Source: Escherichia phage BYEP01. From it: a stretch of DNA of 64,000 nucleotides. This document shows, piece by piece, positions 1 to 64,000 of the stretch. Under the pieces are notes generated by a model that searched no databases, had not been told where the DNA came from, and saw only the letters and a program-made list of their open reading frames with translations. Location: the sequence record OR757453.1; one strand, 5' to 3'. How positions within the stretch are numbered: the stretch's first letter is position 1; each line of letters opens with the position of its first letter. The translations under genes were made by a program, and so were the position numbers.

Positions 1-3000
1 TGGTAAAGCACCGATATCAGATGGTTGAGGAGGGTTACCTCCATCAAATACCTGAACAAAACTCGACCAAGAGTTTTTGGTTTTCTGCCATGTACGTGTC
101 CAACGGGTTGTACGTGCTTCTGGAGTTGTTGGATAAGTAATCCAATCTTGGTAAAGCGAATCAAGTGTGTTACCAAACTGAGTCAGTGTACCAGGAGATT
201 TAACTTCTTCGCCACGTTCTAAGTATGGAAGCCCAGTCACTTCATTAGTTTTTTCAACCATTTTAAAATAACCCGGGAACTGGTTATAAGTGGCCGAATC
301 GTTAATATCAATTGACCAGAATCCTACAGTATCAGATGTTGGTGCACGGGTATATAAATCAGATGTTTTATTACCCTGAGAACGAATTCTCGAGTTAACA
401 GTTAAGCCACCTGAGTTTATAGTAACACCTTTGGCAACGATTAAGCCTTCACCAATCGTTACTTGACCAGATGCATTGTTAATAGCTAAAGGACGTAATC
501 CATTAAATCCGCCAGTCTGATCACCAGATGTAGTGAGCATAAAATATGTGCTCACGCCATCATTCCTGATAAAGAATCCATAATTACCATTTATTGCTCT
601 AAAGGCATTTGCTGATTTACTGGTGAATTCGCCATTAGCAGTAACTGAACGACCGAATGTTGCAACGCCATTCACATTCATCAAACCGGAAGCATTAATA
701 TTTATTGGCATTACAGTACCATTAATGCTAAACGCTATATTCCCGTCTTTATTACGTTGAGAATAAAAGTGATAAGATGTTTCATCACCAACTTCAAATA
801 CAGTAGAACGTGCTGTATCTGATCCGCCACCAAACTGATTTCCCCAAACTTTGATAGCCATCGTCTGCGCTGGGTTAGTTCCAGTCTGAGGTCCTTTCTC
901 AAAAATCAGACGAGTTGCCGTTCCAGTATTAGAAATAGTTAATGTACTATTTGCCGAAACTGATCCACCAAACGTAGCAGTACTAAATGATACAAGAGGG
1001 GCACTCAGATTCATTTGTTGGGTTAAGGTTAGTGAACCATTAACCGTCTGTGCAATATCCCTACGAATGAACTGAGATGAATCTAGACCATCCAATAAAT
1101 TTGTATCAGCAGCTTTTGCTTTTAACGGCAAATAATTTGCTAATACACGGTTTAATTCATATGGTGATACCGCATAGCTATTTTTCTCATATGATTCTAA
1201 TGGCTGTGTTGAACCTACCGTATCATTACCAACGAATGTAATTGAACCAGATGAAGTTTTAACAAAACCTCTTATCGCAGTAGTAGCTGCCCAGGTAGGT
1301 TCACTCTGCACAATCCATTTTAAATTTTTTGGAGATACAGCAGTATTTGCTGACGTTCCAGTCACAGTTTCAGACTGAGTTGCAACTTTAATAACACCTT
1401 CTTGTGCTTCAGTAGATTTAGTACCTAAAAGCTTTTTAGGAGTTATTAAAACATTATCTAATTTTCCTGCAGCAGCTTCAACTTGTGTAGCTACGCGAAG
1501 TGTACCACGCTGTGTCTCATTTGCTTCAAGAATATTAAGTGTATAATGGTCCCAGAGAGTTCCTGATTCAACTAATCCAGATAGAGCAACAACAGAAGTA
1601 CGATCAGTACTATTAAATCTGGTTTTAATTTTTAATGGTGTAGAGATACGAGTATCGTCGACGCCTGCGTCGAATTCAACTTGTGTAGCAATTTCAGCTA
1701 TACCGCTTAAACTTTCAGTTGCTTTACGGTCATTTAAAGTTTTAGGAGTGACTGCACGAGTATAATCAGTTCCTGTATTAACTTCACTTTGCGTAGCAAT
1801 TTCAATTAAACCAATTCTTCCATCAGTTGATGTCTTTTTATGTAACGTTTCTGGCGTTACAACAGCATTTGCCCATCCTTGCTGACTTTGTCCAGCAATT
1901 ACTTCACTTTCAACTGCTAAAATTACTGCACCTTGCTGTGTTGGAGTAGCTTTATACTGATCCAAAGCTTTAGGTGAAACAACTAAATTATTAGTGTTTT
2001 TATTATAAACATTCGTACCATTTAATTCACGGCTAGAAGCTGGAGTAGCACCTGCAGTAGATACAAAAGTTACAATACCAGATAATGATTCAGAACCTTG
2101 ACGAGCTTGAAGCTTTTTAGGAGTGATGATTGTAGTATCATCAGTACCTGCGTTAGTTTCTTGCTGCGTCGCAATTTCAGCAACACCTCTGCGAGTTTCT
2201 GTAGCAGTTCTTTCATTCAGCTTTTTAGGAGTAATGATAAGATCATCAGCAAAAGAGAATGTGGTGTTCTGATTCACTTGAGCAGTAGTTGCTATTCTTG
2301 CAATACCTCTACGAGTTTCAGTAGCAGTACGATTAGCTAACGTTTCTGGAGTAATTGCTAATTCTTTTTGTGGAGAATTTTCTAAATCGACATTAGCTTG
2401 AGCTTGTGTAGCTAAAGCAATTACGCCTAATCTCGCTCTAGTAGAATCATTTAAAGAATCAACTCTTTCTACGGTTGGAACGTTTTGCTGTACTACCCAG
2501 TATTTTCCGTCAGAATCTTCTATATAAGCAAGCTCTAAAACTGGAACATAATTAGTTTCACCGTTAAAAACTAATTCTTGAACAGTTACCCATTCAGCTT
2601 CAGGTGGATATTCTGAACGTTTTGGGAATTGCAGCAATTGAACTGAAGAAGCAATTTTATCTTCACCGGCAGCTTTGATTTTAACTGTTTGTCCTTTTCT
2701 CATGTAATTCATGGAAATTTTAACAGTATCACCAACAGAAATATTAGTTGGAAGCTTAAGCTCAATTGTCTGAGCTGTTCCGTTATTCGCACCAAATACC
2801 ATAACTTCTTCATTTGGACGAATATTTGAATTAGTTGTTATAATACGTAAACGTGCTTTATTATCCCCGTCAAACAATCTCCACAATTTTTCATTATCAT
2901 CAAACATCAAGAAACCGTCAATCGTTGTACGGCCTTCAATGGAATGAGTTCCAACTTCTTGTATTGAAGTCGTTTCATCGTATGTAGTAACAATTGTATG

Positions 3001-3756
3001 ATAAAGCGGATTTAGTTTATCTAAATCGACGAAATTAATAATATCGCCATGATTAGCAAATCTTGGAAGTTTAACATTAATTGGTGCAGCAGAAGTAAAT
3101 CTACGCACGATAAAATCGTTGGATTGCGCTTGATAAGTATTCGCTGGTGTTACAACTACAGCTTCTCTACTATAATCAGCAACATACATTTGCCACAGAC
3201 GATTACTAAAAATTAAAACTATCTGCGATTTTGGATGAGTCATTAGTACTGAACGTACTTGCTCGCCTCTAAAGTTTACAATACTTTGCACTGGAGCTAC
3301 AATTAAAACTTGGTTAACTCCAGGTTTTCCTCCAATATCTTGGAGAATGATAGTATCACCATCAATTGGGGTAGATGGCAAAGTAAATGTAATATCATTA
3401 CCAGCTGCAGTGTTAACCGAAATAGCTTCACCAGATTTTAATTGATATGAACCAGATGAAACTGTAATCCAGTTAGCATCAGTACGCAATGCTCTCCAGC
3501 GTCCGCTATTAAAAGCTCCTGCCGGTTTTGGAATATCATTTATAGCAGCCCAAAAGCGGTTATCATAAATGATTACAAAATCTTTTAAATATCCACGAGT
3601 TGGATCATATTGTTGAACTGTGTTTTCTTGAATTAAGTAATCAACGTTAACACCGTCAGTTCCTACGGTACGATCAGCTAAAGCTACGTTGATTATTTTA
3701 TCGCCACCTGCGTCCAGACCATCTTCTGCTCTGAACTTTCTTTTAATCTCGGCCAT
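1..3756 (-). CDS. 34: long tail fiber proximal subunit gp34, partial (C-terminal ~40 codons lie beyond window start)
   Basis: Minus-strand frame open from window edge to ATG at 3756 (rc of cat 3754-3756); translated N-terminus MAEIKRKFRAEDGLDAGGDKIINVALADRTVGTDGVNVDYLIQ recognised as T4 gp34; missing from ORF track only because no in-window stop. Confidence 0.9.
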   Translation of the reverse strand, partial: MAEIKRKFRAEDGLDAGGDKIINVALADRTVGTDGVNVDYLIQENTVQQYDPTRGYLKDFVIIYDNRFWAAINDIPKPAGAFNSGRWRALRTDANWITVSSGSYQLKSGEAISVNTAAGNDITFTLPSTPIDGDTIILQDIGGKPGVNQVLIVAPVQSIVNFRGEQVRSVLMTHPKSQIVLIFSNRLWQMYVADYSREAVVVTPANTYQAQSNDFIVRRFTSAAPINVKLPRFANHGDIINFVDLDKLNPLYHTIVTTYDETTSIQEVGTHSIEGRTTIDGFLMFDDNEKLWRLFDGDNKARLRIITTNSNIRPNEEVMVFGANNGTAQTIELKLPTNISVGDTVKISMNYMRKGQTVKIKAAGEDKIASSVQLLQFPKRSEYPPEAEWVTVQELVFNGETNYVPVLELAYIEDSDGKYWVVQQNVPTVERVDSLNDSTRARLGVIALATQAQANVDLENSPQKELAITPETLANRTATETRRGIARIATTAQVNQNTTFSFADDLIITPKKLNERTATETRRGVAEIATQQETNAGTDDTTIITPKKLQARQGSESLSGIVTFVSTAGATPASSRELNGTNVYNKNTNNLVVSPKALDQYKATPTQQGAVILAVESEVIAGQSQQGWANAVVTPETLHKKTSTDGRIGLIEIATQSEVNTGTDYTRAVTPKTLNDRKATESLSGIAEIATQVEFDAGVDDTRISTPLKIKTRFNSTDRTSVVALSGLVESGTLWDHYTLNILEANETQRGTLRVATQVEAAAGKLDNVLITPKKLLGTKSTEAQEGVIKVATQSETVTGTSANTAVSPKNLKWIVQSEPTWAATTAIRGFVKTSSGSITFVGNDTVGSTQPLESYEKNSYAVSPYELNRVLANYLPLKAKAADTNLLDGLDSSQFIRRDIAQTVNGSLTLTQQMNLSAPLVSFSTATFGGSVSANSTLTISNTGTATRLIFEKGPQTGTNPAQTMAIKVWGNQFGGGSDTARSTVFEVGDETSYHFYSQRNKDGNIAFSINGTVMPININASGLMNVNGVATFGRSVTANGEFTSKSANAFRAINGNYGFFIRNDGVSTYFMLTTSGDQTGGFNGLRPLAINNASGQVTIGEGLIVAKGVTINSGGLTVNSRIRSQGNKTSDLYTRAPTSDTVGFWSIDINDSATYNQFPGYFKMVEKTNEVTGLPYLERGEEVKSPGTLTQFGNTLDSLYQDWITYPTTPEARTTRWTRTWQKTKNSWSSFVQVFDGGNPPQPSDIGALP

Positions 3757-3790
3757 TCTCCCGGGCTCCTATTGTGTTTTCAATAATAAG

Positions 3791-3798
3791 TATTTATA
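3791..3798 (-). promoter_or_regulatory. T4-type late promoter (TATAAATA) upstream of gene 34
   Basis: Plus-strand tatttata = minus-strand TATAAATA about 35 nt upstream of gene 34 ATG. Confidence 0.6.
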
Positions 3799-3801
3799 CT
3801 T

Positions 3802-3829
3802 GTTTACTTTAAGATTTGGATGGTATAAT
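3802..3829 (+). promoter_or_regulatory. early sigma70-type promoter-like element upstream of rnh
   Basis: GTTTAC (3802-3807), 16-nt spacer, TATAAT (3824-3829), 30 nt upstream of rnh ATG. Confidence 0.45.
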
Positions 3830-3858
3830 AGAAATCTCACTAATTGAACGAGGTTCAT

Positions 3859-4776
3859 ATGGATTTAGAAATGATGCTGGATGAAGATTACAAAGAAGGA
3901 ATCTGCTTAATTGACTTTAGTCAAATTGCGCTTTCAACTGCTCTGGTAAACTTCCCAGATAAAGAAAAAATTAATTTATCAATGGTTCGTCATTTGATAT
4001 TGAACTCAATTAAGTTTAATGTCAAAAAAGCAAAAACTCTTGGATACACTAAGATTGTATTGTGTATTGATAACGCGAAATCTGGATACTGGCGTCGTGA
4101 TTTCGCTTATTATTATAAGAAAAACCGTGGAAAAGCACGAGAAGAATCTACTTGGGACTGGGAAGGTTATTTTGAATCCAGTCATAAAGTTATAGATGAA
4201 TTGAAAGCTTATATGCCATACATTGTTATGGATATTGATAAGTATGAAGCAGATGACCATATTGCCGTGCTTGTTAAAAAGTTCTCCTTAGAAGGACATA
4301 AAATTTTAATCATTTCATCGGATGGTGACTTTACTCAACTTCACAAATATCCAAATGTTAAGCAATGGTCACCGATGCACAAGAAATGGGTTAAAATTAA
4401 AAGCGGTTCTGCTGAAATTGACTGTATGACTAAAATCCTTAAAGGCGACAAAAAGGATAACGTTGCTTCAGTTAAAGTACGATCTGACTTTTGGTTTACC
4501 AGAGTTGAAGGTGAACGAACTCCTTCAATGAAAACCTCTATTGTTGAAGCTATTGCTAATGACCGCGAGCAAGCTAAGGTGCTTCTCACTGAATCTGAAT
4601 ATAATCGATATAAAGAAAATTTAGTTCTAATTGATTTTGATTATATTCCTGATAATATTGCTTCAAACATTGTGAATTACTATAATTCATATAAATTACC
4701 ACCGCGTGGCAAAATTTATTCATATTTTGTAAAAGCGGGTCTTTCTAAATTAACTAATAGCATTAACGAATTTTGA
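3859..4776 (+). CDS. rnh: RNase H / 5'-3' exonuclease (305 aa)
   Basis: ORF-track 3844..4776 begins at TTG; internal ATG at 3859 gives MDLEMMLDEDYKEGICLIDFSQ..., recognised as T4 RNase H. Confidence 0.95.
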   Translation: MDLEMMLDEDYKEGICLIDFSQIALSTALVNFPDKEKINLSMVRHLILNSIKFNVKKAKTLGYTKIVLCIDNAKSGYWRRDFAYYYKKNRGKAREESTWDWEGYFESSHKVIDELKAYMPYIVMDIDKYEADDHIAVLVKKFSLEGHKILIISSDGDFTQLHKYPNVKQWSPMHKKWVKIKSGSAEIDCMTKILKGDKKDNVASVKVRSDFWFTRVEGERTPSMKTSIVEAIANDREQAKVLLTESEYNRYKENLVLIDFDYIPDNIASNIVNYYNSYKLPPRGKIYSYFVKAGLSKLTNSINEF

Positions 4777-4784
4777 GGTGAATA

Positions 4785-5054
4785 ATGGCTAAAAAAGAAA
4801 TGGTTGAATTTGATGAAGCTATCCACGGCGAAGATTTAGCTAAATTTATTAAAGAAGCATCTGACCATAAACTGAAAATTTCTGGTTATAATGAATTGAT
4901 TAAAGATATTCGAATTCGTGCCAAAGATGAACTTGGTGTTGATGGCAAGATGTTTAATCGTTTGTTAGCTTTGTATCATAAAGATAACCGTGATGTGTTT
5001 GAAGCTGAAACTGAAGAGGTAGTTGAACTTTATGACACAGTTTTCTCTAAATGA
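4785..5054 (+). CDS. dsbA: dsDNA-binding protein DsbA (89 aa)
   Basis: MAKKEMVEFDEAIHGEDLAKFIKEASDHKLK... recognised as T4 DsbA; RBS GAGGTG upstream. Confidence 0.9.
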   Translation: MAKKEMVEFDEAIHGEDLAKFIKEASDHKLKISGYNELIKDIRIRAKDELGVDGKMFNRLLALYHKDNRDVFEAETEEVVELYDTVFSK

Positions 5055-5370
5055 TATTCGTCCGGTCGATGAGACCGGTCTTTCAGAAAAAGAACTTTCA
5101 ATTAAGAAAGAAAAGGATGAAATAGCAAAACTTCTTGACCGCCAAGAAAATGGATTTATTATTGAAAAAATGGTAGAAGAGTTTGGAATGAGTTATCTTG
5201 AAGCTACAACAGCATTCTTAGAAGAAAATTCTATTCCTGAAACTCAATTTGCTAAATTTATTCCTTCAGGTATAATTGAAAAAATTCAGTCAGAAGCTAT
5301 TGACGAAAATCTTTTACGTCCTTCTGTTGTTCGTTGTGAAAAAACTAATACATTAGATTTTCTACTATGA
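5032..5370 (+). CDS. 33: late transcription accessory protein gp33 (112 aa)
   Basis: Track ORF 5023..5370 starts at TTG; ATG at 5032 gives MTQFSLNDIRPVDETGLSEKEL..., recognised as T4 gp33; overlaps dsbA 3' end. Confidence 0.9.
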   Translation: MTQFSLNDIRPVDETGLSEKELSIKKEKDEIAKLLDRQENGFIIEKMVEEFGMSYLEATTAFLEENSIPETQFAKFIPSGIIEKIQSEAIDENLLRPSVVRCEKTNTLDFLL

Positions 5371-6020
5371 TTAAACTCCGCATGCCTGCTGGTGGTGAAA
5401 GATACATTGATGGTAAATCAGTTTATAAATTATACTTAATGATAAAACAACATATGAATGGAAAGTATGATGTAATTAAGTATAATTGGTGCATGCGGGT
5501 GTCTGATGCCGCTTATCAAAAGCGAAGGGATAAGTATTTTTTCCAGAAGTTATCAGAAAAATATAAATTAAAGGAACTTGCTTTAATCTTTATAAGCAAT
5601 CTTGTTGCTAACCAAGATGCTTGGATTGGTGACATCTCTGACGCTGATGCACTTGTGTTTTATCGTGAATATATCGGACGCTTAAAGCAAATTAAATTTA
5701 AGTTTGAAGAAGATATTCGCAACATTTATTATTTTAGTAAAAAAGTTGAAGTTTCTGCTTTTAAAGAAATTTTTGAATATAATCCAAAAGTTCAATCAAG
5801 TTATATTTTTAAACTACTTCAATCGAATATAATTTCGTTTGAGACGTTTATCTTGCTTGATTCGTTTTTAAATATAATTGATAAACATGATGAACAGACT
5901 GATAATTTAGTCTGGAATAATTATTCTATAAAGTTAAAAGCTTATAGAAAAATTTTAAATATTGATTCACAGAAAGCTAAAAGTGTTTTTATTGAAACTG
6001 TGAAATCTTGTAAGTACTAA
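5367..6020 (+). CDS. 59: helicase loader gp59 (217 aa)
   Basis: MIKLRMPAGGERYIDGKSVYKLYLMIKQHMNGKYDVIKYNW... recognised as T4 gp59; ATGA overlap with gene 33 stop. Confidence 0.95.
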   Translation: MIKLRMPAGGERYIDGKSVYKLYLMIKQHMNGKYDVIKYNWCMRVSDAAYQKRRDKYFFQKLSEKYKLKELALIFISNLVANQDAWIGDISDADALVFYREYIGRLKQIKFKFEEDIRNIYYFSKKVEVSAFKEIFEYNPKVQSSYIFKLLQSNIISFETFILLDSFLNIIDKHDEQTDNLVWNNYSIKLKAYRKILNIDSQKAKSVFIETVKSCKY

Positions 6021-6045
6021 TTGCTTATTATAAATAGATTATAAT
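6021..6045 (+). promoter_or_regulatory. gene 32 promoter cluster: MotA-box-like TTGCTTA, late TATAAATA (6029-6036), -10 TATAAT (6040-6045)
   Basis: Motifs read directly about 75-100 nt upstream of gene 32 ATG. Confidence 0.45.
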
Positions 6046-6119
6046 TATCTCACTGACCAGCTATGAGGTCATACATCGTCATAGCACCAACTGTTAATTA
6101 AATTAAAAAGGAAATAAAA

Positions 6120-7265
6120 ATGTTTAAACGTAAATCTACTGCTGAACTCGCTGCACAAATGGCTAAACTGGCTGGAAATAAAGGTGGTTTTTCTTCTGAA
6201 GATAAAGGCGAGTGGAAACTGAAACTCGATAATGCGGGTAACGGTCAAGCAGTAATTCGTTTTCTTCCGTCTAAAAATGATGAACAAGCACCATTCGCAC
6301 TTCTTGTAAATCACGGTTTCAAGAAAAATGGTAAATGGTATATTGAAACATGCTCATCTACCTACGGTGATTACGATTCTTGCCCAGTATGTCAGTACAT
6401 CAGTAAAAATGATTTGTATAACACTGACAATAAAGAGTACGGTCTTGTTAAACGTAAAACTTCTTACTGGGCTAACATTCTTGTAGTAAAAGACCCAGCT
6501 GCTCCAGAAAATGAAGGTAAAGTATTTAAATACCGTTTCGGTAAGAAAATCTGGGATAAAATCAATGCAATGATTGCAGTTGATGTTGAAATGGGTGAAA
6601 CTCCGGTTGATGTAACTTGTCCGTGGGAAGGTGCTAACTTTGTACTGAAAGTTAAACAGGTTTCTGGATTTAGTAACTACGATGAATCTAAATTCCTGAA
6701 TCAATCTGCGATTCCAAACATTGACGATAAATCTTTCCAGAAAGAACTGTTCGAACAAATGGTTGACCTTTCTGAAATGACTTCTAAAGATAAATTCAAA
6801 TCATTTGAAGAACTGAGCACTAAATTCGGTCAAGTCATGGGAACTGCTGTGATGGGCGGTGCCGCTGCAACTGCTGCTAAGAAAGCTGATAAAGTTGCTG
6901 ATGATTTGGATGCATTCAATGTTGATGACTTCAAAACAAAAACTGAAGATGATTTTATGAGCTCAAGCTCTGGCAGTTCATCTAGTGCTGATGACACGGA
7001 CCTGGCAATACTGCTGATAGTTAAAGAGGAAAATAATATGGCTAAAGTTGATATTGACATCGTTGATTTTGAATATATTGAAGAAATTATTCGTAATCGT
7101 TATCCTGAACTTAGTATCACAAGCGTGCAAGATTCTAAGTTTTGGAGTATTCAAATCGTTATTGAAGGTCCTCTTGAAGACCTCACCCGTTTTATGGCTA
7201 ATGAATATTGTGATGGCATGGATTCTGAAGACGCAGAATTTTACATGGGACTGATTGAACAATAA
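6120..7265 (+). CDS. 32: ssDNA-binding protein gp32; frame as sequenced has no stop at the expected end and runs into the next ORF (381 codons)
   Basis: [23 protein letters not shown]...SSADDTDL recognised as T4 gp32; expected acidic tail DDLLNDL-stop replaced by [11 protein letters not shown] then in-frame ATG at 7038. Confidence 0.85.
7038..7265 (+). CDS. hypothetical protein (75 aa, frd.3-position ORF) with own RBS, in frame with gene 32
   Basis: AAAGAGG (7023-7029) then ATG 7038; [25 protein letters not shown]... Confidence 0.5.
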
Positions 7266-7271
7266 TTATCA

Positions 7272-7289
7272 AGGGGCTATTAAGCCCCT
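7272..7289 (+). terminator. GC hairpin (AGGGGC-tattaa-GCCCCT), possible terminator or RNA stability element
   Basis: Perfect 6-bp inverted repeat read in sequence; no clean U-tract. Confidence 0.3.
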
Positions 7290-7310
7290 ATTAAAATGAG
7301 GAAAATCAAA

Positions 7311-7697
7311 ATGGAAATCGGCAAAAAATATGAGTTAAATCCACACCGTATTAAATCTTTCATTGATATTAGTTCATCAAATGCTAGTATGGTCGGCATC
7401 ATTCAAGAAAATGGTGGTTGGTTTGAAGTTAAATCAATATCAAGTTTAGATGGCTTTGATTATGTAACCGAAATCATTTGTGCTAACGGTGAAATCTATA
7501 ATGATGATGGTATGGGTGATGATTATTTTGAACTTAGTGAAGAAGAGTTTTATTGTTTCCGCGAATATAAAGAACCGACTTCTGAAGAGGATGAAGTTAA
7601 AGACAAGGTTTCTGGCGTAACAAAAATTCACTGCATTGTTGACGAAAACAATGTAGATGAAATCATTGAACTTTTGCGAAAAACTTTTAAGGCCTAA
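7311..7697 (+). CDS. hypothetical protein (128 aa; between 32 and frd)
   Basis: Track ORF 7296..7697; GAGG RBS precedes internal ATG at 7311 (MEIGKKYELNPHRIK...). Confidence 0.6.
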   Translation: MEIGKKYELNPHRIKSFIDISSSNASMVGIIQENGGWFEVKSISSLDGFDYVTEIICANGEIYNDDGMGDDYFELSEEEFYCFREYKEPTSEEDEVKDKVSGVTKIHCIVDENNVDEIIELLRKTFKA

Positions 7698-7698
7698 T

Positions 7699-7959
7699 AT
7701 GACTAAAGATGATTTCCTGGATGCGGTAGAAAAAGCTAGTGAGAAATTTGAAGTGATGGGTGTACGGGTCCATAAAGACAGAAATTACGGGCTCGATATT
7801 CAAACGTATTCGTTATGGCTTGTGGGTGAACACAGTCTTGTAACCAGTTTAGTTATGGGTGTCGATACCTATCCTCTATTGGTTAAGTTCAGAAGTATGG
7901 AAAAGGCTACTAAAGAAATGATTAAGCTTGGTAAGTGGCTCGATAAAATTCAAAAATAA
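7699..7959 (+). CDS. hypothetical protein (86 aa; between 32 and frd)
   Basis: Track ORF 7657..7959; non-overlapping ATG at 7699 (MTKDDFLDAVEKASEKF...) preceded by AAGG. Confidence 0.55.
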   Translation: MTKDDFLDAVEKASEKFEVMGVRVHKDRNYGLDIQTYSLWLVGEHSLVTSLVMGVDTYPLLVKFRSMEKATKEMIKLGKWLDKIQK

Positions 7960-7961
7960 TT

Positions 7962-7996
7962 GTTTACAACAGGCTATGGTAGTGATACTATAGCCT
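7962..7996 (+). promoter_or_regulatory. early-promoter-like element GTTTAC...TACTAT with 7-bp inverted repeat (AGGCTAT/ATAGCCT) around the -10 region
   Basis: GTTTAC 7962-7967; inverted repeat 7971-7977 / 7990-7996. Confidence 0.4.
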
Positions 7997-8016
7997 TATC
8001 AACTAAGGAGAATAAA

Positions 8017-8259
8017 ATGAGATTACAACGTCAGAGCATTAAAGATTCAGAAGTTAGAGGTAAATGGTATTTTAATATCATCGGTAAAGATTCTGAACTT
8101 GTTGAAAAAGCTGAACATCTTTTACGTGGTATGGGATGGGAAGATGAATGTGATGGATGCCCTCTTTATGAGGATGGAGAAAGCGCAGGATTCTGGATTT
8201 ACCATTCTGACGTTGAACAGTTTAAAGCTGATTGGAAAATTGTGAAAAGGTCTGTTTAA
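8017..8259 (+). CDS. hypothetical protein (80 aa; between 32 and frd)
   Basis: Track ORF 7960..8259 starts at TTG inside the promoter; AAGGAG RBS then ATG 8017 (MRLQRQSIKDSEVRGKWYFN...). Confidence 0.65.
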   Translation: MRLQRQSIKDSEVRGKWYFNIIGKDSELVEKAEHLLRGMGWEDECDGCPLYEDGESAGFWIYHSDVEQFKADWKIVKRSV

Positions 8260-8269
8260 GGAAAATAAT

Positions 8270-9298
<1,029 letters not shown>

Positions 9299-9299
<1 letters not shown>

Positions 9300-9847
9300 T
9301 GAAACAATACCAATTTTTAATTAAAGATATCCTGGAAAATGGCTATGAAACTGATGATCGAACAGGCACAGGAACAATTGCTCTGTTCGGTACTAAATTA
9401 CGCTGGGATTTAACTAAAGGTTTTCCTGCAGTAACGACTAAGAAGCTCGCCTGGAAAGCTTGTATTGCTGAGCTCCTTTGGTTTTTATCAGGAAGTACTA
9501 ACGTAAATGATTTACGATTAATTCAGCATAATTCATTAATTCAAGGTAAAACAGTCTGGGATGAAAATTACGAAAACCAAGCAAAAGATTTAGGATATCA
9601 TAGTGGTGAACTTGGTCCAATTTATGGAAAACAATGGCGTGATTTTGGTGGTGTAGATCAAATTGTAGAAGTTATTGATCGTATTAAAAAACTACCAAAT
9701 GATAGGCGTCAAATCGTTTCAGCATGGAATCCAGCTGAACTTAAATATATGGCATTACCGCCCTGTCATATGTTCTATCAGTTTAATGTGCGTAATGGTT
9801 ATCTTGACCTTCAGTGGTATCAACGATCAGTAGATGTTTTCTTGGGT
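9299..9847 (+). CDS. td: thymidylate synthase, exon 1 (183 codons)
   Basis: Track ORF 9287..9850 starts at TTG; ATG 9299 gives MKQYQFLIKDILENGYETDDRTGTGTIALFG...QRSVDVFLG, recognised as T4 Td exon 1; TAA at 9848-9850 is the first intron triplet. Confidence 0.93.
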
Positions 9848-10110
9848 TAATTGAGGCCTGAGTATAAGGTGACTTATACTTGTAATCTATCTAAACGGGG
9901 GACCTCTCTAGTAGACAATCCCGTGCTAAATGTGTAGGACTTTGGTTCTACCTAAATGCCTAACGACTATCCCTTTAGGGAGTAGGGTCAAGTGACTCGA
10001 AACGATAGACATCTTGCTTCATCAAGATGGAGATATAGTCTGATCTGTATGGTGACATGCAGCTGGATATAATTCCGGGATAAGATTAACGACCTTATCT
10101 GAACATAATG
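9848..10110 (+). ncRNA. group I self-splicing intron in td, ORF-less (263 nt; no I-TevI reading frame)
   Basis: Starts TAATTGAGGCCTGAGTATAAGGTGAC..., ends ...GAACATAATG; contains GGGTCAAGTGACTCGAAACGATAGAC and GAGATATAGTCTG core elements recalled from the T4 td intron; flanking exons join into one TS frame. Confidence 0.85.
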
Positions 10111-10422
10111 CTTCCATTTAATATTGCATCATATGCTGCATTAGTTCATATTGTAGCTAAGATGTGTAATCTTATTCCAGGAGATTTGATATTTTCTGGC
10201 GGTAATACTCATATCTATATGAATCACGTAGAACAATGTAAAGAAATTTTGCGTCGTGAACCTAAAGAGCTTTGTGAACTGGTAATAGGCGGATTGCCTT
10301 ATAAATTCCGCTATCTTTCTACTAAAGAACAATTGGAATATGTTCTTAAACTCAGGCCTAAAGATTTCGTTCTTAAAGGTTACGAATCACACCCTCCTAT
10401 TAAAGGAAAAATGGCGGTGTAA
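10111..10422 (+). CDS. td: thymidylate synthase, exon 2 (103 codons)
   Basis: LPFNIASYAALVHIVAKMCNLIPGDLIFSGGNTHIYMNHVEQCKEILRREPKEL... continues Td; the track ATG at 10108 is the last three intron nt. Confidence 0.93.
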   Translation, partial: LPFNIASYAALVHIVAKMCNLIPGDLIFSGGNTHIYMNHVEQCKEILRREPKELCELVIGGLPYKFRYLSTKEQLEYVLKLRPKDFVLKGYESHPPIKGKMAV

Positions 10423-10445
10423 TTAATTATTAATTGTGAGGATAT

Positions 10446-10709
10446 ATGATTTTACGATTTAAGGATACTTCTGGCGTCGTTCTTTTTACACTTCCTAATC
10501 CAAGTGAGTTAGAAGTTCCAGGACCAGAACAGCCTATTATTATTTATGGCAAAAAATATTATACTCATAAAATGACTCGTGAGTATTTTGATAATAAAAT
10601 TTCCACAGTTAAAACTTCTTCTGATTGTTATTATGATATTACTGTTTTAACGGAAAAACAATATGACGAACTATTACCGCGCGGGCCGTCTATGCCGGGT
10701 AGTGAATAA
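10446..10709 (+). CDS. hypothetical protein (87 aa; nrdA.2-position ORF between td and nrdA)
   Basis: GTGAGG RBS then ATG; [39 protein letters not shown]... Confidence 0.55.
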
Positions 10710-10989
10710 ATATAAATCCGACTTTGATGTTAATATTCACCGTGGTACATTTTGGGGAAATTACGTCGGTAAAGATGCTGGCAGCCGGGAGGCTGCCATT
10801 GAATTATTCAAAAAAGATTTTATACGTCGAATTAAATCCGGAGAAATAACTAAAGCACATTTAGAGCCTTTACGTGGAATGAGGCTAGGATGCACATGTA
10901 AACCAAAGCCGTGTCATGGTGATATAATAGCTCATATAGTTAACCGATTGTTTAAAGACGATTTTCAAGTTGAGGACTTATGCAATTAA
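10663..10989 (+). CDS. hypothetical protein (108 aa; nrdA.1-position) with DUF4326-like CxC...CHGD motif
   Basis: ...[26 protein letters not shown]...[19 protein letters not shown]; overlaps previous ORF by 47 nt and nrdA start by 10 nt. Confidence 0.6.
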
Positions 10990-12413
10990 TTAATGTTATC
11001 AAAAGTAGTGGTGTTTCTCAGAGCTTTGACCCACAAAAAATTATTAAAGTTTTATCTTGGGCAGCTGAAGGAACATCTGTAGATCCTTATGAATTATATG
11101 AAAATATTAAATCATATCTCCGTGATGGAATGACCACTGATGACATTCAGACTATTGTCATTAAGGCTGCTGCGAATTCTATTTCGGTTGAAGAGCCTGA
11201 TTATCAATATGTAGCTGCACGCTGTTTAATGTTTGCTCTTCGTAAGCATGTTTACGGGCAATATGAACCACGTTCATTTATTGACCATATTTCTTACTGC
11301 GTAAATGAAGGTAAATATGACCCTGAATTGTTGTCAAAATATTCAGCAGAAGAAATTACATTTTTAGAATCAAAAATTAAGCACGAGCGGGATATGGAAT
11401 TTACTTATTCCGGGGCGATGCAATTAAAAGAAAAATATCTAGTTAAAGATAAAACCACTGGTCAAATTTATGAAACTCCACAGTTTGCATTTATGGCTAT
11501 TGGAATGGCACTGCATCAAGATGAACCTGTTGATAGATTAAAACATGTCATTCGTTTTTATGAAGCAGTATCTACTCGACAGATTTCATTGCCAACTCCT
11601 ATTATGGCTGGTTGTCGTACTCCAACTCGACAGTTTAGTTCATGCGTTGTTATTGAAGCAGGTGATTCGCTGAAGTCTATCAATAAGGCTTCTGCTTCAA
11701 TTGTTGAGTATATTTCTAAACGAGCTGGAATTGGCATTAACGTTGGTATGATTCGTGCCGAAGGTTCTAAGATTAGCACAGGTGAAGTGCGTCATACTGG
11801 TGTTATTCCTTTTTGGAAACATTTTCAGACTGCAGTTAAATCATGCTCACAGGGTGGAATTCGTGGCGGCGCTGCTACTGCTTATTATCCTATTTGGCAT
11901 TTGGAAGTTGAAAATCTTCTCGTTTTGAAAAATAACAAAGGCGTAGAAGAAAACCGTATTCGTCATATGGATTATGGCGTCCAGCTGAATGATTTGATGA
12001 TGGAACGTTTTGGAAAGAACGACTACATTACTTTGTTCAGTCCACATGAAATGGGTGGTGAGCTTTATTATTCTTATTTTAAAGACCAAGACCGTTTCCG
12101 TGAATTATATGAAGCCGCAGAAAAAGACCCTAATATTCGTAAAAAGCGTATTAAAGCCCGTGAACTGTTTGAATTGCTCATGACTGAACGATCAGGAACA
12201 GCAAGGATTTATGTACAGTTCATAGATAATACGAATAACTATACTCCGTTTATTCGTGAAAAGGCACCTATTCGTCAGAGCAACTTGTGTTGTGAAATTG
12301 CTATTCCAACAAATGATGTGAATAGTCAACAAACCCGTTTAATCAAAATTAAGAAGTCGGATGTAGCTAAGTTTTATGAAGCTAATCCTGGCGGTATAAT
12401 TCAAAGCAAATAA
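10980..12413 (+). CDS. nrdA: ribonucleotide reductase large subunit NrdA, N-terminal fragment (477 aa; about 449 NrdA residues plus 28-aa unrelated tail)
   Basis: [31 protein letters not shown]...RQSNLCCEIAIPTNDVNS then QQTRLIKIKKSDVAKFYEANPGGIIQSK-stop; class I RNR alpha homology up to the NLCxEI active-site motif. Confidence 0.9.
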   Translation: MQLINVIKSSGVSQSFDPQKIIKVLSWAAEGTSVDPYELYENIKSYLRDGMTTDDIQTIVIKAAANSISVEEPDYQYVAARCLMFALRKHVYGQYEPRSFIDHISYCVNEGKYDPELLSKYSAEEITFLESKIKHERDMEFTYSGAMQLKEKYLVKDKTTGQIYETPQFAFMAIGMALHQDEPVDRLKHVIRFYEAVSTRQISLPTPIMAGCRTPTRQFSSCVVIEAGDSLKSINKASASIVEYISKRAGIGINVGMIRAEGSKISTGEVRHTGVIPFWKHFQTAVKSCSQGGIRGGAATAYYPIWHLEVENLLVLKNNKGVEENRIRHMDYGVQLNDLMMERFGKNDYITLFSPHEMGGELYYSYFKDQDRFRELYEAAEKDPNIRKKRIKARELFELLMTERSGTARIYVQFIDNTNNYTPFIREKAPIRQSNLCCEIAIPTNDVNSQQTRLIKIKKSDVAKFYEANPGGIIQSK

Positions 12414-12461
12414 AGTACACAGACCGTTAATAATAAATAATCCATAACAAGAGGAAAAGTT

Positions 12462-13172
12462 ATGGATTATTCTAAAATTTACAATAACCTTATTTCTAAA
12501 GCTAAGAATAGAAAATTAGATTGCTATACCGAATCACACCATATTATACCTCTGTGTATTGGCGGTTCTGATACAAAAGAAAACCTGGTAGATTTGACAC
12601 CAGAAGAGCATTACATAGCTCATCAATTATTAGTAAAGATATATCCAGATAATCATAAATTGATATTTGCCGCTAATATGATGTGTGTTTATTCTGAAGA
12701 TAATATTGAACGAAAGAACACCAATAAACGTCATGGGTGGCTTAGAAGAAAATTGGCTATTTCTGTATCTGAAAATAATAAAGGCAAACCGGCTTGGAAC
12801 AAAGGTATTCCTATGTCTCCAGAAGTTAAATCTCGACTTCAAACATCTTGGGTGTTTACATTTCCGGATGGTCATGAGGAAATTCATCGAGGTCTTAACG
12901 AATTTTGTAAAGAGCATAATTTAAATGCATCTGCGATGTCAGCCGTTTGTAAAGGTAAACGGGCGCATCACAAAGGATTTAAGTGTAAGAAATTGGATAA
13001 GATTTCAGAGCTTGATAATTTAGTTTTCGTCAGTAAACCTCATCCAAAGGGATTAAAACCCCATAACTTAATTGCTGTAAAAATAAACGGTATAGAATAT
13101 CAATCAATACATCGAGCATCTAAAGCTTTAGGAATTACTAGAAAAAAGGTAGAAGAATTAAATGAATATTGA
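12462..13172 (+). CDS. HNH homing endonuclease (Mob-like, 236 aa) inserted within nrdA
   Basis: GAGGA RBS then ATG; MDYSKIYNNLISKAKNRKLDCYTESHHIIPLCIGGSDTKENLVDLTPEEHYIAHQLL = HNH motif; paralogous to ORFs 39813..40505 and 58945..59757. Confidence 0.85.
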   Translation: MDYSKIYNNLISKAKNRKLDCYTESHHIIPLCIGGSDTKENLVDLTPEEHYIAHQLLVKIYPDNHKLIFAANMMCVYSEDNIERKNTNKRHGWLRRKLAISVSENNKGKPAWNKGIPMSPEVKSRLQTSWVFTFPDGHEEIHRGLNEFCKEHNLNASAMSAVCKGKRAHHKGFKCKKLDKISELDNLVFVSKPHPKGLKPHNLIAVKINGIEYQSIHRASKALGITRKKVEELNEY

Positions 13173-14151
13173 TTATGAATTTGTAGATGAATTTTACGAA
13201 GATGATGAGTATACTACAATAGAAGTTATTGAAAACAGGGGAGAAGTGGGGCTTTGTACCCTTAGCGCATTTGTGTTGGATAACTTCGATTGGCAAGACC
13301 AAGACAAAATTAATGAATTAGCAGAAGTTCAAGTTCGTGCTCTTGATAATCTTTTGGACTACCAAGGATATCCAGTTCCTGAAGCAGAAAAAGCTAAAAA
13401 GCGTCGAAACCTTGGCGTAGGTGTTACTAACTATGCAGCTTGGCTGGCAAGTAACTTTGCTTCTTATGAAGATGCTAACGATTTAACACATGAACTATTT
13501 GAGAGATTGCAGTATGGACTCATTAAAGCATCCATTAAGCTCGCCAAAGAAAAAGGACCTTGCGAATATTATTCAGACACTCGTTGGTCTCGAGGCGAAT
13601 TACCTATCGACTGGTACAATAAAAAGATTGACCAAATCGCAGCTCCAAAATACGTTTGTGATTGGGACGAACTTCGATCTGAACTCAAACAGCATGGAAT
13701 TCGAAATTCTACTTTATCCGCGTTGATGCCGTGTGAATCATCCAGTCAGGTATCTAACAGTACAAACGGTATCGAGCCTCCACGTGGACCAGTCTCTGTT
13801 AAAGAATCAAAAGAGGGTTCCTTTAATCAAGTCGTGCCCAATATTGAGCATAACATAGACCTCTATGATTATACGTGGAAATTAGCTAAGAAAGGTAATA
13901 AACCTTATCTTACGCAGGTAGCTATTATGCTGAAATGGGTATGTCAATCAGCTTCAGCGAATACATATTATGACCCGCAGATTTTTCCAAAAGGAAAGGT
14001 TCCAATGTCTGTAATGATTGATGACATGCTATACGGATGGTATTATGGCATTAAAAACTTCTATTATCATAATACCCGTGATGGTTCTGGTACTGATGAT
14101 TATGAAATAGAAACTCCCAAAGCTGAAGATTGTTCATCCTGTAAATTATGA
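13162..14151 (+). CDS. nrdA: ribonucleotide reductase large subunit NrdA, C-terminal fragment (329 aa; 26-aa novel leader then NrdA from GEVGLCTLSAF)
   Basis: MNIDYEFVDEFYEDDEYTTIEVIENR-GEVGLCTLSAFVLDNFDW...NSTLSALMPCESSSQVSNSTNGIEPPRG...YYHNTRDGSG...CSSCKL matches class I RNR alpha C-terminal half; ATG lies within last codons of the HNH ORF. Confidence 0.9.
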   Translation: MNIDYEFVDEFYEDDEYTTIEVIENRGEVGLCTLSAFVLDNFDWQDQDKINELAEVQVRALDNLLDYQGYPVPEAEKAKKRRNLGVGVTNYAAWLASNFASYEDANDLTHELFERLQYGLIKASIKLAKEKGPCEYYSDTRWSRGELPIDWYNKKIDQIAAPKYVCDWDELRSELKQHGIRNSTLSALMPCESSSQVSNSTNGIEPPRGPVSVKESKEGSFNQVVPNIEHNIDLYDYTWKLAKKGNKPYLTQVAIMLKWVCQSASANTYYDPQIFPKGKVPMSVMIDDMLYGWYYGIKNFYYHNTRDGSGTDDYEIETPKAEDCSSCKL

Positions 14152-14202
14152 TATAATTTGACTCATGGACGAGTCACCAACTATTAACTAAGTGGAAAAT
14201 TT

Positions 14203-14878
14203 ATGAGCACAGTTTTTAATACAAATCCAGTTGATGTTTTAACAGAACCTATGTTCTTCGGTTCAGGTCTTGGAATTGCACGTTATGATATTCAACGACA
14301 TAAGGTATTTGAAGAACTTATTGAACGTTCGCTCTCGTTTTTCTGGCGGCCTGAAGAAGTAAACTTAATGATGGATGCTGCACAATTTAACAAGCTCCCA
14401 GAACACCAAAAATCTATATTTATCAATAACTTAAAATACCAGTCATTGTTAGACTCCATCCAGGGGCGTGCACCATCTGCGGTACTTATGCCATTGCTTT
14501 CAGATCCAAGCCTTGATACATGGGTAGCAACATGGACTTTTAGCGAAACTATTCACAGTCGTTCATATACCCATATCATGCGTAACTTGTTCAATGACCC
14601 TGCTAAGGTATTTGATGAGATTGTACTAGATGAAGCTATCATGAAACGTGCTGAATCTATCGGTCGCTATTATGATGATGTTCTGACTAAAACCCGTGAA
14701 TGGGAAAATGCTAAAGAATTTACAGAACTAGCTAAAGAATCTCCTGATGCTGTTTTTCGTTTAAATCGAGCTATTAAACAAGAAGCCGAAGCTAAACGTG
14801 CTTTAATGAAATCTCTTTACCTCTGTTTGCACGTTATTAATGCCTTAGAAGCTATTCGTTTTTATGTATCTTTTGCGT
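14203..14878 (+). CDS. nrdB: ribonucleotide reductase small subunit NrdB, exon 1
   Basis: MSTVFNTNPVDVLTEPMFFGSGLGIARYDIQRHKVFEELIERSLSFFWRPEEV...ALEAIRFYVSFA; frame interrupted by TAA at 14878-14880 at the intron boundary. Confidence 0.9.
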
Positions 14879-15182
14879 AAAATGCGCCTTTAAACGGTAA
14901 CGTTTATCGAAAACTCCTTTAATTGCTGGAAAGTCCTTTATAGGAAAACTAGCAGCCAAGGTTTTGCTTGCACCTTTAATTAGCATAATATAAATGATTA
15001 TACTTTTAAGAGGATGCACAATTGCAAAGCAAGGTTCAACGACTAGTCTTCGGACGTAGGGTCAAGCGACTCGAAATGGGGAGAATCCCTCTGGGATTGT
15101 GATATAGTCTGGTCTGCATAGTAATATGTAGCAGTTCATAAGAGAACGGGTTGAGAATTAGCGAGCTCAATCGAACATAACG
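14879..15182 (+). ncRNA. group I self-splicing intron in nrdB, ORF-less (about 304 nt; no I-TevIII remnant)
   Basis: Contains AGGGTCAAGCGACTCGAAA and GATATAGTCTG core elements shared with the td intron; ends in G; t(14878)+gt(15183-15184) reconstitutes a Cys codon giving FYVSFA-C-TFNFHKNMEIMEGNAK; exact boundaries inferred. Confidence 0.75.
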
Positions 15183-15685
15183 GTACCTTTAACTTCCATA
15201 AGAACATGGAAATCATGGAAGGTAATGCCAAGATTATGAAGTTCATTGCACGTGATGAGCAGCTTCACCTTAAAGGCACCCAATATATTATTCGTCAACT
15301 TCAATCCGGTACTGATGGCGATGAATGGGTTAAAATTGCTCAAGAGTGTGAACAAGAAGCAGTTGATATTTTCATGGAAGTTAACCGCCAAGAAAAAGAC
15401 TGGGCAGTTCATTTATTTAAAGATGGCGATGTTCCTGGATTAAATACAAATAGCATGTGGAGCTTTATTGATTACTTAACTGTATCTCGTATGAAACAGT
15501 GCGGTCTTCCATGCCCAATTACCGATGCTCCGGTTAAACATCCGTATCCTTGGATTCGTGAATACCTTAATTCTGATAATGTTCAATCCGCGCCACAAGA
15601 AGTAGAACTGTCATCTTACCTTGTTGCACAGATTGATAATGATGTTGATGATAAAGTTATGATGAGTTTTAAAAAATACTTTTAA
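15183..15685 (+). CDS. nrdB: ribonucleotide reductase small subunit NrdB, exon 2
   Basis: ...TFNFHKNMEIMEGNAKIMKFIARDEQLHLKGTQYII...SAPQEVELSSYLVAQIDNDVDDKVMMSFKKYF; RNR beta C-terminal half. Confidence 0.9.
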
Positions 15686-15690
15686 GGAGT

Positions 15691-15712
15691 GGGCCGCAAG
15701 GCCCATTTTATT
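15691..15712 (+). terminator. hairpin GGGCC-gcaa-GGCCC followed by ATTTTATT; terminator after nrdB, and/or structure placing the denA SD near its ATG
   Basis: Inverted repeat and U-rich tail read in sequence; lies between AAGGAG (15684-15689) and denA ATG (15713). Confidence 0.5.
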
Positions 15713-17300
<1,588 letters not shown>

Positions 17301-17303
17301 GCT

Positions 17304-17358
17304 GTTTACAAGTCCCTCATGTTGTGTTACAGTAGTCTTACTGACATAACATGAGGAC
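17304..17358 (+). promoter_or_regulatory. about 55-bp promoter-like plus hairpin element upstream of alc (copy 1 of 2)
   Basis: GTTTAC 17304-17309; arms GTCCCTCATGTT (17312-17323) / AACATGAGGAC (17348-17358); right arm contains the alc SD GAGGA; near-identical copy at 30896-30950. Confidence 0.5.
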
Positions 17359-17364
17359 TTTATG

Positions 17365-17868
17365 ATGGATTTACAGCTTATTACTACTGAAATGGTCGTT
17401 GAAGCATACGGTGATACTACAGATGGGATTTTTGTATTTAAAGGAAATCGTCGAGTTGGATATATCACCGATCTTAAGAAAGATTTAGCTAAGCAAGTCA
17501 AGCGGAAAACGACCATTAAAGAATATCGAAATCGTCGTCTTGAGCAAGCCCGTGATATGCTTCCTGATGCAGTTGAGGAGATGAAAGTCTTTTTAGAAAA
17601 TCAGCTTGCGAAATATGATTGTGATGTGTTCATTAATCAGACTCAACCTAATGTTCATATCAATAATTGTAAATGCTACATCATCGTTAATCCTTTGACG
17701 GGAAAACATCGTCTTGGAATCAGTAATCCAAATCGTAGCGCATCGGATATGGCAGAAGATGTTGAGGCATGCTTTAAAATTTCTAAATCTCCTGCTGAAC
17801 ATCATATTTTAATTAACGGTCTTTCTCAAGACGATATTATAGAGGTTATTAAAACTTTATGCAATTAA
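17365..17868 (+). CDS. alc: Alc (host transcription unfolding/termination protein, 167 aa)
   Basis: MDLQLITTEMVVEAYGDTTDGIFVFKGNRRVGYITDLKKDLAKQ... recognised as T4 Alc; second ATG chosen for SD spacing. Confidence 0.9.
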   Translation: MDLQLITTEMVVEAYGDTTDGIFVFKGNRRVGYITDLKKDLAKQVKRKTTIKEYRNRRLEQARDMLPDAVEEMKVFLENQLAKYDCDVFINQTQPNVHINNCKCYIIVNPLTGKHRLGISNPNRSASDMAEDVEACFKISKSPAEHHILINGLSQDDIIEVIKTLCN

Positions 17869-18212
17869 GTAATACGACAGCAGGCTTGCTATTAATTGTA
17901 ATTGCATTGGGCGGAACTTCTTTAATTTTAAAAAATAAAATTGAAAGATTAGAAACGTCTGTTGTAGAAATTACAAAAACGGCCAATGAAAACGCTTTAG
18001 CATTAAATAATTTGCGAATTCAGTATAATTATATTGATGCGATGAATAATAAAAATCGTGAGGCAATTGCTGCTATTGAGCGTGAAAATGAAAAACTGCG
18101 CAAAGACGCAAAGAAGGCGGATGTGGTGGCTCATAAGCCAGGATTGGTTGAAAAACAAATCAACAACTCCTTCAACAAGTTCGCAGAAGACATCCAGGAC
18201 CTTTCTAAATGA
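17859..18212 (+). CDS. pseT.3: i-spanin-like inner-membrane protein (117 aa; N-terminal TM helix, coiled-coil)
   Basis: MQLSNTTAGLLLIVIALGGTSLILKNKIERLETSVVEITK...; position after alc; T4 PseT.3 i-spanin assignment from recall. Confidence 0.6.
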   Translation: MQLSNTTAGLLLIVIALGGTSLILKNKIERLETSVVEITKTANENALALNNLRIQYNYIDAMNNKNREAIAAIERENEKLRKDAKKADVVAHKPGLVEKQINNSFNKFAEDIQDLSK

Positions 18213-18508
18213 TTAGACTATCAGCAGTAATATTATCTATTGGTCTTCTAGTTGGTTGTTCGACAAAGCCTCTAGAAGTAAAGAAAGAAACAGTTCATCC
18301 TAATTGGCCTGTACAAATAAAGTCATATGATGAAGCTAAACTATCTTGGCAAGTTAAAGTTATTGATGGTAAAGCTTGGGTTGGTATGCCATTTGAAGAT
18401 TCCCAGGAATTTCGTATTTGGCTTAATGATGTAAAACGATATGTACATGATCAGAAAACTATGATATGTTATTATCGCCAAGAGTTAAAAGAGGATAAAT
18501 GCAAATGA
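18209..18508 (+). CDS. pseT.2: o-spanin-like outer-membrane lipoprotein (99 aa; lipobox LVGC)
   Basis: MIRLSAVILSIGLLVGCSTKPLEVKKE...; signal peptide plus Cys; ATGA overlap with upstream ORF. Confidence 0.6.
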   Translation: MIRLSAVILSIGLLVGCSTKPLEVKKETVHPNWPVQIKSYDEAKLSWQVKVIDGKAWVGMPFEDSQEFRIWLNDVKRYVHDQKTMICYYRQELKEDKCK

Positions 18509-18731
18509 TTTCATGGCATCAATTTGAACATCTCAAAGGATTGATTTATGAATCCGAGATGGCTGCAATGATTTATGGACGCCAGATTCAACGATTAGAA
18601 TCTTTACCTCCAACCAATGATGTTTTATTAGCTCAATCACGTGCTAATCTTAAAAATGAATATCAAAATAAGTGGGGTAAAGCATCTAAAGACCTGCATG
18701 ATTATATTCAATCATTAGTTGAGAAAAATAA

Positions 18732-18735
<4 letters not shown>
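18499..18735 (+). CDS. hypothetical protein (78 aa)
   Basis: GAGGATAA-ATG; overlaps neighbours at both ends. Confidence 0.55.
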
Positions 18736-19947
<1,212 letters not shown>

Positions 19948-19948
<1 letters not shown>

Positions 19949-20145
19949 TGGCTTTACATCATGAAACTTGGGCTATTATTATTGTAAATAGTGGTTTAGT
20001 TGGTACTAGTAATGGGCAATTTTGTGTATTCACTAGTGAAATCAGAGCTTGGGAGGAATGCCTTAAATTAAGAGAAAAGAATCCTGATGTTGAACTAACA
20101 GTAAAGAAAACTAAACTGCCTTTACCATGGAAAACTTATGAATAA
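19948..20145 (+). CDS. hypothetical protein (65 aa; cd.5-position)
   Basis: TAATG overlap with pseT stop. Confidence 0.5.
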
Positions 20146-20338
20146 CATAGAAAAGATTTATCAACTTTGCGATAAAATTGAAAAAGAAAAGAAATATCTA
20201 TTTTGTTTATGGCCTATTGTTGATGGAAGAATAGACTTAGATATTCTTGATTATGAAACAGAAGACATAGTAGATGGTTCAACTTTTGATAATGCGTTGG
20301 ATGTTATTAATTGGCTTGAAGAAAATTATGTGGGGTGA
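20138..20338 (+). CDS. hypothetical protein (66 aa; cd.4-position)
   Basis: Track ORF; overlapping start/stop with neighbours. Confidence 0.5.
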   Translation: MNNIEKIYQLCDKIEKEKKYLFCLWPIVDGRIDLDILDYETEDIVDGSTFDNALDVINWLEENYVG

Positions 20339-20340
20339 AT

Positions 20341-20616
20341 ATGTTTCCGACTTATTCTAAAATCGTAGAAGTAGTGTTTAGTCAAATTATCGCTAATAAT
20401 ATGTTTGAAAAGCTTGATAACGCAGCCGAGCTTCGAATTCATGCTCAAGTGACTCATGTATTGAACACTTTGCTTCCAGACCAGGTGGATTCTATTGCAA
20501 TTACGCTGTATCCGGGTTCCGCGCATATCATTGTCGTATTTGGTCTTGATGCTGAGCTAGTCATCAAAGGCGATATTCGCTTTGAATCACAGACATCAGA
20601 ATTCAAAGCAATTTAA
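20341..20616 (+). CDS. hypothetical protein (91 aa; cd.3-position)
   Basis: Track ORF 20335 starts at GTG; ATG at 20341 (MFPTYSKIVEVVFSQ...). Confidence 0.5.
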   Translation: MFPTYSKIVEVVFSQIIANNMFEKLDNAAELRIHAQVTHVLNTLLPDQVDSIAITLYPGSAHIIVVFGLDAELVIKGDIRFESQTSEFKAI

Positions 20617-20618
20617 TG

Positions 20619-20657
20619 GTTTACTTTATGGTAGAGTTGTGATATTATAGCTCTACC
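20619..20657 (+). promoter_or_regulatory. early-promoter-like element GTTTAC...TATTAT with 7-bp inverted repeat (GGTAGAG/CTCTACC) around the -10 region
   Basis: GTTTAC 20619-20624; inverted repeat 20630-20636 / 20651-20657. Confidence 0.45.
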
Positions 20658-20678
20658 AAAACAAATGAGGAAAACAAA

Positions 20679-20914
20679 ATGCTAAGTGAAAACCAATTAC
20701 TGTTAAAGAATTCCAAGAAAAAGTTAAACTATTTGCTCAGGAATTGGTAAATAAGGTTTCTGAACGATTTCCAGAAACATCGGTTCGTGTTATTACCGAA
20801 ACTCCTCGTTCAGTATTAGTAATTGTGAATCCAGGTGATGGTGACCAAATAACACATCTCAAATTGGATTTTGATGGATTAGTTGAAGCACAAAGGGTGT
20901 ATGGCGTACTATGA
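20679..20914 (+). pseudogene. small ORF (cd.2-position) disrupted by an apparent 1-nt frameshift in an A-run
   Basis: GAGG RBS then ATG 20679: frame 0 reads MLSENQLLLKNSKKKLNYLLRNW-stop; from about 20690 the -1 frame is open to 20914 (KPITVKEFQEKVKLFAQELVNKVSERFPETSVRVITETPRSVLVIVNPGDGDQITHLKLDFDGLVEAQRVYGVL); one extra A in gaaaacc would give a single 77-codon ORF. Confidence 0.55.
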
Positions 20915-21249
20915 TGAATTTAACTGATATAATTGATAATTGTCTTGAAAATGATACTGGCGATCATAGAGCGCTTGATTCTGAAACAGCACAGTTCATT
21001 AGAATAACTTTAATGAATGATACTCTAGTGAATAGTATTCATCCTTCTGTGTATGATGCTATTATTGTGACGAAGTATCCAGTTGAGCTTCACAAAAAGA
21101 TGGTTGGTGCAATTTTTATTGATAAGAAAAACCGCTTTAAAGATGGGCAGAATATAATTAGTTCTGTTATTAAAAGTATAACTAAACTTCGTCACGAAAT
21201 TTATCGTGTTGAAACTGCTAAATCTGCTTATCTGGTGATTATGAAATGA
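20911..21249 (+). CDS. hypothetical protein (112 aa; cd.1-position)
   Basis: Track ORF; start overlaps preceding stop. Confidence 0.55.
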   Translation: MMNLTDIIDNCLENDTGDHRALDSETAQFIRITLMNDTLVNSIHPSVYDAIIVTKYPVELHKKMVGAIFIDKKNRFKDGQNIISSVIKSITKLRHEIYRVETAKSAYLVIMK

Positions 21250-21827
21250 AAGCGAGTACAGTACTTCAAATTGCATATTTAGTATCACAAGAATCCAAAT
21301 GTTGCTCCTGGAAGGTAGGAGCAGTAATTGAAAAGAATGGACGTATTATTTCTACCGGATATAATGGTTCACCTGCAGGTGGTGTGAACTGCTGTGATTA
21401 TGCTGCTGAGCAAGGTTGGTTGCTGAATAAGCCTAAACATACTATCATTCAAGGTCATAAGCCTGAATGTGTATCGTTTGGTTCAACTGATCGTTTTGTT
21501 TTGGCGAAAGAACACCGTAGTGCTCACTCTGAATGGTCGTCTAAAAATGAAATTCATGCTGAACTAAATGCGATTTTGTTTGCTGCGCGAAATGGTTCTT
21601 CAATTGAAGGTGCTACTATGTATGTAACACTTTCTCCTTGCCCAGATTGTGCAAAAGCGATAGCTCAATCTGGAATTAAAAAGTTGGTTTATTGCGAAAC
21701 ATACGATAAAAATAAACCTGGCTGGGATGATATTCTGCGAAATGCGGGTATTGAAGTGTTTAATGTTCCTAAGAAAAACTTGAATAAGTTAAACTGGGAA
21801 AATATCAACGAATTCTGTGGTGAATAA
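21246..21827 (+). CDS. cd: dCMP deaminase (193 aa)
   Basis: ...HAELNAILFAARNGSSIEGATMYVTLSPCPDCAKAIAQSGIKKLVY = cytidine/dCMP deaminase zinc motif, recognised as T4 Cd. Confidence 0.93.
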   Translation: MKASTVLQIAYLVSQESKCCSWKVGAVIEKNGRIISTGYNGSPAGGVNCCDYAAEQGWLLNKPKHTIIQGHKPECVSFGSTDRFVLAKEHRSAHSEWSSKNEIHAELNAILFAARNGSSIEGATMYVTLSPCPDCAKAIAQSGIKKLVYCETYDKNKPGWDDILRNAGIEVFNVPKKNLNKLNWENINEFCGE

Positions 21828-22063
21828 TGAAATTTCGTTTGGTACAGCTCACAGCAATTAGTTCTTATTCCAACGAGAATATTTCATTTGCTGTAGAGTA
21901 TAAGAAGTATTTTTTCTCTAAATGGAAGCAGTATTATAAGTCAAACTGGGTTTGTATTGATAGACCGCATAGTTGGAAATCTGATTTAGAAAAATGCCAA
22001 AAATTGCTTTCCACTCTTAAAGAACGTGGAACAACCCATATTAAAACTGTGATAGGTAAATAA
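21827..22063 (+). CDS. hypothetical protein (78 aa; 31.2-position)
   Basis: Track ORF; ATGA overlap with cd. Confidence 0.5.
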   Translation: MKFRLVQLTAISSYSNENISFAVEYKKYFFSKWKQYYKSNWVCIDRPHSWKSDLEKCQKLLSTLKERGTTHIKTVIGK

Positions 22064-22372
22064 ATGAAACTGACGACTGAACAAAAAGTAGCAATTCGTG
22101 AAATTTTGAAAACTAAATTGTCCATGGGTATTTCAAACGTGGTTTTTGAAAAGTCTGATGGTACTATTCGTACCATGAAAGGCACTCGTGATGCAGACTT
22201 TATGCCAACCATGCAAACTGGTAAATTGACTGAATCTACTCGGAAAGAATCTACTGATATGATTCCAGTATTTGATGTTGAGCTTGGTGCATGGCGAGGT
22301 TTTTCTATTGACAAATTGATTTCCGTTAATGGTATGAAAGTTGAGCATTTGCTTCAATTTATTGGTAAATAA
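22064..22372 (+). CDS. hypothetical protein (102 aa; 31.1-position)
   Basis: Track ORF. Confidence 0.5.
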   Translation: MKLTTEQKVAIREILKTKLSMGISNVVFEKSDGTIRTMKGTRDADFMPTMQTGKLTESTRKESTDMIPVFDVELGAWRGFSIDKLISVNGMKVEHLLQFIGK

Positions 22373-22428
22373 ATGCTTTAAGAATTATTTGTTATTATTA
22401 ATTTATCTGTTAACAAAAAGGAAAAACG

Positions 22429-22764
22429 ATGTCTGAAGTACAACAGCTACCAATTCGTGCTGTCGGTGAATATGTTATTTTAGTTTCTGAACCTGCACAA
22501 GCCGGTGATGAAGAAGTTACAGAATCAGGACTTATTATCGGTAAACGCGTTCAAGGTGAAGTTCCTGAACTGTGTGTAATTCACTCTGTCGGTCCTGATG
22601 TTCCTGAAGGTTTTTGTGAAGTTGGTGATTTGACTTCTCTTCCAGTTGGTCAAATTCGAAATGTTCCGCATCCTTTTGTAGCTCTGGGTCTTAAGCAGCC
22701 AAAAGAAATTAAACAAAAATTTGTTACCTGTCACTATAAAGCTATTCCGTGTCTTTATAAGTGA
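22429..22764 (+). CDS. 31: co-chaperonin gp31 (GroES analogue, 111 aa)
   Basis: [61 protein letters not shown]... recognised as T4 gp31. Confidence 0.93.
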
Positions 22765-22911
22765 TATAAATAATAATATGAATTGGGTGTCGGAATAATA
22801 AGTTAACCGAACAATTCTATGTGGTAGTCTACAACTGAGAGATCTGTCGAAAGAAGATGAAATTCAGAAGAACGTGACTACCGAGTTTTAATCTCTAACG
22901 AGAATTTTTAA

Positions 22912-23160
22912 ATGATTAAACAATTACAACACGCTCTTGAACTGCAACGAAACGCATGGAATAATGGTCACGAAAACTATGGCGCATCTATTGATGTTGA
23001 AGCCGAAGCTCTTGAAATCCTGCGTTATTTCAAACATCTGAATCCTGCTCAAACTGCATTAGCTGCTGAGCTTCAGGAAAAAGATGAACTTAAATATGCT
23101 AAGCCTTTGGCTTCTGCTGCACGAAAAGCAGTTCGTCACTTTGTGGTAACACTGAAGTAA
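22912..23160 (+). CDS. rIII: lysis inhibition accessory protein rIII (82 aa)
   Basis: MIKQLQHALELQRNAWNNGHENYGASIDVEAEALEILRYF... recognised as T4 rIII. Confidence 0.9.
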   Translation: MIKQLQHALELQRNAWNNGHENYGASIDVEAEALEILRYFKHLNPAQTALAAELQEKDELKYAKPLASAARKAVRHFVVTLK

Positions 23161-23405
23161 TTTACTGGAGATTCACTGCCTTAGTGTGAGCTAAAATCGA
23201 GGAGCCGTCGAACTGTCTGATTAATGATTTGCGAATCATTATAGTTTTAAGACCCCGGCAGTTTTACGGTGTACCTCTTGAATGTGAATGATGACGGGTT
23301 TATGGTTATCCTGGTCGTTAAATATCCAAAAACCTATGTTCCCCTTGAGGGCTTGCGCAGGCAATGCCAATAAGTCCTGCATTTTCATTTAAAAGAGAAT
23401 TTATA

Positions 23406-23582
23406 ATGGCAAAACAAGCTAAAGCAAAGAAAGCAGTTGAAAAGAAAGTTGGTGATTCTAAACGCGCTGGCTACAAGCGTGGGTCGAACTCTCGTATCAA
23501 TCAAACTGTTGAGAAGATCATGCGCCGAGCACGTGCGGTTCTTCGAGATGATGCTTCTCGTTTTGGTAAGCAGAAAGCATAA
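23406..23582 (+). CDS. hypothetical small basic protein (58 aa; 30.9-position)
   Basis: AAAAGAG RBS then ATG 23406 (MAKQAKAKKAVEKKVGDSKRAGYKRGSNSRINQ...); followed by terminator. Confidence 0.55.
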   Translation: MAKQAKAKKAVEKKVGDSKRAGYKRGSNSRINQTVEKIMRRARAVLRDDASRFGKQKA

Positions 23583-23587
23583 GTTAA

Positions 23588-23611
23588 GGACTCCCGAAGG
23601 AGTCCTTTTTT
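23588..23611 (+). terminator. rho-independent terminator (GGACTCC-cgaa-GGAGTCC then TTTTTT)
   Basis: Perfect 7-bp stem, GNRA-like loop, T6 tract. Confidence 0.8.
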
Positions 23612-23635
23612 ATTTTCCAAAGATTGCACAAAGTT

Positions 23636-23686
23636 GTTTACAGTATGGTTCCTTTGTGATAGTATTATCTTACACAAACAAAGGAG
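23636..23686 (+). promoter_or_regulatory. early-promoter-like element GTTTAC...TATTAT with imperfect inverted repeat whose right arm covers the SD AAGGAG
   Basis: GTTTAC 23636-23641; TCCTTTG (23650-23656) pairs with CAAAGGA (23679-23685). Confidence 0.4.
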
Positions 23687-23692
23687 AATAAA

Positions 23693-24025
23693 ATGAAAAC
23701 GATTAATCTGAACGCCACAGTTAAAACTAAATGCTTCAATGGTAAATATGATGAAACTATGTGGTTCTTAATGGCAGTTGAAGGTGATATTATTGAAGTA
23801 GAAACAACAGAAGGTATGGGAACAGATTTCACCTTTACAATTCAAGTTCATAATTTCTTTACTGGTTGGATTTATGAATTGAATACAGTAATCGTTGGAA
23901 AAATTGAACAAAATGAATTAGGCGAATGGTATTATGTTACAGCTCGCCAACGTGCCGAACGCTTAATTAAGAAGATGAAAAAAGTTGGTAAACTTGACAT
24001 GCAGCATTGGAAAGTAGTAAAATAA
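23693..24025 (+). CDS. hypothetical protein (110 aa; 30.8-position)
   Basis: AAGGAG RBS; MKTINLNATVKTKCFNGKYDETMWFLMAVEGD... Confidence 0.6.
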   Translation: MKTINLNATVKTKCFNGKYDETMWFLMAVEGDIIEVETTEGMGTDFTFTIQVHNFFTGWIYELNTVIVGKIEQNELGEWYYVTARQRAERLIKKMKKVGKLDMQHWKVVK

Positions 24026-24027
24026 TT

Positions 24028-24067
24028 GTTTACTTTGGTACAGGATATGATATTATATACCTGTACC
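24028..24067 (+). promoter_or_regulatory. early-promoter-like element GTTTAC...TATTAT with perfect 8-bp inverted repeat (GGTACAGG/CCTGTACC) around the -10 region
   Basis: GTTTAC 24028-24033; inverted repeat 24037-24044 / 24060-24067; loop contains TATTAT. Confidence 0.45.
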
Positions 24068-24092
24068 GTAATTAAACATCTTGGAGAATAAA

Positions 24093-24458
24093 ATGAACTA
24101 CATTAACTTTGAACGTAAATATGTTTCTAATGGTATTGCAGGTTCTATTGATACTATTTGCCTTTGGAAACATCAAAACGGATCAGTATGCGAAATCGAT
24201 CAGTATATGACTCCTAACTACGTTTATATGCGATTTGAAAATGGCATCACGGTTTCAATCACGATGGAAGGTTCCAACTTCAAAATCGCTCTGGATGATG
24301 ATTTCCGTCAACGCGATTTAGGGACTCATCCTTGCTGGAATGGTGCTAATCGTAAACTCTTAGTTAAAACTTGGATTCGTCATATTCTGAGTAACAGAGC
24401 TAAACCTGAGCATCTTGAAGCAATCTTTGATGTAGTTCTTAACGAATTTGATATTTAA
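24093..24458 (+). CDS. hypothetical protein (121 aa; 30.7-position)
   Basis: Track ORF 24081 starts at TTG; GGAG RBS then ATG 24093 (MNYINFERKYVSNGIAG...). Confidence 0.6.
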   Translation: MNYINFERKYVSNGIAGSIDTICLWKHQNGSVCEIDQYMTPNYVYMRFENGITVSITMEGSNFKIALDDDFRQRDLGTHPCWNGANRKLLVKTWIRHILSNRAKPEHLEAIFDVVLNEFDI

Positions 24459-24468
24459 AATAAAAATG

Positions 24469-24484
24469 AGGGGCTTCGGCCCCT
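24469..24484 (+). other. intercistronic GC hairpin AGGGGC-ttcg-GCCCCT (no U-tract)
   Basis: Perfect 6-bp stem with UUCG loop between two ORFs. Confidence 0.4.
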
Positions 24485-24499
24485 ATTGAGGAAAATATT

Positions 24500-24787
24500 A
24501 TGTTTATGACTACTTATTTTGATACCCGCAAAAATTTCTGTGAAGTTGTTTTCTCTAAGGCGCCTAAAGACCTTCCTGCACATTTGCAACCTACTAGCGA
24601 ATCGATTAAAAACTACGTTGATGTGGTTTGTCCTTTAGAGTTTCGTACTGTAAATGGGCGCGATACTTTAGCTATCACTAAACTCAATCGTGAAATTGAC
24701 ATTGACCCTTCAATTGCGCGCGAAATTAATATCTCTGATATTGGTGGCGGTAATGTTAAATCGCACGGTTTTCAGATGAGGTTCTAA
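24500..24787 (+). CDS. hypothetical protein (95 aa; 30.6-position)
   Basis: TGAGGA RBS then ATG. Confidence 0.55.
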   Translation: MFMTTYFDTRKNFCEVVFSKAPKDLPAHLQPTSESIKNYVDVVCPLEFRTVNGRDTLAITKLNREIDIDPSIAREINISDIGGGNVKSHGFQMRF

Positions 24788-24984
24788 TGAAATTCTTTTT
24801 AGGTCAAACTGTTGAATTAAAGGGAGTTGGTATACCTGGATTAATTTCTAAGGTTCTACCTCCATTTAAATGGAGTGGTATTCAAATAAAAGAGGCTTAT
24901 ATTGTTTCCTGGGTAGATGGAAATGAAGACCTTCGTATGGGTGATGAATTATCTCCTATCTACGGATTAAAGGAATTAGTATGA
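24787..24984 (+). CDS. hypothetical protein (65 aa; 30.5-position)
   Basis: TAATG overlap with upstream ORF. Confidence 0.5.
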   Translation: MKFFLGQTVELKGVGIPGLISKVLPPFKWSGIQIKEAYIVSWVDGNEDLRMGDELSPIYGLKELV

Positions 24985-25187
24985 ATATAATTAATAAGAT
25001 TTTTGGAATTCAGTACATTAAGGTCACATATAAAGTAACAGATAAAAATCCATATACTGATGAACATGAAGAACCACGAGTTGAGTCTATTATATTAGAA
25101 AAGGACCCTAACTGGCCAGTTGAATTTCGTCTTCCTTGCTATGGTCATTGGGCTGATGTTGAAATTATAAGCATTGAAAATGTCTGA
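24981..25187 (+). CDS. hypothetical protein (68 aa; 30.4-position)
   Basis: AAGGAATTAGT-ATG; overlaps neighbours. Confidence 0.5.
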   Translation: MNIINKIFGIQYIKVTYKVTDKNPYTDEHEEPRVESIILEKDPNWPVEFRLPCYGHWADVEIISIENV

Positions 25188-25638
25188 GTTAGAGATTAGA
25201 AGCAATTTTAGGTGGCCATCATGTGCATTAAGTAATTTCGCCCAATGGCCTTTCGTTATGGATGGTATTCAATTTGGAGGTCTTGAAGGATTCCTCCAAG
25301 GATGCAAGGTGAAAAACGTTGAACAACAACGTCGTATATTTGGGTTATCTGGGCTTGCCGCTCAACAAGCTGGAAGGTCTTATGCTAGAGCTCAGGACCG
25401 TGGGACCCTCTTCTGGCTTGGAGTTCCGTTTTCAAGATACTCCCCGGCGTGGAAAGAATTATACACAAATGCATATTTTGAAGCAGCGTTCCAAAACAAG
25501 GGTTTTCGCGATGCATTACAAGCCTCGAAAGGAAAAGTTTTGAAGCACAGCATGGCTAGTGGTCTAACAAAAGATGATACAATACTAACCGAAGCTGAAT
25601 TTATTGATGTGTTAAACCTATTAAGAGACTCTCTATGA
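25180..25638 (+). CDS. NADAR/YbiA-like (DUF1768) protein (152 aa; 30.3-position)
   Basis: Track ORF 25174 starts at TTG; ATG 25180; ...ALSNFAQWPFVMDGIQFGGLEGFLQGCK... resembles NADAR domain (recall). Confidence 0.55.
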   Translation: MSELEIRSNFRWPSCALSNFAQWPFVMDGIQFGGLEGFLQGCKVKNVEQQRRIFGLSGLAAQQAGRSYARAQDRGTLFWLGVPFSRYSPAWKELYTNAYFEAAFQNKGFRDALQASKGKVLKHSMASGLTKDDTILTEAEFIDVLNLLRDSL

Positions 25639-26522
25639 AGCCTACTATTTTAACTGATATTGATGGAGTATGTTTAAGCTGGCAATCAGGCCTTCCTTAT
25701 TTTGCTCAGAAATATAATCTTCCGTTAGAACATATTTTAAAAATGATCCAAGATGAGAAATTTATTTCTCCAGGTAAACTCTTTAATTGTGATGAAGAAC
25801 TTGGCGTCAAGTTAATTGAAAAATACAATCGTTCAGATTTTATTCGTTACTTGTCTCCGTATAAAGATGCCCTGTGTGTAATTAACAAATTAAAAGAAGA
25901 TTATAATTTTGTAGCTGTTACAGCATTGGGTGATTCTATTGACGCTCTGTTGAATCGTCAATTTAATTTGAATGCTCTTTTTCCTGGTGCCTTCTCAGAA
26001 GTAATGATGTGTGGCCATGATTCTTCAAAAGAAGAGTTGTTTAAAAAGGCAAAAGAGAAATATAACGTAATTTGTTATATTGACGATCTCGCTCACCACT
26101 GTGACCACGCGAGTGAAATATTAAATGTTCCGGTTTATTGGATGGCTCGAGGAGAGCGTGACAATATTCCAAAAACTGCGCAGCGAGTTTATACATGGAA
26201 TGATGTAGAAAATAAGCTTTTTTCACCAAAGGAAAATAAAGAAAGTTTTGATAGTGAAAAAGCTATAAAAGATGTAATTGAGAAGATGGTTAAAAACGAT
26301 TCTTTTCGTTGGAACACTACCTGGAGAACTCCTGGATTTAATCCGTATAATCCATATTATACACATCCATATAATCCATATTATACACATCCATATAATC
26401 CATATTATACACACCCGTATCATATGAATCCATTCCATACGTGGAGTTATACCAAGCCTGGCGATGCAGGGTATTTTAATAGATTTACTAGTGGTGATAA
26501 TATTTTCCAAGGAGCATTCTAA
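25635..26522 (+). CDS. HAD-like phosphatase/nucleotidase-family protein with C-terminal NPYYTHPY repeats (295 aa; 30.2-position)
   Basis: N-terminal ILTDIDGV motif; C-terminal ...GFNPYNPYYTHPYNPYYTHPYNPYYTHPYHMNPF... Confidence 0.55.
   Translation: MKPTILTDIDGVCLSWQSGLPYFAQKYNLPLEHILKMIQDEKFISPGKLFNCDEELGVKLIEKYNRSDFIRYLSPYKDALCVINKLKEDYNFVAVTALGDSIDALLNRQFNLNALFPGAFSEVMMCGHDSSKEELFKKAKEKYNVICYIDDLAHHCDHASEILNVPVYWMARGERDNIPKTAQRVYTWNDVENKLFSPKENKESFDSEKAIKDVIEKMVKNDSFRWNTTWRTPGFNPYNPYYTHPYNPYYTHPYNPYYTHPYHMNPFHTWSYTKPGDAGYFNRFTSGDNIFQGAF
26344..26415 (+). repeat. 24-bp perfect tandem repeat x3 (CCATATAATCCATATTATACACAT) inside the 30.2-position CDS
   Basis: Three head-to-tail copies read directly; in-frame. 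Confidence 0.85.
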
Positions 26523-26788
26523 TGTTTGTCGTTCACACTATTTATGAAAATGAAGGTAATACTACACGTGATTACGGTCACGTAAATCAATTTTTTAGAT
26601 GCAATCCAGAATTCCGAGCTCAAAAAGACGAACGAATTTTTAAAAAATGTGTAGAGCAAGGTTTCATTTACGTCAAGCACTGGATGCAAGGAAATAAAGT
26701 TAGAACTACATATCATAAGTCTTTGCCTGAGCTTAATGATGAATTGATTTATAATAGAGCTGTAAACCAAACTCTGAAGGATGAATAA
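26522..26788 (+). CDS. hypothetical protein (88 aa; 30.1-position)
   Basis: Track ORF; TAATG overlaps at both ends. Confidence 0.5.
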   Translation: MFVVHTIYENEGNTTRDYGHVNQFFRCNPEFRAQKDERIFKKCVEQGFIYVKHWMQGNKVRTTYHKSLPELNDELIYNRAVNQTLKDE

Positions 26789-28251
26789 TGATTCTTAAAA
26801 TTCTGAATGAAATAGCATCTATTGGTTCAACTAAGCAGAAGCAAGCAATTCTTGAAAAGAATAAAGATAATGAATTGCTTAAACGAGTATATCGTCTGAC
26901 TTATTCTCGTGGGTTGCAGTATTATATCAAGAAATGGCCTAAACCTGGTATTGCTACCCAGAGTTTTGGAATGCTGACCATTATCGATATGCTTGACTTC
27001 ATTGAATTCACGTTAGCTACTCGGAAATTGACTGGAAATGCTGCAATTGAGGAATTGACTGGATATATCACCGATGGTAAAAAGGATGATGTTGAAGTTT
27101 TGCGTCGAGTTATGATGCGAGACCTTGAATGCGGTGCTTCAGTATCTATTGCAAACAAAGTTTGGCCAGGTTTAATTCCTGAACAACCTCAAATGCTGGC
27201 AAGTTCTTATGATGAAAAAGGCATTAGTAAGAATATCAAGTTTCCAGCTTTTGCACAGTTAAAAGCAGATGGAGCTCGGTGTTTTGCTGAAGTCCGAGGT
27301 GATGAATTAGATGATGTTCGTCTTTTATCACGAGCTGGTAATGAATATCTAGGATTAGATCTTCTTAAGGAAGAATTAATCAAAATGACTGCTGAAGCCC
27401 GCCAGATTCATCCAGAAGGTGTGTTAATTGATGGCGAATTGGTATACCATGAGCAAGTTAAAAAGGAACCAGAAGGACTAGATTTTCTTTTTGATGCTTA
27501 TCCTGAAATTAGTAAAGCTAAAGAATTCGCCGAAGTAGCGGAATCTCGTACTACTTCTAATGGAATCGCCAATAAATCCTTAAAAGGAACCATTTCTGAA
27601 AAAGAAGCTCAATGTATGAAGTTTCAGGTCTGGGATTATGTCCCGTTGGTAGAAATATACGGTCTTCCGGCGTTTCGTTTAAAATATGATGTACGTTTTT
27701 CTAAACTAGAACAAATGACATCAGGATATGATAAAGTAATTTTAATTGAAAACCAGGTAGTAAATAACCTAGATGAAGCTAAGGTAATTTATAAAAAGTA
27801 TATTGACCAAGGTCTTGAAGGTATTATTCTCAAAAATATCGATGGATTATGGGAAAATGCTCGTTCAAAAAATCTCTATAAATTTAAAGAAGTAATTGAT
27901 GTTGATTTAAAAATTGTAGGAATTTATCCTCACCGTAAAGACCCTACTAAAGCAGGTGGATTTATTCTTGAGTCAGAGTGTGGAAAAATTAAGGTAAATG
28001 CTGGTTCAGGCTTAAAAGATAAAGCCGGTGTAAAATCGCATGAACTTGACCGTACTCGCATTATGGAAAACCAAAATTATTATATTGGAAAAATTCTAGA
28101 GTGCGAATGCAATGGTTGGTTAAAATCTGATGGCCGCACTGATTACGTTAAATTATTTCTTCCGATTGCGATTCGTTTACGTGAAGATAAAACTAAAGCT
28201 AATACGTTCGAAGATGTATTTGGCGATTTTCATGAGGTAACTGGTCTATGA
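26788..28251 (+). CDS. 30: ATP-dependent DNA ligase gp30 (487 aa)
   Basis: MILKILNEIASIGSTKQKQAILEKNKDNELLKRVYRLTYSRGLQYYIKKW...AQLKADGARCFAEV (KxDG adenylation motif), recognised as T4 DNA ligase. Confidence 0.96.
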   Translation: MILKILNEIASIGSTKQKQAILEKNKDNELLKRVYRLTYSRGLQYYIKKWPKPGIATQSFGMLTIIDMLDFIEFTLATRKLTGNAAIEELTGYITDGKKDDVEVLRRVMMRDLECGASVSIANKVWPGLIPEQPQMLASSYDEKGISKNIKFPAFAQLKADGARCFAEVRGDELDDVRLLSRAGNEYLGLDLLKEELIKMTAEARQIHPEGVLIDGELVYHEQVKKEPEGLDFLFDAYPEISKAKEFAEVAESRTTSNGIANKSLKGTISEKEAQCMKFQVWDYVPLVEIYGLPAFRLKYDVRFSKLEQMTSGYDKVILIENQVVNNLDEAKVIYKKYIDQGLEGIILKNIDGLWENARSKNLYKFKEVIDVDLKIVGIYPHRKDPTKAGGFILESECGKIKVNAGSGLKDKAGVKSHELDRTRIMENQNYYIGKILECECNGWLKSDGRTDYVKLFLPIAIRLREDKTKANTFEDVFGDFHEVTGL

Positions 28252-28436
28252 AAGCTTACTTAGAAACAATTGTCGTGGCTCAAAAAGAAGGTGGAGATGT
28301 TTCTACTTCTGTATCACAAGTCATTCTCGAATTTGTAGATGCATACGCTTATAATAAATTTACAGAAACATTTGATGCTTATGAAAAAGGTCCAAAGTTT
28401 GAAATATATCGTACTCTCTTACCTATAGATTATTAA
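28248..28436 (+). CDS. hypothetical protein (62 aa)
   Basis: ATGA overlap with gene 30 stop; followed by terminator. Confidence 0.5.
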   Translation: MKAYLETIVVAQKEGGDVSTSVSQVILEFVDAYAYNKFTETFDAYEKGPKFEIYRTLLPIDY

Positions 28437-28458
28437 AGGCCTTCGGGCCTTTAATTTT
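28435..28458 (+). terminator. rho-independent terminator (AAAGGCC-ttcg-GGCCTTT then AATTTTAT)
   Basis: 7-bp stem with UUCG loop and U-rich tail. Confidence 0.7.
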
Positions 28459-28465
28459 ATAAATA
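28458..28465 (+). promoter_or_regulatory. T4-type late promoter TATAAATA upstream of alt
   Basis: Exact TATAAATA 24 nt upstream of alt ATG. Confidence 0.6.
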
Positions 28466-28488
28466 GAATAAACACTAGAGAGGATATG

Positions 28489-30537
28489 ATGGAACTAATT
28501 ACAGAATTATTTGACGAAGATACTACTCTTCCGATTACAAACTTAAATCCAAAGAAGAAAATACCACAAATTTTTTCAGTTCATGTTGATGACGCAATTG
28601 AACAACCAGGCTTTCGTTTATGTACCTATACATCTGGAGGTGATACTAATCGTGATTTAAAGATGGGCGATAAAATGATGCACATTGTTCCTTTTACATT
28701 AACTGCTAAAGGTTCAATTGCTAAATTGAAAGGTCTTGGTCCAAGCCCAATTAATTATATCAATTCAGTTTTTACTGTTGCAATGCAAACAATGCGTCAG
28801 TATAAAATTGATGCCTGCATGCTTCGTATTCTTAAGTCTAAAACCGCTGGTCAAGCTCGACAAATTCAAGTTATTGCTGATAGACTTATCCGTAGTCGTT
28901 CAGGTGGCAGATACGTCCTTCTTAAGGAACTCTGGGATTATGATAAAAAGTATGCATATATTCTTATACATCGCAAAAATGTATCACTAGAAGACATTCC
29001 AGGAGTTCCGGAAATTAGTACCGAGCTCTTTACTAAAGTTGAATCGAAGGTCGGTGATGTTTATATCAATAAAGATACTGGAGCTCAAGTAACTAAAAAT
29101 GAGGCAATTGCAGCATCTATTGCGCAAGAAAACGATAAACGTTCTGACCAAGCTGTAATCGTTAAAGTTAAAATTTCCCGTAGAGCAATTGCACAAAGTC
29201 AGTCATTGGAATCTTCTAGATTTGAAACACCGATGTTTCAAAAATTTGAGGCTTCAGCGGCAGAATTAAATAAACCAGCGGACGCGCCTTTAATTTCTGA
29301 TTCTAATGAATTAACGGTAATTTCTACTTCAGGATTTGCACTAGAGAATGCTCTTAATAGTGTTACAGCTGGGATGGCATTCAGAGAAGCTTCTATAATT
29401 CCTGAAGATAAAGAATCTGATGTTAATGCAGAAATAAAAAATAAAGCTTTAGAAAGATTACGAAAAGAATCTATTACTTCAATAAAAACTTTAGAAACTA
29501 TTGCTTCTATCGTCGATGATACTTTAGAAAAATATAAAGGTGCTTGGTTTGAAAGAAATATTAACAGACATTCGCATTTAAACCAAGATGCTGCAAATGA
29601 GTTAGTACAAAATTCTTGGAATGCAATAAAAACAAAGATTATTCGAAGAGAATTACGTGGATATGCTCTTACCGCTGGATGGTCATTACATCCTATAGTC
29701 GAAAATAAAGATTCATCTAAATACACACCAGCGCAAAAACGCGGAATTCGTGAATATGTAGGTTCAGGATATGTAGACATAAATAATGCTCTTTTGGGAT
29801 TATATAATCCAGATGAGCGTACAAGTATTTTAACAGCACCTGAAATAGAACAAGCCATTGATAATTTAGATTCAGCCTTTAAAAATGGTGAACGATTACC
29901 AAAAGGTATTACTTTGTATCGTTCACAACGAATGTTACCTTCAATATATGAAGCAATGGTAAAAAATCGAGTTTTTTATTTTAGAAACTTTGTGTCAACA
30001 TCATTATATCCAAATATTTTTGGTACTTGGATGACTGATTCATCTATAGGTGTTTTACCAGACGAAAAGCGTCTAAGTGTTTCTATTGATAAAACTGATG
30101 AAGGGCTTGTTAATTCTAGCGATAATTTAGTCGGAATTGGATGGGTTATTACTGGGGCTGATAAGGTCAATGTTGTTTTACCCGGTGGAAGTTTAGCGCC
30201 TTCAAATGAAATGGAAGTCATTTTGCCACGTGGATTAATGGTCAAAGTTAATAAAATAACCGATGCATCTTACAACGATGGAACAGTTAGAACTAACAAC
30301 AAGCTTATTCAAGCTGAAGTTATGACTACAGAAGAACTCACCGAATCGGTAATTTATGACGGTGACCGTTTAATGGAAACTGGTGAATTGGTTACAATGA
30401 CAGGTGATATAGAAGATAGAGTTGACTTTGCATCATTTGTTTCATCAAATGTTAAACAGAAAGTAGAATCATCTCTTGGAATTATTGCGTCTTGCATAGA
30501 TATTGCAAACATGCCTTACAAGTTCGTTCAAGGATAA
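28489..30537 (+). CDS. alt: Alt ADP-ribosyltransferase (682 aa)
   Basis: MELITELFDEDTTLPITNLNPKKKIPQIFSVHVDDAIEQPGFRLCTYTSGGDTNRDLKMGDKMMHIVPF... recognised as T4 Alt. Confidence 0.95.
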   Translation: MELITELFDEDTTLPITNLNPKKKIPQIFSVHVDDAIEQPGFRLCTYTSGGDTNRDLKMGDKMMHIVPFTLTAKGSIAKLKGLGPSPINYINSVFTVAMQTMRQYKIDACMLRILKSKTAGQARQIQVIADRLIRSRSGGRYVLLKELWDYDKKYAYILIHRKNVSLEDIPGVPEISTELFTKVESKVGDVYINKDTGAQVTKNEAIAASIAQENDKRSDQAVIVKVKISRRAIAQSQSLESSRFETPMFQKFEASAAELNKPADAPLISDSNELTVISTSGFALENALNSVTAGMAFREASIIPEDKESDVNAEIKNKALERLRKESITSIKTLETIASIVDDTLEKYKGAWFERNINRHSHLNQDAANELVQNSWNAIKTKIIRRELRGYALTAGWSLHPIVENKDSSKYTPAQKRGIREYVGSGYVDINNALLGLYNPDERTSILTAPEIEQAIDNLDSAFKNGERLPKGITLYRSQRMLPSIYEAMVKNRVFYFRNFVSTSLYPNIFGTWMTDSSIGVLPDEKRLSVSIDKTDEGLVNSSDNLVGIGWVITGADKVNVVLPGGSLAPSNEMEVILPRGLMVKVNKITDASYNDGTVRTNNKLIQAEVMTTEELTESVIYDGDRLMETGELVTMTGDIEDRVDFASFVSSNVKQKVESSLGIIASCIDIANMPYKFVQG

Positions 30538-30540
30538 ATC

Positions 30541-30926
30541 ATGGAACTTATTACATAATTATTTGACGGCGCTTCGGCGCCGGTTGTTAACTTAAATCCT
30601 AAGCATAAAATACCACAAATTTTTGCTATTCAAGCCGGCGAAGAAAGCGTGCTTCCTGGATTTAGATTTTGTACATACACCTCTGGCGGTGATACAGATA
30701 AAACGTTAAACCAGGCGACAAAATGATGCATATCGTAATGATAGGTGTTAATGAGAAACTATCATTAGTTAAGCTTAAAAACTTGGGTGGAAATCCAATT
30801 GGTGTCATTAATGCTGTTTTTGATACTGCTCTTCAAACAATGAAACAGTATAAAATCGACGCATGCCTATTACGCGTACTAAAAAGTTCAAAATGTAGTT
30901 TACAAGTCCCTCGTGTTGTGTTATAG
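30541..30926 (+). pseudogene. decayed alt paralogue (N-terminal about 125 codons; premature TAA at codon 6 and a frameshift)
   Basis: MELIT-stop-LFDGASAPVVNLNPKHKIPQIFAIQAGEESVLPGFRFCTYTSGGDTDKTLNQATK then frameshift then MMHIVMIGVNEKLSLVKLKNLGGNPIGVINAVFDTALQTMKQYKIDACLLRVLKS; aligns to Alt residues about 1-125; contains GC hairpin GGCGC-ttcg-GCGCC. Confidence 0.75.
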
Positions 30927-30950
30927 TAGTCTTACTGACATAACATGAGG
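30896..30950 (+). promoter_or_regulatory. about 55-bp promoter-like plus hairpin element (copy 2 of 2; partner at 17304-17358)
   Basis: GTTTACAAGTCCCTCGTGTTGTGTTATAGTAGTCTTACTGACATAACATGAGGA; 52/54 identical to copy 1; right arm contains SD of the downstream ORF. Confidence 0.5.
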
Positions 30951-30958
30951 AACACAAA

Positions 30959-31249
30959 ATGAAATCTTCTTTACGCTTTTTAGGTCAAGAACTTGTAGTT
31001 GAAGGCGTTATTCCTGCTGATAATGCTTTTAATGAAGCAGTTTATGATGAATTTATCAAAATTTTCGGAACAGATAAAAAGTTTGGAATTTTTCCTTCTG
31101 AAAATTTTTCAAAGCCAGAACAGACTGAAAGTATTTTTCAGGGTGTAGTAACAGGTAAATTTGAGTCAGAAGCTCCGGTAAAAATTGAAGTTTATATTGA
31201 AGACAGTTTAGTTGCTTCAGTTGCTGCTTTCATTTCATTCCGTAAATAA
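30959..31249 (+). CDS. hypothetical protein (96 aa; downstream of alt)
   Basis: TGAGGA RBS then ATG; MKSSLRFLGQELVVEGVIPADNAFNEAVYDEF... Confidence 0.6.
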   Translation: MKSSLRFLGQELVVEGVIPADNAFNEAVYDEFIKIFGTDKKFGIFPSENFSKPEQTESIFQGVVTGKFESEAPVKIEVYIEDSLVASVAAFISFRK

Positions 31250-31255
31250 AAATAT

Positions 31256-31273
31256 GGGGACCGAAAGGTCCCC
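31256..31273. terminator. bidirectional terminator hairpin (GGGGACC-gaaa-GGTCCCC) between convergent genes
   Basis: Perfect 7-bp stem with GAAA loop; U-rich flanks on both strands. Confidence 0.7.
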
Positions 31274-31321
31274 GTTGTTATATTGCTCCTAATATTTTAC
31301 TCTGCGAATTGACAATCCCTG

Positions 31322-32245
31322 TCATAGTATACTAATATTTGAAATGCTTCCTGAGGTTCCTCCTAGTCTACTAAGTCGTGAAAGCGAATTAGATAGTCCA
31401 GTAACACCTCCACTATTTCCGAGAACGCTTTGAATACCATTTATAGCAGCAGATTCAAGCCATTCAAGCGCAGCTTGCCTATCAACTGCTCCAGCCTGCA
31501 TCACTCTGTACGCAAAAGTAACATCAAATGTAGTTATTTGGTTATCTCCATCATATGATAGCTCAGGAGCGCTCACTGATATTGGAATGCATCCGGTGAA
31601 CATCACCGCAGTATGAGGCAATCCATTGCGAGAATGAAGATTAACCTGAATATCTGCCTCGACATCTTGTGGCAAAGCACGTAATCCAGTTACTGGGTCT
31701 TGAACGGAGTTAACCCAGTCTTGCATTGCACGATAGTTACAAGCTTCTGAATCCATTCTAAATGAAATAACCAAAGGGTCTAATTCTCTCCCAGTTATAC
31801 GAATATTAGGAGAATTATAGTTCCAGTCAGTTTCATAGGATAATCTATTCTCTGGCATTTTTACAGAATATATCATCAATCCAGATGAGTTATATGCCAT
31901 GTTAAAGAAGTCAATTAAATATGTACCAACCGTAAATGAGCCTAATAAACTTTGAACTGTGCGTTGACTCATGGCACCAATAAGATATTTACTGACTCCT
32001 GATTTTCTTATTAGTTTTTGTGTGCCAGCTGTAATTAGCGTGGTAATTCCCTGATTAATATCACCTTGAGTTAATCCTAACCAATTTGAATTTAGGCCCA
32101 AGTTATTATAAGAAAAGTTGCTAATTGAACTTATCAACGAAGAGCTTTTAGTTGATGGAGTTGTCGCAAAAACGCAGCTAAACATATTATTACGTTGGAA
32201 ATCTGCGTTTATTGCTTGATTATTAAATTCCTCTAAAGAATACAT
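31322..32245 (-). CDS. 54: baseplate tail tube initiator gp54
   Basis: MYSLEEFNNQAINADFQRNNMFSCVFATTPSTKSS... recognised as T4 gp54 (307 aa here). Confidence 0.9.
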   Translation of the reverse strand: MYSLEEFNNQAINADFQRNNMFSCVFATTPSTKSSSLISSISNFSYNNLGLNSNWLGLTQGDINQGITTLITAGTQKLIRKSGVSKYLIGAMSQRTVQSLLGSFTVGTYLIDFFNMAYNSSGLMIYSVKMPENRLSYETDWNYNSPNIRITGRELDPLVISFRMDSEACNYRAMQDWVNSVQDPVTGLRALPQDVEADIQVNLHSRNGLPHTAVMFTGCIPISVSAPELSYDGDNQITTFDVTFAYRVMQAGAVDRQAALEWLESAAINGIQSVLGNSGGVTGLSNSLSRLSRLGGTSGSISNISIL

Positions 32246-33339
32246 TAAAAAGTCCCCGCATATAAAGAAGCACGGTTTAACGTGATAATTTCTCTCATAG
32301 TAATCTCGAGAGTAAATGTACTAGGGAGGTTTGGAGCAATAGCTAATCCGTTAAAGTTACCATTAGGTGTTTTATCAAATCTAATGCTCTGTATTTGGCA
32401 TGGACCAAATATTTCCGTTTTTCCATCAAACTTAGATGTTGCACCAAAGTTTTTCACCATCCAAACTGTCGGGTTTGAAACTACTAGAACGTTCGTTAAA
32501 CTTGCTGTCATTTTCTCAAATAGTGTTTTATTTTTAGCCGCGTCTTCCGGAGATAAAGGTTCAATTAACGTAGAACGATACCAATCATCCAAATACCCCT
32601 TTATTTCAGCAGCGTATTGAGATTTACCTGTTTCGCCATAAGAAAAATAGTTAAAATATTGATAGATATTAATAATAGCCATTAAATCTTCTGTTGAACG
32701 TGGAGTCAAATCCCATGTAAACACTTTAGTTCTATTCTCAGCACCACCATACATACTTCTGGCTGTTGTATAAATCTGTTCATTATTATCAGCCATTATA
32801 CCTTGCGTTATACTTTCCAGTGCCCCAAACACTGCAGTTGAAGCAATATTACTTAGCACACCAGTAGCAGTACCTCCGCCTCTGCTGATAAGACTTTCTT
32901 GAACATCATTAAATCTATGTGATGATGTATCAACGTCAGATTTAGATCTTGGCAAAAGAATATTTGCCACAGGAGCTTTACTTATTGTTCCTGAATTATT
33001 ATTTGATATTAATCCATTTGATAGTTTTGATACTGTACTACTAATAGTGTTTCTAGCTGTACTTAAAATACTCGAAGATGAAGAAGAGTAGTTAGATCTC
33101 ATCGATCTAAGACTTCCAGAATCCCTAGATGACATATTGTATGCAGTAAATAATAATCCATTCTTATATAGATCTGTTACCTGGAAGTCCCCTGTAGTGT
33201 CATTACCACTAGCACGCCCAGTTGGAAACTGGGCAGTGTATGTTTTAGTTGCTACTTCTGATTTAGTACTCTGTCCGGCTGAAATTTTCTCACCGGACTT
33301 TTTAATTAAATCAGCAGTTATTTCTTTAACAATTGCCAT
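32245..33339 (-). CDS. 48: baseplate tail tube cap gp48 (364 aa)
   Basis: MAIVKEITADLIKKSGEKISAGQSTKSEVATKTYTAQFPTGRASGNDTTGDF... recognised as T4 gp48. Confidence 0.92.
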   Translation of the reverse strand: MAIVKEITADLIKKSGEKISAGQSTKSEVATKTYTAQFPTGRASGNDTTGDFQVTDLYKNGLLFTAYNMSSRDSGSLRSMRSNYSSSSSSILSTARNTISSTVSKLSNGLISNNNSGTISKAPVANILLPRSKSDVDTSSHRFNDVQESLISRGGGTATGVLSNIASTAVFGALESITQGIMADNNEQIYTTARSMYGGAENRTKVFTWDLTPRSTEDLMAIINIYQYFNYFSYGETGKSQYAAEIKGYLDDWYRSTLIEPLSPEDAAKNKTLFEKMTASLTNVLVVSNPTVWMVKNFGATSKFDGKTEIFGPCQIQSIRFDKTPNGNFNGLAIAPNLPSTFTLEITMREIITLNRASLYAGTF

Positions 33340-33347
33340 ATTATTCC

Positions 33348-35120
33348 TTAATTAACTCCAGTCGCATCAAATACACCAGGAGCAGTCGTGCTCGTTACGG
33401 GTGTCATATTATGAACGACAGTATTTTTCTTAACAACATTATTAGTATTATTGATCGAAGGAGATGCTTGTTGAACAGGAGCTTGCTGTGCTTTGTTCTT
33501 TTCAATAACCTGGACCTGTTTCGCTTCTGGTGATTTAGCGGAAGTTTCAGGTTTGGCATTAGGCTGATTTTTCTTGAGCTCTTGATAAGTAGCATCAATT
33601 TTAGAAAATCTAGCAGCAAGTTCTTTTTTAACTGCCGGTGAATTATTTAAATCAGGGTCATCCATCCGTTTTTTAAGGTCTTCATAGGCAGCTTCAACTG
33701 ATTTAACCGTTGAGTCTTTACTCATATCAGCTGAATCAGCGTATTTTTCAAAACGAATCATCGCAGCACGCGCTTCATTAGCCTTCATTAAAGCATTTTT
33801 TCTTTCTTCAGGTGAAAGTTGCTTTAATTTTTCTTCTTCTGCTGCGCGTTCTTCGTCGGTAGTTAGTGCTTCTTTATTATCAACGCCACGAATCCAGTTA
33901 GATGCACGAGTTTTCCAATTAGCAATTTTATCTAATCCTTTTGCTATCGGACCAAGGTCTCCGTTCATTCGTTTATCTTGATAATTTGCAACTTTTTCCT
34001 GGTCTTCTTTATTGAGAGATGCTCCAGTAGAATTTTGGAAATTTTCTAGTGCTCTTCCTTCTACTTCATCAGCGGTATCCTTCATACCAGGAATAACTCG
34101 AAGAATTGCAGCAGATAATTTAGCCATTCCAAGCTGAATAAGTTCTCCTAAATTATAAAGAACCTTTCCAAGCCCTTCTACAATAGCTACCGTCAAACCA
34201 CCCCAATCTCCCTCTTCCCAGAATTTTTTAATTTCATCAATAGAACTAAAGATGCTCTGTAATAAAGGACCCCATGTTCCGGTTTCGCTAGAGAATTTAG
34301 TAAAGTTGCCACTAAATAAATCCCAGGCTTTTGAAAATTTATCTGACCAGTATTTAAAGTGAATCATCAAAAGGTCTATTCCAACAACAACAGCCAATAT
34401 CATTGCAGTCATTTTAGCAGCTTCAATAGCAGCACTGACGGTGTACTTAAATAGCATGCTTGATATTTTATCAGTAATTGAAATGGATTTTTTAAATCCA
34501 AAATCAACTGTCTTTGTTAATTTATCTAAAGCTTGAGATAATTTTAAGTTAAATGCGTCTTTTTTCTGTTTTTCTTCTGGCGATTCTTGTTTAGGTTCGA
34601 CTGGCTGAGGGGTAGGGAAAAAATCAGCATCAGGATCATTATTAACTGCTTCAGGAGCCGGTAATAAAGGACCCACAGATTCAGCTGTATCGTCCTCAAC
34701 AACTTTAACAGGAATAGCGCTTTCAACCGTGGCTAAACTAGTTCCTGTCTGTTGAATTCCAGCTGTCTGAATTTTTTGCTCTAGTAAACTTGTTAATTTA
34801 TCTAATTTACTTCCGAGTGATTCGCCGATTTCTTTATTAATATTATTGCCAATTTCGACAGTTTCAGCAATTAACTCAGAACCGGCAGTAGTATCACTCA
34901 CTGCGCTTTCTACGTTATCAATTGCTCCAATTATTTCATTCGATTTTTCTTCGACAGTTTGAGCTATTAATTCAGAAGCAGCTTGAGCATCATCCAATTT
35001 CGTAGATATATCGTTAAGTCCAGATAAAGTGTTAGAAGCGGATTTAGCCGCTTCCTGTGTTGGTTTATTATCTGAAATAACTTTTCTACGCATCGTTTGC
35101 ATTTCTTGTGGCTTTTTCAT
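33348..35120 (-). CDS. 29: baseplate hub / tail length determinator gp29 (590 aa)
   Basis: [59 protein letters not shown]... recognised as T4 gp29. Confidence 0.92.
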   Translation of the reverse strand: MKKPQEMQTMRRKVISDNKPTQEAAKSASNTLSGLNDISTKLDDAQAASELIAQTVEEKSNEIIGAIDNVESAVSDTTAGSELIAETVEIGNNINKEIGESLGSKLDKLTSLLEQKIQTAGIQQTGTSLATVESAIPVKVVEDDTAESVGPLLPAPEAVNNDPDADFFPTPQPVEPKQESPEEKQKKDAFNLKLSQALDKLTKTVDFGFKKSISITDKISSMLFKYTVSAAIEAAKMTAMILAVVVGIDLLMIHFKYWSDKFSKAWDLFSGNFTKFSSETGTWGPLLQSIFSSIDEIKKFWEEGDWGGLTVAIVEGLGKVLYNLGELIQLGMAKLSAAILRVIPGMKDTADEVEGRALENFQNSTGASLNKEDQEKVANYQDKRMNGDLGPIAKGLDKIANWKTRASNWIRGVDNKEALTTDEERAAEEEKLKQLSPEERKNALMKANEARAAMIRFEKYADSADMSKDSTVKSVEAAYEDLKKRMDDPDLNNSPAVKKELAARFSKIDATYQELKKNQPNAKPETSAKSPEAKQVQVIEKNKAQQAPVQQASPSINNTNNVVKKNTVVHNMTPVTSTTAPGVFDATGVN

Positions 35121-35650
35121 TCAAATAATCCAATAATATTGCCAATTCCAGTTATTGGACCATTAGGGCCAGGAATTGCTAAAGTTGTAAAAATGTCATT
35201 TGCCCATTTTAAAACGAATGCTGGCATCTCAAGAAAATTAATTTCTTTAACTTCATCATTGACCTTAAGCAAGCATTTGGATAACATATCGCTCACCGTT
35301 AAAAATTGTTCAAATTTTCCAGGAGGTCTAAAATAAAATGTATTTCCTTGGTATTGAAATTCTAATCTTTGGCATACATAAACATCATTAATGTCATAAG
35401 TATAACCATCTATTTCTTTACGAGATTTAATCTTTCCATTAAATTCCAATAAATGAATAGAAACGAAATCAACTTCTGCCGGTGATAAATTCGGACAAAT
35501 AGAATCAATAAGAAGTTTTAAATTTTCATCAGGACCTTTAACATCCTTTAAAATGTTATAATGTTTAAGACCCATTTTAGGAATAGAAACTTCTTTATTG
35601 CTTATTGGAAGAACTACTTTCTTCAGTGGTAGTATCAGATTTAAATTCAT
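35117..35650 (-). CDS. 28: baseplate hub distal subunit gp28 (177 aa)
   Basis: [42 protein letters not shown]... recognised as T4 gp28. Confidence 0.9.
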
Positions 35651-36770
35651 TTTTAACCTTAACTGGGTCTATTGTTTCCAGTTTCGTTGCATTAGTGAAC
35701 ATATATAGATGAGTTACTGAATTATTATTGGATAATTCATGGATAACTTCATCAACGTAAAATTCTGTTTTAAATTGGTTTTTACTATCATTAAAAATAA
35801 TTTTAACGCCAGGAGTCAAGTTAAAATTACCGACAGTAGAACATTTAGCATAACCGTCATATTGTGCCATAGTTTGAAGACGAATAGCTTCTTCATATCC
35901 ATTCCTATAAGTCATTTCAGAATAAGCACCTGACCTTGACACTACAATAGAGTTTTCGCCCTTTCCTGTAGTAATCATTGGCAATGAAGAATCTAAAAAT
36001 GAATGAGCATAGATAGTAGCATTTTTCATTGGGTCACGTTTGTGAGGATTCGATTTAGTCAACCAAACAAAATCATATGCTAATGGATATTTTAATTCTT
36101 GGATGAATTGACCTATTAAAGATGGCTCGCCGACAATCATTGGATATGGTTCTTGATTTATCATCATATCATAGTCCATCATGTTAACTCCCATGATGTC
36201 TTGCCATACAAATACAAATTTGTCGCTTCCTACAGCTAGACCAACTTCTCTTACATATGACAAATAGTTTTCAAATGTGCTAGTCCATGGAATATCAGGA
36301 ACATAAGCATTTATAGCATTTATCGCTGGAGTTAATAATGTACGGTCTTGATAAATGACGCCAAGCATTTCTTTTATAGATTCACCTGCATCAGGGAAAA
36401 ATGGTCTACCAAATTTAAGATTTTCTATAGAATGAATAGTTCCCAATTCAATAGCAATGATGTTATCGCCTTTTGAATCGACTGACACGGAAAAATGCTT
36501 ACATCCATAAATTCGTGTTTTAACATTATTAATATCATTTGCATTAGCTACAGAAATCTGAATTATTTCATTTCCATCCATTTTTGTATGGATGTTTTTA
36601 GAATCATAAAACTGCAGCATTCCTTCATTTCGGCCATAAAGAGAATCCCGCATAGTTAATGTGGTAATAGTAGCAGCTAATTCAACAAATCTATTATTAC
36701 TCCAAGCGTCGTAGCTATCAAACAATTTAACGCTGAGATTTGGATATCCTGGGCGTTGCAACATACTCAT
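35595..36770 (-). CDS. 27: baseplate hub subunit gp27 (391 aa)
   Basis: [56 protein letters not shown]... recognised as T4 gp27. Confidence 0.93.
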
Positions 36771-37519
36771 TATTGTTTATCCTTCTCAATCAGTTTTAAT
36801 ACGAATCCGCGCTCAGCAGGAATCATTTTCATTATTGAATTTAAGCTATAATTACTTTTTACGAGTGTGTGATTAATTTGATAAAAAGTAAATATCTCAT
36901 CTGGGTTAACTAATAGCTTAAACACATCTACTATATCAGTGTATTTTTTAATGTACTTATTACAGCATGACATATGTAGAGTTAAATTAATAGGATTCAT
37001 TGCATCGAGAATTTTTTCTAATGTTTCTATCTCGATGGCGTCAACGAGTTCTATTTGACTGGACTCGCTAATTTCCTTCCAATCATACCAAGTTTCATCT
37101 ACTTGAACAGAATGAATATTTTCAGTAATCATCTTTGCTTTATTTTCATAAAACTCAGAAGGAAACTTTAATTTAATTTTAACATTAGCTACATCAAAAA
37201 CAGGTTCCTTTAATTCTTTTTGATATATTTCAAATGGAACTGTCTTTTCTTTTTTACATTTTGGACATACGAATGTGACTGGTACTTTTGTTTTACCTAT
37301 CGACCCTACAAATACCTGCAAAAATATAAATGGTTGCCAAGTCTTCGGATAGTCTCCAAAATAATCATCAATTAAATCAGTAATTATTTCTTTTTGTTCT
37401 TGTGGTGACCGATGTTCTATATCGTTTCGAACTAACAAAAAATCTCGATAATCTTCTACCGTAAATGGTTTAAAACGATGAACACCATCTGGTAATTTAC
37501 AACGAATAATGTTTGCCAT
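36770..37519 (-). CDS. 51: baseplate hub assembly catalyst gp51 (249 aa)
   Basis: [44 protein letters not shown]... recognised as T4 gp51. Confidence 0.92.
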
Positions 37520-37536
37520 AGATGCTCCTTTTATTC

Positions 37537-37548
37537 TATTTATAAATA
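37537..37548. promoter_or_regulatory. overlapping divergent late promoters in palindrome TATTTATAAATA (gene 51 on minus, gene 26 on plus)
   Basis: tatttata 37537-37544 (minus-strand TATAAATA) and tataaata 37541-37548 in the 50-bp divergent intergenic region. Confidence 0.6.
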
Positions 37549-37569
37549 TGATAAATAAAGGAGCTAAAT

Positions 37570-38196
37570 ATGTATGAATACAAATTTGATGTGAGAGTTG
37601 GTTCTAAAATAATCAATTGTCGCGCATTCACGCTTAAAGAATATCTAGAACTTATTACTGCCAAAAATAATGGTTCTGTAGAAGTAATTGTTAAAAAGCT
37701 AATCAAAGACTGCACAAATGCAAAAGATTTAAACCGCCAAGAATCAGAACTATTATTGATTCATTTATGGGCACATTCTCTCGGCGAAGTTAATCACGAA
37801 AACTCCTGGAAGTGCACCTGTGGAACTGAAATACCAACCCATATAAATCTATTACATACACAAATAGATGCACCAGAAGACCTCTGGTATACACTGGGTG
37901 ACATTAAAATTAAATTCCGATACCCTAAAATTTTTGATGATAAAAACATAGCCCACATGATAGTATCATGTATAGAAACAATTCATGCTAACGGTGAAAG
38001 CATTCCAATTGAAGACTTGAATGAAAAAGAGTTGGAAGATTTATATTCTATCATCACAGAGTCAGATATTGTAGCTATAAAAGATATGCTTTTAAAGCCT
38101 ACTGTTTATTTGGCTGTTCCAATTAAATGTCCAGAGTGTGGAAAATCTCACGCTCATGTAATAAGAGGACTCAAAGAATTCTTTGAGCTATTGTAA
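37570..38196 (+). CDS. 26: baseplate hub subunit gp26 (208 aa)
   Basis: [48 protein letters not shown]... recognised as T4 gp26. Confidence 0.92.
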
Positions 38197-38594
38197 TGGC
38201 AAATATTAATAAGCTTTATTCTGACATTGACCCAGAAATGAAAATGGATTGGGACAAAGACGTTTCCAGATCTCTTGGATTAAGGTCAATTAAAAATAGT
38301 CTTTTAGGAATTATTACAACCAGGAAAGGGTCAAGGCCATTTGACCCAGAATTTGGATGCGATTTATCTGATCAGCTTTTTGAGAATATGACTCCTCTTA
38401 CTGCTGATACTGTTGAGCGTAACATTGAAAGCGCAGTAAGAAACTACGAGCCACGTATTGATAAATTAGCAGTTAATGTAATACCAGTTTATGATGATTA
38501 TACTCTGATAGTAGAAATACGCTTTTCGGTCATCGATAACCCTGATGATATTGAGCAGATAAAACTACAACTGGCTTCCAGTAACAGAGTATAA
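38196..38594 (+). CDS. 25: baseplate wedge subunit gp25 (132 aa)
   Basis: [65 protein letters not shown]... recognised as T4 gp25. Confidence 0.93.
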   Translation: MANINKLYSDIDPEMKMDWDKDVSRSLGLRSIKNSLLGIITTRKGSRPFDPEFGCDLSDQLFENMTPLTADTVERNIESAVRNYEPRIDKLAVNVIPVYDDYTLIVEIRFSVIDNPDDIEQIKLQLASSNRV

Positions 38595-38620
38595 TGCTTC
38601 ACGTATAAACGTGGTATAAT
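38593..38620 (+). promoter_or_regulatory. middle-promoter-like element upstream of uvsY (MotA box AATGCTTCA plus -10 TATAAT)
   Basis: TGCTTC 38595-38600; TATAAT 38615-38620; 13-nt spacing. Confidence 0.5.
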
Positions 38621-38660
38621 GAATCTAAGTCCATCCAATAACAATTGAATAGAGAACAAT

Positions 38661-39074
38661 ATGAAATTAGAAGATCTTCAAGAAGAATTGAAGAAAGATG
38701 TGTTTATAGATTCGACTAAATTACAGTATGAAGCAGCTAATAATGTGATGTTATATAGTAAATGGCTCAATAAGCATTCAAGTATTAAAAAGGAAATGCT
38801 TAGAATTGACGCACAGAAAAAAGTTGCTCTTAAAGCTAAATTAGACTACTACTCGGGACGAGGAGATGGTGATGAATTTAGTATGGATCGTTATGAGAAA
38901 TCAGAAATGAAGACAGTTCTATCAGCTGATAAGGATGTTTTAAAAGTTGATACTTCATTGCAATATTGGGGAATTTTATTGGATTTCTGTAGCGGAGCTC
39001 TTGATGCTATTAAATCACGCGGATTTGCTATTAAGCATATTCAAGACATGCGAGCATTTGAGGCTGGAAAATAA
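38661..39074 (+). CDS. uvsY: recombination mediator UvsY (137 aa)
   Basis: MKLEDLQEELKKDVFIDSTKLQYEAANNVMLYSKWLNKHSSIKKEMLRIDAQKK... recognised as T4 UvsY. Confidence 0.95.
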   Translation: MKLEDLQEELKKDVFIDSTKLQYEAANNVMLYSKWLNKHSSIKKEMLRIDAQKKVALKAKLDYYSGRGDGDEFSMDRYEKSEMKTVLSADKDVLKVDTSLQYWGILLDFCSGALDAIKSRGFAIKHIQDMRAFEAGK

Positions 39075-39298
39075 TGAAATATAGCATTGATGATGCTTTT
39101 AATTATGAAGAAGAATTTGAAACGGAAATTCAATTCTTAATGAAAAAGTATAATCTCAAGCGTCAGGATATTCGTATCCTGGCCGACCATCCATGCGGTG
39201 AAGATGTACTTTATATTAAAGGAAAATTTGCCGGATATCTTGATGAATATTTTTATTCTAAAGATATGGGCATTGATATGCATATGAGAGTTATATAA
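39074..39298 (+). CDS. hypothetical protein (74 aa; uvsY.-1-position)
   Basis: ATGA-type overlap with uvsY stop; MKYSIDDAFNYEEEFETEIQFLMKKYNLKRQDIRILADHPCGEDV... Confidence 0.6.
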   Translation: MKYSIDDAFNYEEEFETEIQFLMKKYNLKRQDIRILADHPCGEDVLYIKGKFAGYLDEYFYSKDMGIDMHMRVI

Positions 39299-39332
39299 AT
39301 AGATATATATATATAATTTAGAGGAGACAATC

Positions 39333-39500
39333 ATGTCAGATAAGATTTGTGTTGTCTGTAAAACTCCAATCGATTCTGCATTGGTTGTTGAAACAGACAA
39401 AGGTCCTGTACATCCTGGGCCTTGCTATAATTACATTAAAGAACTACCGGTTTCAGAAAGTTCGGAAGAACAATTAAATGAAACACAACTTTTGCTATAG
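39333..39500 (+). CDS. hypothetical small Cys-rich protein (55 aa; uvsY.-2-position; below ORF-track cutoff)
   Basis: GAGGAG RBS (39321-39326) then ATG 39333; MSDKICVVCKTPIDSALVVETDKGPVHPGPCYNY...; stop TAG 39498-39500. Confidence 0.55.
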   Translation: MSDKICVVCKTPIDSALVVETDKGPVHPGPCYNYIKELPVSESSEEQLNETQLLL

Positions 39501-39523
39501 TGTGACCTTTAGTCTATAGTTTT

Positions 39524-39555
39524 GGCCCTTCCTTTTTTGGTTGGGCCTTTTTTAA
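39524..39555 (+). terminator. hairpin GGCCC...GGGCC followed by TTTTTT (terminator of the 25-uvsY transcription unit)
   Basis: Inverted repeat 39524-39528 / 39543-39547, then T6. Confidence 0.55.
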
Positions 39556-39556
39556 T

Positions 39557-39787
39557 TTAAAAGCTTTCTTCTACTTCATCGTCTGAATCTTCTAATTCAG
39601 CTCTTTTTCCTGCCAAAGCATCTCTGACAGAGATGTCATCAGTATCTTTTAATTCAGTTTCTTTAACTCTTTTCTTGTAATAAGCTTCAAGTTCTTCTAG
39701 ACCTTCTAATGTTTGACAAGAGGCAATTTTACCCATAAATTCATCAATAGAAGCTTCATAAAGAAATTGTTTAAATTCTAGTAACAT
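39557..39787 (-). CDS. uvsW.1: UvsW.1 (76 aa)
   Basis: Track ORF 39557..39799 starts at TTG; GGAG RBS then ATG 39787: MLLEFKQFLYEASIDEFMGKIASCQTLEGLEELEAYYKKRVKETELKD..., recognised as T4 UvsW.1. Confidence 0.85.
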   Translation of the reverse strand: MLLEFKQFLYEASIDEFMGKIASCQTLEGLEELEAYYKKRVKETELKDTDDISVRDALAGKRAELEDSDDEVEESF

Positions 39788-39812
39788 CTTTTTCTCCAAA
39801 GGGCCGGAGCCC

Positions 39813-40505
39813 TTATAAATTAACTGTTTTTCTAAGTATTCTTAGTTTGTACATTGATAATCCAGTAGCTTTAGAAGCATCTTTCATGCATTTATACTTA
39901 ACACCATTTACTTCTATAGGTTTAGCAGCTGGGTTATTAGCTCCTGAATTATCTGGCATGTTATCTTTAATTTTCTGAATAGATTTAGCGGAATGTTTCC
40001 TTCCATACATGCCATTATTTTTACCTGATTGATTGATAGAATGCAATCTTTTAGCTTCTTCAGTCCATTTTGTTGGGTTCATTCTTTTAGTTTTACTAAT
40101 TTTACTTCCCCACGTAATTGGACGATTTTTCATGAGTTTTGACATATATTGTTTATGTTCTTCCGTATGGTGTTTTCCGTAAAATGGATTACCTTCACCT
40201 GATTGAAGTTTTGCCATTTTACGACGTTCCCAGGCGTAAGATTTATTAACGTGTCTTTCATGAGTATTTGAATTCATTCCCATACATATAACGGCTTTAA
40301 TTATACCGTAATGGTTTGGATGAATTTTAGCTAAAAGTTTATGAGCTATAAAATGCTCTTCAGCTGTTAGTTCTACCAAATTACACTTATCATCTGTACC
40401 ACCCATACATCTAGGAATTATATGATGAGTTTCAGTGTATCCATTAAGGCGAGCCCGATTCTGGGCTCTATTAATTAAATTATCATATATTAATTTATAA
40501 TTCAA
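39813..40505 (-). CDS. HNH homing endonuclease (Mob-like, 230 aa) between uvsW and uvsW.1; apparent TTG start
   Basis: MNYKLIYDNLINRAQNRARLNGYTETHHIIPRCMGGTDDKCNLVELTAEEHFIAHKLL (HNH motif); start codon TTG (rc of 40503-40505) overlaps uvsW stop; AAGAGG RBS 7 nt upstream. Confidence 0.8.
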   Translation of the reverse strand: MNYKLIYDNLINRAQNRARLNGYTETHHIIPRCMGGTDDKCNLVELTAEEHFIAHKLLAKIHPNHYGIIKAVICMGMNSNTHERHVNKSYAWERRKMAKLQSGEGNPFYGKHHTEEHKQYMSKLMKNRPITWGSKISKTKRMNPTKWTEEAKRLHSINQSGKNNGMYGRKHSAKSIQKIKDNMPDNSGANNPAAKPIEVNGVKYKCMKDASKATGLSMYKLRILRKTVNL

Positions 40506-42013
40506 AGTTTAACCTCTTTCATCACATAATTAAACTTCTCATCAGCATAACGCTGAATACGATCAAGTCCATGTTTTAAAAGATAGTTTAAATGCGAGTA
40601 TTTTTTAGAAGATGTTTTTGATTTAGAAACTACGCCCGCGTCATCTATGAGATCCCAGACTGTTGCGATTGTTTTAGAACCATGCTTACGTAATACGCGA
40701 CCTATTGTTTGCAATACAATAATTTTAGATTTAACACCGTGTGCTAAAACAACATGATGCAGATTTTTAACTGAAATACCAGTAGAAAATACACCATAAC
40801 TCGCTACTATAATTATTCCTTTACCATTTTCAGCTAAGGTTTTCATTACGTTGCGGGTTTCGGTATCAACTTCCCCTGATACGTAATAAACTTTATCGTA
40901 TTCATTTTTAATTAAATCGAAAATAGCTTTACCGTGCGATACGTGTTTAAACATGACAAAAGCGTTTTCATCTTTTTGTGCAAGTTTAATAGCTAATTTA
41001 GCGATCCATTTATTTCTTTTACTGAGCCCAGTAATAATTTTTATTTCTTCTTGGTAAGTTTTTCCCTTTAATTTAGTAGTGAACTCATCAGGATAGCGAA
41101 GAAAAATACTATTAATTTTTAACTCAGTTACTTGTCCATCTTCCATTAATTTAGAAGTCGTTACTGGCTTAAATATTTCACCAAACATTCCAACATACTG
41201 CATGATATTGGCTTTGCCATCACGTAATGAACCGGACAAACCGAATTTGAACATGCAGTTATTTAAACCTGATATGATAGATGAAATACTTTTTCCTGTA
41301 GCAAGATGGCATTCATCATTCATCATCATTCCAAACTGTGAGAACCATTCTTTCGGTTGTTTAACTACAGTTTGCCATGTACCAACGACGACTGGTGCAT
41401 CATTTTTATATTTATCATCTTTTGATGCTCCGCCGCCAATTTTCTTTATCATTGCATGACTGAATAAACGATAGTCAACAAAGTCATCAGCCATCTGAGT
41501 TGTCAGAGCAGTTGTTGGAACAATGATAAGAATTTTACCTTCATAATTTTCCAAATAATATCGCGCAAGCAAAGCTTGGATTAACGATTTACCAGCGGAT
41601 GTTGGAAGATTAAGAATTCTACGACGATTAACTAATCCTTCGAACACTGCATCTTTTTGATACCAGTGCGGTTCAATTCTTTTATTTCCTGAATAGATTT
41701 CTAATTTAGAAAGCCATTCATCAAAATCTTTTCTTGATAATTCTTCTTTTTCGTTAATCTGCGGGTCAATCCAGGCTTTATAGCCAAAATTATCACAGAA
41801 CTTTTTAATTTGCCCGACTAAGCCGAATGGAAGAAGACGATTATAATCTAAAAGACGGATTCGTCCATCCCAGTGGCCATATCTGTATTTCGGATTAAAA
41901 CGATACCCATCAGCTTCAAAGCTAAAGAAATCACGGAGTTCATGAAATGTACTTTCTTCACAATCAATTCTCACGTGACTAAAATCATAAAAATGTACTT
42001 TAATGTCAGTCAT
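40502..42013 (-). CDS. uvsW: UvsW RNA-DNA and DNA helicase (503 aa)
   Basis: MTDIKVHFYDFSHVRIDCEESTFHELRDFFSFEADGYRFNPKYRYGHWDGRIRLL...PTSAGKS (Walker A)...DECH; recognised as T4 UvsW. Confidence 0.95.
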   Translation of the reverse strand: MTDIKVHFYDFSHVRIDCEESTFHELRDFFSFEADGYRFNPKYRYGHWDGRIRLLDYNRLLPFGLVGQIKKFCDNFGYKAWIDPQINEKEELSRKDFDEWLSKLEIYSGNKRIEPHWYQKDAVFEGLVNRRRILNLPTSAGKSLIQALLARYYLENYEGKILIIVPTTALTTQMADDFVDYRLFSHAMIKKIGGGASKDDKYKNDAPVVVGTWQTVVKQPKEWFSQFGMMMNDECHLATGKSISSIISGLNNCMFKFGLSGSLRDGKANIMQYVGMFGEIFKPVTTSKLMEDGQVTELKINSIFLRYPDEFTTKLKGKTYQEEIKIITGLSKRNKWIAKLAIKLAQKDENAFVMFKHVSHGKAIFDLIKNEYDKVYYVSGEVDTETRNVMKTLAENGKGIIIVASYGVFSTGISVKNLHHVVLAHGVKSKIIVLQTIGRVLRKHGSKTIATVWDLIDDAGVVSKSKTSSKKYSHLNYLLKHGLDRIQRYADEKFNYVMKEVKL

Positions 42014-42063
42014 GTCTAAATACCATGTAATAAATATATCTATATTTATACTGAGGAAATATT

Positions 42064-42744
42064 ATGATAGATAAAGATTATATTGCAGAGCTGAAGGCTC
42101 TTGATGATAATAAAGAAGCTAAAGCTAAATTAGCTGAATACGCTGAACAGTTTGGTATAAAGGTCAAAAAGAATAAATCTTTTGATAATATCGTTGCTGA
42201 TATTGAAGAAGCCCTCCAGAAGCTCGCTAGTGAACCTATGCCAGAGACTGATGGGTTATCTATTAAAGACTTAATTGATGCTGCTGATGCCGCAGACGGA
42301 TTAAAATATGACGATGAAGAAGTCAATCCAGAGGCAGCACTTCTGATTGATTCTCCGGTTAAATCTGACATTAAAATTGAAGTAGTAGAAATGGATAAAA
42401 TTCCTGAAAATACCGATGTTTTGATTGAAGATACTCCTTTTGTTGAAGAAAAATTCGAGCAGGCTGTAGCTGAGATTATTGAATCTGAAAAGCCGTCTGT
42501 ATTTACTCTTCCGGAAAACTTTAGTCCGAATCTTCAGCTGATTGGAAAAAATCCAGGATTCTGCACTGTTCCTTGGTGGATTTATCAATGGATAGCTGAA
42601 ACTCCGGATTGGAAATCTCACCCAACTAGTTTTGAACACGCGTCGGCACATCAAACTTTATTTAGCTTAATTTATTACATTAATCGCGACGGATCAGTTC
42701 TAATTCGTGAAACACGCAACTCTTCTTTCGTAACATTAAAATAA
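42064..42744 (+). CDS. inh: Inh, inhibitor of prohead protease (226 aa)
   Basis: MIDKDYIAELKALDDNKEAKAKLAEYAEQFGIKVKKNKSFDNIVADIEEALQ... recognised as T4 Inh. Confidence 0.85.
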   Translation: MIDKDYIAELKALDDNKEAKAKLAEYAEQFGIKVKKNKSFDNIVADIEEALQKLASEPMPETDGLSIKDLIDAADAADGLKYDDEEVNPEAALLIDSPVKSDIKIEVVEMDKIPENTDVLIEDTPFVEEKFEQAVAEIIESEKPSVFTLPENFSPNLQLIGKNPGFCTVPWWIYQWIAETPDWKSHPTSFEHASAHQTLFSLIYYINRDGSVLIRETRNSSFVTLK

Positions 42745-42753
42745 GGATAACTT

Positions 42754-43605
42754 ATGGCTTTTACAGTTGATATAACTCCTAAAACACCTACTGGAGTTAT
42801 AGATCAGACTCAGCAGTTTACTGCTACACCCAGTGGTGAAACTGGAGGTGGAACTATTACCTATGCTTGGACTGTAGACGATGTTCCACAAGATGGAGCT
42901 GAAGCAACTTTTAGTTATGTACTAAAAGGACCTGCCGGTCAAAAGACTATTAAAGTAGTTGCAACAAATACACTTTCTGAAGGAGGCCCGGAAACGGCTG
43001 AAGCGACAACAACTATCACAGTTCAAAATAAGACACAGACAACTACCTTAGCTGTAACTCCTGATAGTCCTGCTGCTGGAGTGATTGGAACTCCTGTTGA
43101 ATTTACTGCTGCTTTAGCTTCTCAACCATCAGGCGCATCTGCTACGTATCAATGGTATGTAGATGATTCACAAGTTGGTGGAGAAACTAACTCTACATTT
43201 AACTATACTCCAACTACAAGTGGAGTAAAAAGAATTAAATGCGTAGCCCAAGTAACAGCAACGGATTACGACGAAAAAACAGTTACTTCTAATGAAGTAT
43301 CACTGACTGTGAATGATAAAGTTGCTCCGGAACCAGAAGGTGAATTACCTTATGTTCATCCTCTTCCACATCGCACTTCAGCTTATATCTGGTGCGGTTG
43401 GTGGGTTATGGATGAAATCCAAAAAATGACTGAAGAAGGTAAAGATTGGAAAACTGAAGATCCAGATAGTAAGTACTACTTGCATCGTTACACTCTTCAG
43501 AAGATGATGAAAGACTATCCAGAAGTTGATGTCCAAGAATCGCGTAATGGATACATCATTCATAAAACTGCTTTAGAAACTGGTATCATCTATACCTATC
43601 CATAA
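42754..43605 (+). CDS. hoc: Hoc outer capsid protein, short form (283 aa; two Ig-like domains plus capsid-binding domain)
   Basis: MAFTVDITPKTPTGVIDQTQQFTATPSGETGGGTITYAWTVDDVPQDGAEATFSYVLKG...KVAPEPEGELPYVHPLPHRTSAYIWCGWWVMDEIQK...GIIYTYP recognised as Hoc; about 93 aa shorter than T4 Hoc (376 aa, recalled). Confidence 0.88.
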   Translation: MAFTVDITPKTPTGVIDQTQQFTATPSGETGGGTITYAWTVDDVPQDGAEATFSYVLKGPAGQKTIKVVATNTLSEGGPETAEATTTITVQNKTQTTTLAVTPDSPAAGVIGTPVEFTAALASQPSGASATYQWYVDDSQVGGETNSTFNYTPTTSGVKRIKCVAQVTATDYDEKTVTSNEVSLTVNDKVAPEPEGELPYVHPLPHRTSAYIWCGWWVMDEIQKMTEEGKDWKTEDPDSKYYLHRYTLQKMMKDYPEVDVQESRNGYIIHKTALETGIIYTYP

Positions 43606-43610
43606 TCATA

Positions 43611-43636
43611 AGGGGCTTCGGCCCCTTTCTTCATTT
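43611..43636 (+). terminator. rho-independent terminator (AGGGGC-ttcg-GCCCCT then TTCTTCATTTT)
   Basis: Perfect 6-bp stem, UUCG loop, U-rich tail after hoc. Confidence 0.7.
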
Positions 43637-43694
43637 TGAAAGCACACAAAACACAATCAGAAAATGATGTATATAATGGCACCAACTCGATAAC

Positions 43695-43910
43695 ATGAGA
43701 TTGATTATGAGAACTGAGGTTGTGGTGTTTACTCTTCATGAGTCTGGAAAGTCATTCATTGAAATTGCTCGTGAATTAAACTTACAGGCAAAAGAAGTGG
43801 CTGTATTATGGGCTCGAGCTATGACTGCTAAGAATAAATTTGAAACTCGAGAAAAAGTTGTCTATAGAAAAAGACATATCAATAAAAAGGTGAAAAATGG
43901 AACAGTATGA
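43695..43910 (+). CDS. hypothetical protein (71 aa; 24.3-position), possible helix-turn-helix
   Basis: MRLIMRTEVVVFTLHESGKSFIEIARELNLQAKEVAVLWARAM...; start could be ATG 43707; no strong SD. Confidence 0.45.
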   Translation: MRLIMRTEVVVFTLHESGKSFIEIARELNLQAKEVAVLWARAMTAKNKFETREKVVYRKRHINKKVKNGTV

Positions 43911-44175
43911 TCTTTATGAAAATGAATCTTTTGCTAATCAATTACGCGAAAAAGCACTTAAAAGTAAACAGTTTAAACTAGAGTGTTTTATTAAAGATTT
44001 TTCGGAACTTGCTAATAAAGCAGCTGAACAAGGTAAAACACATTTTAATTATTATTGTATTGCTCGTGATAAATTGATTACTGAAGAAATTGGTGATTGG
44101 CTGAGAAAAGAAGGATTTAGCTTTAAAGTCAATAGTGATCAGCGTGATGGTGATTGGTTAGAAATTACATTTTGA
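43897..44175 (+). CDS. hypothetical protein (92 aa; 24.2-position)
   Basis: AAAAGG RBS then ATG; MEQYDLYENESFANQLREKALKSKQFKLECF... Confidence 0.55.
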   Translation: MEQYDLYENESFANQLREKALKSKQFKLECFIKDFSELANKAAEQGKTHFNYYCIARDKLITEEIGDWLRKEGFSFKVNSDQRDGDWLEITF

Positions 44176-44184
44176 GGATTAATT

Positions 44185-44565
44185 ATGTTTAAAAAGTATA
44201 GCAGTCTTGAAAATCATTACAATTCTAAATTCATTGAAAAACTTTACAGTTTAGGATTGACTGGCGGCGAATGGGTAGCTCGTGAAAAGATTCATGGCAC
44301 AAATTTCTTACTGATTATTGAACACGATAAAGCAACTTGTGCTAAACGTACTGGACCGATTCTTCCTGCTGAAGATTTCTTTGGGTACGAAATTATTCTA
44401 AAGAATTACGCTGATTCCATTAAAGCAGTACAAGATATTTTGGAAGAAACTTCTCGTGAAGGTATTACTCTAACTCAAGCGGATAATCCTTCTTTGATTA
44501 AAAAGGAATTAGTTAAAATGGTACAAGATGTACTTCGTCCGGCTTGGATTGAATTGGTAAGTTAA
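44185..44565 (+). CDS. rnlB: RNA ligase 2 (Rnl2) remnant: N-terminal about 82 aa fused in frame to C-terminal about 44 aa (126 aa)
   Basis: [41 protein letters not shown]...KAVQDI|[41 protein letters not shown]; both termini match recalled T4 Rnl2 (334 aa); most of the nucleotidyltransferase domain missing. Confidence 0.7.
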
Positions 44566-44571
44566 ATAAAA

Positions 44572-44598
44572 AGGGACCTTTCGGTCCCTTTGTTTTAT
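44572..44598. terminator. bidirectional terminator hairpin (AGGGACC-tttc-GGTCCCT) between convergent rnlB and gene 24
   Basis: Perfect 7-bp stem; U-rich tails on both strands. Confidence 0.65.
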
Positions 44599-45878
44599 TC
44601 ATCAACGATAATTTTTGGTAATTTAACACCTAATAAAACAGACAAATCTGAACGACCCGCCATTTTATCCATGTCTCCACCATCAATTATTCTTGCTTCT
44701 TTTTCATCTTTTGCTACAGTGTAAGGATTTGCTGATAAAGCATATCTAACTAATAAACCGATAGACGGTTGTAAGCTTTCTGGATCAACTACAACTTTAA
44801 ATGCACCTACATGTTCAGGGTCATCTAAGTCGAGACCTTCTGTATACGGAGCATAGAAAATTGATCCGACAATTTCTTTTTCGCCAATATTTTCTACCAC
44901 ACCTACGATTACATAATCTAATGGGCTGTTAGTATCGCAATAAAGCGGTAAACCATTAGCTAGGAACCCGTAGGCATTTTGTGAAAGATATTTGTCATCT
45001 TCTGGTTTATGTTTTAACCAACCTGATGCAGCAAGAATCGCAGCGGCACGAGCTGAAGCAACACAGAACGTTGCTGTATAAGTTGATTCTTTCTGGATAT
45101 GTGAAACCATTTCACATACCATTCGGTATAATGAACGACCAGCTTCAGGTGCAGATGCATAACTCAAATCAATGAATCCAGTGTCAGTAATTCCTGTAAC
45201 TTTATAGCGTTTTGACACTGTAATCAAAGACTGTAGAATATCTTTATTGATTTCATCCGCCATTTCAGTTGCAAGCAAATCTTCCAAGAAATTAGGAGCA
45301 TCGAATCCATTTGCTTCTAAATCTTGCGCTAATTCAACCGTGATGCCAGTTTTAAGTTTACGAGATTTAACTGCGGTTTGCCATTTATTAATCTGGAATC
45401 TAGCATCAGCAATTTCGCTATCAGAGCTTTCAAATTTGCTCGTTGACGCAGCGTCAGAAAATAGACGAACCTTTAAAAGAACAATTGCAATCTGAAGAGC
45501 TAGTTCTAAATCGCTTTCTTCAATGGTAGCAAATGGTGTATCTTCTAATACTTTATAAACGATATTATTATATTTGAATAAATCGCCTTTATTGAGAGTT
45601 AATTTAGACTCTTCTGTTAATTCTGTGATTTGTTCTCGGTCTACATACCCAGCTTCGCCAGCGTAAGTAGCACCAGTTTTAAATGTAAATTCGTTATCTG
45701 GGTTAAGGTATTTGATACCGTAAAAAGCAGCAACAGGTTGATTAGTTCTTTGCGTTGCTACAATGTCAGAATATATTAATTTAGTGGTAGCGCGAGTCAA
45801 AGCAACGAGATTTGGGCGACCGATTGAGTTGCTATTCGTTGTGGTTGATTCGCGCAGAAGTTCGTTGATTTTAGCCAT
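44595..45878 (-). CDS. 24: capsid vertex protein gp24 (427 aa)
   Basis: MAKINELLRESTTTNSNSIGRPNLVALTRATTKLIYSDIVATQRTNQPVAAFYGIKYLNPDNEF... recognised as T4 gp24. Confidence 0.95.
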   Translation of the reverse strand: MAKINELLRESTTTNSNSIGRPNLVALTRATTKLIYSDIVATQRTNQPVAAFYGIKYLNPDNEFTFKTGATYAGEAGYVDREQITELTEESKLTLNKGDLFKYNNIVYKVLEDTPFATIEESDLELALQIAIVLLKVRLFSDAASTSKFESSDSEIADARFQINKWQTAVKSRKLKTGITVELAQDLEANGFDAPNFLEDLLATEMADEINKDILQSLITVSKRYKVTGITDTGFIDLSYASAPEAGRSLYRMVCEMVSHIQKESTYTATFCVASARAAAILAASGWLKHKPEDDKYLSQNAYGFLANGLPLYCDTNSPLDYVIVGVVENIGEKEIVGSIFYAPYTEGLDLDDPEHVGAFKVVVDPESLQPSIGLLVRYALSANPYTVAKDEKEARIIDGGDMDKMAGRSDLSVLLGVKLPKIIVDE

Positions 45879-45905
45879 TGCGCTTTCCTTTTGGTTTATA
45901 TGATT

Positions 45906-45913
45906 TATTTATA
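45906..45913 (-). promoter_or_regulatory. late promoter TATAAATA for gene 24
   Basis: Plus-strand tatttata 28 nt upstream of gene 24 ATG on minus strand. Confidence 0.6.
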
Positions 45914-45929
45914 CCATAAAAACAACTAA

Positions 45930-45947
45930 AGGGACCCGAAGGTCCCT
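45930..45947 (-). terminator. hairpin AGGGACC-cgaa-GGTCCCT just downstream of gene 23 (terminator/attenuator)
   Basis: Perfect 7-bp stem with GNRA loop between gene 23 stop and gene 24 promoter. Confidence 0.6.
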
Positions 45948-45961
45948 TAAATCGTCAAAGA

Positions 45962-47527
45962 TTAGATACCTTTAACATATACACGGCGGAAGTAAGCGTT
46001 TTTACCAAGGCTATTCAGAATAGAAGGCATACCGCTCTGGATGCGAGAAGCCGGAGCCTGAGCAGCGGATTCTGCAAATGGGTTGATACCGATACCGTAA
46101 CGAGTTTTGAATCCCATTACTGGTTGGAAGTTCTTCGGATCGGAACCACGCAGCGGAGTCAGAGCTACATATGGAGCATAGTAAATACCAGCATCCATTT
46201 CGTTCGGACCTTTATAACCTACAGTGAAATAATCCTGTTTAGCATACTGGTCGATATATACACGGTATTTACCACCCAGAACACCAGCAAATACTGACTT
46301 GGTAGTATCAGTGTTAAAGCCGGTAGCCAGACCCTGTGCAGCATAAGAAATGCCAGTATCAACTGAAGCCAGAACGTTAACTACGTTACGGGAAGCGATA
46401 ATGAAGTTACCTTCACCACGACCAGTCTGACGAGCAATTTCAACTGCTTCTTTGTCAATCTGGAACAACAGAGCTTTAAAGGATTCACCCGCCCAGCGAG
46501 CACCACGAATATCAATCGGATCCTGGAAGTCAAATACACCAGCTTTAGAACCCGGAGTCAGGGTCATACCAGATTTACCAACCTGAGCGGAGTAGTTAAT
46601 CCAATCAACAACTTCACGGTTGATTTCCAGCATGATTTCGGTAGCCAGAATACCAGACAGTTCAGCATCAGCATCCATACCGTGAACAGCGCGGAGGTCT
46701 TGTGCTAATTCGATAGAGTAAGCAGCTTTCAGCTGACGAGATTTAGCTTCGATAACTTGTTTATCGATACGGAAGCCCATTTCATTCCATGGATTATCGG
46801 TAGAACCATTGAAACTTTCCTGAAGTTCAGCGATAGAAGTAGCCATACCTTCAGCGATTTCTACCAATGCACCAGCTTCCATTTGTTTCTTAATTTCAGC
46901 ATCTAATTTAGCTGCATCAGTTGCGCTTGCACTAATTGTTACTTGAGCAGAAGCTTGCAGATACACAGTACCAGTGTCCTGGAAGAAGTGAGTATAGATA
47001 TCACCTGCTGTGGTTTGTGTGCTAGCAGCCAGAGCTGTGAATTTCTTAGCAGCACCCTGACCAGAGAACATTGCATCTGGACCATACATTGGGTGGAATG
47101 CTTCTTTAGCACCAGAAGCGACCGGGTCTTTACCGTATACTGCACGCAGTGCGAATACCTGGCCAGTCGGGCTGTTCATCGGCTGAACACCGCAAATATC
47201 GAAAGCAATCAGGTTAGGAATAGCACGACGTACCATACCCATAACAGCTGGGCCAATCTGAGTTACTGCGCCAGAAGTCTGACCTGCAGCGATGTTGGTA
47301 GCATTGTAACCGTGGTCACCACCGATTTCAGCTTCTGTTAAGAAAGAACCGAACGCCTGAGCAATTTTTTCGTCTTTGTACTCTGGAGCTGTCTGGAAAT
47401 CTTTTTCCTGGTTTTCAAAGATTTTAGCGATAATCGCTTGTTTGCTATTAGCAATTTCCGGTAAACCTTCACCTTCCAGTAATGGCTTCCATTTGTTCAA
47501 AAGTTCAGCTTTAGTTTTGATAGTCAT
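45962..47527 (-). CDS. 23: major capsid protein gp23 (521 aa)
   Basis: MTIKTKAELLNKWKPLLEGEGLPEIANSKQAIIAKIFENQEKDFQTAPEYKDEKIAQAFGSFLTEAEIGGDHGYNATNIAAGQTSGAVTQIGPAVMGMVRR... recognised as T4 gp23. Confidence 0.97.
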   Translation of the reverse strand: MTIKTKAELLNKWKPLLEGEGLPEIANSKQAIIAKIFENQEKDFQTAPEYKDEKIAQAFGSFLTEAEIGGDHGYNATNIAAGQTSGAVTQIGPAVMGMVRRAIPNLIAFDICGVQPMNSPTGQVFALRAVYGKDPVASGAKEAFHPMYGPDAMFSGQGAAKKFTALAASTQTTAGDIYTHFFQDTGTVYLQASAQVTISASATDAAKLDAEIKKQMEAGALVEIAEGMATSIAELQESFNGSTDNPWNEMGFRIDKQVIEAKSRQLKAAYSIELAQDLRAVHGMDADAELSGILATEIMLEINREVVDWINYSAQVGKSGMTLTPGSKAGVFDFQDPIDIRGARWAGESFKALLFQIDKEAVEIARQTGRGEGNFIIASRNVVNVLASVDTGISYAAQGLATGFNTDTTKSVFAGVLGGKYRVYIDQYAKQDYFTVGYKGPNEMDAGIYYAPYVALTPLRGSDPKNFQPVMGFKTRYGIGINPFAESAAQAPASRIQSGMPSILNSLGKNAYFRRVYVKGI

Positions 47528-47545
47528 TTGTGTTAACCTTTAAAA

Positions 47546-48355
47546 TTAGAAACGAGATGCGACTTTCGCATATACACTTACAATATCTTCTGCACCAGGT
47601 GCAGTTTTATCTTCTACAGCTTCAGTGACGAAATTCAGTCCGGCTGCTTCAGTATCAGGAGTATTTATACCCTCAGTAATAGTGCTTTCATCTTTATTAG
47701 ACTTCTTCACCATTTCTACGATGGCACTCAATTTACTTGAGAATGCATCTGAATAATCCATACCTTCGACCAGAGCAGAGACTTTTTCTTTTTGAGACTC
47801 AGTCAGATCTTTAGTACTTTCGCTCAATGCCACTTCACGCTGCACATAATTGATATATGCGTCACGCTTATTGAGTTCTTCGAACAGACGAGCTGATTCT
47901 TCTTTATGTTCTTGCAGCTCTTCTTCCATTTCAGCTACAACATCAACTGATTCTTCTGGAACAACAACGTTGTGTTCAACAAAGAGCTCTTTTAATCCAC
48001 CAAGCATGGATTCAAACAGTTCGGCTTTGATGCCTTTATCAACTGCTAATTTATTTTCAGCGAGCCATTCTTTCGCAAGATGGTCAATGAATTTAGAAGC
48101 TTGCTCAGCGATTTTCTTCTCAGCTTTTTCTTCGGCTTCTTCTTTATTTTTTTCTACTTCTTCTTCTGCTTTTTCAGCAATTTTGGCGATATGAGATTCA
48201 GCTAATTTAACGGCGTGCTGCTTGACGGTAGCTTCGAATACAGTGCCGAAAGTTTCTTTTGCTTCCGGAGAAATATTAACTGATTCGAAAATACTATCAA
48301 GAGCAACGGAAGCATCAATTTTTTGCGCTTCAGCAATCAGTTGTTCTTTAAGCAT
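47546..48355 (-). CDS. 22: prohead core scaffold protein gp22 (269 aa)
   Basis: MLKEQLIAEAQKIDASVALDSIFESVNISPEAKETFGTVFEATVKQHAVKLAESH... recognised as T4 gp22. Confidence 0.93.
   Translation of the reverse strand: MLKEQLIAEAQKIDASVALDSIFESVNISPEAKETFGTVFEATVKQHAVKLAESHIAKIAEKAEEEVEKNKEEAEEKAEKKIAEQASKFIDHLAKEWLAENKLAVDKGIKAELFESMLGGLKELFVEHNVVVPEESVDVVAEMEEELQEHKEESARLFEELNKRDAYINYVQREVALSESTKDLTESQKEKVSALVEGMDYSDAFSSKLSAIVEMVKKSNKDESTITEGINTPDTEAAGLNFVTEAVEDKTAPGAEDIVSVYAKVASRF
47662..47669 (-). promoter_or_regulatory. late promoter TATAAATA inside gene 22 3' region (candidate promoter for gene 23)
   Basis: Plus-strand tatttata about 135 nt upstream of gene 23 ATG. Confidence 0.45.
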
Positions 48356-48382
48356 TTTGTAGTCCTGTTGTTTAGATAATAA

Positions 48383-48390
48383 TATTTATA
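48383..48390 (-). promoter_or_regulatory. late promoter TATAAATA upstream of gene 22
   Basis: Plus-strand tatttata about 28 nt upstream of gene 22 ATG; overlaps gene 21 stop. Confidence 0.55.
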
Positions 48391-49024
48391 ACGCTTTTTT
48401 CATGGCCTCTGCGAGAGCCATATAGGCGTCATCGGCACTTGTATCGGCTTCCGCCGTCTGTGATTCTGTAATTTCCTTAGGAGTTACCCATGCATCTGGA
48501 GCACTTGGACCCCATACCGCATCAACACCTACAGTTAATTTGAATCCTTCGTTTACGATACGATAACCTTTATTTGTGTCAGTCAATGAACCTAATCCAC
48601 GAGAAGAAACTCCTGGAATCCATCCGGCACGAATATTAGCTGCTAATTTATCTCCAGGACCGTGGTCACCTTCAATAACACGAGCTCGTCCGTATACGTC
48701 ATTTCCTTTCCACCACATATCTTCTATAATGATAGCGGCTTGCATCGGGTCAACATTAGCGCGTGGAGGATGATTTAATTCTCCGAGAGCTTGTTTAGTT
48801 AAAACTTGCTCATTGATATAGTCTTTTACCGCTTTTTCTAATATGCGTTTTGGATAAAGACGTTTATTTCTATTGACGACTTCCGCTTGCATGAATATTC
48901 CTTCGATGTATAAACCAGGTTTTAAACCTAGGTCTTTTCCATCGTGAGATTCAAGCATTGGCACACCATCAATAATTTCGCCAGGTTGACCCCAAGTTTC
49001 AATTAGTAATTGGGGTTCATTCAT
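48386..49024 (-). CDS. 21: prohead core protease gp21 (212 aa)
   Basis: [66 protein letters not shown]... recognised as T4 gp21. Confidence 0.95.
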   Translation of the reverse strand: MNEPQLLIETWGQPGEIIDGVPMLESHDGKDLGLKPGLYIEGIFMQAEVVNRNKRLYPKRILEKAVKDYINEQVLTKQALGELNHPPRANVDPMQAAIIIEDMWWKGNDVYGRARVIEGDHGPGDKLAANIRAGWIPGVSSRGLGSLTDTNKGYRIVNEGFKLTVGVDAVWGPSAPDAWVTPKEITESQTAEADTSADDAYMALAEAMKKAL

Positions 49025-49449
49025 TAGCTTAATCCTAATGCTTTACGGCGTTTAAGAGCTTTTTTACGCTTACGCTGAGCACGAGATTGACCTGCTGGAT
49101 TGGCAATCTTCGTTTTGGTAGCTTTGCGAGCAATTTGTCTACGTTTTGCTTTAGACAGCCCAGTGGTTTGAAATGCATTACGTTCGCGTGTTTTGCGATC
49201 TTTAGTACGTGTAATTTCACCACGAGCTGAAACGTGCTTAACAATGAATTCATTTAACGGCATGTTTTCATTAATAGAAGCTAATGCAACTGCTAAATCA
49301 GTTTCATCATCAAGCATATTCTCGACAATTGTATTTATATCGTCTTTATTTAAAGCAGAAGACAATTCGTCAAAGCGACCCTGTGCTTCAGGAATAAGTG
49401 CTTCGACATTCTCGAGAACTAATTCATGAGTTTCAGGGATCAGAAGCAT
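49024..49449 (-). CDS. 68: prohead core protein gp68 (141 aa)
   Basis: [49 protein letters not shown]... position and sequence match T4 gp68. Confidence 0.85.
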
Positions 49450-49696
49450 TATTCATCATCCTCGTCTTCGTCAGAGTCTTTGTCTTTTTTGTCGTCTTTA
49501 TCATCGCTATCTTCGTCATCATCCTCGTCTTCATCATCCTCATCATCAGGTTCTTCACCTTCGATTAAGAAATTACGAGCGATAGCGATTTTTTCTTCTT
49601 TAATTAAATCAATCGTTCTTGCAGCCATGGCTTCAGCAAAGAATTTACGAGCGGCTACGAGGTCGTTTGATTTAATAGCTTCAATTAAACCTTCCA

Positions 49697-49697
<1 letters not shown>
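49449..49697 (-). CDS. 67: prohead core protein gp67 (acidic, 82 aa)
   Basis: [61 protein letters not shown]...; position between 68 and 20. Confidence 0.85.
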
Positions 49698-51322
<1,625 letters not shown>

Positions 51323-51333
51323 TTAAGCAGGAT

Positions 51334-51347
51334 GGGGATTTCTCCCC
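51334..51347 (-). terminator. hairpin GGGGA-tttc-TCCCC just downstream of gene 19
   Basis: 5-bp GC stem between gene 19 stop and gene 20 promoter. Confidence 0.4.
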
Positions 51348-51354
51348 ATTCATT

Positions 51355-51846
51355 TTATTCCCAATAATCGAGAGCAAGAGTTACTTCAAATGTTTGGATT
51401 TCATTGTTTGAATCCCAATCTAATTGAAGTTCACCCACGTTAGTAGGCCACAGGCCTTTAATTTCGACTTCTTTTGTTACAGTTTTAGCGTCACGAGCAT
51501 ATTGGCGTACAATAGCACTCTTTTTATACTCTGCTGGTTTTCCACCAGTAATTTCGTTTCCTTGCCCAGCAGCAATGCTTTGCCAGTCAACAAACTTCTG
51601 GCGTGCATCATGCGCCTCATCATTCATTACTGTAATAGTCCAGTCATCGAATGTACGATCGCCTGCTACGTTAATTTTACGGTTCATAAATCCGACTGGA
51701 ATTTTTTCTACAATACCAGCTGGTAAAGCAGTGGCTTTACATTGAAACGTAAAATTTTGTCCAAGATAAGAAATTTCTACTTGGAATAAGTTAGGTCGAG
51801 CAAAATCACCAGATTCAAACGCTCGTGTTACATCATCTACAAACAT
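51355..51846 (-). CDS. 19: tail tube protein gp19 (163 aa)
   Basis: MFVDDVTRAFESGDFARPNLFQVEISYLGQNFTFQCKATALPAGIVEKIPVGFMNRKINVAGDRTFDDW... recognised as T4 gp19. Confidence 0.96.
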   Translation of the reverse strand: MFVDDVTRAFESGDFARPNLFQVEISYLGQNFTFQCKATALPAGIVEKIPVGFMNRKINVAGDRTFDDWTITVMNDEAHDARQKFVDWQSIAAGQGNEITGGKPAEYKKSAIVRQYARDAKTVTKEVEIKGLWPTNVGELQLDWDSNNEIQTFEVTLALDYWE

Positions 51847-51860
51847 ATTAGCCTCTGTAG

Positions 51861-51868
51861 TATTTATA
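51861..51868 (-). promoter_or_regulatory. late promoter TATAAATA upstream of gene 19 (second copy at 51920-51927)
   Basis: Plus-strand tatttata 15 nt upstream of gene 19 ATG; another tatttata at 51920-51927. Confidence 0.55.
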
Positions 51869-51928
51869 TCCCTATGTTTAACCTAGGGCATATAGAATTA
51901 AAGAATTAAGGATATAGTGTATTTATAT

Positions 51929-51946
51929 GGCCTGCCGAAACAGGCC
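51929..51946 (-). terminator. hairpin GGCCTG-ccgaaa-CAGGCC downstream of gene 18
   Basis: Perfect 6-bp stem between gene 18 stop and gene 19 promoters. Confidence 0.55.
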
Positions 51947-51962
51947 TTTAGAATGCACTGTA

Positions 51963-53942
51963 TTAACCTGCAAGACCAGTTAACTCATCGAAATCTGCAC
52001 CAGTAGCAGTTGCGACGAAATTAAGTTGGATATAATTTATACTGCGCGCCGGTTGGATGTAGAATGTTGCAACAAACTCATTTCTATCAATTACTGACGG
52101 AGTGTTATTTGTTGTATCGCAAACTACACGATATTCATAAATTCCACCGAGAGCTTTAATTCCCTGTAAGTACTGGGCAGTTTCTGTGCGGAATGATGAA
52201 CGGGTAAACGCGTTGTTTAATTCGAACAAACGATATTTTGAACTACGTCCGATATTCGTTTTCAACATATTAAACAGACGACGAACGTTAATACGATCAA
52301 ATGGAGAAGGAACAGAAGTAGCTGTTTTATCACCATACAATACGTAACCATCACCACCTGTACCGGTTACCGGGTTGATAGCTTCTTGGTATAAACGGTC
52401 GCGCTGCGCCTGGCGAGTTTCAATAGCAAGTTTAATAACGTTAAGAATCTGGCCACGATTATAACCAGCTGGAGACATCCAAGTCTGAGAAACGTTATCG
52501 GTTCTCGCGCATAAACCAGCAATATCAGCTGCTAATGGAACCCAACGATTCACATCATTATATTTGTCATACTGATACTTGTAGTTACCATCGATTGCTG
52601 CATAGGTTGAACTGATATTAAAGTTGTTATCAGTGTATGAACCTGCTGCAGTTCTCCAATTGACTAAGTTATCAACAGCACGAGTTACAGGAATTCCAAC
52701 TACAGTTTCACGCGGTGGTGAGCATAATACTAAGCAATCTTGGCGAGCATCACCAATTGAAACGACGTGTTTTTGGACAGTAGATGCTGTTTCTAAAGAT
52801 TCGCCAGCGCAAGAACCCGCAATAAACAACTGAACGTCAACAGATTCACGGTCAGCAAAGAAGTCCCAAGCTTCCATCAAATCTCCTGCTGTTACTTCAG
52901 CATTTGATGATAATCCGCCAGACAGAGTTAAAATTCCAGAGAAGCCTTCTGGCCAGTTTTGTGCAGTTGCGAAAATATATTCTGAACCACCTTTTGCGAA
53001 AAAGTCATCAATATAGATGTTACTATCGTAAATATCTTTTTCACCACGCTTTGTTGAAAGAACAACGCTTTGAACAATAGCATCATTGCGACGAACTATA
53101 ATAGCATATTGTGAATCAGTTTGTGGTCCATATCCAAACACTGCTTTTGCAGTAGATGCGCGTGTGCCACCGCCTGGATAAATTGGAAGTAATGCAGAAG
53201 CACCTTTTGCGTAGTCAGCTTTAGATACGATTTCAATTTCAATTTTATCGCCCAACTCGCCTGGATAAAGAGCTACTACTCCTGGAATTCCATATTTTTC
53301 GAGATTTGCTTGAAATTCAACCGCTGTCATAGCAGCTTCGGCATTTTCAATTTCAGCTAATAAAATACCAGAATCAGTAATAATTTTTCCAAGAGTTATT
53401 ACTGCAGCTAAACCAGAGGAAGACGAAGAAATTTCCGCGGTCCAGTTAGAACCTAATGCTGGATATTCACCAACTTCTTTCGCTTTAGCGATAATTTTTG
53501 CGGTAGGAATATTAATTTTCTTAATTTTTCCATCAGCATCTACTTCGGTAATTTTACCTTCCGTTTCAATGTCTTCTGAAACATACTTAACTGTGATTTT
53601 ATCTCCAACCGCGTAGTTACTACCTGGGGTAGAAATAGTGTATTCAATATTACCGGCAATCGGAGACGAGTTTTTAGCGGTATCTCTATCGACAGCACGC
53701 ACAACTCGCAAATCATTTCCGTATTGTAAGAAATTCATTGCAGACATAAAATAGTCAGCAGTTTCAGCTGTAGGTTGACCAAAAGTATTAACTAAATCTA
53801 CTTCATTTGTAACCTGTTTAATTTGAAAAGCAGGACCCCACTGGAATTTACCGGCCAAAGCTGCTGTACCAGTAGAGTTATTAACCACGGTGCTTTGAAC
53901 CGTAGTTTCTTTGAGCTCAATGCCCGGAGATAATAAAGTCAT
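51963..53942 (-). CDS. 18: contractile tail sheath protein gp18 (659 aa)
   Basis: MTLLSPGIELKETTVQSTVVNNSTGTAALAGKFQWGPAFQIKQVTNEVDLVNTFGQPTAETADYFMSAMNFLQYGNDLRVVR... recognised as T4 gp18. Confidence 0.97.
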   Translation of the reverse strand: MTLLSPGIELKETTVQSTVVNNSTGTAALAGKFQWGPAFQIKQVTNEVDLVNTFGQPTAETADYFMSAMNFLQYGNDLRVVRAVDRDTAKNSSPIAGNIEYTISTPGSNYAVGDKITVKYVSEDIETEGKITEVDADGKIKKINIPTAKIIAKAKEVGEYPALGSNWTAEISSSSSGLAAVITLGKIITDSGILLAEIENAEAAMTAVEFQANLEKYGIPGVVALYPGELGDKIEIEIVSKADYAKGASALLPIYPGGGTRASTAKAVFGYGPQTDSQYAIIVRRNDAIVQSVVLSTKRGEKDIYDSNIYIDDFFAKGGSEYIFATAQNWPEGFSGILTLSGGLSSNAEVTAGDLMEAWDFFADRESVDVQLFIAGSCAGESLETASTVQKHVVSIGDARQDCLVLCSPPRETVVGIPVTRAVDNLVNWRTAAGSYTDNNFNISSTYAAIDGNYKYQYDKYNDVNRWVPLAADIAGLCARTDNVSQTWMSPAGYNRGQILNVIKLAIETRQAQRDRLYQEAINPVTGTGGDGYVLYGDKTATSVPSPFDRINVRRLFNMLKTNIGRSSKYRLFELNNAFTRSSFRTETAQYLQGIKALGGIYEYRVVCDTTNNTPSVIDRNEFVATFYIQPARSINYIQLNFVATATGADFDELTGLAG

Positions 53943-53970
53943 TTTTAATCCTCTTTAATATGCTTTAATA

Positions 53971-58131
<4,161 letters not shown>

Positions 58132-58172
58132 GATTTCTCCTAATCTGGGTTTTAATTAGTTTATAATATTTA

Positions 58173-60683
<2,511 letters not shown>

Positions 60684-60696
60684 TTAAAAATCCTTT

Positions 60697-60712
60697 GGGG
60701 CCTTGCGGCCCC
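60697..60712 (-). terminator. hairpin GGGGCC-ttgc-GGCCCC between wac and gene 13
   Basis: Perfect 6-bp GC stem just downstream of wac stop. Confidence 0.5.
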
Positions 60713-60715
60713 ATG

Positions 60716-62179
60716 TTATGCTGGTGATAAAAAGGTAGAAAGTAATACCCATTCGCCGTCTTTACGAACGTAAGCTTGACCATCTTTCGGAGCTTCAGGA
60801 ATATAACCTGCTTCTTGTAGAGCTTGAACATCACCTTGCAGAGAAGATATACTGCCTTTGGCTGTATTCACTTCTTGTGTAACTGATGCAATGTTGGTTT
60901 CGTTAGTTTTTATTGAGTTGGTTAATCCACGTTCTTCGACAGTTGAACCGTTTGGATTAGTTCCATTTACTAAAGTATTTAACGCTACAACTTGCCCTTT
61001 AATTCCTGTGCTGTTATTACCAATCTCTACTTGTAGGTTTTGAACATCGTTATTCAAGTTTGAAACAGAAGTTTCAATTGTAGAAACTCGGCTTAAAAGA
61101 GACCCAGGAGGAGAAGGTTGTCCACCGCTAGAATCAGTTCCAACAATTTGGTTTAACCATGAAACATTCGCTCTTAAACCAGATGAAGTGTTTTCACCGA
61201 CGATTCCATTTAGAGCTTCGATTGAAGTTGTGTTATCTTTGATTTGGCCTTTAATACTCGAAGGAATATCATCTGAACCAATAGAAGTTTCAATAGCAGT
61301 TAAACGCTGTTTAATACCTCCACTTTGATTTAGCTCTAAATTAATAGATACAATATTATCAGTGTTTGTATTAACATTCGTGATAATCGAATTATTTTCT
61401 GGATATCCTATTGATGTCTTAATAGCACTAATGTCAGACTCAACTGTTGTCTGTTTAGTGTCAATTTCATTTAAGCGACTGTAAACGGTTTGTGAAAATG
61501 ATGGTGGTTTAGGTCCAAGTTCTTCGCGAAGATTACCAACTTCAATAGTTAAAGAACCTACATCAGATTCAATAAATTTTGTTTCTAATTCGCTTAAACG
61601 TATTCCCTGTGAAGTAATGACATCAGTATTATTAATAATGCGATGCTTCATTCCTGTGCTAGGATTTCCTACAACAGGAAGACCATTAATATCTTGGCCT
61701 GTATATTGTCCAAGTTCACGCTTTATCCACAGTAAATCATTTCTGATCGTTCTGTATACAGAGTTGGCCTCGGAGTTAAATGGACCAATATCAGCAAGAA
61801 TACTGTCAACCGTGCTATTAGTTCCATTTAATATTTCTGTATGTTCACTGGTTAACGTTTTAAGGTCAGAAATATCTTTTTTATTGATACTTATTTGTGT
61901 CAAAGCTTCAATATCACCAGATACATCTAAGATACCCTGAATTGTTTTAATATCACTATTTGCGGTTTCTAAAGATGTTTTGAGTATTCCGATGTTTTTA
62001 TCGAGAACTTCAACATTTCTTAGTACAGAAACCGTAGGTCTATTCATTGAGCCTTCACTTCCATATTGTGTATCAGCTCCTAATATTTCTTCGCCGTTTT
62101 TAATCCAGGAAATGCGGCTCTGGCCCTCTGCAGGAGGGCCGTCAACGAATGGTAAGTCATTCAGTACAATATCTGTCAT
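60716..62179 (-). CDS. wac: fibritin (whisker antigen control, 487 aa)
   Basis: [85 protein letters not shown]...[30 protein letters not shown] (foldon) recognised as T4 fibritin. Confidence 0.96.
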
Positions 62180-63759
62180 TCTTTTACCTTAATTATGTAG
62201 TTTAAAGAAATGTTCCATGGGCGTGTTTCATTTCCAATTAATTCAGGACGATTTAATGTGTATTTGGAATTTCGTTGTGATTCTGGGTCAATTTCATATC
62301 CGTCATTGGTGAAGTATGAACGGTTATCCCAGTCAAGTCCTTTACGTGTACCAACAAAATTTGATCTACGAGTATTACCGAATGCCCCGGCATCATCCTG
62401 CTCACCAAATCCGCCAGCGTGTTTATGATAAGACATCTGCTGTTTTTGTACTTCACCAACATATCCACCGGTACAGCCTACACCTAATCTAGGCTTACCA
62501 AATTGGTCATTACCGTTAACATTTGGATTTGTTAAGTGAGAGCCACGACCGGAGCCACGAACAAAAAGACCACGCATATCAGGTAATCCAGGATTTGATG
62601 AGCTTCCGCCGTATCTTGTTCCAATTCTAGAAGCATATAATGGACAATCTGATGCTGAAACAGTTCCGCCATGGCAGAAGCGCCAAGCATCACTAGGAAG
62701 GCTATCAGCCGCCCACATCATAATAGCTCCGACAGGAATAGTTCTATCTATTTCATTCTGCGTTACGACACGCTTACCCTGAATATAACCACCGGTCATG
62801 TTAACTGTTCCGGTAATATTTGCTCCGCCTGAAGCTATTGTGAGCGTATTATTAATGCGAAGTGTTCCATTAATCGTTTGACCACCTCTTTGATGGATAA
62901 CGTCAGCATTCCAAGCTAGTGCTGATGAAGCATCACCTCCACTCTGTGAGCCGGCGGTTGTAGTTAATTTAACTACGCCTCTCATTGACGTTGTAGAACC
63001 ACGACCATTAAGAGTTGCGCCAGTAACCGCAACAGAAGCATTATTTGAGTTAACTTCTGATTGCGTTCCTAATTTAATTACGCCTTTATATTCTTCAGTA
63101 GCAGTAGAATTCATGAACGTATAAGGAGAAATTGCATAGCCTTCTCTTAAAGTTCCTTGACGAACTTGAGCTACTGTCGCTAATTGAACAACACCTTGGG
63201 CCGATTCGGTAGCTGTGGATTCAGAAGGAGCGATTTGCGCAATTAGTTTAATAGCTAACTGCTGCGTTTTTAATGGAGTCATTGCAGTAGTATCATCTGC
63301 GCCAGCTAATGCTTGCGGTAGAGATGAAATTTTAATAACTCCATTCTTTGATTCAGTTGAAACTCGTGTTTCAAAGGCATTATTAAGGGCAACAGTAAAT
63401 TTAGCAGGAGTTATAGAAGATTCATTATTAACTCCAGCAATTGCTTCATCATTGGTTGAATATCTTGTTAATCCGTAAACAGTTTCAGTTGCGTTTGGAT
63501 AAGATAATCTTGTTGCCAACGTTGCTGGTGTAACTGCTTTGGTATTATCAGTTCCATCGATAACTTCCTGTTCAGTGGCAAGAAATAAAATTCCTTTTGT
63601 TGTTGATGATGCATCAGGAACTCCATTTACACCAGCAGGAGAAATGGCTGCTATAGCAGCCTGAACATCAGTAATCTCTGCTGGAAAATTTGTGCCAGTT
63701 GGATCAAATTTTACATAGCGAGATTCATTAGAAACGTGTTGGTATGTATTATTACTCAT
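62176..63759 (-). CDS. 12: short tail fiber protein gp12 (527 aa)
   Basis: [88 protein letters not shown]... recognised as T4 gp12. Confidence 0.96.
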
Positions 63760-64000
63760 GCTGTTCTCTCAAAATGATAAAGTACTATTGGAGTTTGCTG
63801 ATTATCTAAAGTTACAGTTTGTGCACCAAGCAAATTCCATGTGCCATATCCAGGCTTAGATTCGGAAATAATTTCTTGGGAAATAGTTATTCCATACGTA
63901 GAATATGTGCTTAATACATGTTTTTGATTATCTAAATAAGTAACTTCTAATTTACTACCATCGGTTGGATGGTCTTTATATGAATTGATAGCAGTAAATG
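63756..64000 (-). CDS. 11: baseplate wedge / short tail fiber attachment protein gp11, partial (N-terminus beyond window end)
   Basis: Minus-strand frame open from window end to TGA (rc of 63756-63758) overlapping gene 12 ATG (ATGA); C-terminus ...[31 protein letters not shown]; position upstream of 12 as in T4. Confidence 0.75.

Follow-up and report, generated by a model that had tools for sequence, protein, structure and literature searches.

Gene 32 of Escherichia phage BYEP01 (OR757453.1) continues without an in-frame stop codon into the small gene that follows it. The questions raised by this locus are how the stop was lost and what this means for the gene 32 product, gp32. We addressed them computationally in the window, which here means the whole 64,000-nt stretch of DNA that was analysed. 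Gp32 is the textbook SSB (a protein that binds single-stranded DNA), and the T4 machinery for replication (the replisome) and recombination is organised by its C-terminal domain. The window is a segment of a T4-like (Tequatrovirus) genome with the gene order rnh, dsbA, 33, 59, 32, frd.3, frd.2 ... frd, td, nrdA, nrdB. The phage collection contained no identical genome, and the best 20-kb matches were mosaic, with about 95% identity. The features of the locus are as follows.

6120..7265, + strand: fused ORF in which gp32, without the last 7 residues, is joined by a linker to Frd.3; 381 aa and a stop codon, predicted mass 42.7 kDa, pI 4.6.
6120..7004, + strand: native gp32 residues 1-295, with the N-terminal FKRKST motif, the Zn-finger/OB core, the Dda-binding helix region and the Ser/Asp-rich disordered segment up to ...DDTDL.
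7004..7005, no strand: deletion junction, with GG common to both parental ends; the missing nucleotides lie between 7003 and 7006 (137 relative to LH2, 136 relative to T4 and F26).
7005..7037, + strand: former frd.3 5'UTR, now codons 296-306 (11-aa linker), with the frd.3 Shine-Dalgarno sequence AAAGAGG intact at 7023-7029.
7015..7024, + strand: stops of the two other frames (TGA 7015-7017, TAG 7018-7020, TAA 7022-7024), all native UTR sequence.
7038..7265, + strand: complete Frd.3 coding sequence, 75 aa, 8.8 kDa, pI 4.05; ferredoxin-like beta-alpha-beta-beta-alpha-alpha fold.
7272..7289, + strand: hairpin AGGGGCU-AUUA-AGCCCCU, -12.9 kcal/mol, the first stable one 3' of the fusion ORF; it has no U-run and was not called as a terminator in the scan.
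7963..7991, + strand: next early-type promoter left, TTTACA-17-TACTAT with TG.

A preliminary description of this DNA, made from its letters and ORF list, had reported that gene 32 lacks an in-frame stop and is fused to the small downstream ORF, and this is what the single + strand ORF at 6120..7265 contains. The in-frame ATG at 7038, the AAAGAGG before it and the stops in the other two frames were likewise placed correctly. The ORF fusion follows deterministically from the sequence, and chance is not an issue.

A Pfam search with the 381-aa ORF placed two domains in one polypeptide: gp32 (PF08804, E=6.1e-66, residues 40-240, profile positions 1-208 of 208) and Phage_FRD3 (PF05798, E=1.4e-38, residues 307-381, profile positions 1-75 of 75, i.e. 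full length). The frd.3 gene lies directly downstream of gene 32, as expected for Phage_FRD3 (T4 frd.3, "8.8 kDa protein in frd-Gp32 intergenic region"), and its nucleotide sequence is the same as in LH2 and F26 (100% identity). Within the gp32 part, H65, C78, C88 and C91 were invariant in a 41-sequence alignment, and the KRKST motif described for the N-terminal basic cooperativity (B) domain (PMC535899) is present. The A-domain helix that binds partners (T4 residues 248-270) is unchanged, being identical to the peptide crystallised with Dda; residues 273-301, beyond this Dda-binding helix, are described as disordered (PMC11551737). In an AF2 model of the fusion, a confident gp32 core (pLDDT ~80-96) is followed by a disordered stretch at 274-297 (pLDDT <50) and then by a confident, compact Frd.3 domain, to whose sheet the ex-UTR residues LLIV (299-302) are predicted to add a beta-strand. 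Frd.3 modelled alone reached a pLDDT of 93, and its fold matches in BFVD were the same protein of distant T4-like phages.

What has changed is the extreme C-terminus of gp32. The tip [DE]LD[DE]LLxxL was kept in essentially all of 115 gp32 homologs (280-320 aa, down to ~58% identity). The conserved pattern [DE]-L-[DN]-x-[LI]-L-x-x-[LMFI] and then a stop is absent from the window ORF, where the 11-aa linker and Frd.3 take the place of DDLLNDL and its stop codon. The acidic C-terminal tail of this essential SSB is thus altered, as had been proposed.

Alignment of the gene 32 3' end with that of its relatives, the comparison suggested in the preliminary description, revealed a multi-nucleotide deletion. 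Relative to T4, LH2, F26, JE01 and fPS-2, 136-137 nt are absent from the window. A BLAST search of 50,697 phage records gave about 497 matches in Tequatrovirus and, among the matches listed, each aligned in two pieces spanning about 136 nt beyond the query. The deletion starts just past gene 32 codon 295 and stops 32 nt short of the frd.3 start codon. In LH2, the absent segment begins with GGATGACCTTTTGAATGACCTTTAA, which encodes DDLLNDL and the stop. Next come a short spacer, the gene 32 terminator (the hairpin GGGGACCTCTAGGGTCCCC, GGGGACC...GGTCCCC, then a run of seven T) and a block rich in A and T, and last the frd.3 early promoter (TTTACA-17 nt-TACTAT, with TG upstream) with its start region. 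The terminator and promoter of intact relatives were detected by consensus scan and are independently annotated in fPS-2; the scan found neither the gene 32 terminator nor the frd.3 early promoter in the window.

Removal of 137 nt from LH2 reproduces the window exactly, over 425 nt on the left side of the junction and over 278 nt on its right side. Over a longer distance the window flanks are also of the LH2 type (99.3% identity over 600 nt on the left and 100% on the right, where the sequence reads GATAGTT), and LH2 itself is intact. The end homology at the junction is only 2 nt, the GG at 7004-7005 (CCT[GG]ATG vs ATC[GG]CAA). We consider it about 80% probable that the window carries a genuine and recent 137-nt deletion in an LH2-like Tequatrovirus lineage, that this allele is viable, and that the gp32-Frd.3 fusion is an incidental product of it. 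On these alignments, the locus should be annotated as a 137-nt deletion creating a gene 32-frd.3 fusion, and not as a frameshift to be mended.

Related deletions exist in other phages. A homology search identified a 392-aa SSB of phiC600P9 with both Pfam domains, and junction-centred BLAST yielded eight records with the phiC600P9-type junction and three with a related one. These ~105-nt deletion alleles occur in 11 of ~498 Tequatrovirus records, from nine phages (~2%) of different laboratories, hosts and countries, and the 11 carriers match 11 single-piece, low-identity BLAST hits. All of them read ...GACACGGACC[T/C/A], then a 16-nt spacer, then TGGTACTATAC. In these alleles, CGGACC of gene 32 stands exactly in place of the -35 hexamer TTTACA, with the 17-nt spacing and the extended -10 preserved.

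Two outcomes were obtained with respect to reading frame. In four of the nine phages, Enterobacteria phage phiC600P9 (MZ681930, MT630408), Escherichia phages GEP001 (PV173775) and vB_Eco-B1.1 (ON871820) and Citrobacter phage CrRp10 (MG775043/NC_054899), gp32 is in frame with Frd.3 in a 391-392-aa protein, annotated plainly as single-stranded DNA-binding protein. As in the window, the left breakpoint of these fusions follows ...DDTD[L/P], the tip, stop and terminator are gone, and the frd.3 5'UTR is read in frame (...SAILL[M]MIKEENN-M...) into the whole of Frd.3. The other five (vB_EcoM_11B_SA_NWU, EO1, SP21535, Sfk20 and TB004) share the left breakpoint and the loss of the gp32 tip and terminator with the window. 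In contrast to the window, however, their frame is off by 1-2 nt: a gp32 of ~311 aa ends ...WYYTTIGNTADD at the UTR TAA (equivalent to window 7022-7024), and Frd.3 stays a separate gene.

The left breakpoint of the window is therefore that of the ~105-nt alleles (GACACGGACCT up to the break and GG after it, vs ...GACACGGACC[T/C/A]), whereas the right breakpoint is not. In the ~105-nt type it falls directly after the -35 hexamer, and the 16-17-nt spacer, the extended -10 (TGgTACTAT), TGGTACTATAC and the start site are kept. The window deletion ends 31 nt farther downstream and has removed spacer, -10 and start site, so that the whole promoter is gone; TGGTACTATACAACTATC had no match in the window with 3 mismatches allowed. 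The linker is accordingly 11 aa in the window and 21-22 aa in the phiC600P9-type fusions. Because its flanks are of the LH2 type and LH2 is intact, the window allele appears to have arisen independently and recently, and not from a ~105-nt allele. A two-step origin via a ~105-nt allele is disfavoured on the same grounds and by the exact match of the window to LH2 minus 137 nt.

Among natural phages this kind of deletion polymorphism is rare (about 2% of records), and the window adds a new allele to it. The ~105-nt alleles are distributed over three frd.3 haplogroups and at least four spacer haplotypes, a spread that implies recurrence or else much recombination. A spacer-independent pattern found none of them in IMG/VR, metagenomes or genomes, a search of low power given that IMG/VR held only one contig with an intact junction. 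Neither the gp32-Frd.3 fusion nor the deletion polymorphism was found in the literature searched, and the CrRp10 paper does not mention it.

One possibility is that the deletion arose during library preparation or assembly, or is a minority variant of the stock that was caught by the assembler, in which case the end of gene 32, the terminator and the promoter would all be normal in the actual phage. The exact junction is known from one assembly only: exact and near-exact searches did not find it in INPHARED phages, IMG/VR, JGI metagenomes or GTDB genomes, and the protein/contig index held no record of the 381-aa fusion protein. The missing stretch also holds a GC-rich hairpin and strong predicted secondary structure, which can be lost in amplification or cloning. 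On the other hand, the flanks are perfect, and a 137-nt loss at a 2-nt end homology is no typical assembler error. The 20-kb neighbourhood is clean as well, in that each fPS-2 protein tested aligned essentially full length and in one frame, with no frameshifts or truncations, and with small in-frame gaps in a few of the proteins; the exception was two homing-endonuclease ORFs of fPS-2 that are missing from the window. Eleven independent records, produced by different groups on different platforms, show very similar deletions, and the one of phiC600P9 is present in both its GenBank records, which are one base apart at the junction. We therefore regard an artefact as unlikely. The preliminary description had offered a sequencing error or a genuine frameshift; the undisrupted 20 kb and the analogous deletions in 11 records leave the error as an unlikely option, while the frameshift has to be abandoned.

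If the deletion is genuine, as we favour, the shared left breakpoint calls for comment. Folding of intact alleles as ssDNA predicted a long-range stem of GGAC-CT-GGATG (gene 32 codons 293-297) with CATCC-TT-GTCC (the end of the -35 and the spacer), which encloses the gp32 tail, the terminator and the upstream half of the promoter. The breakpoint, between CCT and GGATG, is at the base of this predicted stem. The pairing probability was >0.9 in LH2, F26 and fPS-2 and ~0 in T4 and JE01. These predictions suggest that the deleted segment is a deletion hot spot.

The deletion may have arisen by replication slippage, or by T4-type minihomology end-joining, across this strongly structured DNA via the 2-nt GG overlap. 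In T4, UvsX-dependent deletions of tens to thousands of bp form after CRISPR cuts via minihomologies of 3-13 nt, identical at both ends and retained in one copy, and isolates of independent origin show the same endpoints (Wu et al. 2021, PMC8262927). The window deletion is comparable in that a very short identical sequence flanks it and its left endpoint recurs; however, its 2-nt overlap is below the 3-13-nt range and it has no known initiating break. For an LH2-like parent, slippage bridged by the structure, or joining at minihomologies, could plausibly account for a hot spot. The model is incomplete, as no stem is predicted in the T4 and JE01 backgrounds and yet JE01-type spacers are found among the ~105-nt alleles.

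Two further routes to the breakpoints were considered. SegG, encoded between genes 59 and 32, targets gene 32, and the literature searched gives no site near the gene 32 3' end (nor do the window and most of the deletion-bearing phages have segG); SegG cleavage as the initiating break is unsupported. At window 6021-6119, genes 59 and 32 follow each other with no segG between them, as in T2 and RB69, while T4, 11B_SA_NWU and EO1 have segG there; the gene 32 leader in the same region looks intact. The right breakpoint was also considered as a promoter-cassette boundary or a site of ectopic exchange, and this was rejected: the cassette has no second copy in the window, and homology to the e.8 promoter runs past the breakpoint.

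Early promoters of T-even phages do form near-identical cassettes of ~70 nt (AAAATTTTTTCACAAAAC[T/G]GTTTACAT...TGGTACTATACAACTATC) at distant loci. A 28-nt sequence over the 11B-type junction, including the spacer CCCTGTTCTTCCATGG, has one mismatch to the early promoter upstream of e.8 in ~180 T-even genomes (e.g. T2L AJ880101 1501-1528). Promoter spacers may be exchanged between cassettes by ectopic gene conversion.

A different explanation for the recurrence is that loss of the tip or tethering of Frd.3 is adaptive, whether by evading an SSB-sensing host defence, by retuning gp32 self-regulation or by coupling frd.3 and frd.2 to gene 32. At least three structurally distinct deletion alleles have the same left breakpoint, the ~105-nt alleles have reached several frd.3 and spacer backgrounds, and no allele drops the terminator alone with the tail spared. 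The window junction also recreates the pattern DL-xx-LL (DLAILL vs wild-type DLDDLL), and phage SSBs including gp32 trigger several defence systems (PMC10732053; DARNA preprint). However, the response of AbpAB and DARNA to gp32/SSB is tied to ssDNA binding, and no connection to the C-terminal tip is made (PMC10732053; DARNA preprint), and T7 gp2.5 deltaF232 still activates DARNA (DARNA preprint); escape from these two defences through the tip was set aside on this basis. The alleles are rare (~2%) and seen in cultured isolates only, and the shared breakpoint is at least partly explained by a mutational hot spot. In-frame and out-of-frame alleles, moreover, are about evenly split (4 and 5), which argues that the Frd.3 fusion itself is not favoured. 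We find adaptation doubtful, somewhat more so than an artefact; because of the even split, the in-frame fusion is most likely an incidental, one-in-three outcome that was not selected. It is similarly doubtful that both ideas hold at once, i.e. that the gene 32/frd.3 junction is a recurrent, structure-driven hot spot in T-even phages and that tip loss is positively selected in some hosts, with the naturally recurring fusions as a Rosetta stone placing Frd.3, whose synteny is conserved, at gp32-coated ssDNA. If this were true, selection might act by evasion of SSB-sensing defences or by retuned gp32 self-inhibition.

Programmed recoding, in which a ribosomal frameshift to a nearby out-of-frame stop would yield a gp32 of normal length with the fusion as a minor product, is very improbable. 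The Shine-Dalgarno-like AAAGAGG inside the ORF and the stops of both other frames within 25 nt of the junction could be read in its favour, but they are plain native frd.3 UTR, and a shifted product would still lack DDLLNDL. Codon-by-codon manual reading of 6990-7040 identified neither an in-frame X_XXY_YYZ slippery heptamer nor a +1 shift site (hungry codon or stop).

The cause put forward in the preliminary description, loss of the stop near 7000-7025 through an indel of one base or a frameshift, whether real or due to a sequencing error, is ruled out by the alignments for practical purposes: the DDLLNDL codons, the TAA and ~110 nt of intergenic sequence are gone altogether, so that no one-base change or correction could regenerate the wild-type C-terminus, and the stops within 25 nt of the junction, including the TAA (GATAGTTAAAGAGG) whose position 1 nt away from a T4-length gp32 end had been taken as the sign of an indel, are native frd.3 5'UTR in all intact relatives, which makes their closeness to that end a coincidence.

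With the 137-nt deletion as the cause, the consequences for expression can be outlined. We infer that the fusion protein is produced from the window ORF. Since the frd.3 frame is open throughout the frd.3 5'UTR, ribosomes would pass through 11 UTR-derived codons into Frd.3 and make a 42.7-kDa gp32(1-295)-Frd.3 in place of the 33.5-kDa gp32; initiation at the internal ribosome-binding site, which is intact, may still supply some Frd.3 in free form. Loss of the gene 32 terminator would allow transcripts to run on into frd.3 and frd.2, to at least the hairpin at 7272-7289, which is a candidate for the new 3' end, or a stabiliser, of gene 32 transcripts. Judged from the promoter scan, the genes between 7038 and ~7960 appear to be without an early promoter of their own, and with the frd.3 early promoter lost, frd.3 and frd.2 would depend on gene 32 transcription. 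The frd.2 region at 7296-7959 is divergent (65% aa identity to fPS-2 frd.2, with gaps) and includes an extra 100-aa ORF at 7657-7959, ahead of the next early promoter; such mosaic variation, here on the downstream side of the deletion, is typical.

At the protein level, the ssDNA-binding core, the cooperativity domain and helix 248-270 should be untouched, because Frd.3 hangs on the disordered Ser/Asp-rich segment. The conservation of the tip in essentially all 115 homologs suggests that its loss is non-trivial and, since the tip is nearly invariant, some fitness cost is expected. The gp32 tip is conserved in a similar way to the C-terminal tips of other SSBs. In E. coli, SSB-Ct is a conserved acidic tail with a hydrophobic end that recruits partner proteins. 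T7 gp2.5 has a tail of the same kind, which ends in Phe232, and this terminal Phe is needed for the interaction with the polymerase (DARNA preprint). In contrast to the T7 residue, the last 7 residues of gp32 had no specific function in the literature searched, and natural phages evidently survive without them.

Two known gp32 variants are also comparable. In gp32-A (gp32*I, without residues 255-301; PMC11551737) and in delta32PR201, a viable small laboratory C-terminal deletion of gp32 (PMC535899), the acidic C-terminal domain is altered, as in the window, and ssDNA binding and autoregulation are intact. On the other hand, gp32-A has lost the whole A domain, including the partner-binding helix, whereas the window ORF has lost only the last 7 residues and gained a foreign folded domain. 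By analogy with the nine ~105-nt relatives and with delta32PR201, the phage is presumably viable with the window allele.

These comparisons indicate that natural T-even phages can propagate without the best-conserved part of the gp32 tail and with an extra 8.8-kDa domain in that place. This bounds the need for the gp32 extreme C-terminus and provides ready natural alleles for testing it. The main use of the locus lies in correct annotation and in this natural experiment on the gp32 C-terminal tip.

Fusion ORFs have been deposited as ordinary SSBs, and this appears to have contaminated a protein family. The PHROG profile phrog_1764 has 391 positions, and free-standing Frd.3 matches positions 317-391 only (window 7038-7262; F26 1715-1942), so the profile seems to have been built on a fused gp32-Frd.3 protein. 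It is probably for this reason that Frd.3 is labelled as an ssDNA-binding protein in F26, and duplicate SSB labels in JLBYU22, IsaacDaniel and HZ_ZJUN4 suggest the same cause. Two "metaclust" proteins of 528 and 440 aa in the protein database consist of tandem repeats of a ~88-aa gp32 fragment and are probably synthetic or assembly artefacts.

Elsewhere in the window, group I introns are present in td and nrdB (9838-10062 and 14862-15131; Rfam RF00028, 64 and 69 bits). They are only ~225-270 nt long, and the homing endonucleases encoded there in fPS-2 (I-TevI and that of the nrdB intron) are missing. As in fPS-2, nrdA (10980-14148) is in two ORFs, parted by a free-standing homing-endonuclease gene at 12462-13169, and there are weaker matches to paralogous endonucleases at ~39834-40505 and 59470-59757, both on the minus strand.

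Follow-up and report, generated by a model that had tools for sequence, protein, structure and literature searches.

The closest described system is the td intron of phage T4, which carries I-TevI, and the td/I-TevI biology behind our statements on splicing, homing and resistance has been reviewed (PMC2988022, PMC5009752). In this system, the 3' end of the I-TevI ORF overlaps with the ribozyme core (PMC3073962), and a conflict between translation of I-TevI and folding of the intron has been documented (PMC2988022). It is also known that endonuclease genes decay while the ribozyme is retained, in a cycle of gain, degeneration and loss of homing endonucleases (PMC2988022; PMC5009752). The T4 nrdB intron with its defective I-TevIII follows this Goddard-Burt cycle; the endonuclease gene decays by deletion and the ribozyme stays. 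Sandegren and Sjoberg (JBC, 2004) reportedly described deletions in T-even intron endonuclease genes. Engineered td introns, namely those of Galloway Salvo, Coetzee & Belfort 1990, the 393-nt ClosTron RAM and SIBR, lack the ORF loop in L6a and keep P6/P6a. The part of PMC2729099 that cites Galloway Salvo et al. 1990 states that td introns with a shortened P6a or L6a self-splice, and SIBR-type td introns function in vivo in heterologous genes (PMC8565351). Our literature search did not find a natural ORF-less td intron described. Here we describe such an intron in a 64,000-nt stretch of DNA from Escherichia phage BYEP01 (OR757453.1), which we call the window.

The source is a T4-like phage, a Tequatrovirus. 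Over its leading 24 kb, the window is ~95% identical to Tequatrovirus genomes, with 94-96% of the length covered. The gene order is frd, a 68-aa ORF, td, homologues of nrdA.2 and nrdA.1 (DUF5496 and DUF4326, respectively), nrdA, nrdB and denA, and it matches the T4 order. The features around td are as follows.

8515..9096: frd
9299..9847, + strand: td exon 1, 183 codons, ending VDVFLG; its final base is the U of the U.G wobble of P1
9848..10110, + strand: td group I intron, 263 nt, without an endonuclease ORF; matches RF00028 and is ~96% identical to the T4 td intron core
10111..10422, + strand: td exon 2, 103 codons and a stop, beginning CTTCCATTT (LPF...); its first three bases, CUU, are the P10 strand

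Exon 1 ends in ...GTTTTCTTGGGT (also given as ...TTCTTGGGT), and the exon-intron borders lie at 9847/9848 and 10110/10111. Joining of the exons gives an intact thymidylate synthase (TS) of 286 aa, 274 of whose residues (96%) are the same as in T4 TS. The splice junction GGT/CTT is located at the same codon as in T4, after the GGT of Gly183. The 68-aa ORF (9093..9299) overlaps both frd and td via ATGA-type junctions. It is missing from T4, in which frd abuts td, and is found in PD112, Shinka and GRNsp7. The Shinka homologue is annotated as DUF4858, and a Pfam search with the window ORF gave no match at E<=0.01.

The intron begins with TAATTGAGGCCTGAGTATAAGGTGAC (in a longer reading, TAATTGAGGCC), ends with GAACATAATG, and carries GGGTCAAGTGACTCGAAACGATAGAC at 9985..10010 and GAGATATAGTCTG at 10030..10042. 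The initial annotation had read td as a gene split by a 263-nt group I intron related to that of T4 and devoid of an I-TevI reading frame, and all parts of this reading stood. Its coordinates and quoted strings were all correct on re-reading. The Rfam covariance model RF00028 (group I intron) matched 9838..10062 over its full length (model 1-253 of 253) with 64.1 bits and an E value of 6e-14. This match is far beyond chance, because the gathering score is 50 and the E value is so low. The subgroup is IA2, which we assign through the T4 td orthologue. The intron has the same insertion site as that of T4, and megablast revealed 93-97% identity between the 263-nt intron and the td introns of GenBank phages, the best being 97.3%. 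Among ATG-initiated ORFs within the intron, the longest on either strand has 28 aa, and tblastn with T4 I-TevI found no match in or near td. These results confirm, at the level of sequence, a T-even td group I intron without I-TevI. The sole tblastn match of I-TevI in the window lies at 39840..40034 on the - strand (E 1e-5) and covers residues 169-234 in the C-terminal part, which we take to fall in the DNA-binding domain. This match is presumably a free-standing seg-type endonuclease, far from td.

The predicted ribozyme elements of the window intron are listed below.

9856..9861, + strand: internal guide sequence GCCUGA, which pairs with exon positions 9842..9847 (UUGGGU) to form P1
9934..9951, + strand: P6a hairpin GUAGGAC-UUUG-GUUCUAC, with arms at 9934..9940 (GUAGGAC) and 9945..9951 (GUUCUAC); placed by the alignment with T4 and the other variants and by endpoint arithmetic, and recovered by the free-energy fold
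9965..9969, + strand: 5' strand of P7, GACUA, which pairs with 10036..10040 in a pseudoknot with P3; site of the guanosine-binding helix
10036..10040, + strand: 3' strand of P7, UAGUC, preceded by the conserved J8/7 GAGAUA
10110, + strand: omega-G at the 3' splice site; the end ...AACAUAAUG is identical in 14 aligned intron variants

The canonical td structure, taken after the T4 model and including P1, the P7 pseudoknot and P10, was imposed on the sequence. All 79 of its 79 pairs are standard in the window. We then aligned the window with 13 phage records, two contigs from metagenomes and one from IMG/VR (alignment A1, 17 distinct natural variants), after long L6a inserts had been trimmed. 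Across these variants 98.7% of pair cells are standard, compared with 30-45% after a shift of the 3' partners by 1-3 columns; in the 254/250-nt introns described below, the P6a columns are not meaningful because they hold unrelated hairpins, and the unpaired helix-8 cells are alignment artefacts. Eleven pairs are compensatory, with both sides changed, and none of 500 shuffles reached this number (0/500). Helices P3, P4, P5, P6 and P7 are invariant (for P7, 5/5 pairs in 17/17 variants), and P8 contains three compensatory pairs. J3/4, J6/7 and J8/7 are also invariant, and the window residues there are the same as in T4. Where the window differs from T4 within helices, pairing is kept: A-U becomes U-A in P8, C-G becomes U-G in P9, and G.U becomes A-U in P9.2.

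The U9847-G9856 wobble at the 5' splice site is invariant in 17/17 variants, and two other P1 pairs covary in the same alignment. We kept P1 at 6 bp because a seventh pair, C9841-G9862, competes with the first P2 pair for G9862. P10 is formed by GAG at intron positions 9853..9855 with the CUU of exon 2. Its third pair (A1 columns 16/279, that is, 9853/10113) covaries, being G.U in seven variants, U-A in four, A-U in two and unpaired in four, including T4. Because intron nt 6 covaries with the wobble base of Leu184, P10 constrains a synonymous site in the exon. Furthermore, an unconstrained free-energy fold of 9838..10120 yielded P2, P3, P4, P5, P6, P6a, P7.1, P7.2, P8, P9, P9.1 and P9.2, although the z-score of the free energy of the whole RNA is modest (-1.98). 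All nested helices of the group I core are recovered in this fold. The window intron retains a complete conserved group I ribozyme, and we infer that it splices itself using guanosine. It shares with the T4 td intron the host gene, the insertion site, P1-P10, the U.G 5' splice site, the omega-G and UAA as the first intron codon.

What the window intron does not share with T4 is a single block. When it was aligned to the 1017-nt T4 td intron and eleven further phage variants, it was collinear with T4 apart from 755 nt, T4 intron nt 94-848, which are wholly missing. The block comprises the operator/late promoter of I-TevI, the hairpin in L6a that sequesters the ribosome-binding site (RBS), and codons 1-239 of 245. 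Because these nucleotides are missing, the window intron lacks the homing, autorepression and the translation-splicing conflict of the T4 intron. The ORF-bearing loop had been described in the initial annotation as reduced to a few dozen nt, but it is in fact a 4-nt TTTG loop (9941..9944) on a 7-bp P6a stem, and the deletion junction lies within this loop. Its residues are those that flank the ORF insert in full-length introns, with the T derived from GGACT and the TTG from TTGGTTC. Microhomology at the junction amounts to <=1 nt; a microhomology-mediated deletion between GGACT and GGAAT was rejected, as it would leave one T fewer than seen. The engineered td introns consist of T4 DNA and linkers, whereas the window intron occurs naturally, carries substitutions of its own and has a tighter loop of 4 nt. 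The end of the I-TevI gene can still be read downstream of the junction.

9943..9963, + strand: I-TevI remnant, last six codons and stop, TGG TTC TAC CTA AAT GCC TAA (WFYLNA*; WFYINA* in T4)

The bases of the remnant double as P6a-3', J6a/6, P6-3' and J6/7. Since they are part of the ribozyme core, these codons are, by themselves, no proof of a former ORF.

The short td intron is not unique to the window. We searched 50,697 phage records by megablast with the 263-nt intron and called an intron short when at least 80% of the query was covered in one place. Matches were found in 273 records, 37 of which have a shortened intron. These belong to at least five length classes, which were set by direct alignment and by how far the match extends in the record.

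262 nt: 215Ecol030PP, PD112 and CE1; GGAC-TTTG-GTTC junction, as in the window
254 nt: N2, 236Ecol005PP, HMD-9 and CJY920; GTTCTTTTGAAC hairpin, read directly in N2 and CJY920, with 236Ecol005PP and HMD-9 assigned by their 254-nt span
254 nt: GRNsp7; CAGCAGTAGCTG instead of P6a
250 nt: SEA1; GTTCGAAAGAAC instead of P6a
315 nt: Klebsiella phage EI
319-320 nt: Shinka, HP3, MLP2, PYps55T and about a dozen more; last ~50 nt of I-TevI kept
445 nt: e11/2, G28, F1, FN and FL18; 55-codon I-TevI stub, annotated in e11/2

In the loci extracted for comparison, the 254-nt introns occupy positions 1001..1254 in N2 (L006), CJY920 (L010) and GRNsp7 (L013), and the 250-nt intron occupies 1001..1250 in SEA1 (L007). 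Phage N2 also has a free-standing GIY-YIG gene annotated 'I-TevI' on the opposite strand, ~570 bp downstream of td. The 262-nt introns of vB_vPM_PD112 (MH837626), vB_EcoM_CE1 (ON229909) and 215Ecol030PP (PP328843) share the P6a junction of the window, and td in these records is annotated only as two thymidylate synthase CDS. Compared with them, the window has one extra G in the 9932 region, and its 3'-half haplotype is WL-3/N2-like whereas theirs is T4-like. Outside P6a, one position separates the 3' half of the window intron from that of WL-3, a full-length intron of 1016 nt, and 6-7 positions separate it from those of the other 262-nt introns. Full, 262/263-nt and 254-nt loop states are all found on each of the two haplotypes. 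Since the one TTTG junction sits on both haplotypes, this indicates recombination inside the intron, not recurrent identical deletions. I-TevI fragments can still be recognised in the 315-, 320- and 445-nt alleles, which shows repeated independent deletions.

A 300-nt query spanning the spliced junction matched 578 records. In 399 of them it was covered in one place, as expected of intronless or short-intron alleles, and in the remainder it was split by an intron of ~1 kb. Among the 578 td-bearing records we estimate ~360 intronless, ~180-215 full-length and 37 shortened alleles, figures that are rough because megablast counts from different queries are mixed. When IMG/VR was scanned for a 26-nt core pattern, one full-length intron came up, and a metagenome scan gave six loci: four introns of 1011-1016 nt, one divergent intron of 1024 nt with an I-TevI homologue, and one ClosTron-type construct. 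There was no natural ORF-less td intron among the loci from these two scans, which served to add covariation diversity and give no prevalence estimate. The construct, at 2296..2688 of contig Ga0180732_1015345 (L020), is a 393-nt td intron with a TCTAGA linker replacing most of I-TevI, and it lies antisense in a marker gene beside an FRT site. It is a ClosTron-type retrotransposition-activated marker, that is, laboratory vector DNA in a metagenome assembly. Among these phages, intronless, endonuclease-bearing and endonuclease-less td alleles, which represent the three states of the homing-endonuclease cycle, coexist and recombine.

A second intron in the window, in nrdB, has been shortened as well.

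14203..15685: nrdB, with exons 14203..14878 and 15183..15685
14879..15182: nrdB group I intron, 304 nt compared with 598 nt in T4; Rfam 68.7 bits

The longest ORF in the nrdB intron has 36 aa, and none encodes an endonuclease. Spliced NrdB is predicted to be intact, with 392 aa. PD112 and CE1, which have the td junction of the window, also carry a 304-nt ORF-less nrdB intron, 99.7% identical to the one described here. The td and nrdB introns of the window have thus apparently both lost their endonuclease genes. Compared with the I-TevIII truncation of T4, the loss in the window is complete, and it is seen in both td and nrdB.

We are fairly confident that the td intron of the window is a splicing-competent, non-mobile, I-TevI-resistant intron made by deletion of the endonuclease gene. 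The initial annotation had left two origins open, an ancestral endonuclease-free intron and endonuclease loss, and the comparisons favour the second. In the first, the 263-nt form would descend from the original endonuclease-free td intron without ever having carried the ORF, and I-TevI would have entered the L6a of that intron later. Such a history agrees with the view that group I introns were originally ORF-less and were invaded later (PMC3073962), with the presence of short td introns in two genera, Tequatrovirus and Gelderlandvirus, and with the clean hairpin that the P6a stem and TTTG loop make in the free-energy fold. It also draws on the 254/250-nt class, in which the whole P6a is replaced by one of three distinct, unrelated self-complementary 12-mers. 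Because these hairpins are unrelated to P6a, simple deletion cannot yield them, and this class may be an old ORF-less lineage and a possible sequence donor. For the window allele, however, an ancestral lack is unlikely. Its loop residues exactly match the insert-flanking bases of ORF-bearing introns. Its 3' half, near-identical to that of full-length WL-3, does not form a separate lineage, and intermediates with I-TevI fragments exist. The intron diverges from T4 by ~4% whereas the exons diverge by 8.1%, and this lower divergence argues for recent exchange. In addition, the nrdB intron of the window plainly arose by deletion, since a late-promoter-like TATAAATA, AAGAGG and an ATG remain in it with no ORF behind them. 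Because the junction explains the loop, and because of the intermediates, the WL-3-like 3' half, the low intron divergence and the nrdB deletion product, we infer that the direction of change was loss.

It is far less probable that the intron no longer splices and that td is a pseudogene with a 183-aa product, compensated by host ThyA. The td gene is dispensable for T4 on thyA+ hosts, and the unspliced reading does end after 183 residues, at the TAA that is the first intron codon. Nevertheless, every helix is intact, the J3/4, J6/7 and J8/7 residues are all as in T4, and splicing is seen in laboratory td introns whose L6a deletions are of similar or greater size. Exon 2 is in frame and of full length, and in the two exons the td codons that differ from T4 comprise 47 synonymous and 12 nonsynonymous ones. 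Both exons therefore appear to be under purifying selection, and a dead td is hard to reconcile with this ratio. An assembly collapse or a contaminating engineered td deletion construct is scarcely credible: ORF-deleted td introns are common laboratory reagents, as the metagenome example above illustrates, but the window intron carries no linker or vector sequence, it differs from T4 by ~10 natural substitutions, of which several are compensatory, its junction is identical in three independently sequenced phages, and the flanking 24 kb are normal Tequatrovirus DNA.

Under the preferred reading, loss of the endonuclease gene, the window allele most likely arose through a single ~755-nt deletion within loop L6a of an I-TevI-bearing intron, and homologous recombination among Tequatroviruses would afterwards have shuffled it. 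The RNA would fold into P1 with its U.G, P2, the P3/P7 pseudoknot, P4-P6a, P7.1, P7.2, P8, P9-P9.2 and P10. It would bind free guanosine, and two transesterifications would release the intron and ligate the exons, giving the 286-aa enzyme. Without I-TevI, the intron has no means to cut intron-less td alleles or to drive its own homing. The I-TevI homing site is interrupted by the intron, so the allele should resist the I-TevI of a co-infecting phage. Persistence may follow from the fact that td would be restored only via precise excision. Loss of the ORF also ends the conflict of I-TevI translation with intron folding.

Between the two ORF-less introns lies a split nrdA with an endonuclease gene inside it.

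10980..12413: nrdA-a
12462..13172: HNH ORF, 236 aa, HNH / I-HmuI-NUMOD-like (Pfam PF22083, 8.7e-10)
13162..14151: nrdA-b

The NLCCE active-site motif lies on one side of the split and the LCTLSAF motif on the other, an arrangement like that of the 'genes-in-pieces' reductase of Aeromonas phage Aeh1. At least 80% of the 1-kb nrdA/HNH segment is covered in 34 phage records, and the same layout is annotated in 12/12 of the matches listed. Neither mobE nor nrdB.1 is present between nrdA-b and nrdB. The td intron is located ~2.35 kb upstream of the HNH ORF and the nrdB intron ~1.7 kb downstream. There is a small chance that the HNH endonuclease cuts the intact nrdA of a co-infecting phage and acts as a shared driver of trans-homing, both introns being carried along by co-conversion. 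MobE mobilises the defective nrdB intron of T4 (PMC2790892). Trans-homing of this kind, if true, could maintain and spread the td and nrdB introns although neither encodes an endonuclease. Among the phages compared, no association was seen between the HNH gene and the state of the td intron. The gene occurs with full-length td introns (FL33, FL34, fPS-90) and with short ones (236Ecol005PP, e11/2), and it is missing from PD112, whose nrdA, unlike that of the window, is not split.

The ORF-less td architecture is already in GenBank and hence is not unique, and degeneration of T-even intron endonuclease genes is known. The window allele is new in sequence (its best match is the 97.3% given above) and, judged from its haplotypes, mosaic. 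It would be a clean natural case of the endonuclease-lost stage in the best-studied mobile-intron system, although it adds little alone. For intron-based tools, the natural 250-263-nt variants may serve as minimal td ribozymes that come pre-tested. The 'core creep' idea could be tested with the short introns in which the P6a hairpin has no relation to that of the I-TevI-bearing form. Furthermore, the td allele population would provide material for rates of endonuclease loss and recombination in phages.

Follow-up and report, generated by a model that had tools for sequence, protein, structure and literature searches.

The nrdA gene of Escherichia phage BYEP01 is split by an HNH endonuclease gene, very probably within a MobE-type cassette homologous to that of phage Aeh1

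Organisation of the split nrdA locus

Escherichia phage BYEP01 is a T4-like coliphage in which nrdA, encoding the large subunit of ribonucleotide reductase (RNR), is interrupted by a selfish HNH endonuclease gene. Within the window analysed, a stretch of 64,000 nucleotides from sequence record OR757453.1, the split nrdA lies at 10980..14151 and consists of two ORFs, 10980..12413 and 13162..14151, with the HNH gene at 12462..13172 between them. The features of the locus are as follows.

10980..12413, + strand: nrdA-a, 477 aa, of which the first 449 are the N-terminal part of class Ia NrdA and the last 28 a tail
12327..12410, + strand: C-terminal tail of NrdA-a, QQTRLIKIKKSDVAKFYEANPGGIIQSK, basic, pI 10.0
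12432..12439, + strand: late-promoter-like box, AATAAATA, agreeing with the T4 late promoter TATAAATA at 7/8 positions
12436..12471, + strand: predicted RNA hairpin, a 13-bp perfect stem (12436-12448 / 12459-12471) with a 10-nt loop
12462..13172, + strand: free-standing mobE-like gene for an HNH homing endonuclease of 236 aa, its ATG preceded by GAGGA at a distance of 7 nt
13162..14151, + strand: nrdA-b, 329 aa, made up of an acidic head of 27 aa and the C-terminal part of NrdA (302 aa)
13162..13242, + strand: N-terminal head of NrdA-b, MNIDYEFVDEFYEDDEYTTIEVIENRG, acidic, pI 4.05 (first 26 aa)
13243..13269, + strand: cassette-borne recoded target copy, codons for E-V-G-L-C-T-L-S-A

The ORF coordinates, the 28-codon tail of nrdA-a and the GAGGA ribosome binding site of the HNH ORF agree with a preliminary description of this DNA, which had recognised nrdA as a gene in pieces with a Mob-type HNH gene between the NLCxEI and LCTLS strands, and the Pfam analysis bears this out. 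NrdA-a holds the ATP-cone, the all-alpha domain and the first half of the barrel, and the Ribonuc_red_lgC profile is matched from 1-221 in NrdA-a and from 220-523 in NrdA-b, so that the barrel model breaks at 221/220, between the NLCxEI strand with C439/E441 (E. coli numbering) and the LCTLS strand with C462. In the alignment with E. coli NrdA, NrdA-a covers residues 403-455 and NrdA-b begins at residue 452. The active-site residues are divided between the two chains, with C222, C437 and E439 on NrdA-a (E. coli C225, C439 and E441 by alignment) and C32, Y301 and Y302 on NrdA-b (C462 and Y730/Y731), which also carries the C-terminal cysteine pair in CSSCKL.

The NrdA part of NrdA-a ends ...NLCCEIAIPTNDVNS at S449, the codon of which ends at 12326, and the 28 extra codons (12327-12410) and a stop follow. 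Comparison with the intact nrdA of close relatives, which the preliminary description had put forward as the way to place the insertion, mapped it exactly: with reference to phage W143, whose exons are 97-98% identical, 916 nt (12327..13242) replace 9 nt, CCTGATGCT, encoding PDA, and 449 + 302 + 3 gives 754 aa, the length of intact NrdA. At its other end the start of nrdA-b overlaps the end of the mobE-like gene by 11 nt. The preliminary description had given NrdA-b 26 novel codons with NrdA resuming at GEVGLC; T4-type NrdA homology in fact restarts at E28 (EVGLC) and not at G27, and because similarity to E. coli NrdA starts earlier, at about V22 (VIENRGE vs VNDENGE), only ~20 of the 26 codons are truly unrelated to NrdA. 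Over its last ~7 residues the head looks like the loop that E. coli-type enzymes have in NrdA. Downstream nrdB is intact and is separated from nrdA-b by a 51 nt spacer without mobE.

Conservation of the peptide tails

We compared both tails with those of the split reductase of phage Aeh1 by local alignment, using composition-preserving shuffles as the control. The NrdA-a tail is homologous to the Aeh1 NrdA-a tail (…MLFKVKKSEVDKF…) with a score of 42 vs 19.9±4.0 (5.5 sd above shuffles), as is the NrdA-b head to the Aeh1 NrdA-b head (…YEVYEDEEYTTVEI…) with a score of 67 vs 26.6±5.2 (7.8 sd). The tails sit at the same site and have the same charge pattern in both phages, so the earlier view of them as new peptides has to be given up. 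In Aeh1 the tails have pI values of 10.4 and 3.8, the same basic/acidic pattern as in BYEP01, their deletion reduced activity about 2000-fold and Crona et al. did not find database matches for them in 2010 (PMC3045599). The conserved tail residues are encoded by different codons in BYEP01 and Aeh1, which indicates that it is the peptides and not the RNA that are conserved. The homology of the coliphage and Aeh1 cassettes shows that the tails are inherited with the mobile element as one of its conserved components, and did not arise once as the by-product of a transposition accident.

Across the coliphage cassettes the NrdA-a tail shows 98.7-100% nucleotide identity. Extra constraint on this tail and the intergenic region (100% nucleotide identity vs 88% for the HNH gene) was considered and rejected, as the HNH differences cluster in one 250-nt mosaic patch.

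Splicing of RNA or protein

Genes of nucleotide metabolism in T-even phages are classic intron hosts, and td and nrdB of the same window contain group I introns. The insert might likewise be a group I (or other self-splicing) intron that houses a homing endonuclease ORF, of the kind known from td, nrdB and nrdD in T-even phages. Its splicing would yield a continuous NrdA, and since removal of 12327-13242 is in frame, frame logic alone cannot exclude this. However, a permissive Rfam scan of 9000-16500 that detected the td and nrdB introns at 64-69 bits gave none in the insert, and the group I core (P3-P9, RF00028) had no match in 12327-13242 at E<=1. An intron core would have to fit into only ~135 nt before the ORF and 70 nt after it, both translated in the nrdA frames, and the peptides of these putative core stretches are conserved with Aeh1 despite the use of other codons. 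According to papers citing Friedrich 2007, the insertion in Aeh1 is no self-splicing intron, and the two NrdA fragments of that phage co-purify in a complex with NrdB. Taken together we consider an intron extremely improbable.

Joining could also take place at the protein level if the tails were remnants of a split intein, the fragments being either ligated by protein trans-splicing or held by a surviving affinity of the intein fragments. Crona et al. raised an intein origin as a possibility for Aeh1 (PMC3045599), and there are phage contigs in metagenomes (L032, L038) in which nrdA is fractured by genuine split inteins ~15 codons upstream, at the NLC/CEI junction (Pfam Intein_splicing). In a further contig (L037) the split falls in the same loop as in BYEP01, and its N-terminal tail bears a weak resemblance to inteins (E 0.011) and significant similarity to the N-intein end. 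Against this, the preliminary description had reported no intein signature, and we likewise found no Pfam intein or Hint match in the three ORFs, nor in the isolated tails even at E<=10. Cys, Ser or Thr is absent at the N-junction and HN is absent before the C-junction, and mass spectrometry found the mature Aeh1 proteins to carry intact tails (PMC3045599). In shuffle-controlled alignments neither the BYEP01 nor the Aeh1 tails showed significant similarity to the split-intein pieces or to the L037 tails (p 0.2-0.87), and an intein-relic origin for them was rejected on these figures. Split-intein remnants are thus a highly improbable explanation for the BYEP01 tails, and by homology with Aeh1 the two NrdA products would be expected to stay separate.

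The mobE-like gene and its putative control elements

The MobE-like protein has an N-terminal HNH motif (H26 H27 N41 H50 H54) and a NUMOD-like domain at 135-173, and its C-terminal region is read as helix-turn-helix-like. Pfam gave an I-HmuI NUMOD-like domain at 8.7e-10 and a weak HNH match for this ORF. In the phage collection searched, the best match outside the coliphage group is Aeh1 MobE, with 44% identity over 227 aa (E 2e-57) and invariant catalytic H/N/H residues. The preliminary description had pointed to Aeh1 as the precedent, and the homologous MobE and tails and the shared split loop confirm this choice; of the two options it had then left, an independent or a related event, the first does not survive the similarity of the two MobE proteins. 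Between two alleles the HNH gene has a dN/dS of 0.17.

Translation initiation of the gene coincides with the predicted hairpin, which places the SD sequence GAGGA (12450-12454) in the loop and the mobE AUG (12462-12464) in the 3' arm, with a dG of -13.8 kcal/mol (z -5.4) that was matched by 0/200 shuffles. On read-through transcripts this structure is expected to repress translation of MobE, and a transcript starting ~6 nt 3' of the putative late promoter would lose most of the hairpin 5' arm. Aeh1 has an analogous hairpin of other sequence (-24.7 kcal/mol), and the promoter-plus-hairpin design has been documented for I-TevI and for Aeh1 mobE (PMC2988022). Scans of the region for sigma-70 promoters and terminators turned up no more candidates than in shuffled controls.

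Recoded target copy and distribution of the cassette

Compared with the closest intact nrdA, the recoded copy at the right-hand end of the cassette differs at 12/24 nt, and 11 of these changes are synonymous (binomial P 3e-14). The recoding probably destroys the recognition site of the endonuclease. The left exon matches intact relatives as far as the junction, and over the 20-50 nt beyond it to the right the sequence is recoded and mosaic; the extent of the recoded stretch differs among phages, consistent with co-conversion tracts.

The arrangement is present in 34 GenBank records representing ~27 phages of Tequatrovirus and Mosigvirus, where it is annotated as two NrdA CDS and a homing endonuclease or MobE. 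Deposited cassettes, including those of e11/2 (vB_EcoM_112), HY01, UFV-AREG1, fPS-2, fPS-90, F2, ZQ3 and AV111 among others, are 82-96.5% nucleotide-identical over the region and 89-99.6% identical in the HNH protein, and none is identical to the BYEP01 region (best 96.5%). Between Tequatrovirus and Mosigvirus phages the cassette is 88-100% nucleotide-identical whereas their nrdA exons are just 77-80% identical; in PTE-Eco05, for example, the HNH gene is at 99.0% and the NrdA-a tail at 100% but the exons are at 77% and 80%. An element more alike than its flanks, with co-converted adjacent markers, is the hallmark of homing, and this pattern points to a recent, horizontal spread of the cassette by this route.

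A wider distribution was not borne out by searches outside this group. When IMG/VR was scanned at the DNA level with a degenerate pattern encoding YEDxEYTT from the head, only Aeh1 and two chance matches came up, and the pattern EDxEYTT[IV]E in JGI metagenome contigs gave 8 chance matches, none with nrdA or HNH nearby. When the 44-aa head was used as a protein query, a single fragment of 73 aa came back. A scan of IMG/VR with the MobE alignment did not find a further nrdA-splitting MobE, and picked up T4-type mobE after intact nrdA as well as intein-split nrdA.

T4 can do without nrdA where the host has an RNR, the gene being listed as auxiliary and required only on nrd-defective hosts in a table quoted in PMC5931544, so a disrupted copy might survive for some time. 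The HNH insertion might then merely have inactivated nrdA, with the ORFs as decaying remnants, and the phage would draw on NrdAB of the host and on an anaerobic NrdD of its own. However, both nrdA ORFs retain their full length in 34/34 records from two genera, without frameshifts or stops, no catalytic residue has been lost, the tail peptides are conserved from the coliphages to Aeh1, nrdB is intact downstream and the homologous Aeh1 enzyme is active (PMC3045599). The genes are under purifying selection; the exon omega of 0.01-0.13 largely reflects divergence older than the acquisition of the cassette, so the low exon dN/dS is weak evidence for function when split. Inactivation therefore appears very unlikely, and by analogy with Aeh1 the two 'NrdA' CDS annotated in such phages would best be read as a functional pair and not as a pseudogene.

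A probable MobE-type genes-in-pieces cassette

The region is very probably a MobE-type 'genes-in-pieces' cassette within nrdA, homologous to the nrdA-a/mobE/nrdA-b arrangement of Aeh1, and by the same analogy we infer that the fragments assemble into an active enzyme. The cassette would form one mobile unit from ~12327 to ~13269, made up in order of the basic NrdA-a tail with its stop, the late-promoter-like box and the predicted hairpin burying the mobE start, the HNH gene, the overlapping start with the acidic NrdA-b head and finally the synonymously recoded EIGLCTLS codons.

In such a scheme MobE would cut intact nrdA in co-infecting phages, at the 33 nt that are replaced or close by, the cut being expected within or near CCTGATGCTGAAATTGGATTGTGCACGTTATCT and the recoded version being resistant. 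Repair off the cassette-bearing genome would then copy in the entire unit and co-convert the downstream exon to a variable extent, and the carrier would be immune to cutting through the recoded stretch together with the insertion itself. With Aeh1 biochemistry as the precedent, the oppositely charged tails would be required for the (a/b)2 dimer that binds NrdB. The hairpin would hold MobE translation down on early read-through transcripts and late transcripts would release it. Cleavage, reassembly, enzyme activity and timing are in each case inferred.

More tentatively, the cassette may represent a 'split-and-repair' module, that is an endonuclease which carries its own antidote in the form of two complementary tails along with a recoded immunity copy and expression control, and which could have moved as a unit between genera as distant as Cinqassovirus and Tevenvirinae while leaving the invaded nrdA functional. 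We put this forward as a speculative extension that may well not hold. It is also a possibility that tails of this kind descend from degenerate split inteins, with contig L037 as an intermediate form.

Comparison with known systems

The closest known system is nrdA-a/mobE/nrdA-b of Aeh1 (Friedrich et al. 2007; Crona et al. 2010, PMC3045599; Gibb & Edgell 2007, 2009), which is split in the same loop as BYEP01 and shares with it a homologous MobE, the basic C-tail and acidic N-head, the mobE/nrdA-b overlap, nrdB downstream and, by prediction for BYEP01, a hairpin over mobE translation initiation that adjoins a late-promoter-like box. The dimensions are also close, with fragment and MobE lengths of 477/236/329 aa in BYEP01 vs 473/237/323 aa in Aeh1, an intergenic gap of 48 vs 46 nt and an overlap of 11 vs 14 nt. 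The two differ in that Aeh1 belongs to Cinqassovirus and the BYEP01 lineage to the Tevenvirinae coliphages, the tails are ~35-55% identical, and the hairpins differ in sequence, that predicted for BYEP01 burying the AUG and that of Aeh1 the SD. Unlike Aeh1, the coliphage cassette has intact close relatives, and these allow the insertion to be mapped exactly and the recoded target copy and horizontal spread to be recognised.

Several other arrangements resemble parts of the cassette. The T4 mobA element, which splits topoisomerase into genes 39 and 60, is likewise a free-standing Mob-family HNH gene with C- and N-terminal extensions, out of frame, on the protein it splits, and a homologous region carried by the cassette takes the place of the target site; it differs in its host gene and in carrying a 50-nt translational bypass, which is absent from the BYEP01 insert. 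The T4-type mobE that sits between nrdA and nrdB possesses a related N-terminal HNH nuclease domain and lies in the same operon, but it is intergenic and splits no gene, and its C-terminal DNA-binding half is unrelated to that of BYEP01 MobE; many IMG/VR contigs carry this type directly after intact nrdA, with 50-56% identity over ~108 aa. The fractured nrdA with split inteins (Dassa et al. 2009, PMC2677866) also has two ORFs and a free-standing endonuclease gene between them near the active-site cysteines, but there recognisable intein N- and C-fragments trans-splice to a single polypeptide, whereas BYEP01 is without intein motifs.

The Aeh1 split reductase was once presented as unique and was cited in 2023 as the single known instance (PMC10448857). 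A 2022 preprint mentions 'MobE_split' insertions with conserved N- and C-terminal extensions, cited as unpublished and described as 'independent but similar' (bioRxiv 10.1101/2022.08.31.505936), and in the literature searched we did not find a paper that analyses the coliphage cassette. With many near-identical phages that have intact nrdA beside it, this cassette provides a model tractable by E. coli/T4 genetics, in which homing into intact nrdA, the position of the cut, the need for the tails and their exchange with those of Aeh1, and immunity through the recoded copy all become testable.

Anatomy of the split nrdA gene

The insertion lies in a T4-like (Tevenvirinae) segment in which td, nrdA.2/nrdA.1, nrdA, nrdB, denA and rnlA follow one another on the plus strand. 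The three ORFs that a preliminary description had proposed for a split nrdA are present, down to their exact coordinates:

10980..12413, plus strand: nrdA-a, 477 aa
12462..13172, plus strand: HNH gene (mobE-like), 236 aa
13162..14151, plus strand: nrdA-b, 329 aa

By Pfam, the NrdA-a ORF contains the ATP-cone, the all-alpha domain and the first part of the RNR barrel model (positions 1-221 of 523), the NrdA-b ORF contains the remainder of that model (positions 220-523), and the middle ORF matches the I-HmuI NUMOD-like domain (8.7e-10) with a weak HNH match. Catalytic residues are shared out between the two chains, with C222, C437 and E439 of NrdA-a corresponding to E. coli C225, C439 and E441, and C32 and Y301/Y302 of NrdA-b to C462 and Y730/Y731; the C-terminal cysteine pair is also found in NrdA-b. 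The insertion site was mapped, as the preliminary description had suggested, against an intact relative, using as boundary reference the nrdA of phage W143, which is 97-98% identical to the window over the exons. In the alignment 9 nt of the intact gene (CCTGATGCT, Pro-Asp-Ala) are replaced by 916 nt (12327..13242).

Intron and intein readings of the insert were both rejected. A permissive Rfam scan of 9000-16500 returned no intron match within the nrdA insert, yet it detected both neighbouring group I introns (RF00028), neither of which contains an ORF:

9287-10422: td, intron at 9838-10062 (64 bits), exon ORFs 9287..9850 and 10108..10422
14203-15685: nrdB, intron at 14862-15131 (69 bits), exon ORFs 14203..14880 and 15206..15685

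Neither an intein nor a Hint domain is reported by Pfam for the three ORFs or, at E<=10, for the isolated 28-aa C-terminal tail of NrdA-a (tail A) and N-terminal 27 aa of NrdA-b (head), and the junctions are without the residues required by an intein, so the earlier observation that there is no intein signature is upheld.

Relationship to the Aeh1 cassette

The class of arrangement and its precedent in Aeromonas phage Aeh1 had been correctly recognised. The Aeh1 products measure 473 aa (nrdA-A), 237 aa (mobE) and 323 aa (nrdA-B), almost the same geometry as in the window, with a gap before mobE of 46 nt against 48 nt and a mobE/nrdA-B overlap of 14 nt against 11 nt. Over 227 aa the HNH protein of the window shares 44% identity with Aeh1 MobE (E 2e-57), and the HNH catalytic residues are invariant. 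Tail A aligns as QQTRLIKIKKSDVAKF... with ...KEKMLFKVKKSEVDKF... and the head as ...FYEDDEYTTIEV... with ...VYEDEEYTTVEI..., and against composition-preserving shuffles as control their local alignment scores lie 5.5 and 7.8 sd above the shuffles (p ~6e-4 and <2e-4, respectively), so that these are homologs of the Aeh1 tails rather than the new peptides they had been taken for. The codons for the conserved tail residues differ between the two phages, so conservation is at the peptide level. NrdA homology also restarts at the identical residue (E-[IV]-[GS]-L-C-T-L). Shared geometry, MobE and tail homology and the common restart residue make this one cassette lineage, not the independent event previously envisaged as one option. 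We consider it very probable that the window element is an Aeh1-type MobE cassette.

Tail A (pI 10.0) and the head (pI 4.05) match the charge pattern of the Aeh1 tails (pI 10.4 and 3.8), deletion of which lowers activity ~2000-fold and leaves no (a/b)2 dimer formation and no tight NrdB binding (PMC3045599). By analogy, there are good grounds to expect that the split NrdA enzyme of BYEP01 is active. No carrier has a disrupted copy of either fragment. Exon dN/dS (0.01-0.13) is similar to that of intact-versus-split comparisons and, because much of the divergence predates the insertion, is weak evidence that the split gene functions.

Predicted control of mobE expression

Two features lie at the start of mobE:

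12432-12439: late-promoter-like box AATAAATA, agreeing with the T4 late promoter at 7/8 positions
12436-12448 / 12459-12471: hairpin with 13-bp perfect stem, directly upstream of mobE

In the predicted hairpin GAGGA falls within the loop and the AUG within the stem (dG -13.8 kcal/mol, z-score -5.4), and a transcript starting ~6 nt 3' of the box would lack the hairpin's 5' arm. Aeh1 has an analogous hairpin at mobE, unrelated in sequence, and the combination of promoter and hairpin has been documented for I-TevI, I-TevII, I-TevIII, segB and Aeh1 mobE (PMC2988022), suggesting by analogy that MobE timing in BYEP01 may be set in this manner.

Distribution and mobility of the cassette

In the phage collection the region matches 843 records, 32 of which have the whole split arrangement (82-96.5% identity). 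The HNH protein is encoded in 34 records (~27 distinct phages, 89-99.6% identity), after which the closest is that of Aeh1 (44.5%). Carriers include the Tequatrovirus phages e11/2, HY01, F2, RPN226 and others and the Mosigvirus phages AV111 and ZQ3. Region by region, the cassette is 88-100% identical to the window where the nrdA exons are 77-80% identical; in PTE-Eco05 the values are 99.0% for the HNH gene, 100% for tail A and 77% and 80% for the exons.

As far as the junction, each carrier's upstream exon matches the intact gene of its respective relative, W143 or RB69; the 20-50 nt 3' of the junction are unlike this relative and mosaic among carriers. Between the window and W143, 12/24 nt differ in the codons for (I/V)GLCTLS, 11 of these 12 changes being synonymous, including a TCT-to-AGC serine switch (P 3e-14 at background divergence). 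This pattern is the signature of a homing element carrying its own recoded target copy, comparable to the "homologous region" of the mobA element (bioRxiv 10.1101/2022.08.31.505936). The recognition site most likely falls within the replaced 33 nt, and from these sequence comparisons we infer with good reason that the endonuclease would be capable of homing.

Two HNH alleles occur among carriers (dN/dS 0.17), ~28% different in a 250-nt central patch (12786-13036) that spans the DNA-binding, NUMOD-like region; outside the patch they differ by ~2%, and phage F2 has a recombinant between the two.

Neighbouring elements

The td intron site in related phages, e.g. e11/2, holds an intron with I-TevI or an I-TevI fragment. 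In other cassette carriers nrdB has an endonuclease-containing intron or none, and with the intron state varying in this way the three selfish elements of td-nrdA-nrdB assort independently. Within nrdA-b, 13663-13740 is 55% identical to W143 and 75% to RB69 between flanks that are 97-100% W143-like (DELRSELKQH in the window, SSLREDLKLF in W143, ELRAELKEH in RB69), and has the appearance of a short segment recombined in from an nrdA of Mosigvirus type. Cassette carrier 236Ecol005PP has an extra 792-nt gene (4713-5504), with an annotated similarity to T4 DNA adenine methylase, between nrdA-b and nrdB, where the window spacer is 51 nt. In carrier RPN226 a minus-strand GIY-YIG nuclease gene (714-1445) replaces nrdA.1 just upstream of nrdA-a, and this position is another variable endonuclease slot adjoining the nrdA operon.

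Distant relatives and split-intein loci

DNA-pattern scans of IMG/VR and JGI metagenome contigs with the head motif returned Aeh1 and chance matches only, and a protein search with the head returned one fragment. Scanning IMG/VR with a MobE alignment recovered three kinds of locus. Many contigs have a T4-type mobE right behind an intact nrdA, in several others true split inteins fracture nrdA at NLC|CEI (L032 and L038 below), and in one (L037) the break in nrdA falls in the loop that is also interrupted in the window:

L032, 76-2501: split-intein nrdA, free-standing HNH gene between the halves
L038, 16-2457: split-intein nrdA, free-standing GIY-YIG gene between the halves
L037 (IMGVR_UViG_3300042400_000402), 144-2444: nrdA split by a GIY-YIG-like gene

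L032 and L038 have a second, T4-type mobE directly after nrdA and thus two homing endonuclease genes per nrdA locus. In L037 the N-fragment has a 44-aa tail with a weak resemblance to inteins (Pfam Intein_splicing, E 0.011-0.016); this tail also shows significant similarity (p<2e-4) to the end of an N-fragment from a split intein. The L037 head is without the HN junction; this locus may be a degenerate split intein now working as a tail pair. The window and Aeh1 tails have no such similarity in shuffle-controlled alignments (p 0.2-0.87), leaving an intein origin for them unsupported.

Comparison with known systems

In the Aeh1 papers the arrangement was described as unique, with tails that had no database match in 2010 (PMC3045599), and a 2023 survey still cited a single instance (PMC10448857). 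Genomes of coliphages with a split nrdA have been publicly available since 2014, their annotation giving two NrdA CDS and MobE or a homing endonuclease, and the arrangement in the window therefore belongs to an already known kind. To this our analysis adds exact cassette boundaries, statistical tail homology, the recoded target copy, spread of the cassette across genera and the regulatory hairpin.

Follow-up and report, generated by a model that had tools for sequence, protein, structure and literature searches.

According to a 2010 review (PMC2993671), each of the three T-even introns codes for an endonuclease of its own. The nrdB introns of T4 and RB3 are classics, and that of RB3 encodes active I-TevIII (Eddy & Gold 1991; Robbins et al. 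2007, PMC1865063). The T-even intron endonucleases are controlled at the ribosome-binding site, which is masked but becomes accessible on late transcripts (PMC2988022). In T4, the nrdB intron with its defunct endonuclease is carried into intron-less genomes by the adjacent free-standing endonuclease MobE, which in T4 × T2 crosses nicks within nrdB (PMC2790892). The forms of this intron in the records compared differ in what is left of I-TevIII: it is intact in RB3 (intron of 1091 nt), defunct through an internal deletion in T4 (598 nt, close to the roughly 600 nt given in the original prediction for this locus) and interrupted by a different internal deletion in SG1 (420 nt). Self-splicing of the T4 nrdB intron is textbook knowledge.

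Here we describe a shorter form from Escherichia phage BYEP01, found in a 64,000-nt stretch of record OR757453.1 (hereafter the window, to which all coordinates refer; nrdB and its intron features lie on the plus strand). In the window, nrdB is interrupted at the same site by a 304-nt group I intron without a homing-endonuclease ORF (14879..15182). The evidence assembled below makes it very probable that this is a self-splicing intron of subgroup IA type, that arose from the RB3 type through loss of 785 bp between two ACAATTG repeats and is incapable of homing on its own. A full-text literature search, outside which the survey of Sandegren & Sjöberg (2004) lay, did not turn up any account of an nrdB intron lacking an endonuclease.

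Intron boundaries and the joined nrdB frame

The region is T4-like (Tequatrovirus-type), with the gene order td–nrdA–nrdB–denA–rnlA. An ATG at 14203 opens an ORF (14203..14880) whose product comprises the first 225 residues of the ribonucleotide reductase small subunit (Pfam Ribonuc_red_sm), ending in ...AIRFYVSFA before a TAA at 14878-14880; the frame picks up again as (C)TFNFHKNMEIMEGNAK from 15183. The original prediction had reported both ends of the frame in this form and had placed between them an ORF-less group I intron of about 304 nt, ending in G and with splice sites deduced from frame and conservation. The gap measures exactly 304 nt, its last base is G15182, and no ORF of at least 30 aa was found on the plus strand within 14879..15182.

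Joining T14878 to G15183 yields a 1179-nt frame encoding a 392-aa NrdB with one Ribonuc_red_sm domain. Exon 1 (14203..14878) supplies 225 codons and the T of a cysteine codon, and exon 2 (15183..15685), which is colinear with Escherichia coli R2, runs from the GT of that codon to a TAA stop. The codon formed by T14878 and GT15183-15184 is TGT, the conserved cysteine that had been expected, and it aligns with the cysteine of R2 in ...FYVSFACSF.... The spliced protein aligned with E. coli R2 over residues 3-373 (E = 3e-130) with the junction undisturbed, ...AIRFYVSFAC|TFNF... in NrdB corresponding to ...AIRFYVSFACSFAF... in R2.

To place the splice sites, we used a synthetic junction query composed of 70 nt of exon 1 and 70 nt of exon 2. 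This query matched uninterrupted nrdB in one piece, at 139/140 positions, in many intron-less T4-like phages. No other pair of boundaries gives the intron-less nrdB sequence, and the intron is therefore 14879..15182 (304 nt), with a terminal guanosine (omega-G) at 15182 on the 3' splice site. The splice sites originally proposed are thus the sole pair that matches both intron-less nrdB and colinear R2, and the predicted ligated junction reads ...TTTGCGT|GTACCTTT.... The insertion point follows the first base of the cysteine codon (...FYVSFA|C...), and its flanks and the intron ends are shared with T4, RB3, SG1 and PD112, a phage that carries an I-TevIII-free nrdB intron of the same 304 nt. Comparison with the T4 and RB3 introns, one of the checks suggested with the prediction, found insertion site and ends identical.

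The 70-nt exon flanks are 100% identical between the window and PD112. We considered this identity as a co-conversion tract and rejected that reading because the flanks are equally conserved in intron-less alleles (139/140). A scan of 14100..15800 for sigma-70 promoters and terminators returned nothing exceeding shuffled expectation.

Profile match and structure model of the ribozyme

Another suggested check, an Rfam scan, matched the group I intron family RF00028 (Intron_gpI) at 14862..15131 over the full model (positions 1-253), with a score of 68.7 bits (E = 2.6e-15) against a curated gathering score of 50 bits. This match is far beyond chance. The two motifs quoted from the gap in the prediction were located as well, AGGGTCAAGCGACTCGAAA starting at 15058 and TGATATAGTCTGG at 15100.

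We wrote a P1–P9.2 secondary structure model from the window sequence. It incorporates the P3/P7 pseudoknot as well as P7.1 and P7.2, the hairpins typical of subgroup IA, and all 85 modelled pairs form in the window. In P1 (14875..14887), exon GCGU and the first intron base, A1, pair with UGCGC, the internal guide sequence; this 5-bp helix (GCGUA/UGCGC) marks the 5' splice site with a U14878·G14884 wobble. It is followed by the P2 hairpin with its GUAA loop (14891..14906), the 5' strand of P3 (14914..14919, partner 15078..15083), the P4-P5 domain (14924..14954) and the 5' strand of P6/P6a (14956..14967, partner 15029..15034), the last present in the minimum free energy (MFE) fold, the model and the alignment. 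The 5' strand of P7, GACUA (15041..15045), pairs with UAGUC (15105..15109), a 3' strand that lies inside the conserved GAUAUAGUCU motif and is given by both the Rfam match and the model. From general knowledge of group I introns, the G15041-C15109 pair is presumably the guanosine-binding site. P7 is separated from the 3' strand of P3 (15078..15083; Rfam match and model) by two extra peripheral hairpins, P7.1 with a UUCG loop (15046..15055, entered in the model as explicit pairs) and P7.2 (15059..15072); on the strength of what is known of T4 introns, we take the intron to be IA2-like. The P8 hairpin (15085..15097) was recovered by the Rfam match, MFE fold, model and alignment alike. Downstream of it come the P9 hairpin, again with a GUAA loop (15114..15131), and the 3' peripheral hairpins P9.1 (15134..15147) and P9.2 (15149..15172), both found in the MFE fold and in the model.

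The MFE fold independently gives P1, P2, P4/P5, P6a-c, P7.2, P8, P9, P9.1 and P9.2, with a modest z-score of -1.67. For covariation, we aligned eight closely related variants from which ORF segments had been taken out. Paired bases filled 99.4% of alignment cells compared with 36-42% when the 3' partners were slid by 1-3 columns, a contrast that is inflated because the model was derived from the window sequence. Compensatory changes occurred in eight pairs, namely three of the six in P2, one in P5 with three standard pair types (UA/AU/GC), one each in P7.2 and P9 (A-U to G-C) and two in P9.2, and in none of the slid controls; compared with T4, P9 additionally has a G·U pair replaced by G-C. 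None of 500 shuffles equalled the observed values for pairing and compensation. P1, P3, P4, P6, P7, P7.1 and P9.1 are invariant in the eight sequences, which makes covariation uninformative for these helices. Within the modelled P3-P8 core, compensatory changes back P5 and P7.2, and the invariant P3, P4, P6 and P7, including the P3/P7 pseudoknot, are compatible with the alignment.

A second ORF-less group I intron, 263 nt long, interrupts the thymidylate synthase gene td elsewhere in the window (9848..10110; Rfam score 64.1 bits over 9838..10062), between an exon 1 that ends in ...CTTGGGT and an exon 2 that starts with CTTCCATTT. Both introns are of subgroup IA type without an endonuclease ORF, and they have the P7.2 and P7 3' motifs in common: as originally noted, near-identical copies of the two motifs quoted from nrdB occur in the td intron match. 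They differ in host gene and in ribozyme sequence. The T4 td intron is about 1 kb long and carries I-TevI, and the former tenant of the td intron would presumably have been this GIY-YIG enzyme, not the HNH endonuclease I-TevIII. Phages PD112 and CE1 also match the td region in one piece; together with their ORF-less nrdB introns, this indicates that the same phages lack the endonuclease genes of both introns.

Relation to the RB3, T4 and SG1 introns

In RB3, the 269-aa HNH endonuclease I-TevIII is encoded from a TTG start at intron positions 146-955 (810 nt), within the P6 extension. The window intron sits at the same site of the same gene and has a like ribozyme. Apart from a single substitution (14984) and a 2-nt indel, it departs from the RB3 intron only by a 785-nt deletion, through which 785 of the 810 nt of the endonuclease ORF are gone. 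Relative to T4 there are 7 substitutions over 304 shared positions, and the ribozyme core is 97-100% identical to those of T4 and RB3.

The deletion is bounded in RB3 by two 7-bp direct repeats, ACAATTG. The upstream copy includes the TTG start of I-TevIII and the downstream copy immediately precedes the 3' strand of P6a, such that the deletion takes all I-TevIII sequence except 25 nt that double as ribozyme strands. The window retains a single copy as the deletion junction (15018..15024), which includes the former start codon (15022..15024). From this arrangement we infer that the deletion arose by slippage or microhomology recombination. The T4 and window introns share site and fold, and both are deletion derivatives of an RB3-type intron. 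In T4, however, 491 nt were lost inside the ORF at a 2-nt microhomology, leaving a truncated frame, whereas the deletion in the window is independent and larger and removes the ORF from the start codon on. The T4 and SG1 deletions are likewise separate events.

The intron had been called a minimal version of its T4 and RB3 counterparts. This description holds in that it equals the RB3 intron minus 785/810 nt of I-TevIII between the ACAATTG repeats, but it does not extend to the smallest possible ribozyme, because the P6 extension still holds some 50 nt of the endonuclease's vestigial control region. This P6b/c segment (14969..15018) was identified by alignment with RB3 and T4 and forms a hairpin in the MFE fold, where it is predicted to mask a Shine-Dalgarno sequence, AAGAGG (15008..15013). 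It also holds a decayed late-promoter remnant, TATAAATG at 14989..14996, in place of TATAAATA in RB3 and T4. Hairpin, Shine-Dalgarno sequence and promoter fit the published control logic of I-TevIII. Length variation among short forms is confined to this relic (alignment columns 115-126), as would be expected of sequence that is no longer needed.

The retention of the hairpin, the Shine-Dalgarno sequence, the TTG start and the decayed promoter argues that the short form is derived, not ancestral. The converse would be that the 304-nt form predates I-TevIII and that the two ACAATTG copies in RB3 are the footprint of its insertion. An ORF flanked by 7-bp direct repeats in RB3, with one copy in the short form, is indeed the pattern of an empty site, and intron backbones that carry the short form are divergent, one of them belonging to a phage of another genus. 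Yet the signals that the short form keeps, including a late-promoter-like TATAAAT(G/A) just upstream of the junction, have endonuclease expression as their sole known role (PMC2988022) and are unexpected at an empty site. Moreover, the window intron is one substitution away from that of RB3, which speaks for a recent split, and the promoter stretch has suffered small deletions in 3/5 short forms, fitting a relic. We therefore regard an ancestral short form as very improbable and favour its derivation by deletion.

The old I-TevIII TTG now opens a 26-codon ORF (LQSKVQRLVFGRRVKRLEMGRIPLGL followed by a stop, 15022..15102), because the deletion shifts the frame. This ORF crosses P6a, P7, P7.1, P7.2, the 3' strand of P3 and P8, reaching deeper into the core than the end of the native ORF. 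If translated, it could disturb ribozyme folding; the kept hairpin, however, is predicted to go on masking its Shine-Dalgarno sequence.

Predicted splicing, distribution and mobility of the short allele

Near-identity to the T4 intron, intact exons and selection on the joined frame lead us to infer that nrdB is spliced in these phages. In the proposed course of events, the intron in nrdB pre-mRNA would adopt the P1-P9.2 ribozyme fold. Attack by an external guanosine after U14878, held in P1 as a U·G pair, would free the 3'-OH of exon 1, which would then attack after the terminal G15182. Joining of the exons would restore the TGT cysteine codon and the 392-aa NrdB. The 785-bp deletion from an RB3-type intron would have left promoter, hairpin, Shine-Dalgarno sequence and start codon behind as a relic. 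The intron may persist because only base-perfect excision would be tolerated, and its spread would be limited to passive recombination or to transfer in trans through a neighbouring free-standing endonuclease.

Spliced nrdB is intact at 392 codons in all four carriers compared (the window, PD112, SP21535 and CJY920). Their nrdB codon differences comprise 38-59 synonymous versus 6-18 non-synonymous changes (3-7 to 1), an excess that indicates selection on spliced NrdB. These data bear on the alternative that the intron has lost splicing and that nrdB is here an interrupted, dispensable pseudogene. Several points lend it some plausibility: splicing is read from sequence, the T4 nrd genes are non-essential in laboratory hosts, a frameshifted residual mini-ORF runs across the ribozyme core, and nrdB is 5'-truncated in the record of one carrier, DCP80. 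Against it stand the 85/85 intact modelled pairs and the near-identity of the core to those of T4 and RB3, two nrdB exons that are open and colinear with R2, and the mostly synonymous exon differences among the four carriers. On balance, loss of splicing is very unlikely, and a functional, spliced nrdB is the reading we retain.

We searched a phage collection of 50,697 records, in which nrdB matched 873 records and the P6 region of the intron 126. The junction was crossed in one piece in 6 records from five phages (PD112 with two records, CE1, SP21535, CJY920 and DCP80). All five have the identical GGATGC-ACAATTG-CAAAG junction, with intron lengths of 300 nt in SP21535 and 309 nt in both CJY920 and DCP80, the latter of genus Gaprivervirus. 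An assembly artefact, in which the intron collapsed at the repeated ACAATTG, would explain why the deletion end-points fall within a direct repeat but has a negligible chance of being correct, given that a 7-bp repeat is far below the length that misleads an assembler and that the same junction recurs in five independently sequenced phages. None of the short-form records whose annotation was inspected has an intron annotated; in PD112, the gene appears as 'NrdB, partial' and a second small-subunit CDS.

The window intron differs by 1 substitution each from those of RB3, PD112 and SP21535. Compared with DCP80, the intron is 91% identical and exon 2 only 75%; the corresponding exon 1 value of 59.5% is unreliable because the DCP80 record is without most of that exon. 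In this record (PQ671644.1, a 140,978-bp 'complete genome'; 176..1409), exon 1 is reduced to about 190-205 nt and adjoins an oppositely oriented DNA primase gene, with intron and exon 2 intact, which reflects either a genome rearrangement or a misassembly. The ORF-less intron of CJY920 (PQ349265.1, 1410..1718) is a chimera: the 13 positions at which it departs from the window are all 5' of the deletion junction, where it agrees with P2 and P5 of the SG1/DCP80 type, and in the 3' half it does not differ from the window or RB3. This pattern is evidence either that the intron has recombined internally or that the deletion occurred independently on a different backbone.

The identical junction is therefore found on three backbones (RB3-like, the CJY920 chimera and DCP80), and these differences imply either repeated origins of the short allele at the repeat or a single origin followed by recombination and movement between phages. 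A broader proposal, that ACAATTG excision is a recurrent hotspot that strips I-TevIII independently in several lineages and that the intron then spreads, even between genera, by travelling with nearby free-standing endonucleases, for example the MobE-like gene within nrdA, is tentative and in our estimate rather doubtful. Among IMG/VR viral contigs, the exact 21-nt junction had 0 matches, and 6 metagenome-contig matches to a 19-nt version were dismissed as chance since similarity ends at 19-21 nt. Accordingly, the short allele is so far confined to genomes of cultured phages. Phage U5, considered as a possible carrier of an ORF-less nrdB intron, was also rejected: its record matches in two separate places, like ORF-containing introns, and a review mention of a U5 I-TevIII hairpin further counters that reading.

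Without I-TevIII, the intron is unable to home by itself. The nrdA–nrdB gap of the window (14152..14202) is 51 nt long and contains no gene; T4 mobE and an endonuclease-annotated CDS of SG1 ('Hef-like'), which are sited between nrdA and nrdB in those phages, are absent from it. A MobE-family HNH homing-endonuclease gene (phrog_655) is found instead inside nrdA, at 12462..13172, with 46% identity to T4 MobE over 127 residues (E = 1e-29). It separates a 477-aa nrdA ORF with the ATP-cone, the all-alpha domain and the first barrel half (10980..12413) from a 329-aa ORF with the second barrel half (13162..14151). No group I intron was detected at the nrdA split. This organization, which about 32 deposited records share (for example fPS-2, vB_EcoM_112 and FL33), is similar to the 'genes-in-pieces' nrdA known from Aeromonas phage Aeh1.

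As with T4 MobE and nrdB, an endonuclease-less intron thus lies near a free-standing HNH homing-endonuclease gene, but that gene is within nrdA, about 1.7 kb upstream, and not between nrdA and nrdB. By analogy with T4, trans-mobilization of the nrdB intron by the MobE-like gene is possible. In PD112, which carries the same intron, nrdA is unsplit and the stretch examined contains no MobE-like gene. Within nrdB, exon 1 (compared over 14321..14778) is much more divergent than exon 2 or the intron, being 86-89% identical to PD112, RB3, SP21535 and CJY920 against about 98% for exon 2, the exon 1 substitutions clustering at 14385..14604.

Overall, the short nrdB intron is an unannotated new allele of a textbook element and represents an expected stage in the cycle of homing-endonuclease gain, decay and loss. 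Set against the 2010 statement on T-even introns (PMC2993671), endonuclease-free alleles of nrdB and td amount to a small update; no new mechanism is opened and the mechanistic interest is low. The practical consequence concerns annotation, as gene callers break nrdB into two 'partial' genes in deposited relatives such as PD112, and the correct product is one 392-aa protein. Together with RB3 (intact) and T4 and SG1 (two partial deletions), the window forms a natural decay series of one intron at one site, in which the endonuclease gene can go completely with the ribozyme kept intact.

Follow-up and report, generated by a model that had tools for sequence, protein, structure and literature searches.

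A Predicted Hairpin between an Early Promoter and the Shine-Dalgarno Region of alc and alt.-3 in T4-Like Phages: A Candidate Translational Gate

In the T4-like phage BYEP01 the genes alc and alt.-3 are preceded by two copies of a 54-nt element in which an early promoter and a stable predicted RNA hairpin occupy the same nucleotides. Considering the promoter geometry and the predicted folds, we regard it as rather probable that this element is a translational gate placed inside the early promoter, whose state would depend on the promoter from which the RNA originates. In each copy, a strong T4 early promoter of sigma70 type would be joined to the leader of the gene it serves, and the nucleotides from the -35/-10 spacer through the -10 could pair with the 5' UTR and its Shine-Dalgarno (SD) sequence. 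The transcript of this promoter would begin just beyond the loop of the hairpin, carrying the 3' arm only and leaving the ribosome-binding site free. RNAs started further upstream would contain both arms, and in them a hairpin of ~21 bp would bury the SD and lead to poor translation.

Location and Anatomy of the Element

The window analysed here, which is the whole stretch of 64,000 nt from record OR757453.1, belongs to a Tequatrovirus (T4-like) genome with its early genes on the + strand, and the surroundings of the element showed 98% identity to many coliphages, in which rnlA, alc, and spanin are annotated. Copy 1 of the element (GTTTACAAGTCCCTCATGTTGTGTTACAGTAGTCTTACTGACATAACATGAGGA) lies at 17304-17357, within the gap between rnlA and alc. 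The stop codon of the rnlA ORF (RNA ligase 1; 16140..17300, +; annotated as RNA ligase in homologous records) is located 4 nt ahead of the -35 element of copy 1. The alc ORF (inhibitor of host transcription; 17362..17868, +; identified by the ORF list and homologous records) has ATG codons at 17362 and 17365, the second of which matches the T4 annotation. Copy 2 (30898-30951, +) is located at the junction of alt.-2 and alt.-3. The final 29 nt of the alt.-2 ORF (30723..30926, +) overlap it, and the alt.-2 stop codon TAG falls within its -10 sequence TATAGT. The gene served by copy 2 is alt.-3 (30959..31249, +), which codes for a conserved hypothetical protein; between it and the convergent gene 54 the terminator scan detected a bidirectional terminator-like hairpin (31254..31275) at the end of the transcription unit. 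Further upstream, the alt ORF covers 28486-30537 (+), and a late-promoter motif, TATAAATA, was found by motif scan at 28458..28465 (+), 20 nt 5' of alt.

The copies are identical at 52/54 positions. The two differences, A17319/G30913 and C17330/T30924, are both neutral for pairing, with A-U becoming G.U in the first and C-G becoming U.G in the second. An earlier note on this DNA had described a 55-bp repeat with 52/54 identity and a second copy at 30896-30950. The repeat was confirmed as a 54-mer with 2 mismatches, the position of the second copy had to be corrected by 1-2 nt, and the search of the stretch for further copies gave this single recurrence. The same note had pointed to one arm substitution, A to G, as preserving the helix; this is so, and the other difference also maintains pairing. 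Such wobble-preserving substitutions indicate a helix at the RNA level. Zero matches to the 54-mer were obtained in 100 dinucleotide shuffles.

Both copies are present on the - strand of T4 (NC_000866), at 136283-136336 and 123040-123093, and in GenBank phages the element was found at 997 places in 499 records, that is, two copies per genome. A match of 94% identity was also present at 31824-31877 of MG010123.1, a 32-kb record named "Staphylococcus phage SAJK-IND", which is likely a T4-like sequence that was mislabelled or is chimeric. Other kinds of repeats were seen in the window: a tandem array of a 24-bp unit, ATCCATATAATCCATATTATACAC, with three and a half copies at 26341-26423 inside the ORF 25635-26522; families of short periodic direct repeats near both ends (1430-2412 and 63094-63306); and a run of acidic-codon-like repeats, TCATCATCCTCGTCTTCGTCA, at 49453-49548 (~49.5 kb).

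The early-promoter-like GTTTAC proposed by the earlier note was borne out by the promoter scan, which called TTTACA-17-TACAGT at 17305-17333 for copy 1 and TTTACA-17-TATAGT at 30899-30927 for copy 2, in both cases with TG ahead of the -10. The -35 GTTTACA corresponds to 17304..17310 (+) in copy 1 (sequence and promoter scan) and to 30898-30904 in copy 2, where the -10 is at 30922-30927. Both copies have the features that define a T4 early promoter (Pe), namely, GTTTAC(A/T), a spacer of 17 +/- 1 nt, TGn, and TAnnnT, and the GenBank record of phage SA21RB annotates the site of copy 1, by similarity to T4, as an early promoter. The motif scan found no TATAAATA late promoter in either element. The -10 sequences TACAGT and TATAGT are slightly off consensus because the -10 doubles as the inner helix CAGUA/UACUG, which is disrupted by TATAAT variants.

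RNA folding of both copies, which had been suggested as a check, gave stable hairpins of -24.6 kcal/mol (copy 1, z = -5.6 against shuffles) and -22.0 kcal/mol (copy 2, z = -5.9). The inverted repeat of 11-12 bp noticed earlier is real, and it is part of a longer hairpin: in copy 1 this hairpin (17311-17359) has 21 bp (5+11+5), a bulged C at 17316, and a 2-nt internal loop. Its 5' arm (17311..17334, +) runs through the spacer, the TGn at 17325-17327, and the -10 TACAGT at 17328-17333; the loop GUCU is at 17335..17338 (+; 30929-32 in copy 2), and the 3' arm (17339..17359, +) is the 5' UTR of alc. The SD sequence GAGGA (17353-17357, and 30947-30951 in copy 2) lies in the right arm, as the note had it, and in the predicted fold all five of its bases are paired. 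A T-run is absent after both stems, the sequences next to them being CTTTATGATG and ACACAAAATG, and the terminator scan was silent; the reading of the element as an intrinsic (Rho-independent) terminator was rejected for this lack of a T-run. The best scores in Rfam, 19 bits against thresholds of at least 86, were generic hairpin matches to miRNA precursor models.

The location of the transcription start is predicted from the promoter geometry. In both copies it would be the 7th nt past the -10 and 2 nt beyond the loop, at 17340 (A, +) in copy 1 (T4 NC_000866 ~136300, -) and at ~30934 (+) in copy 2 (T4 ~123057, -), so that the 5' arm, formed by the promoter spacer and the -10, is entirely upstream of the predicted start. 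With a start between the arms, only read-through RNA folds. RNA from the predicted +1 carries the 3' arm alone, with a folding energy of -1.8 kcal/mol for copy 1 and -1.0 kcal/mol for copy 2. The energy needed to open the region from the SD to the AUG was 16.0 (alc) and 14.9 (alt.-3) kcal/mol in read-through RNA that begins 60-150 nt upstream, against 4.3 and 2.0 kcal/mol, respectively, in the Pe transcript, and this contrast was stable to shifts of the +1 by -3 to +2 nt. The structure had been thought in the earlier note to couple transcription initiation to translation; with the predicted start between the arms, a transcript of this promoter lacks the 5' arm and is unable to fold into the hairpin, which would rather discriminate against RNAs started upstream.

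Variation among Tevenvirinae and across T4 Early Promoters

Alc is present throughout the Tevenvirinae, and we therefore gathered the rnlA|alc gaps from GenBank genera together with 42 IMG/VR loci located by Alc alignment. Pattern scans added 10 stretches from IMG/VR and 12 from metagenome contigs, mostly from the same few genomes, and locus searches with a single protein recovered close relatives only. The gap measures 57-64 nt almost everywhere, and in most lineages it holds the same design with a different stem. The design was found in Karam-, Gelderland-, Jiaoda-, Dhaka-, Kanagawa-, and Roskildevirus and in three further clusters, that is, in at least 9 divergent lineages of Tevenvirinae. 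The 5' and 3' arms at alc are TCTCCATTTGGTTG and CAACCAAATGGAGA in Karamvirus, TCTCCGTTT and AAACGGAGA in Gelderlandvirus, TCCTCATCAG and CTGATGAGGA in Jiaodavirus, TCTCCTCAT and ATGAGGAGA in Dhakavirus, and CCCCGTTTTGTT and AACAAAATGGGG in Kanagawavirus; two further lineages have CCTCTCGTTTTTG and CAAAAACGAGAGG, and CCTCGTTTGTT and AACAAACGAGG.

The pairing was evaluated in an alignment-free way by computing duplexes between spacers and SD regions. Cognate pairs reached a mean of -19.7 kcal/mol, against -10.5 kcal/mol for non-cognate pairs taken from different clusters, and when the 9 cluster representatives were permuted, 0/20000 permutations reached the observed cognate mean. A covariance model built from three genera recovered the other genera. 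In the alignment of 26 unique leaders to this model, 91.8% of the cells were canonical and 13/17 pairs were changed on both sides, while slid controls gave 31-50% canonical cells and 1-4 pairs; since this alignment is fitted to the structure, its pairing figures lean towards the structure. MAFFT followed by RNAalifold gave no consensus structure for the 26 alc leaders, with the 3' arms 1-2 columns out of register.

The 5' arm is found between the -10 and the +1, and not in the spacer, in three lineages: Aeromonas phage 31, Acinetobacter phage 133, and Gaprivervirus. Even there it precedes the predicted start and pairs with the SD, and it is hard to explain this relocation by anything other than an RNA logic. 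The hairpin stops 1-5 nt short of the SD in Tegunavirus, in locus L084, and in Providencia phage PSTCR6, and the design is absent from the Mosigvirus-like and some other alc leaders (L041, L078, L092-94). Gapriverviruses such as Shigella phage SP18 also carry, between rnlA and alca, a gene alcb that is a diverged duplicate of the alc N-terminal part (~74% DNA identity), and the promoter of the alcb region overlaps a terminator-like G+C hairpin (SP18 locus 257-490).

Within Tequatrovirus, the changes in the left arm are all compatible with wobble pairing (C11U, C15U, and A16G; U in place of C where the partner is G, and either A or G where it is U). One inner pair runs through the series C-G, U.G, and U-A, and element positions 41-54, which include the SD, are invariant. 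The combination of variants TATAAT + AATC was seen at the alc locus as well as at the alt.-3 locus, in different genomes, and this suggests that the two copies have exchanged to some degree. In Gapriver-, Dhaka-, Mosig-, Marfa-, and Karamvirus, the early promoter ahead of alt.-3 has only a small hairpin within the spacer, without SD pairing, and the flanks TTCAAAATGTAGTTTACA and ACATGAGGA are common to these leaders and the Tequatrovirus copy. Most likely, a patch of ~35-45 nt from the alc promoter and leader took the place of the alt.-3 promoter core in an ancestor of Tequatrovirus, bounded by the shared motifs GTTTACA and ACATGAGGA; the direction from alc to alt.-3 is proposed because the design is more widespread at alc.

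Copy 2 adjoins the alt/alt.-1/alt.-2 duplication, 13.6 kb from copy 1. This partial duplication of the 5' part of alt (28486-28646 against 30538-30695, 72-90% identity) corresponds to alt.-1/alt.-2 in the T4 annotation. The idea that the element is a recombination hotspot found little support beyond the one implied past transfer of a patch from alc to alt.-3: the two direct repeats flank ~13.6 kb that include gene 30 (DNA ligase) and gene 31. A third copy is present in phage vB_EcoM-G28, within a 351-bp tandem duplication that is 100% identical (locus 15500-16150), covers the 3' end of rnlA, the element, and the 5' part of alc, and yields a truncated alc ORF. This duplication is either a recent event or an assembly artefact. 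Recombination mediated by the element was rejected as its origin, given that the duplication ends outside the element. Phage G28 has, in addition, two full-length alt paralogues.

We also scanned the early regions of T4 for units formed by a GTTTAC-type promoter, an SD, and a start codon, and 34 Pe units were obtained. In 7/34 of them (alc, alt.-3, regB, denV, motB.2, nrdC.8, and ndd.4) the duplexes between spacer and SD had energies of -18 to -22 kcal/mol, all stronger than each of 1074 non-cognate combinations (minimum -16.1 kcal/mol); the remaining units formed a continuous background. Besides alc and alt.-3, the SD-complementary spacers in NC_000866 belong to regB (ATG 62740), denV (65355), motB.2 (8161), nrdC.8 (53885), and ndd.4 (~166749-166764), and the covariance model derived from alc also matched regB, motB.2, and denV. 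A weak case of SD pairing was seen in the window at 23637-23693 (30.8).

Hairpins of a second kind, centred on the -10 and stopping short of the SD, were found at ~6 other T4 promoters (ipI, ipII, dmd, motB, mobD.2, and 30.7) and in the window at 7963-8017, 20620-20660, and 24029-24070; their left arm is in the spacer and their right arm at about -6 to +8. A small hairpin wholly inside the -35/-10 spacer is also recurrent, and it looks like a conserved spacer motif. It is present in the alt.-3 leaders and in some alc leaders of other genera (L041, L051-L055), with CACCACAAGGATGTGG, ACACATGGATGTGT, and GCACAAGGAAGTGC as examples, and also at T4 rIIA.1, nrdC.4, and ndd.6 (CCACAAGGAnnGTGG).

Proposed Gate and Alternative Explanations

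For a gate of this kind, RNAs from upstream have to reach the hairpins. No terminator-like site was found in the rnlA|alc or the alt.-2|alt.-3 gap, with only weak intragenic matches at 16206 and 30060. In T4, middle promoters have been mapped upstream of rnlA (PnrdA, PnrdB, and PI-TevIII; PMC2988021 Table 1), and late RNA that reads through towards alt.-3 is expected to start at the motif TATAAATA before alt. Taking together the lack of terminators, the upstream middle promoters, and the late motif at alt, middle and late RNAs are expected to run into both hairpins. At alc the read-through would come from early and middle transcripts passing through nrdA, nrdB, denA, and rnlA, and at alt.-3 from late transcripts of the alt promoter. 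In the proposed mechanism, production of Alc and Alt.-3 would be essentially limited to the time when their own early promoters are active, and with the shut-off of these promoters it would end despite ongoing transcription of the genes. In the time-resolved omics of T4, alc and alt.-3 are classified as early RNA/early protein and rnlA, nrdA, and nrdB as early RNA/late protein (PMC9697503 supplement); these classes are consistent with the gate model and are no test of the gate.

Two points stand against the gate at alt.-3. Ribosomes translating alt.-2 cross the whole 5' arm of copy 2; translation of alt.-2, if it takes place, would melt the hairpin and result in coupling and not in a block. 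Moreover, the five other genera in which the early promoter of alt.-3 lacks SD pairing indicate that the gate is dispensable for alt.-3 in general.

The nearest alternative is that the element is a proper member of the promoter-early stem-loop (PeSL) cassettes of T4-like phages, in which the stem-loop would terminate or attenuate incoming transcription and offer short homology by which gene modules are shuffled between phages, the SD pairing being incidental. [quoted passage not shown] The element is likewise repeated in the genome and evidently copied from locus to locus, and ~6 other T4 early promoters have hairpins centred on the -10 that stop short of the SD. We nevertheless consider this explanation unlikely. 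A terminator is opposed by the missing T-run after either stem and by the scan, which made no call. In all five described PeSL subclasses the stem is upstream of the start, while in the present element the 5' UTR and its SD make up the 3' arm, and covariation specifically maintains the pairing of the SD in at least 9 lineages. Recombination of the copies, which are direct repeats, would delete ~13.6 kb with genes 30 and 31, and the extra copy in G28 belongs to a tandem duplication whose breakpoints are not in the element. It is also conceivable that the hairpin, which follows directly on the rnlA stop codon, acts on the upstream message, as a 3' stabiliser or processing site (e.g., for RNase III) of the rnlA and alt mRNAs or by translational coupling, and to this we assign a low probability. 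The helix of ~21 bp in Tequatrovirus approaches the length of an RNase III substrate, but the stems of other genera, with 9-17 bp, are too short for a conserved site, and a stabiliser has no need of a 3' arm that is the SD of the next gene. In favour of coupling, the alt.-2 ORF ends in the 5' arm of copy 2 and ribosomes would melt the helix; at alc, however, the helix starts 10 nt past the stop codon in Tequatrovirus and about 7-12 nt past it in other genera, and from known sizes of the ribosome footprint a terminating ribosome would open the outermost pairs at most.

The inverted repeat may alternatively be read at the level of DNA, as a cruciform or as the site of a dimeric regulator that modulates the promoter, for example in early-promoter shut-off. 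The arms are perfect Watson-Crick palindromes in several genera, the 5' arm is within the promoter spacer, and the fold energies of the sense and antisense strands are overall alike: across all 32 leaders the difference was not significant (Wilcoxon p = 0.43). In the T4 and Tequatrovirus elements, on the other hand, the G.U pairs are mismatches in DNA and the sense fold is favoured by 4-11 kcal/mol; with no significant asymmetry overall, this evidence for RNA over DNA is limited to that lineage. Against a DNA site there is also the variation of the stem among lineages and among the seven T4 promoters, by which no single protein could recognise them all. The arms are 12-24 nt apart in most lineages, a separation that, from the general energetics of cruciforms, would disfavour extrusion, and the three lineages with a relocated 5' arm have moved it out of the spacer and kept it upstream of the +1. 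We judge a palindrome acting in DNA to be very improbable. Chance, or an extended consensus of T4 early promoters with no structural function, has hardly any credibility. These promoters do have long consensus stretches in common (PMC2988021), and anti-SD-like CTCC/CCTC motifs give a background of ~-10 kcal/mol in non-cognate pairs, but this explanation is refuted by the zero shuffle matches, the fold z of -5 to -6, the 1074 non-cognate combinations that were beaten, and the 0/20000 permutations.

Relation to Known Systems and Meaning for T4-Like Phages

The promoter-of-origin gate that we prefer has known relatives. In T4, the genes e, soc, 49, and I-TevI are established cases of hairpins that hide the SD on long transcripts, and the transcript of an internal late promoter escapes them (PMC3014915). 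The likeness with the alc/alt.-3 element, as predicted here, extends to several features: the SD and/or the AUG is sequestered on the long RNA, the promoter is within or beside the DNA of the 5' strand of the hairpin, and the short RNA is translated. The promoters of e, soc, 49, and I-TevI are late ones (TATAAATA), and early and middle translation of late functions is blocked. The alc/alt.-3 element differs in that its promoter is an early one of sigma70 type and its 5' arm is the -35/-10 spacer. The expected outcome is also reversed, with translation in the immediate-early period only. By this comparison, the alc/alt.-3 element would be an early-promoter variant of the e/soc/49/I-TevI gates with opposite timing. 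The 2010 review of these systems (PMC3014915) lists no alc, alt.-3, regB, denV, or other early-promoter case, and on regB it mentions only "a typical early promoter".

The second point of comparison is the PeSL, described as repeated intergenic units of promoter, stem-loop, and SD in T4-like phages (Arbiol et al. 2010, PMC2839356; Comeau et al. 2014, PMC4122927). Five subclasses are distinguished by the position of the stem, which may be upstream of the -35, over the -35, between the boxes, over the -10, or between the -10 and the start (PMC2839356), and the stems have been interpreted as terminators or attenuators and as recombination linkers (PMC2839356, PMC4122927). The present element shares with the PeSL the upstream stop codon, the sigma70-like early promoter, the stem-loop, the SD, and the start codon, as well as its repetition and its occurrence in T4/PST-type phages. 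Unlike in the PeSL, its stem spans the predicted start, its 3' arm holds the SD, there is no T-run, and covariation keeps the pairing of the SD. PeSL motifs as a class cluster in hyperplastic regions beside indels; the two copies here are 13.6 kb from each other, with the alt duplication adjacent to copy 2. The element can also be seen, as an alternative view, as an undescribed PeSL subclass, and the hairpins centred on the -10 fit the PeSL subclass whose stem overlaps the -10. As a promoter, it does not differ from the T4 Pe ("UP/-35/TGn/-10", PMC2988021), with GTTTACA, a 17-nt spacer, TGn, TAnnnT, and an early gene directly downstream. In the literature we found no alc, alt.-3, or regB hairpin of this type, and an earlier mention is possible in older T4 work (Miller et al. 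2003; Liebig and Rüger 1989). A class of early-promoter gates would be one that is absent from the reviews of T4 post-transcriptional control and from the PeSL papers examined.

Taking into account the seven T4 promoters with SD-complementary spacers, we advance as a tentative extension that T4-like phages may possess a general translational gate depending on promoter of origin, which serves a set of immediate-early genes and has its 5' arm in the spacer of each gene's own promoter. If this is true, only RNAs begun at a gene's own promoter would yield its protein, as for instance with Alc, RegB, endonuclease V, MotB.2, and Alt.-3, and synthesis would stop once the early promoters are silenced, despite middle and late read-through.

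The proposed gate, if true, would call for caution in phage engineering, where a gene placed behind such a cassette would be expressed depending on the promoter of its RNA. It would also mean that some PeSL stem-loops are translational gates and not terminators, and it would explain a constraint on the spacers of early promoters, which are usually regarded as free sequence. Alc terminates host transcription and RegB is an mRNase. For T4, the gate would explain how potentially harmful takeover proteins such as these are confined to the first minutes of infection without a dedicated repressor.

Follow-up and report, generated by a model that had tools for sequence, protein, structure and literature searches.

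Stem-forming inverted repeats around the -10 box of T4-type early promoters and their possible role in read-through RNA

Early promoters and inverted repeats in the window

The DNA analyzed here, a 64-kb stretch of Escherichia phage BYEP01 (OR757453.1) that we refer to in its full length as the window, is from a T4-type (Tequatrovirus) genome; the ~2-kb stretch around the element at position 24028 shares 98% identity with phage T4 and with ~500 other Tequatrovirus records. Window positions 23000–25000 match T4 130945–128945 on the opposite strand, so the plus strand of the window runs in the direction of T4 early transcription; the genes in this interval include rIII, 30.9, 30.8, and 30.7. The initial annotation had pointed to inverted repeats at the -10 regions of four early-type promoters, at 24028, 7962, 20619, and 23636, and all four repeats are present. 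By T4 annotation, the genes downstream are 30.7, frd.1, cd.2, and 30.8, respectively. Every site reported here has the make-up of a sigma-70-type early promoter, GTTTAC-N17/18-TAnnnT with a TGn element, preceded by an AT-rich stretch. The 20619 promoter is T4 Pe133295 (Pe133.3), between cd.3 and cd.2, and in an independent annotation of phage Lutter the 30.8 and 30.7 positions are both marked as promoters, the former with a terminator ahead of it. Genes near stem-bearing promoters of T4 and the window belong to the 30.x, cd.x, frd.x, alt.-x, ip, mobD.x, and vs.x groups.

At the 30.7 promoter, which like all elements described below is on the plus strand, the -35 region (24028–24034, with GTTTAC at 24028–24033 and hexamer TTTACT) directly follows the 30.8 stop codon (24023–24025). 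The 5′ arm of the repeat, GGTACAGG (24037–24044), occupies the promoter spacer from approximately -26 to -19, the loop (24045–24059) contains the TGn element (24048–24050, TG at 24048–24049) and the -10 box TATTAT (24051–24056), and the 3′ arm, CCTGTACC (24060–24067), extends from approximately -3 to +5. Transcription start sites were inferred from the -10 spacing; the predicted start, ~24063, falls within the 3′ arm, and RNA initiated at the 30.7 promoter itself would therefore lack the hairpin. The SD GGAG (24083–24086) and the ATG at 24093 of 30.7, together spanning 24083–24095, lie outside the stem, and the SD-to-AUG segment has a predicted unpaired probability of 0.82 in the read-through RNA. 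In RNA folding, ATAT/ATAT pairs cut the loop to 4–6 nt. The other sites are laid out alike with respect to stop codon, SD, and start codon. A second promoter-like site, CTTGACA-N18-TAAAAT (23993–24023), lies within the 3′ end of 30.8, 35 nt upstream of the 30.7 promoter; it could be a second, tandem promoter, or the match could be fortuitous.

The frd.1 early promoter (7962–7996) carries the arms AGGCTAT (7971–7977) and ATAGCCT (7990–7996), the latter overlapping the last 2 nt of the -10 box TACTAT (7986–7991). At the cd.3/cd.2 early promoter (20619–20658), the arms TGGTAGAG (20629–20636) and CTCTACCA (20651–20658), of the form (T)GGTAGAG and CTCTACC(A), flank TATTAT (20643–20648). The 30.8 early promoter (23636–23686) is a weak case of a different geometry, in which the spacer sequence TCCTTTGT (23650–23657) pairs with ACAAAGGA (23678–23685), as TCCTTTG(T) with (A)CAAAGGA, and the 3′ arm is the SD itself. 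Beyond these four, two further sites of like build were found, both with this second geometry: the alc early promoter (17304–17361), where the spacer sequence AGTCCCTCATGTT pairs with AACATGAGGACT and covers the SD right ahead of the ATG at 17362, and the alt.-3 early promoter (30898–30950), where CCTCGTGTTGTGT (30909–30921) pairs with ACATAACATGAGG (30938–30950) through a stem that includes G.U pairs and again covers the SD. The perfect-repeat cores are CCTCATGTT/AACATGAGG at 17304 and CCTCGTGTT/AACATGAGG, with one G.U pair, at 30898. The two sites are near-identical promoter and leader cassettes of ~55 nt, 13.6 kb apart, with the second copy pairing by way of a G.U change.

RNA folding of seven sites gave energies from -15.6 to -26.1 kcal/mol and z-scores from -3.6 to -5.3 at 24028, 7962 (-15.6 kcal/mol, z = -3.6), 20619 (-17.2 kcal/mol, z = -3.6), 17304 (-26.1 kcal/mol, z = -5.3), and 30898 (-23.0 kcal/mol, z = -4.0); the fold at 23636 was weak (z = -1.9), and that of the rnh promoter at 3802 was null (z = 0.1). 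The rnh promoter and a site at 3274 had been considered as extra examples and were discarded, as their 6-bp repeats are within chance (per-site p ~0.1). Inward, the folds continue to a 4-nt loop as the conserved TGTGA forms G.U pairs with the -10 box. The promoter consensus accounts for this inner part, but not for the outer arms.

Two observations concern the surrounding sequence. The cd.2 homologue (20679–20914) that follows the 20619 promoter appears frameshifted relative to T4: 23 amino acids are followed by 56 in a different frame, and short deletions are present at AAAGGAATT and in an A-run. It is either a pseudogene or a sequencing error. An Rfam search of the 64-kb window at gathering thresholds returned two group I introns only (RF00028, 64 and 69 bits; 9838–10062 and 14862–15131), at the T4 td and nrdB intron positions, and at these thresholds the promoter hairpins match no Rfam family.

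Enrichment, geometry, and evolution of the pairing

An enrichment test had been proposed with the initial annotation. For all eight plus-strand GTTTAC-N-TAnnnT sites in the window, we searched for perfect stems that join a 5′ arm within the spacer to a 3′ arm located from -8 to +35; the longest at each site measured 6, 6, 7, 9, 8, 8, 8, and 6 bp. The summed length of 58 bp compares with 36.0 ± 2.6 bp when the spacer and downstream bases are shuffled, and none of 5000 shuffles reached it. At random window positions, stems of at least 8 bp in the promoter geometry have a frequency of only 1.3%. In the parts of T4 that the window does not cover, a perfect stem of 7 bp or more surrounds the -10 box at 12 of 36 GTTTAC sites, against 1.04 expected, with summed stems of 216 bp versus 158 ± 5.6 bp; examples are dmd (GACAAGACTA/TAGTCTTGTC), ipI, ipII (14 bp), ipIII, motB, mobD.2 (14 bp), denV, and vs.3. 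When T4 and the window are pooled, 18 of 41 GTTTAC promoters bear such a stem, and perfect stems of 7 bp or longer that lie no more than 100 nt from a promoter have midpoints peaking sharply between -20 and 0, with 17 of 47 falling into two 10-nt bins.

The sample was widened with 63 T4-like loci from IMG/VR, found via gp30.7 and DenV, which together with T4 and the window contain 338 distinct promoters. A perfect stem of at least 7 bp around the -10 box is present in 128 of these, with 10.1 expected, and one of at least 8 bp in 103, with 2.5 expected. The stem lengths form two modes, a background one at 4 bp and another at 8–11 bp, and more than half of equally good early promoters lack such a stem. 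RB49, a phage of another genus with a TTGACA-type promoter consensus, has GGGAGT..ACTCCC at three promoters and GGGAGA..TCTCCC at one other. These data confirm that the inverted repeats around the -10 box are real and strongly non-random, and the recurrence that had led the initial annotation to suggest a function is borne out in independent promoters.

The 128 stems fall into two geometries. In type A (80 of 128; in the window 24028, 7962, and 20619), the stem has a median length of 8 bp and runs from a 5′ arm beginning at approximately -26 to a 3′ arm whose median end is +4, such that the hairpin ends at the predicted transcription start. In type B (48 of 128; in the window 23636, 17304, and 30898), the spacer pairs with leader sequence 14–17 nt in, and 45 of the 48 stems cover the purine-rich SD, as all three window members do. 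The 5′ arms of both types lie at approximately -30 to -13, upstream of the start inferred for each promoter; it follows that the hairpin can form only in RNA arriving from an upstream promoter, not in the promoter's own transcript. Masking of the ribosome site was considered as a general role and rejected: among 38 promoters folded as read-through RNA, the unpaired probability of SD to AUG was 0.43, versus 0.42 with the spacer shuffled (p = 0.75), and 24028, 7962, and 20619 show no pairing with the SD. This role is retained for type B only.

Conservation of the pairing was followed at the 30.7 promoter. Close relatives retain the arms GGTACAGG/CCTGTACC unchanged and differ in the flanks and loop, save for one relative with a C-to-T change in the 3′ arm that yields a G.U pair. 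In distant genera, in which gp30.7 retains 50–57% protein identity, the orthologous promoters have wholly different arms that still pair: GGTGAGGGTCT/AGACTCTCACC, GGTGTAGGAGTA/TACTCTTACACC, GCTGATTG(G/A)GTGT/ACACTCAATCAGC, and, in a Merlin-like group, CTCCGTTGTATG/CATACAACGGAG, which extends to the SD. A promoter-anchored alignment of eight distinct 30.7-promoter sequences, from which L041 and L043 were excluded because their stem is shifted by 4 columns, gave pairing in 96.4% of cells and changes on both sides in 5 of 11 pairs. The covariation score was reached by none of 500 shuffles, and partners slid by 1–3 columns pair in just 31–52% of cells. These comparisons show that the pairing is maintained by compensatory evolution, under selection.

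The kind of mismatch that is tolerated bears on the molecule that folds. Stems with at least 9 Watson-Crick pairs and no more than two internal mismatches were collected with no mismatch type favoured in their choice, and the distinct mismatch events, read on the sense strand, comprise 17 G.T, 5 A.C, and 11 others (G.T versus A.C, p = 0.017). Since a sense-strand G.T is an A.C on the other strand, this bias suggests a fold on the sense strand and points to RNA or, less likely, to the non-template DNA strand. The excess of G.T could in part come from a strand-biased mutation spectrum instead of selection on RNA.

Relation to known elements and rival explanations

Whether the architecture had been described before was doubted in the initial annotation; it has been. 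By match of architecture, these elements belong to the published PeSL (promoter-early stem-loop) class and the observation as such is already known. PeSLs were defined in phi1/RB49 as a stop codon, an AT-rich region, a sigma-70-like early promoter, a stem-loop, an SD, and a start codon (PMC2839356, Arbiol et al. 2010), with subclasses in which the stem-loop lies ‘between -35 and -10’ or, commonly, ‘overlapping the -10 box’ and with G-T pairs marked in the published stems (PMC2839356). According to the same paper, Repoila et al. (1994) found analogous, AT-richer elements on T4 early promoters at internal-protein loci (PMC2839356), and PeSLs were later extended to the T4/PST pair with the consensus TTTACW-N17-TAYWAT (PMC4122927, Comeau et al. 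2014). The elements described here share the order of parts, the position of the stem-loop within or beside the promoter, the TTTACW-N17-TAYWAT consensus, and the many copies among small early genes; an indel between close relatives is seen beside the 20619 element but not at 24028. They differ in that RB49/phi1 stems are typically GGGG..CCCC whereas the T4-type stems are AT-richer and different at each promoter, and in that the stems enclose the -10 box, whereas the PST figure legend puts them ‘just upstream’ of the promoter (PMC4122927). Attenuation or termination and recombination are the roles proposed, and stressed, in the PeSL papers (PMC2839356, PMC4122927), whereas the stems here have no U-tract. 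What the present analysis adds is quantification, compensatory evolution across genera, the sense-strand wobble bias, the subclasses of SD-pairing and start-site stems, and evidence against canonical terminators. A literature search for T4 start-site or 3′-end maps, or for repeats around the -10 box, returned nothing beyond the PeSL papers and two 2010 reviews of T4 that do not mention the stems (PMC3014915, PMC2988021), although an older description is possible; it returned no experiment on T4-type stems.

Other systems resemble parts of this architecture. At T4 e, soc, 49, and I-TevI, hairpins sequester the ribosome site and enclose an internal promoter (PMC3014915): RNA started upstream pairs the SD, while RNA from the embedded promoter lacks the 5′ strand and is translatable. 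The likeness holds for 23636, 17304, and 30898 and for 45 of the 128 stems of the wider set; it does not extend to 24028, 7962, and 20619, which leave the SD unpaired, and the promoters embedded at e, soc, 49, and I-TevI are late (TATAAATA, gp55) and delay translation to late times, whereas those here are early sigma-70 promoters. Intrinsic terminators are similar in being stable intergenic RNA hairpins directly 3′ of a stop codon. The present elements differ from them in having no U-tract and loops often of 8–25 nt before inner G.U pairing, and real terminators, with a tetraloop and a T-run, sit separately upstream of some of the same promoters. Intercistronic hairpins that define stable 3′ ends or processing points are also known, as REP elements in E. 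coli operons and as RNase III sites in T7 early RNA; the T4-type stems fall short of the usual length of RNase III substrates and are peculiar in overlapping a promoter.

Several rival explanations were weighed against a role in read-through RNA. If the stems were strict terminators or attenuators, they would halt upstream RNA polymerase where a new promoter restarts transcription. One phi1 PeSL stem-loop did cut lacZ read-through as strongly as rrnB T1 (PMC2839356), and an RB49 element at ~3201 (L045, minus strand) has GGGAGA..TCTCCC around the -10 box followed by TTTTCTTTT, a complete intrinsic-terminator shape around a -10 box. Such halting would also suit the rarity of hairpins where a canonical terminator precedes the promoter (9 of 38, compared to 133 of 325 other promoters; odds ratio 0.45, p = 0.05), a negative association that is marginal and drawn from phylogenetically related samples. 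Against this, the tails of the 19 stems around the -10 box in T4 and the window are A-rich (such as GTAATTAAAC, AAACAAATGA, and TATCAACTAA), with a mean of 2.5 T per 10 nt, whereas genuine terminators of the same regions have tetraloops, GC-rich stems, and 7–9 T; type B loops measure 20–30 nt; and T4 middle-gene expression needs early transcripts to extend across such regions (PMC2988021). Strict termination or attenuation is thus an unlikely account, and canonical termination was rejected as unlikely on the missing U-tract. A true terminator, AAGGACTCC-cgaa-GGAGTCCTT-TTTTATTTT ending in a T-run, lies at 23587–23616, after 30.9 and upstream of the 30.8 promoter, and another T4 early promoter (L002) is preceded by the same stem.

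A recombination signal acting at the DNA level, which the initial annotation shared with the PeSL papers, finds some support here. The promoter cassette with its stem-loop would serve as a linker for insertion, deletion, or swapping of small neighbouring genes, and the hairpin or cruciform would be a recognised or fragile structure. Crossover points in or beside the stem-loop and mini-circles have been detected (PMC2839356). At the two loci inspected for indels, an extra ORF of ~520 bp (MSEWFEEDKVYRFK...) sits exactly after the 20619 promoter, hairpin, and SD in two 97%-identical relatives (L022, 515–1038; L024, 559–1082) and is absent from T4 and the window (20659–20681), whereas no relative examined departs from collinearity at the 24028 element, which speaks against the proposal. 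Promoter pairs of distant phages share their 3′ halves (TATAGT-actcttacaccaacaaa; gtacactcaatca) with differing 5′ halves, as would arise from crossovers in the -10 region. Such promoters lie ~1.5 kb apart (L037, 2955/4441; L041, 2935/4440; also L036, 2976) and share the -10 box and leader, with a complementary spacer in one only, and they look like cassette crossover products or like a spacer adapted to a common leader. The near-identical cassettes at 17304 and 30898 also speak for a recombination signal, as does an earlier T4 sequence in which the 14-nt loop of the cd.3/cd.2 promoter was inverted between its arms. The T4 GenBank record describes 133300–133313 (window 20637–20650) as ‘inverted complement of previously reported sequence; corrects the early promoter Pe133295’, and these 14 nt are exactly the loop and -10 box between GGTAGAG and CTCTACC; the flip may be a genuine inversion, or it may be an artefact of cloning in which a toxic promoter was inactivated. 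The arms, however, vary from promoter to promoter and thus offer neither a common protein site nor shared homology, which is confined to the -35 region, TGn/-10, and leader, and neither the compensatory pairing nor the sense-strand G.T bias is predicted by a symmetric DNA cruciform. Recombination at the cassettes is perhaps a consequence of their repetition and not a selected function of the stem, and we hold a recombination signal to be improbable as the explanation.

The two remaining accounts fare considerably worse. A DNA structure at the promoter itself, by which a cruciform or hairpin exposes the -10 box and modulates polymerase binding, melting, or early shut-off, was among the functions first offered. 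The -10 box does lie in the loop, both DNA strands fold (-8.4 and -8.0 kcal/mol, z = -4.6 and -3.8), and the shut-off mechanism of T4 early promoters is given as unknown (PMC3014915, PMC2988021). Yet stems of 7–8 bp with loops of 8–15 nt are poor cruciform formers, sense-strand G.T pairs are A.C mismatches in the template strand, type B partners lie 20–30 nt off in the transcribed leader, and over half of consensus early promoters do without a stem; we regard this account as very improbable. Equally improbable is the absence of any selected function, in which case the stems would follow from the promoter consensus or from ‘quasi-palindrome correction’ by template switching as the DNA replicates. 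In T4, template switches at quasi-palindromes are a classical source of mutation, and the inner, G.U-rich part of the stems (TGTGA versus TATTAT/TATAG) does derive from the conserved TGn/-10 consensus. The outer arms, though, occupy non-conserved positions, shuffling of exactly these positions abolishes the signal, the bimodal stem lengths speak against a by-product, and correction would yield perfect Watson-Crick stems, not a sense-strand excess of G.T.

A model for read-through transcripts

Taken together, we favour, with modest confidence, PeSL-type composites in which a hairpin specific to read-through RNA insulates neighbouring early units as the best explanation of these elements, and a read-through-specific RNA hairpin insulating adjacent early units is the most likely mechanism. 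Of the functions first offered, a signal on read-through RNA fits best, given the 5′ arm upstream of the start and the sense-strand G.U bias, while this bias and the 8–15-nt loops speak against a cruciform at the promoter; the interpretation given in the initial annotation is, as a whole, partly supported. The rarity of hairpins after canonical terminators also fits a role in read-through RNA and is not predicted by a purely DNA-level role.

According to the model, a strong sigma-70 early promoter is packed into a short intergenic gap, and positions that would be free to vary, the -35/-10 spacer on one side and the sequence from approximately -7 to the start or on to the ribosome binding site on the other, would have been moulded into the two arms of a hairpin. 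The hairpin would be a structure of read-through (‘delayed-early’) transcripts only, never of the promoter's own transcript, and would mark and insulate the boundary between adjacent early transcription units. Where the 3′ arm is the SD, as in about one third of the elements (23636, 17304, and 30898 in the window), read-through RNA would be translationally silent for that gene; translation would proceed just from RNA begun at the gene's own promoter, by the logic of T4 e, soc, 49, and I-TevI.

The remaining elements, ~60% to two thirds of the total (24028, 7962, and 20619 in the window), would keep the ribosome site open, and a barrier within the long RNA is their most likely role. Such a type A barrier might attenuate or pause the read-through polymerase, or it might block 3′ exonucleases after downstream cleavage, thereby saving the upstream cistron once RegB or RNase E cuts at the next ribosome site; as a 5′ hairpin, it might instead stabilise the processed downstream cistron. 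More narrowly, we offer as a tentative and rather doubtful proposal that type A stems are neither terminators nor recombination signals and act in cis as RNA elements that protect or partition read-through (‘delayed-early’) transcripts. How extended early T4 RNA is protected from nucleases is a question raised previously (PMC2988021), and if type A stems protect read-through RNA, they would be a sequence-encoded answer to it.

Present at over a third (~40%) of T4-like early promoters and kept across genera, these elements are part of gene expression in the first minutes of infection. In practice, when such promoters are annotated or engineered in phages, their spacer and start-site sequences cannot be treated as free to vary. 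If the hairpin acts on read-through RNA only, each gene would be served by two kinds of message, one from its own promoter and one from upstream, with different fates, a reading that bears on the stability of delayed-early RNA and on the shut-off of early genes.
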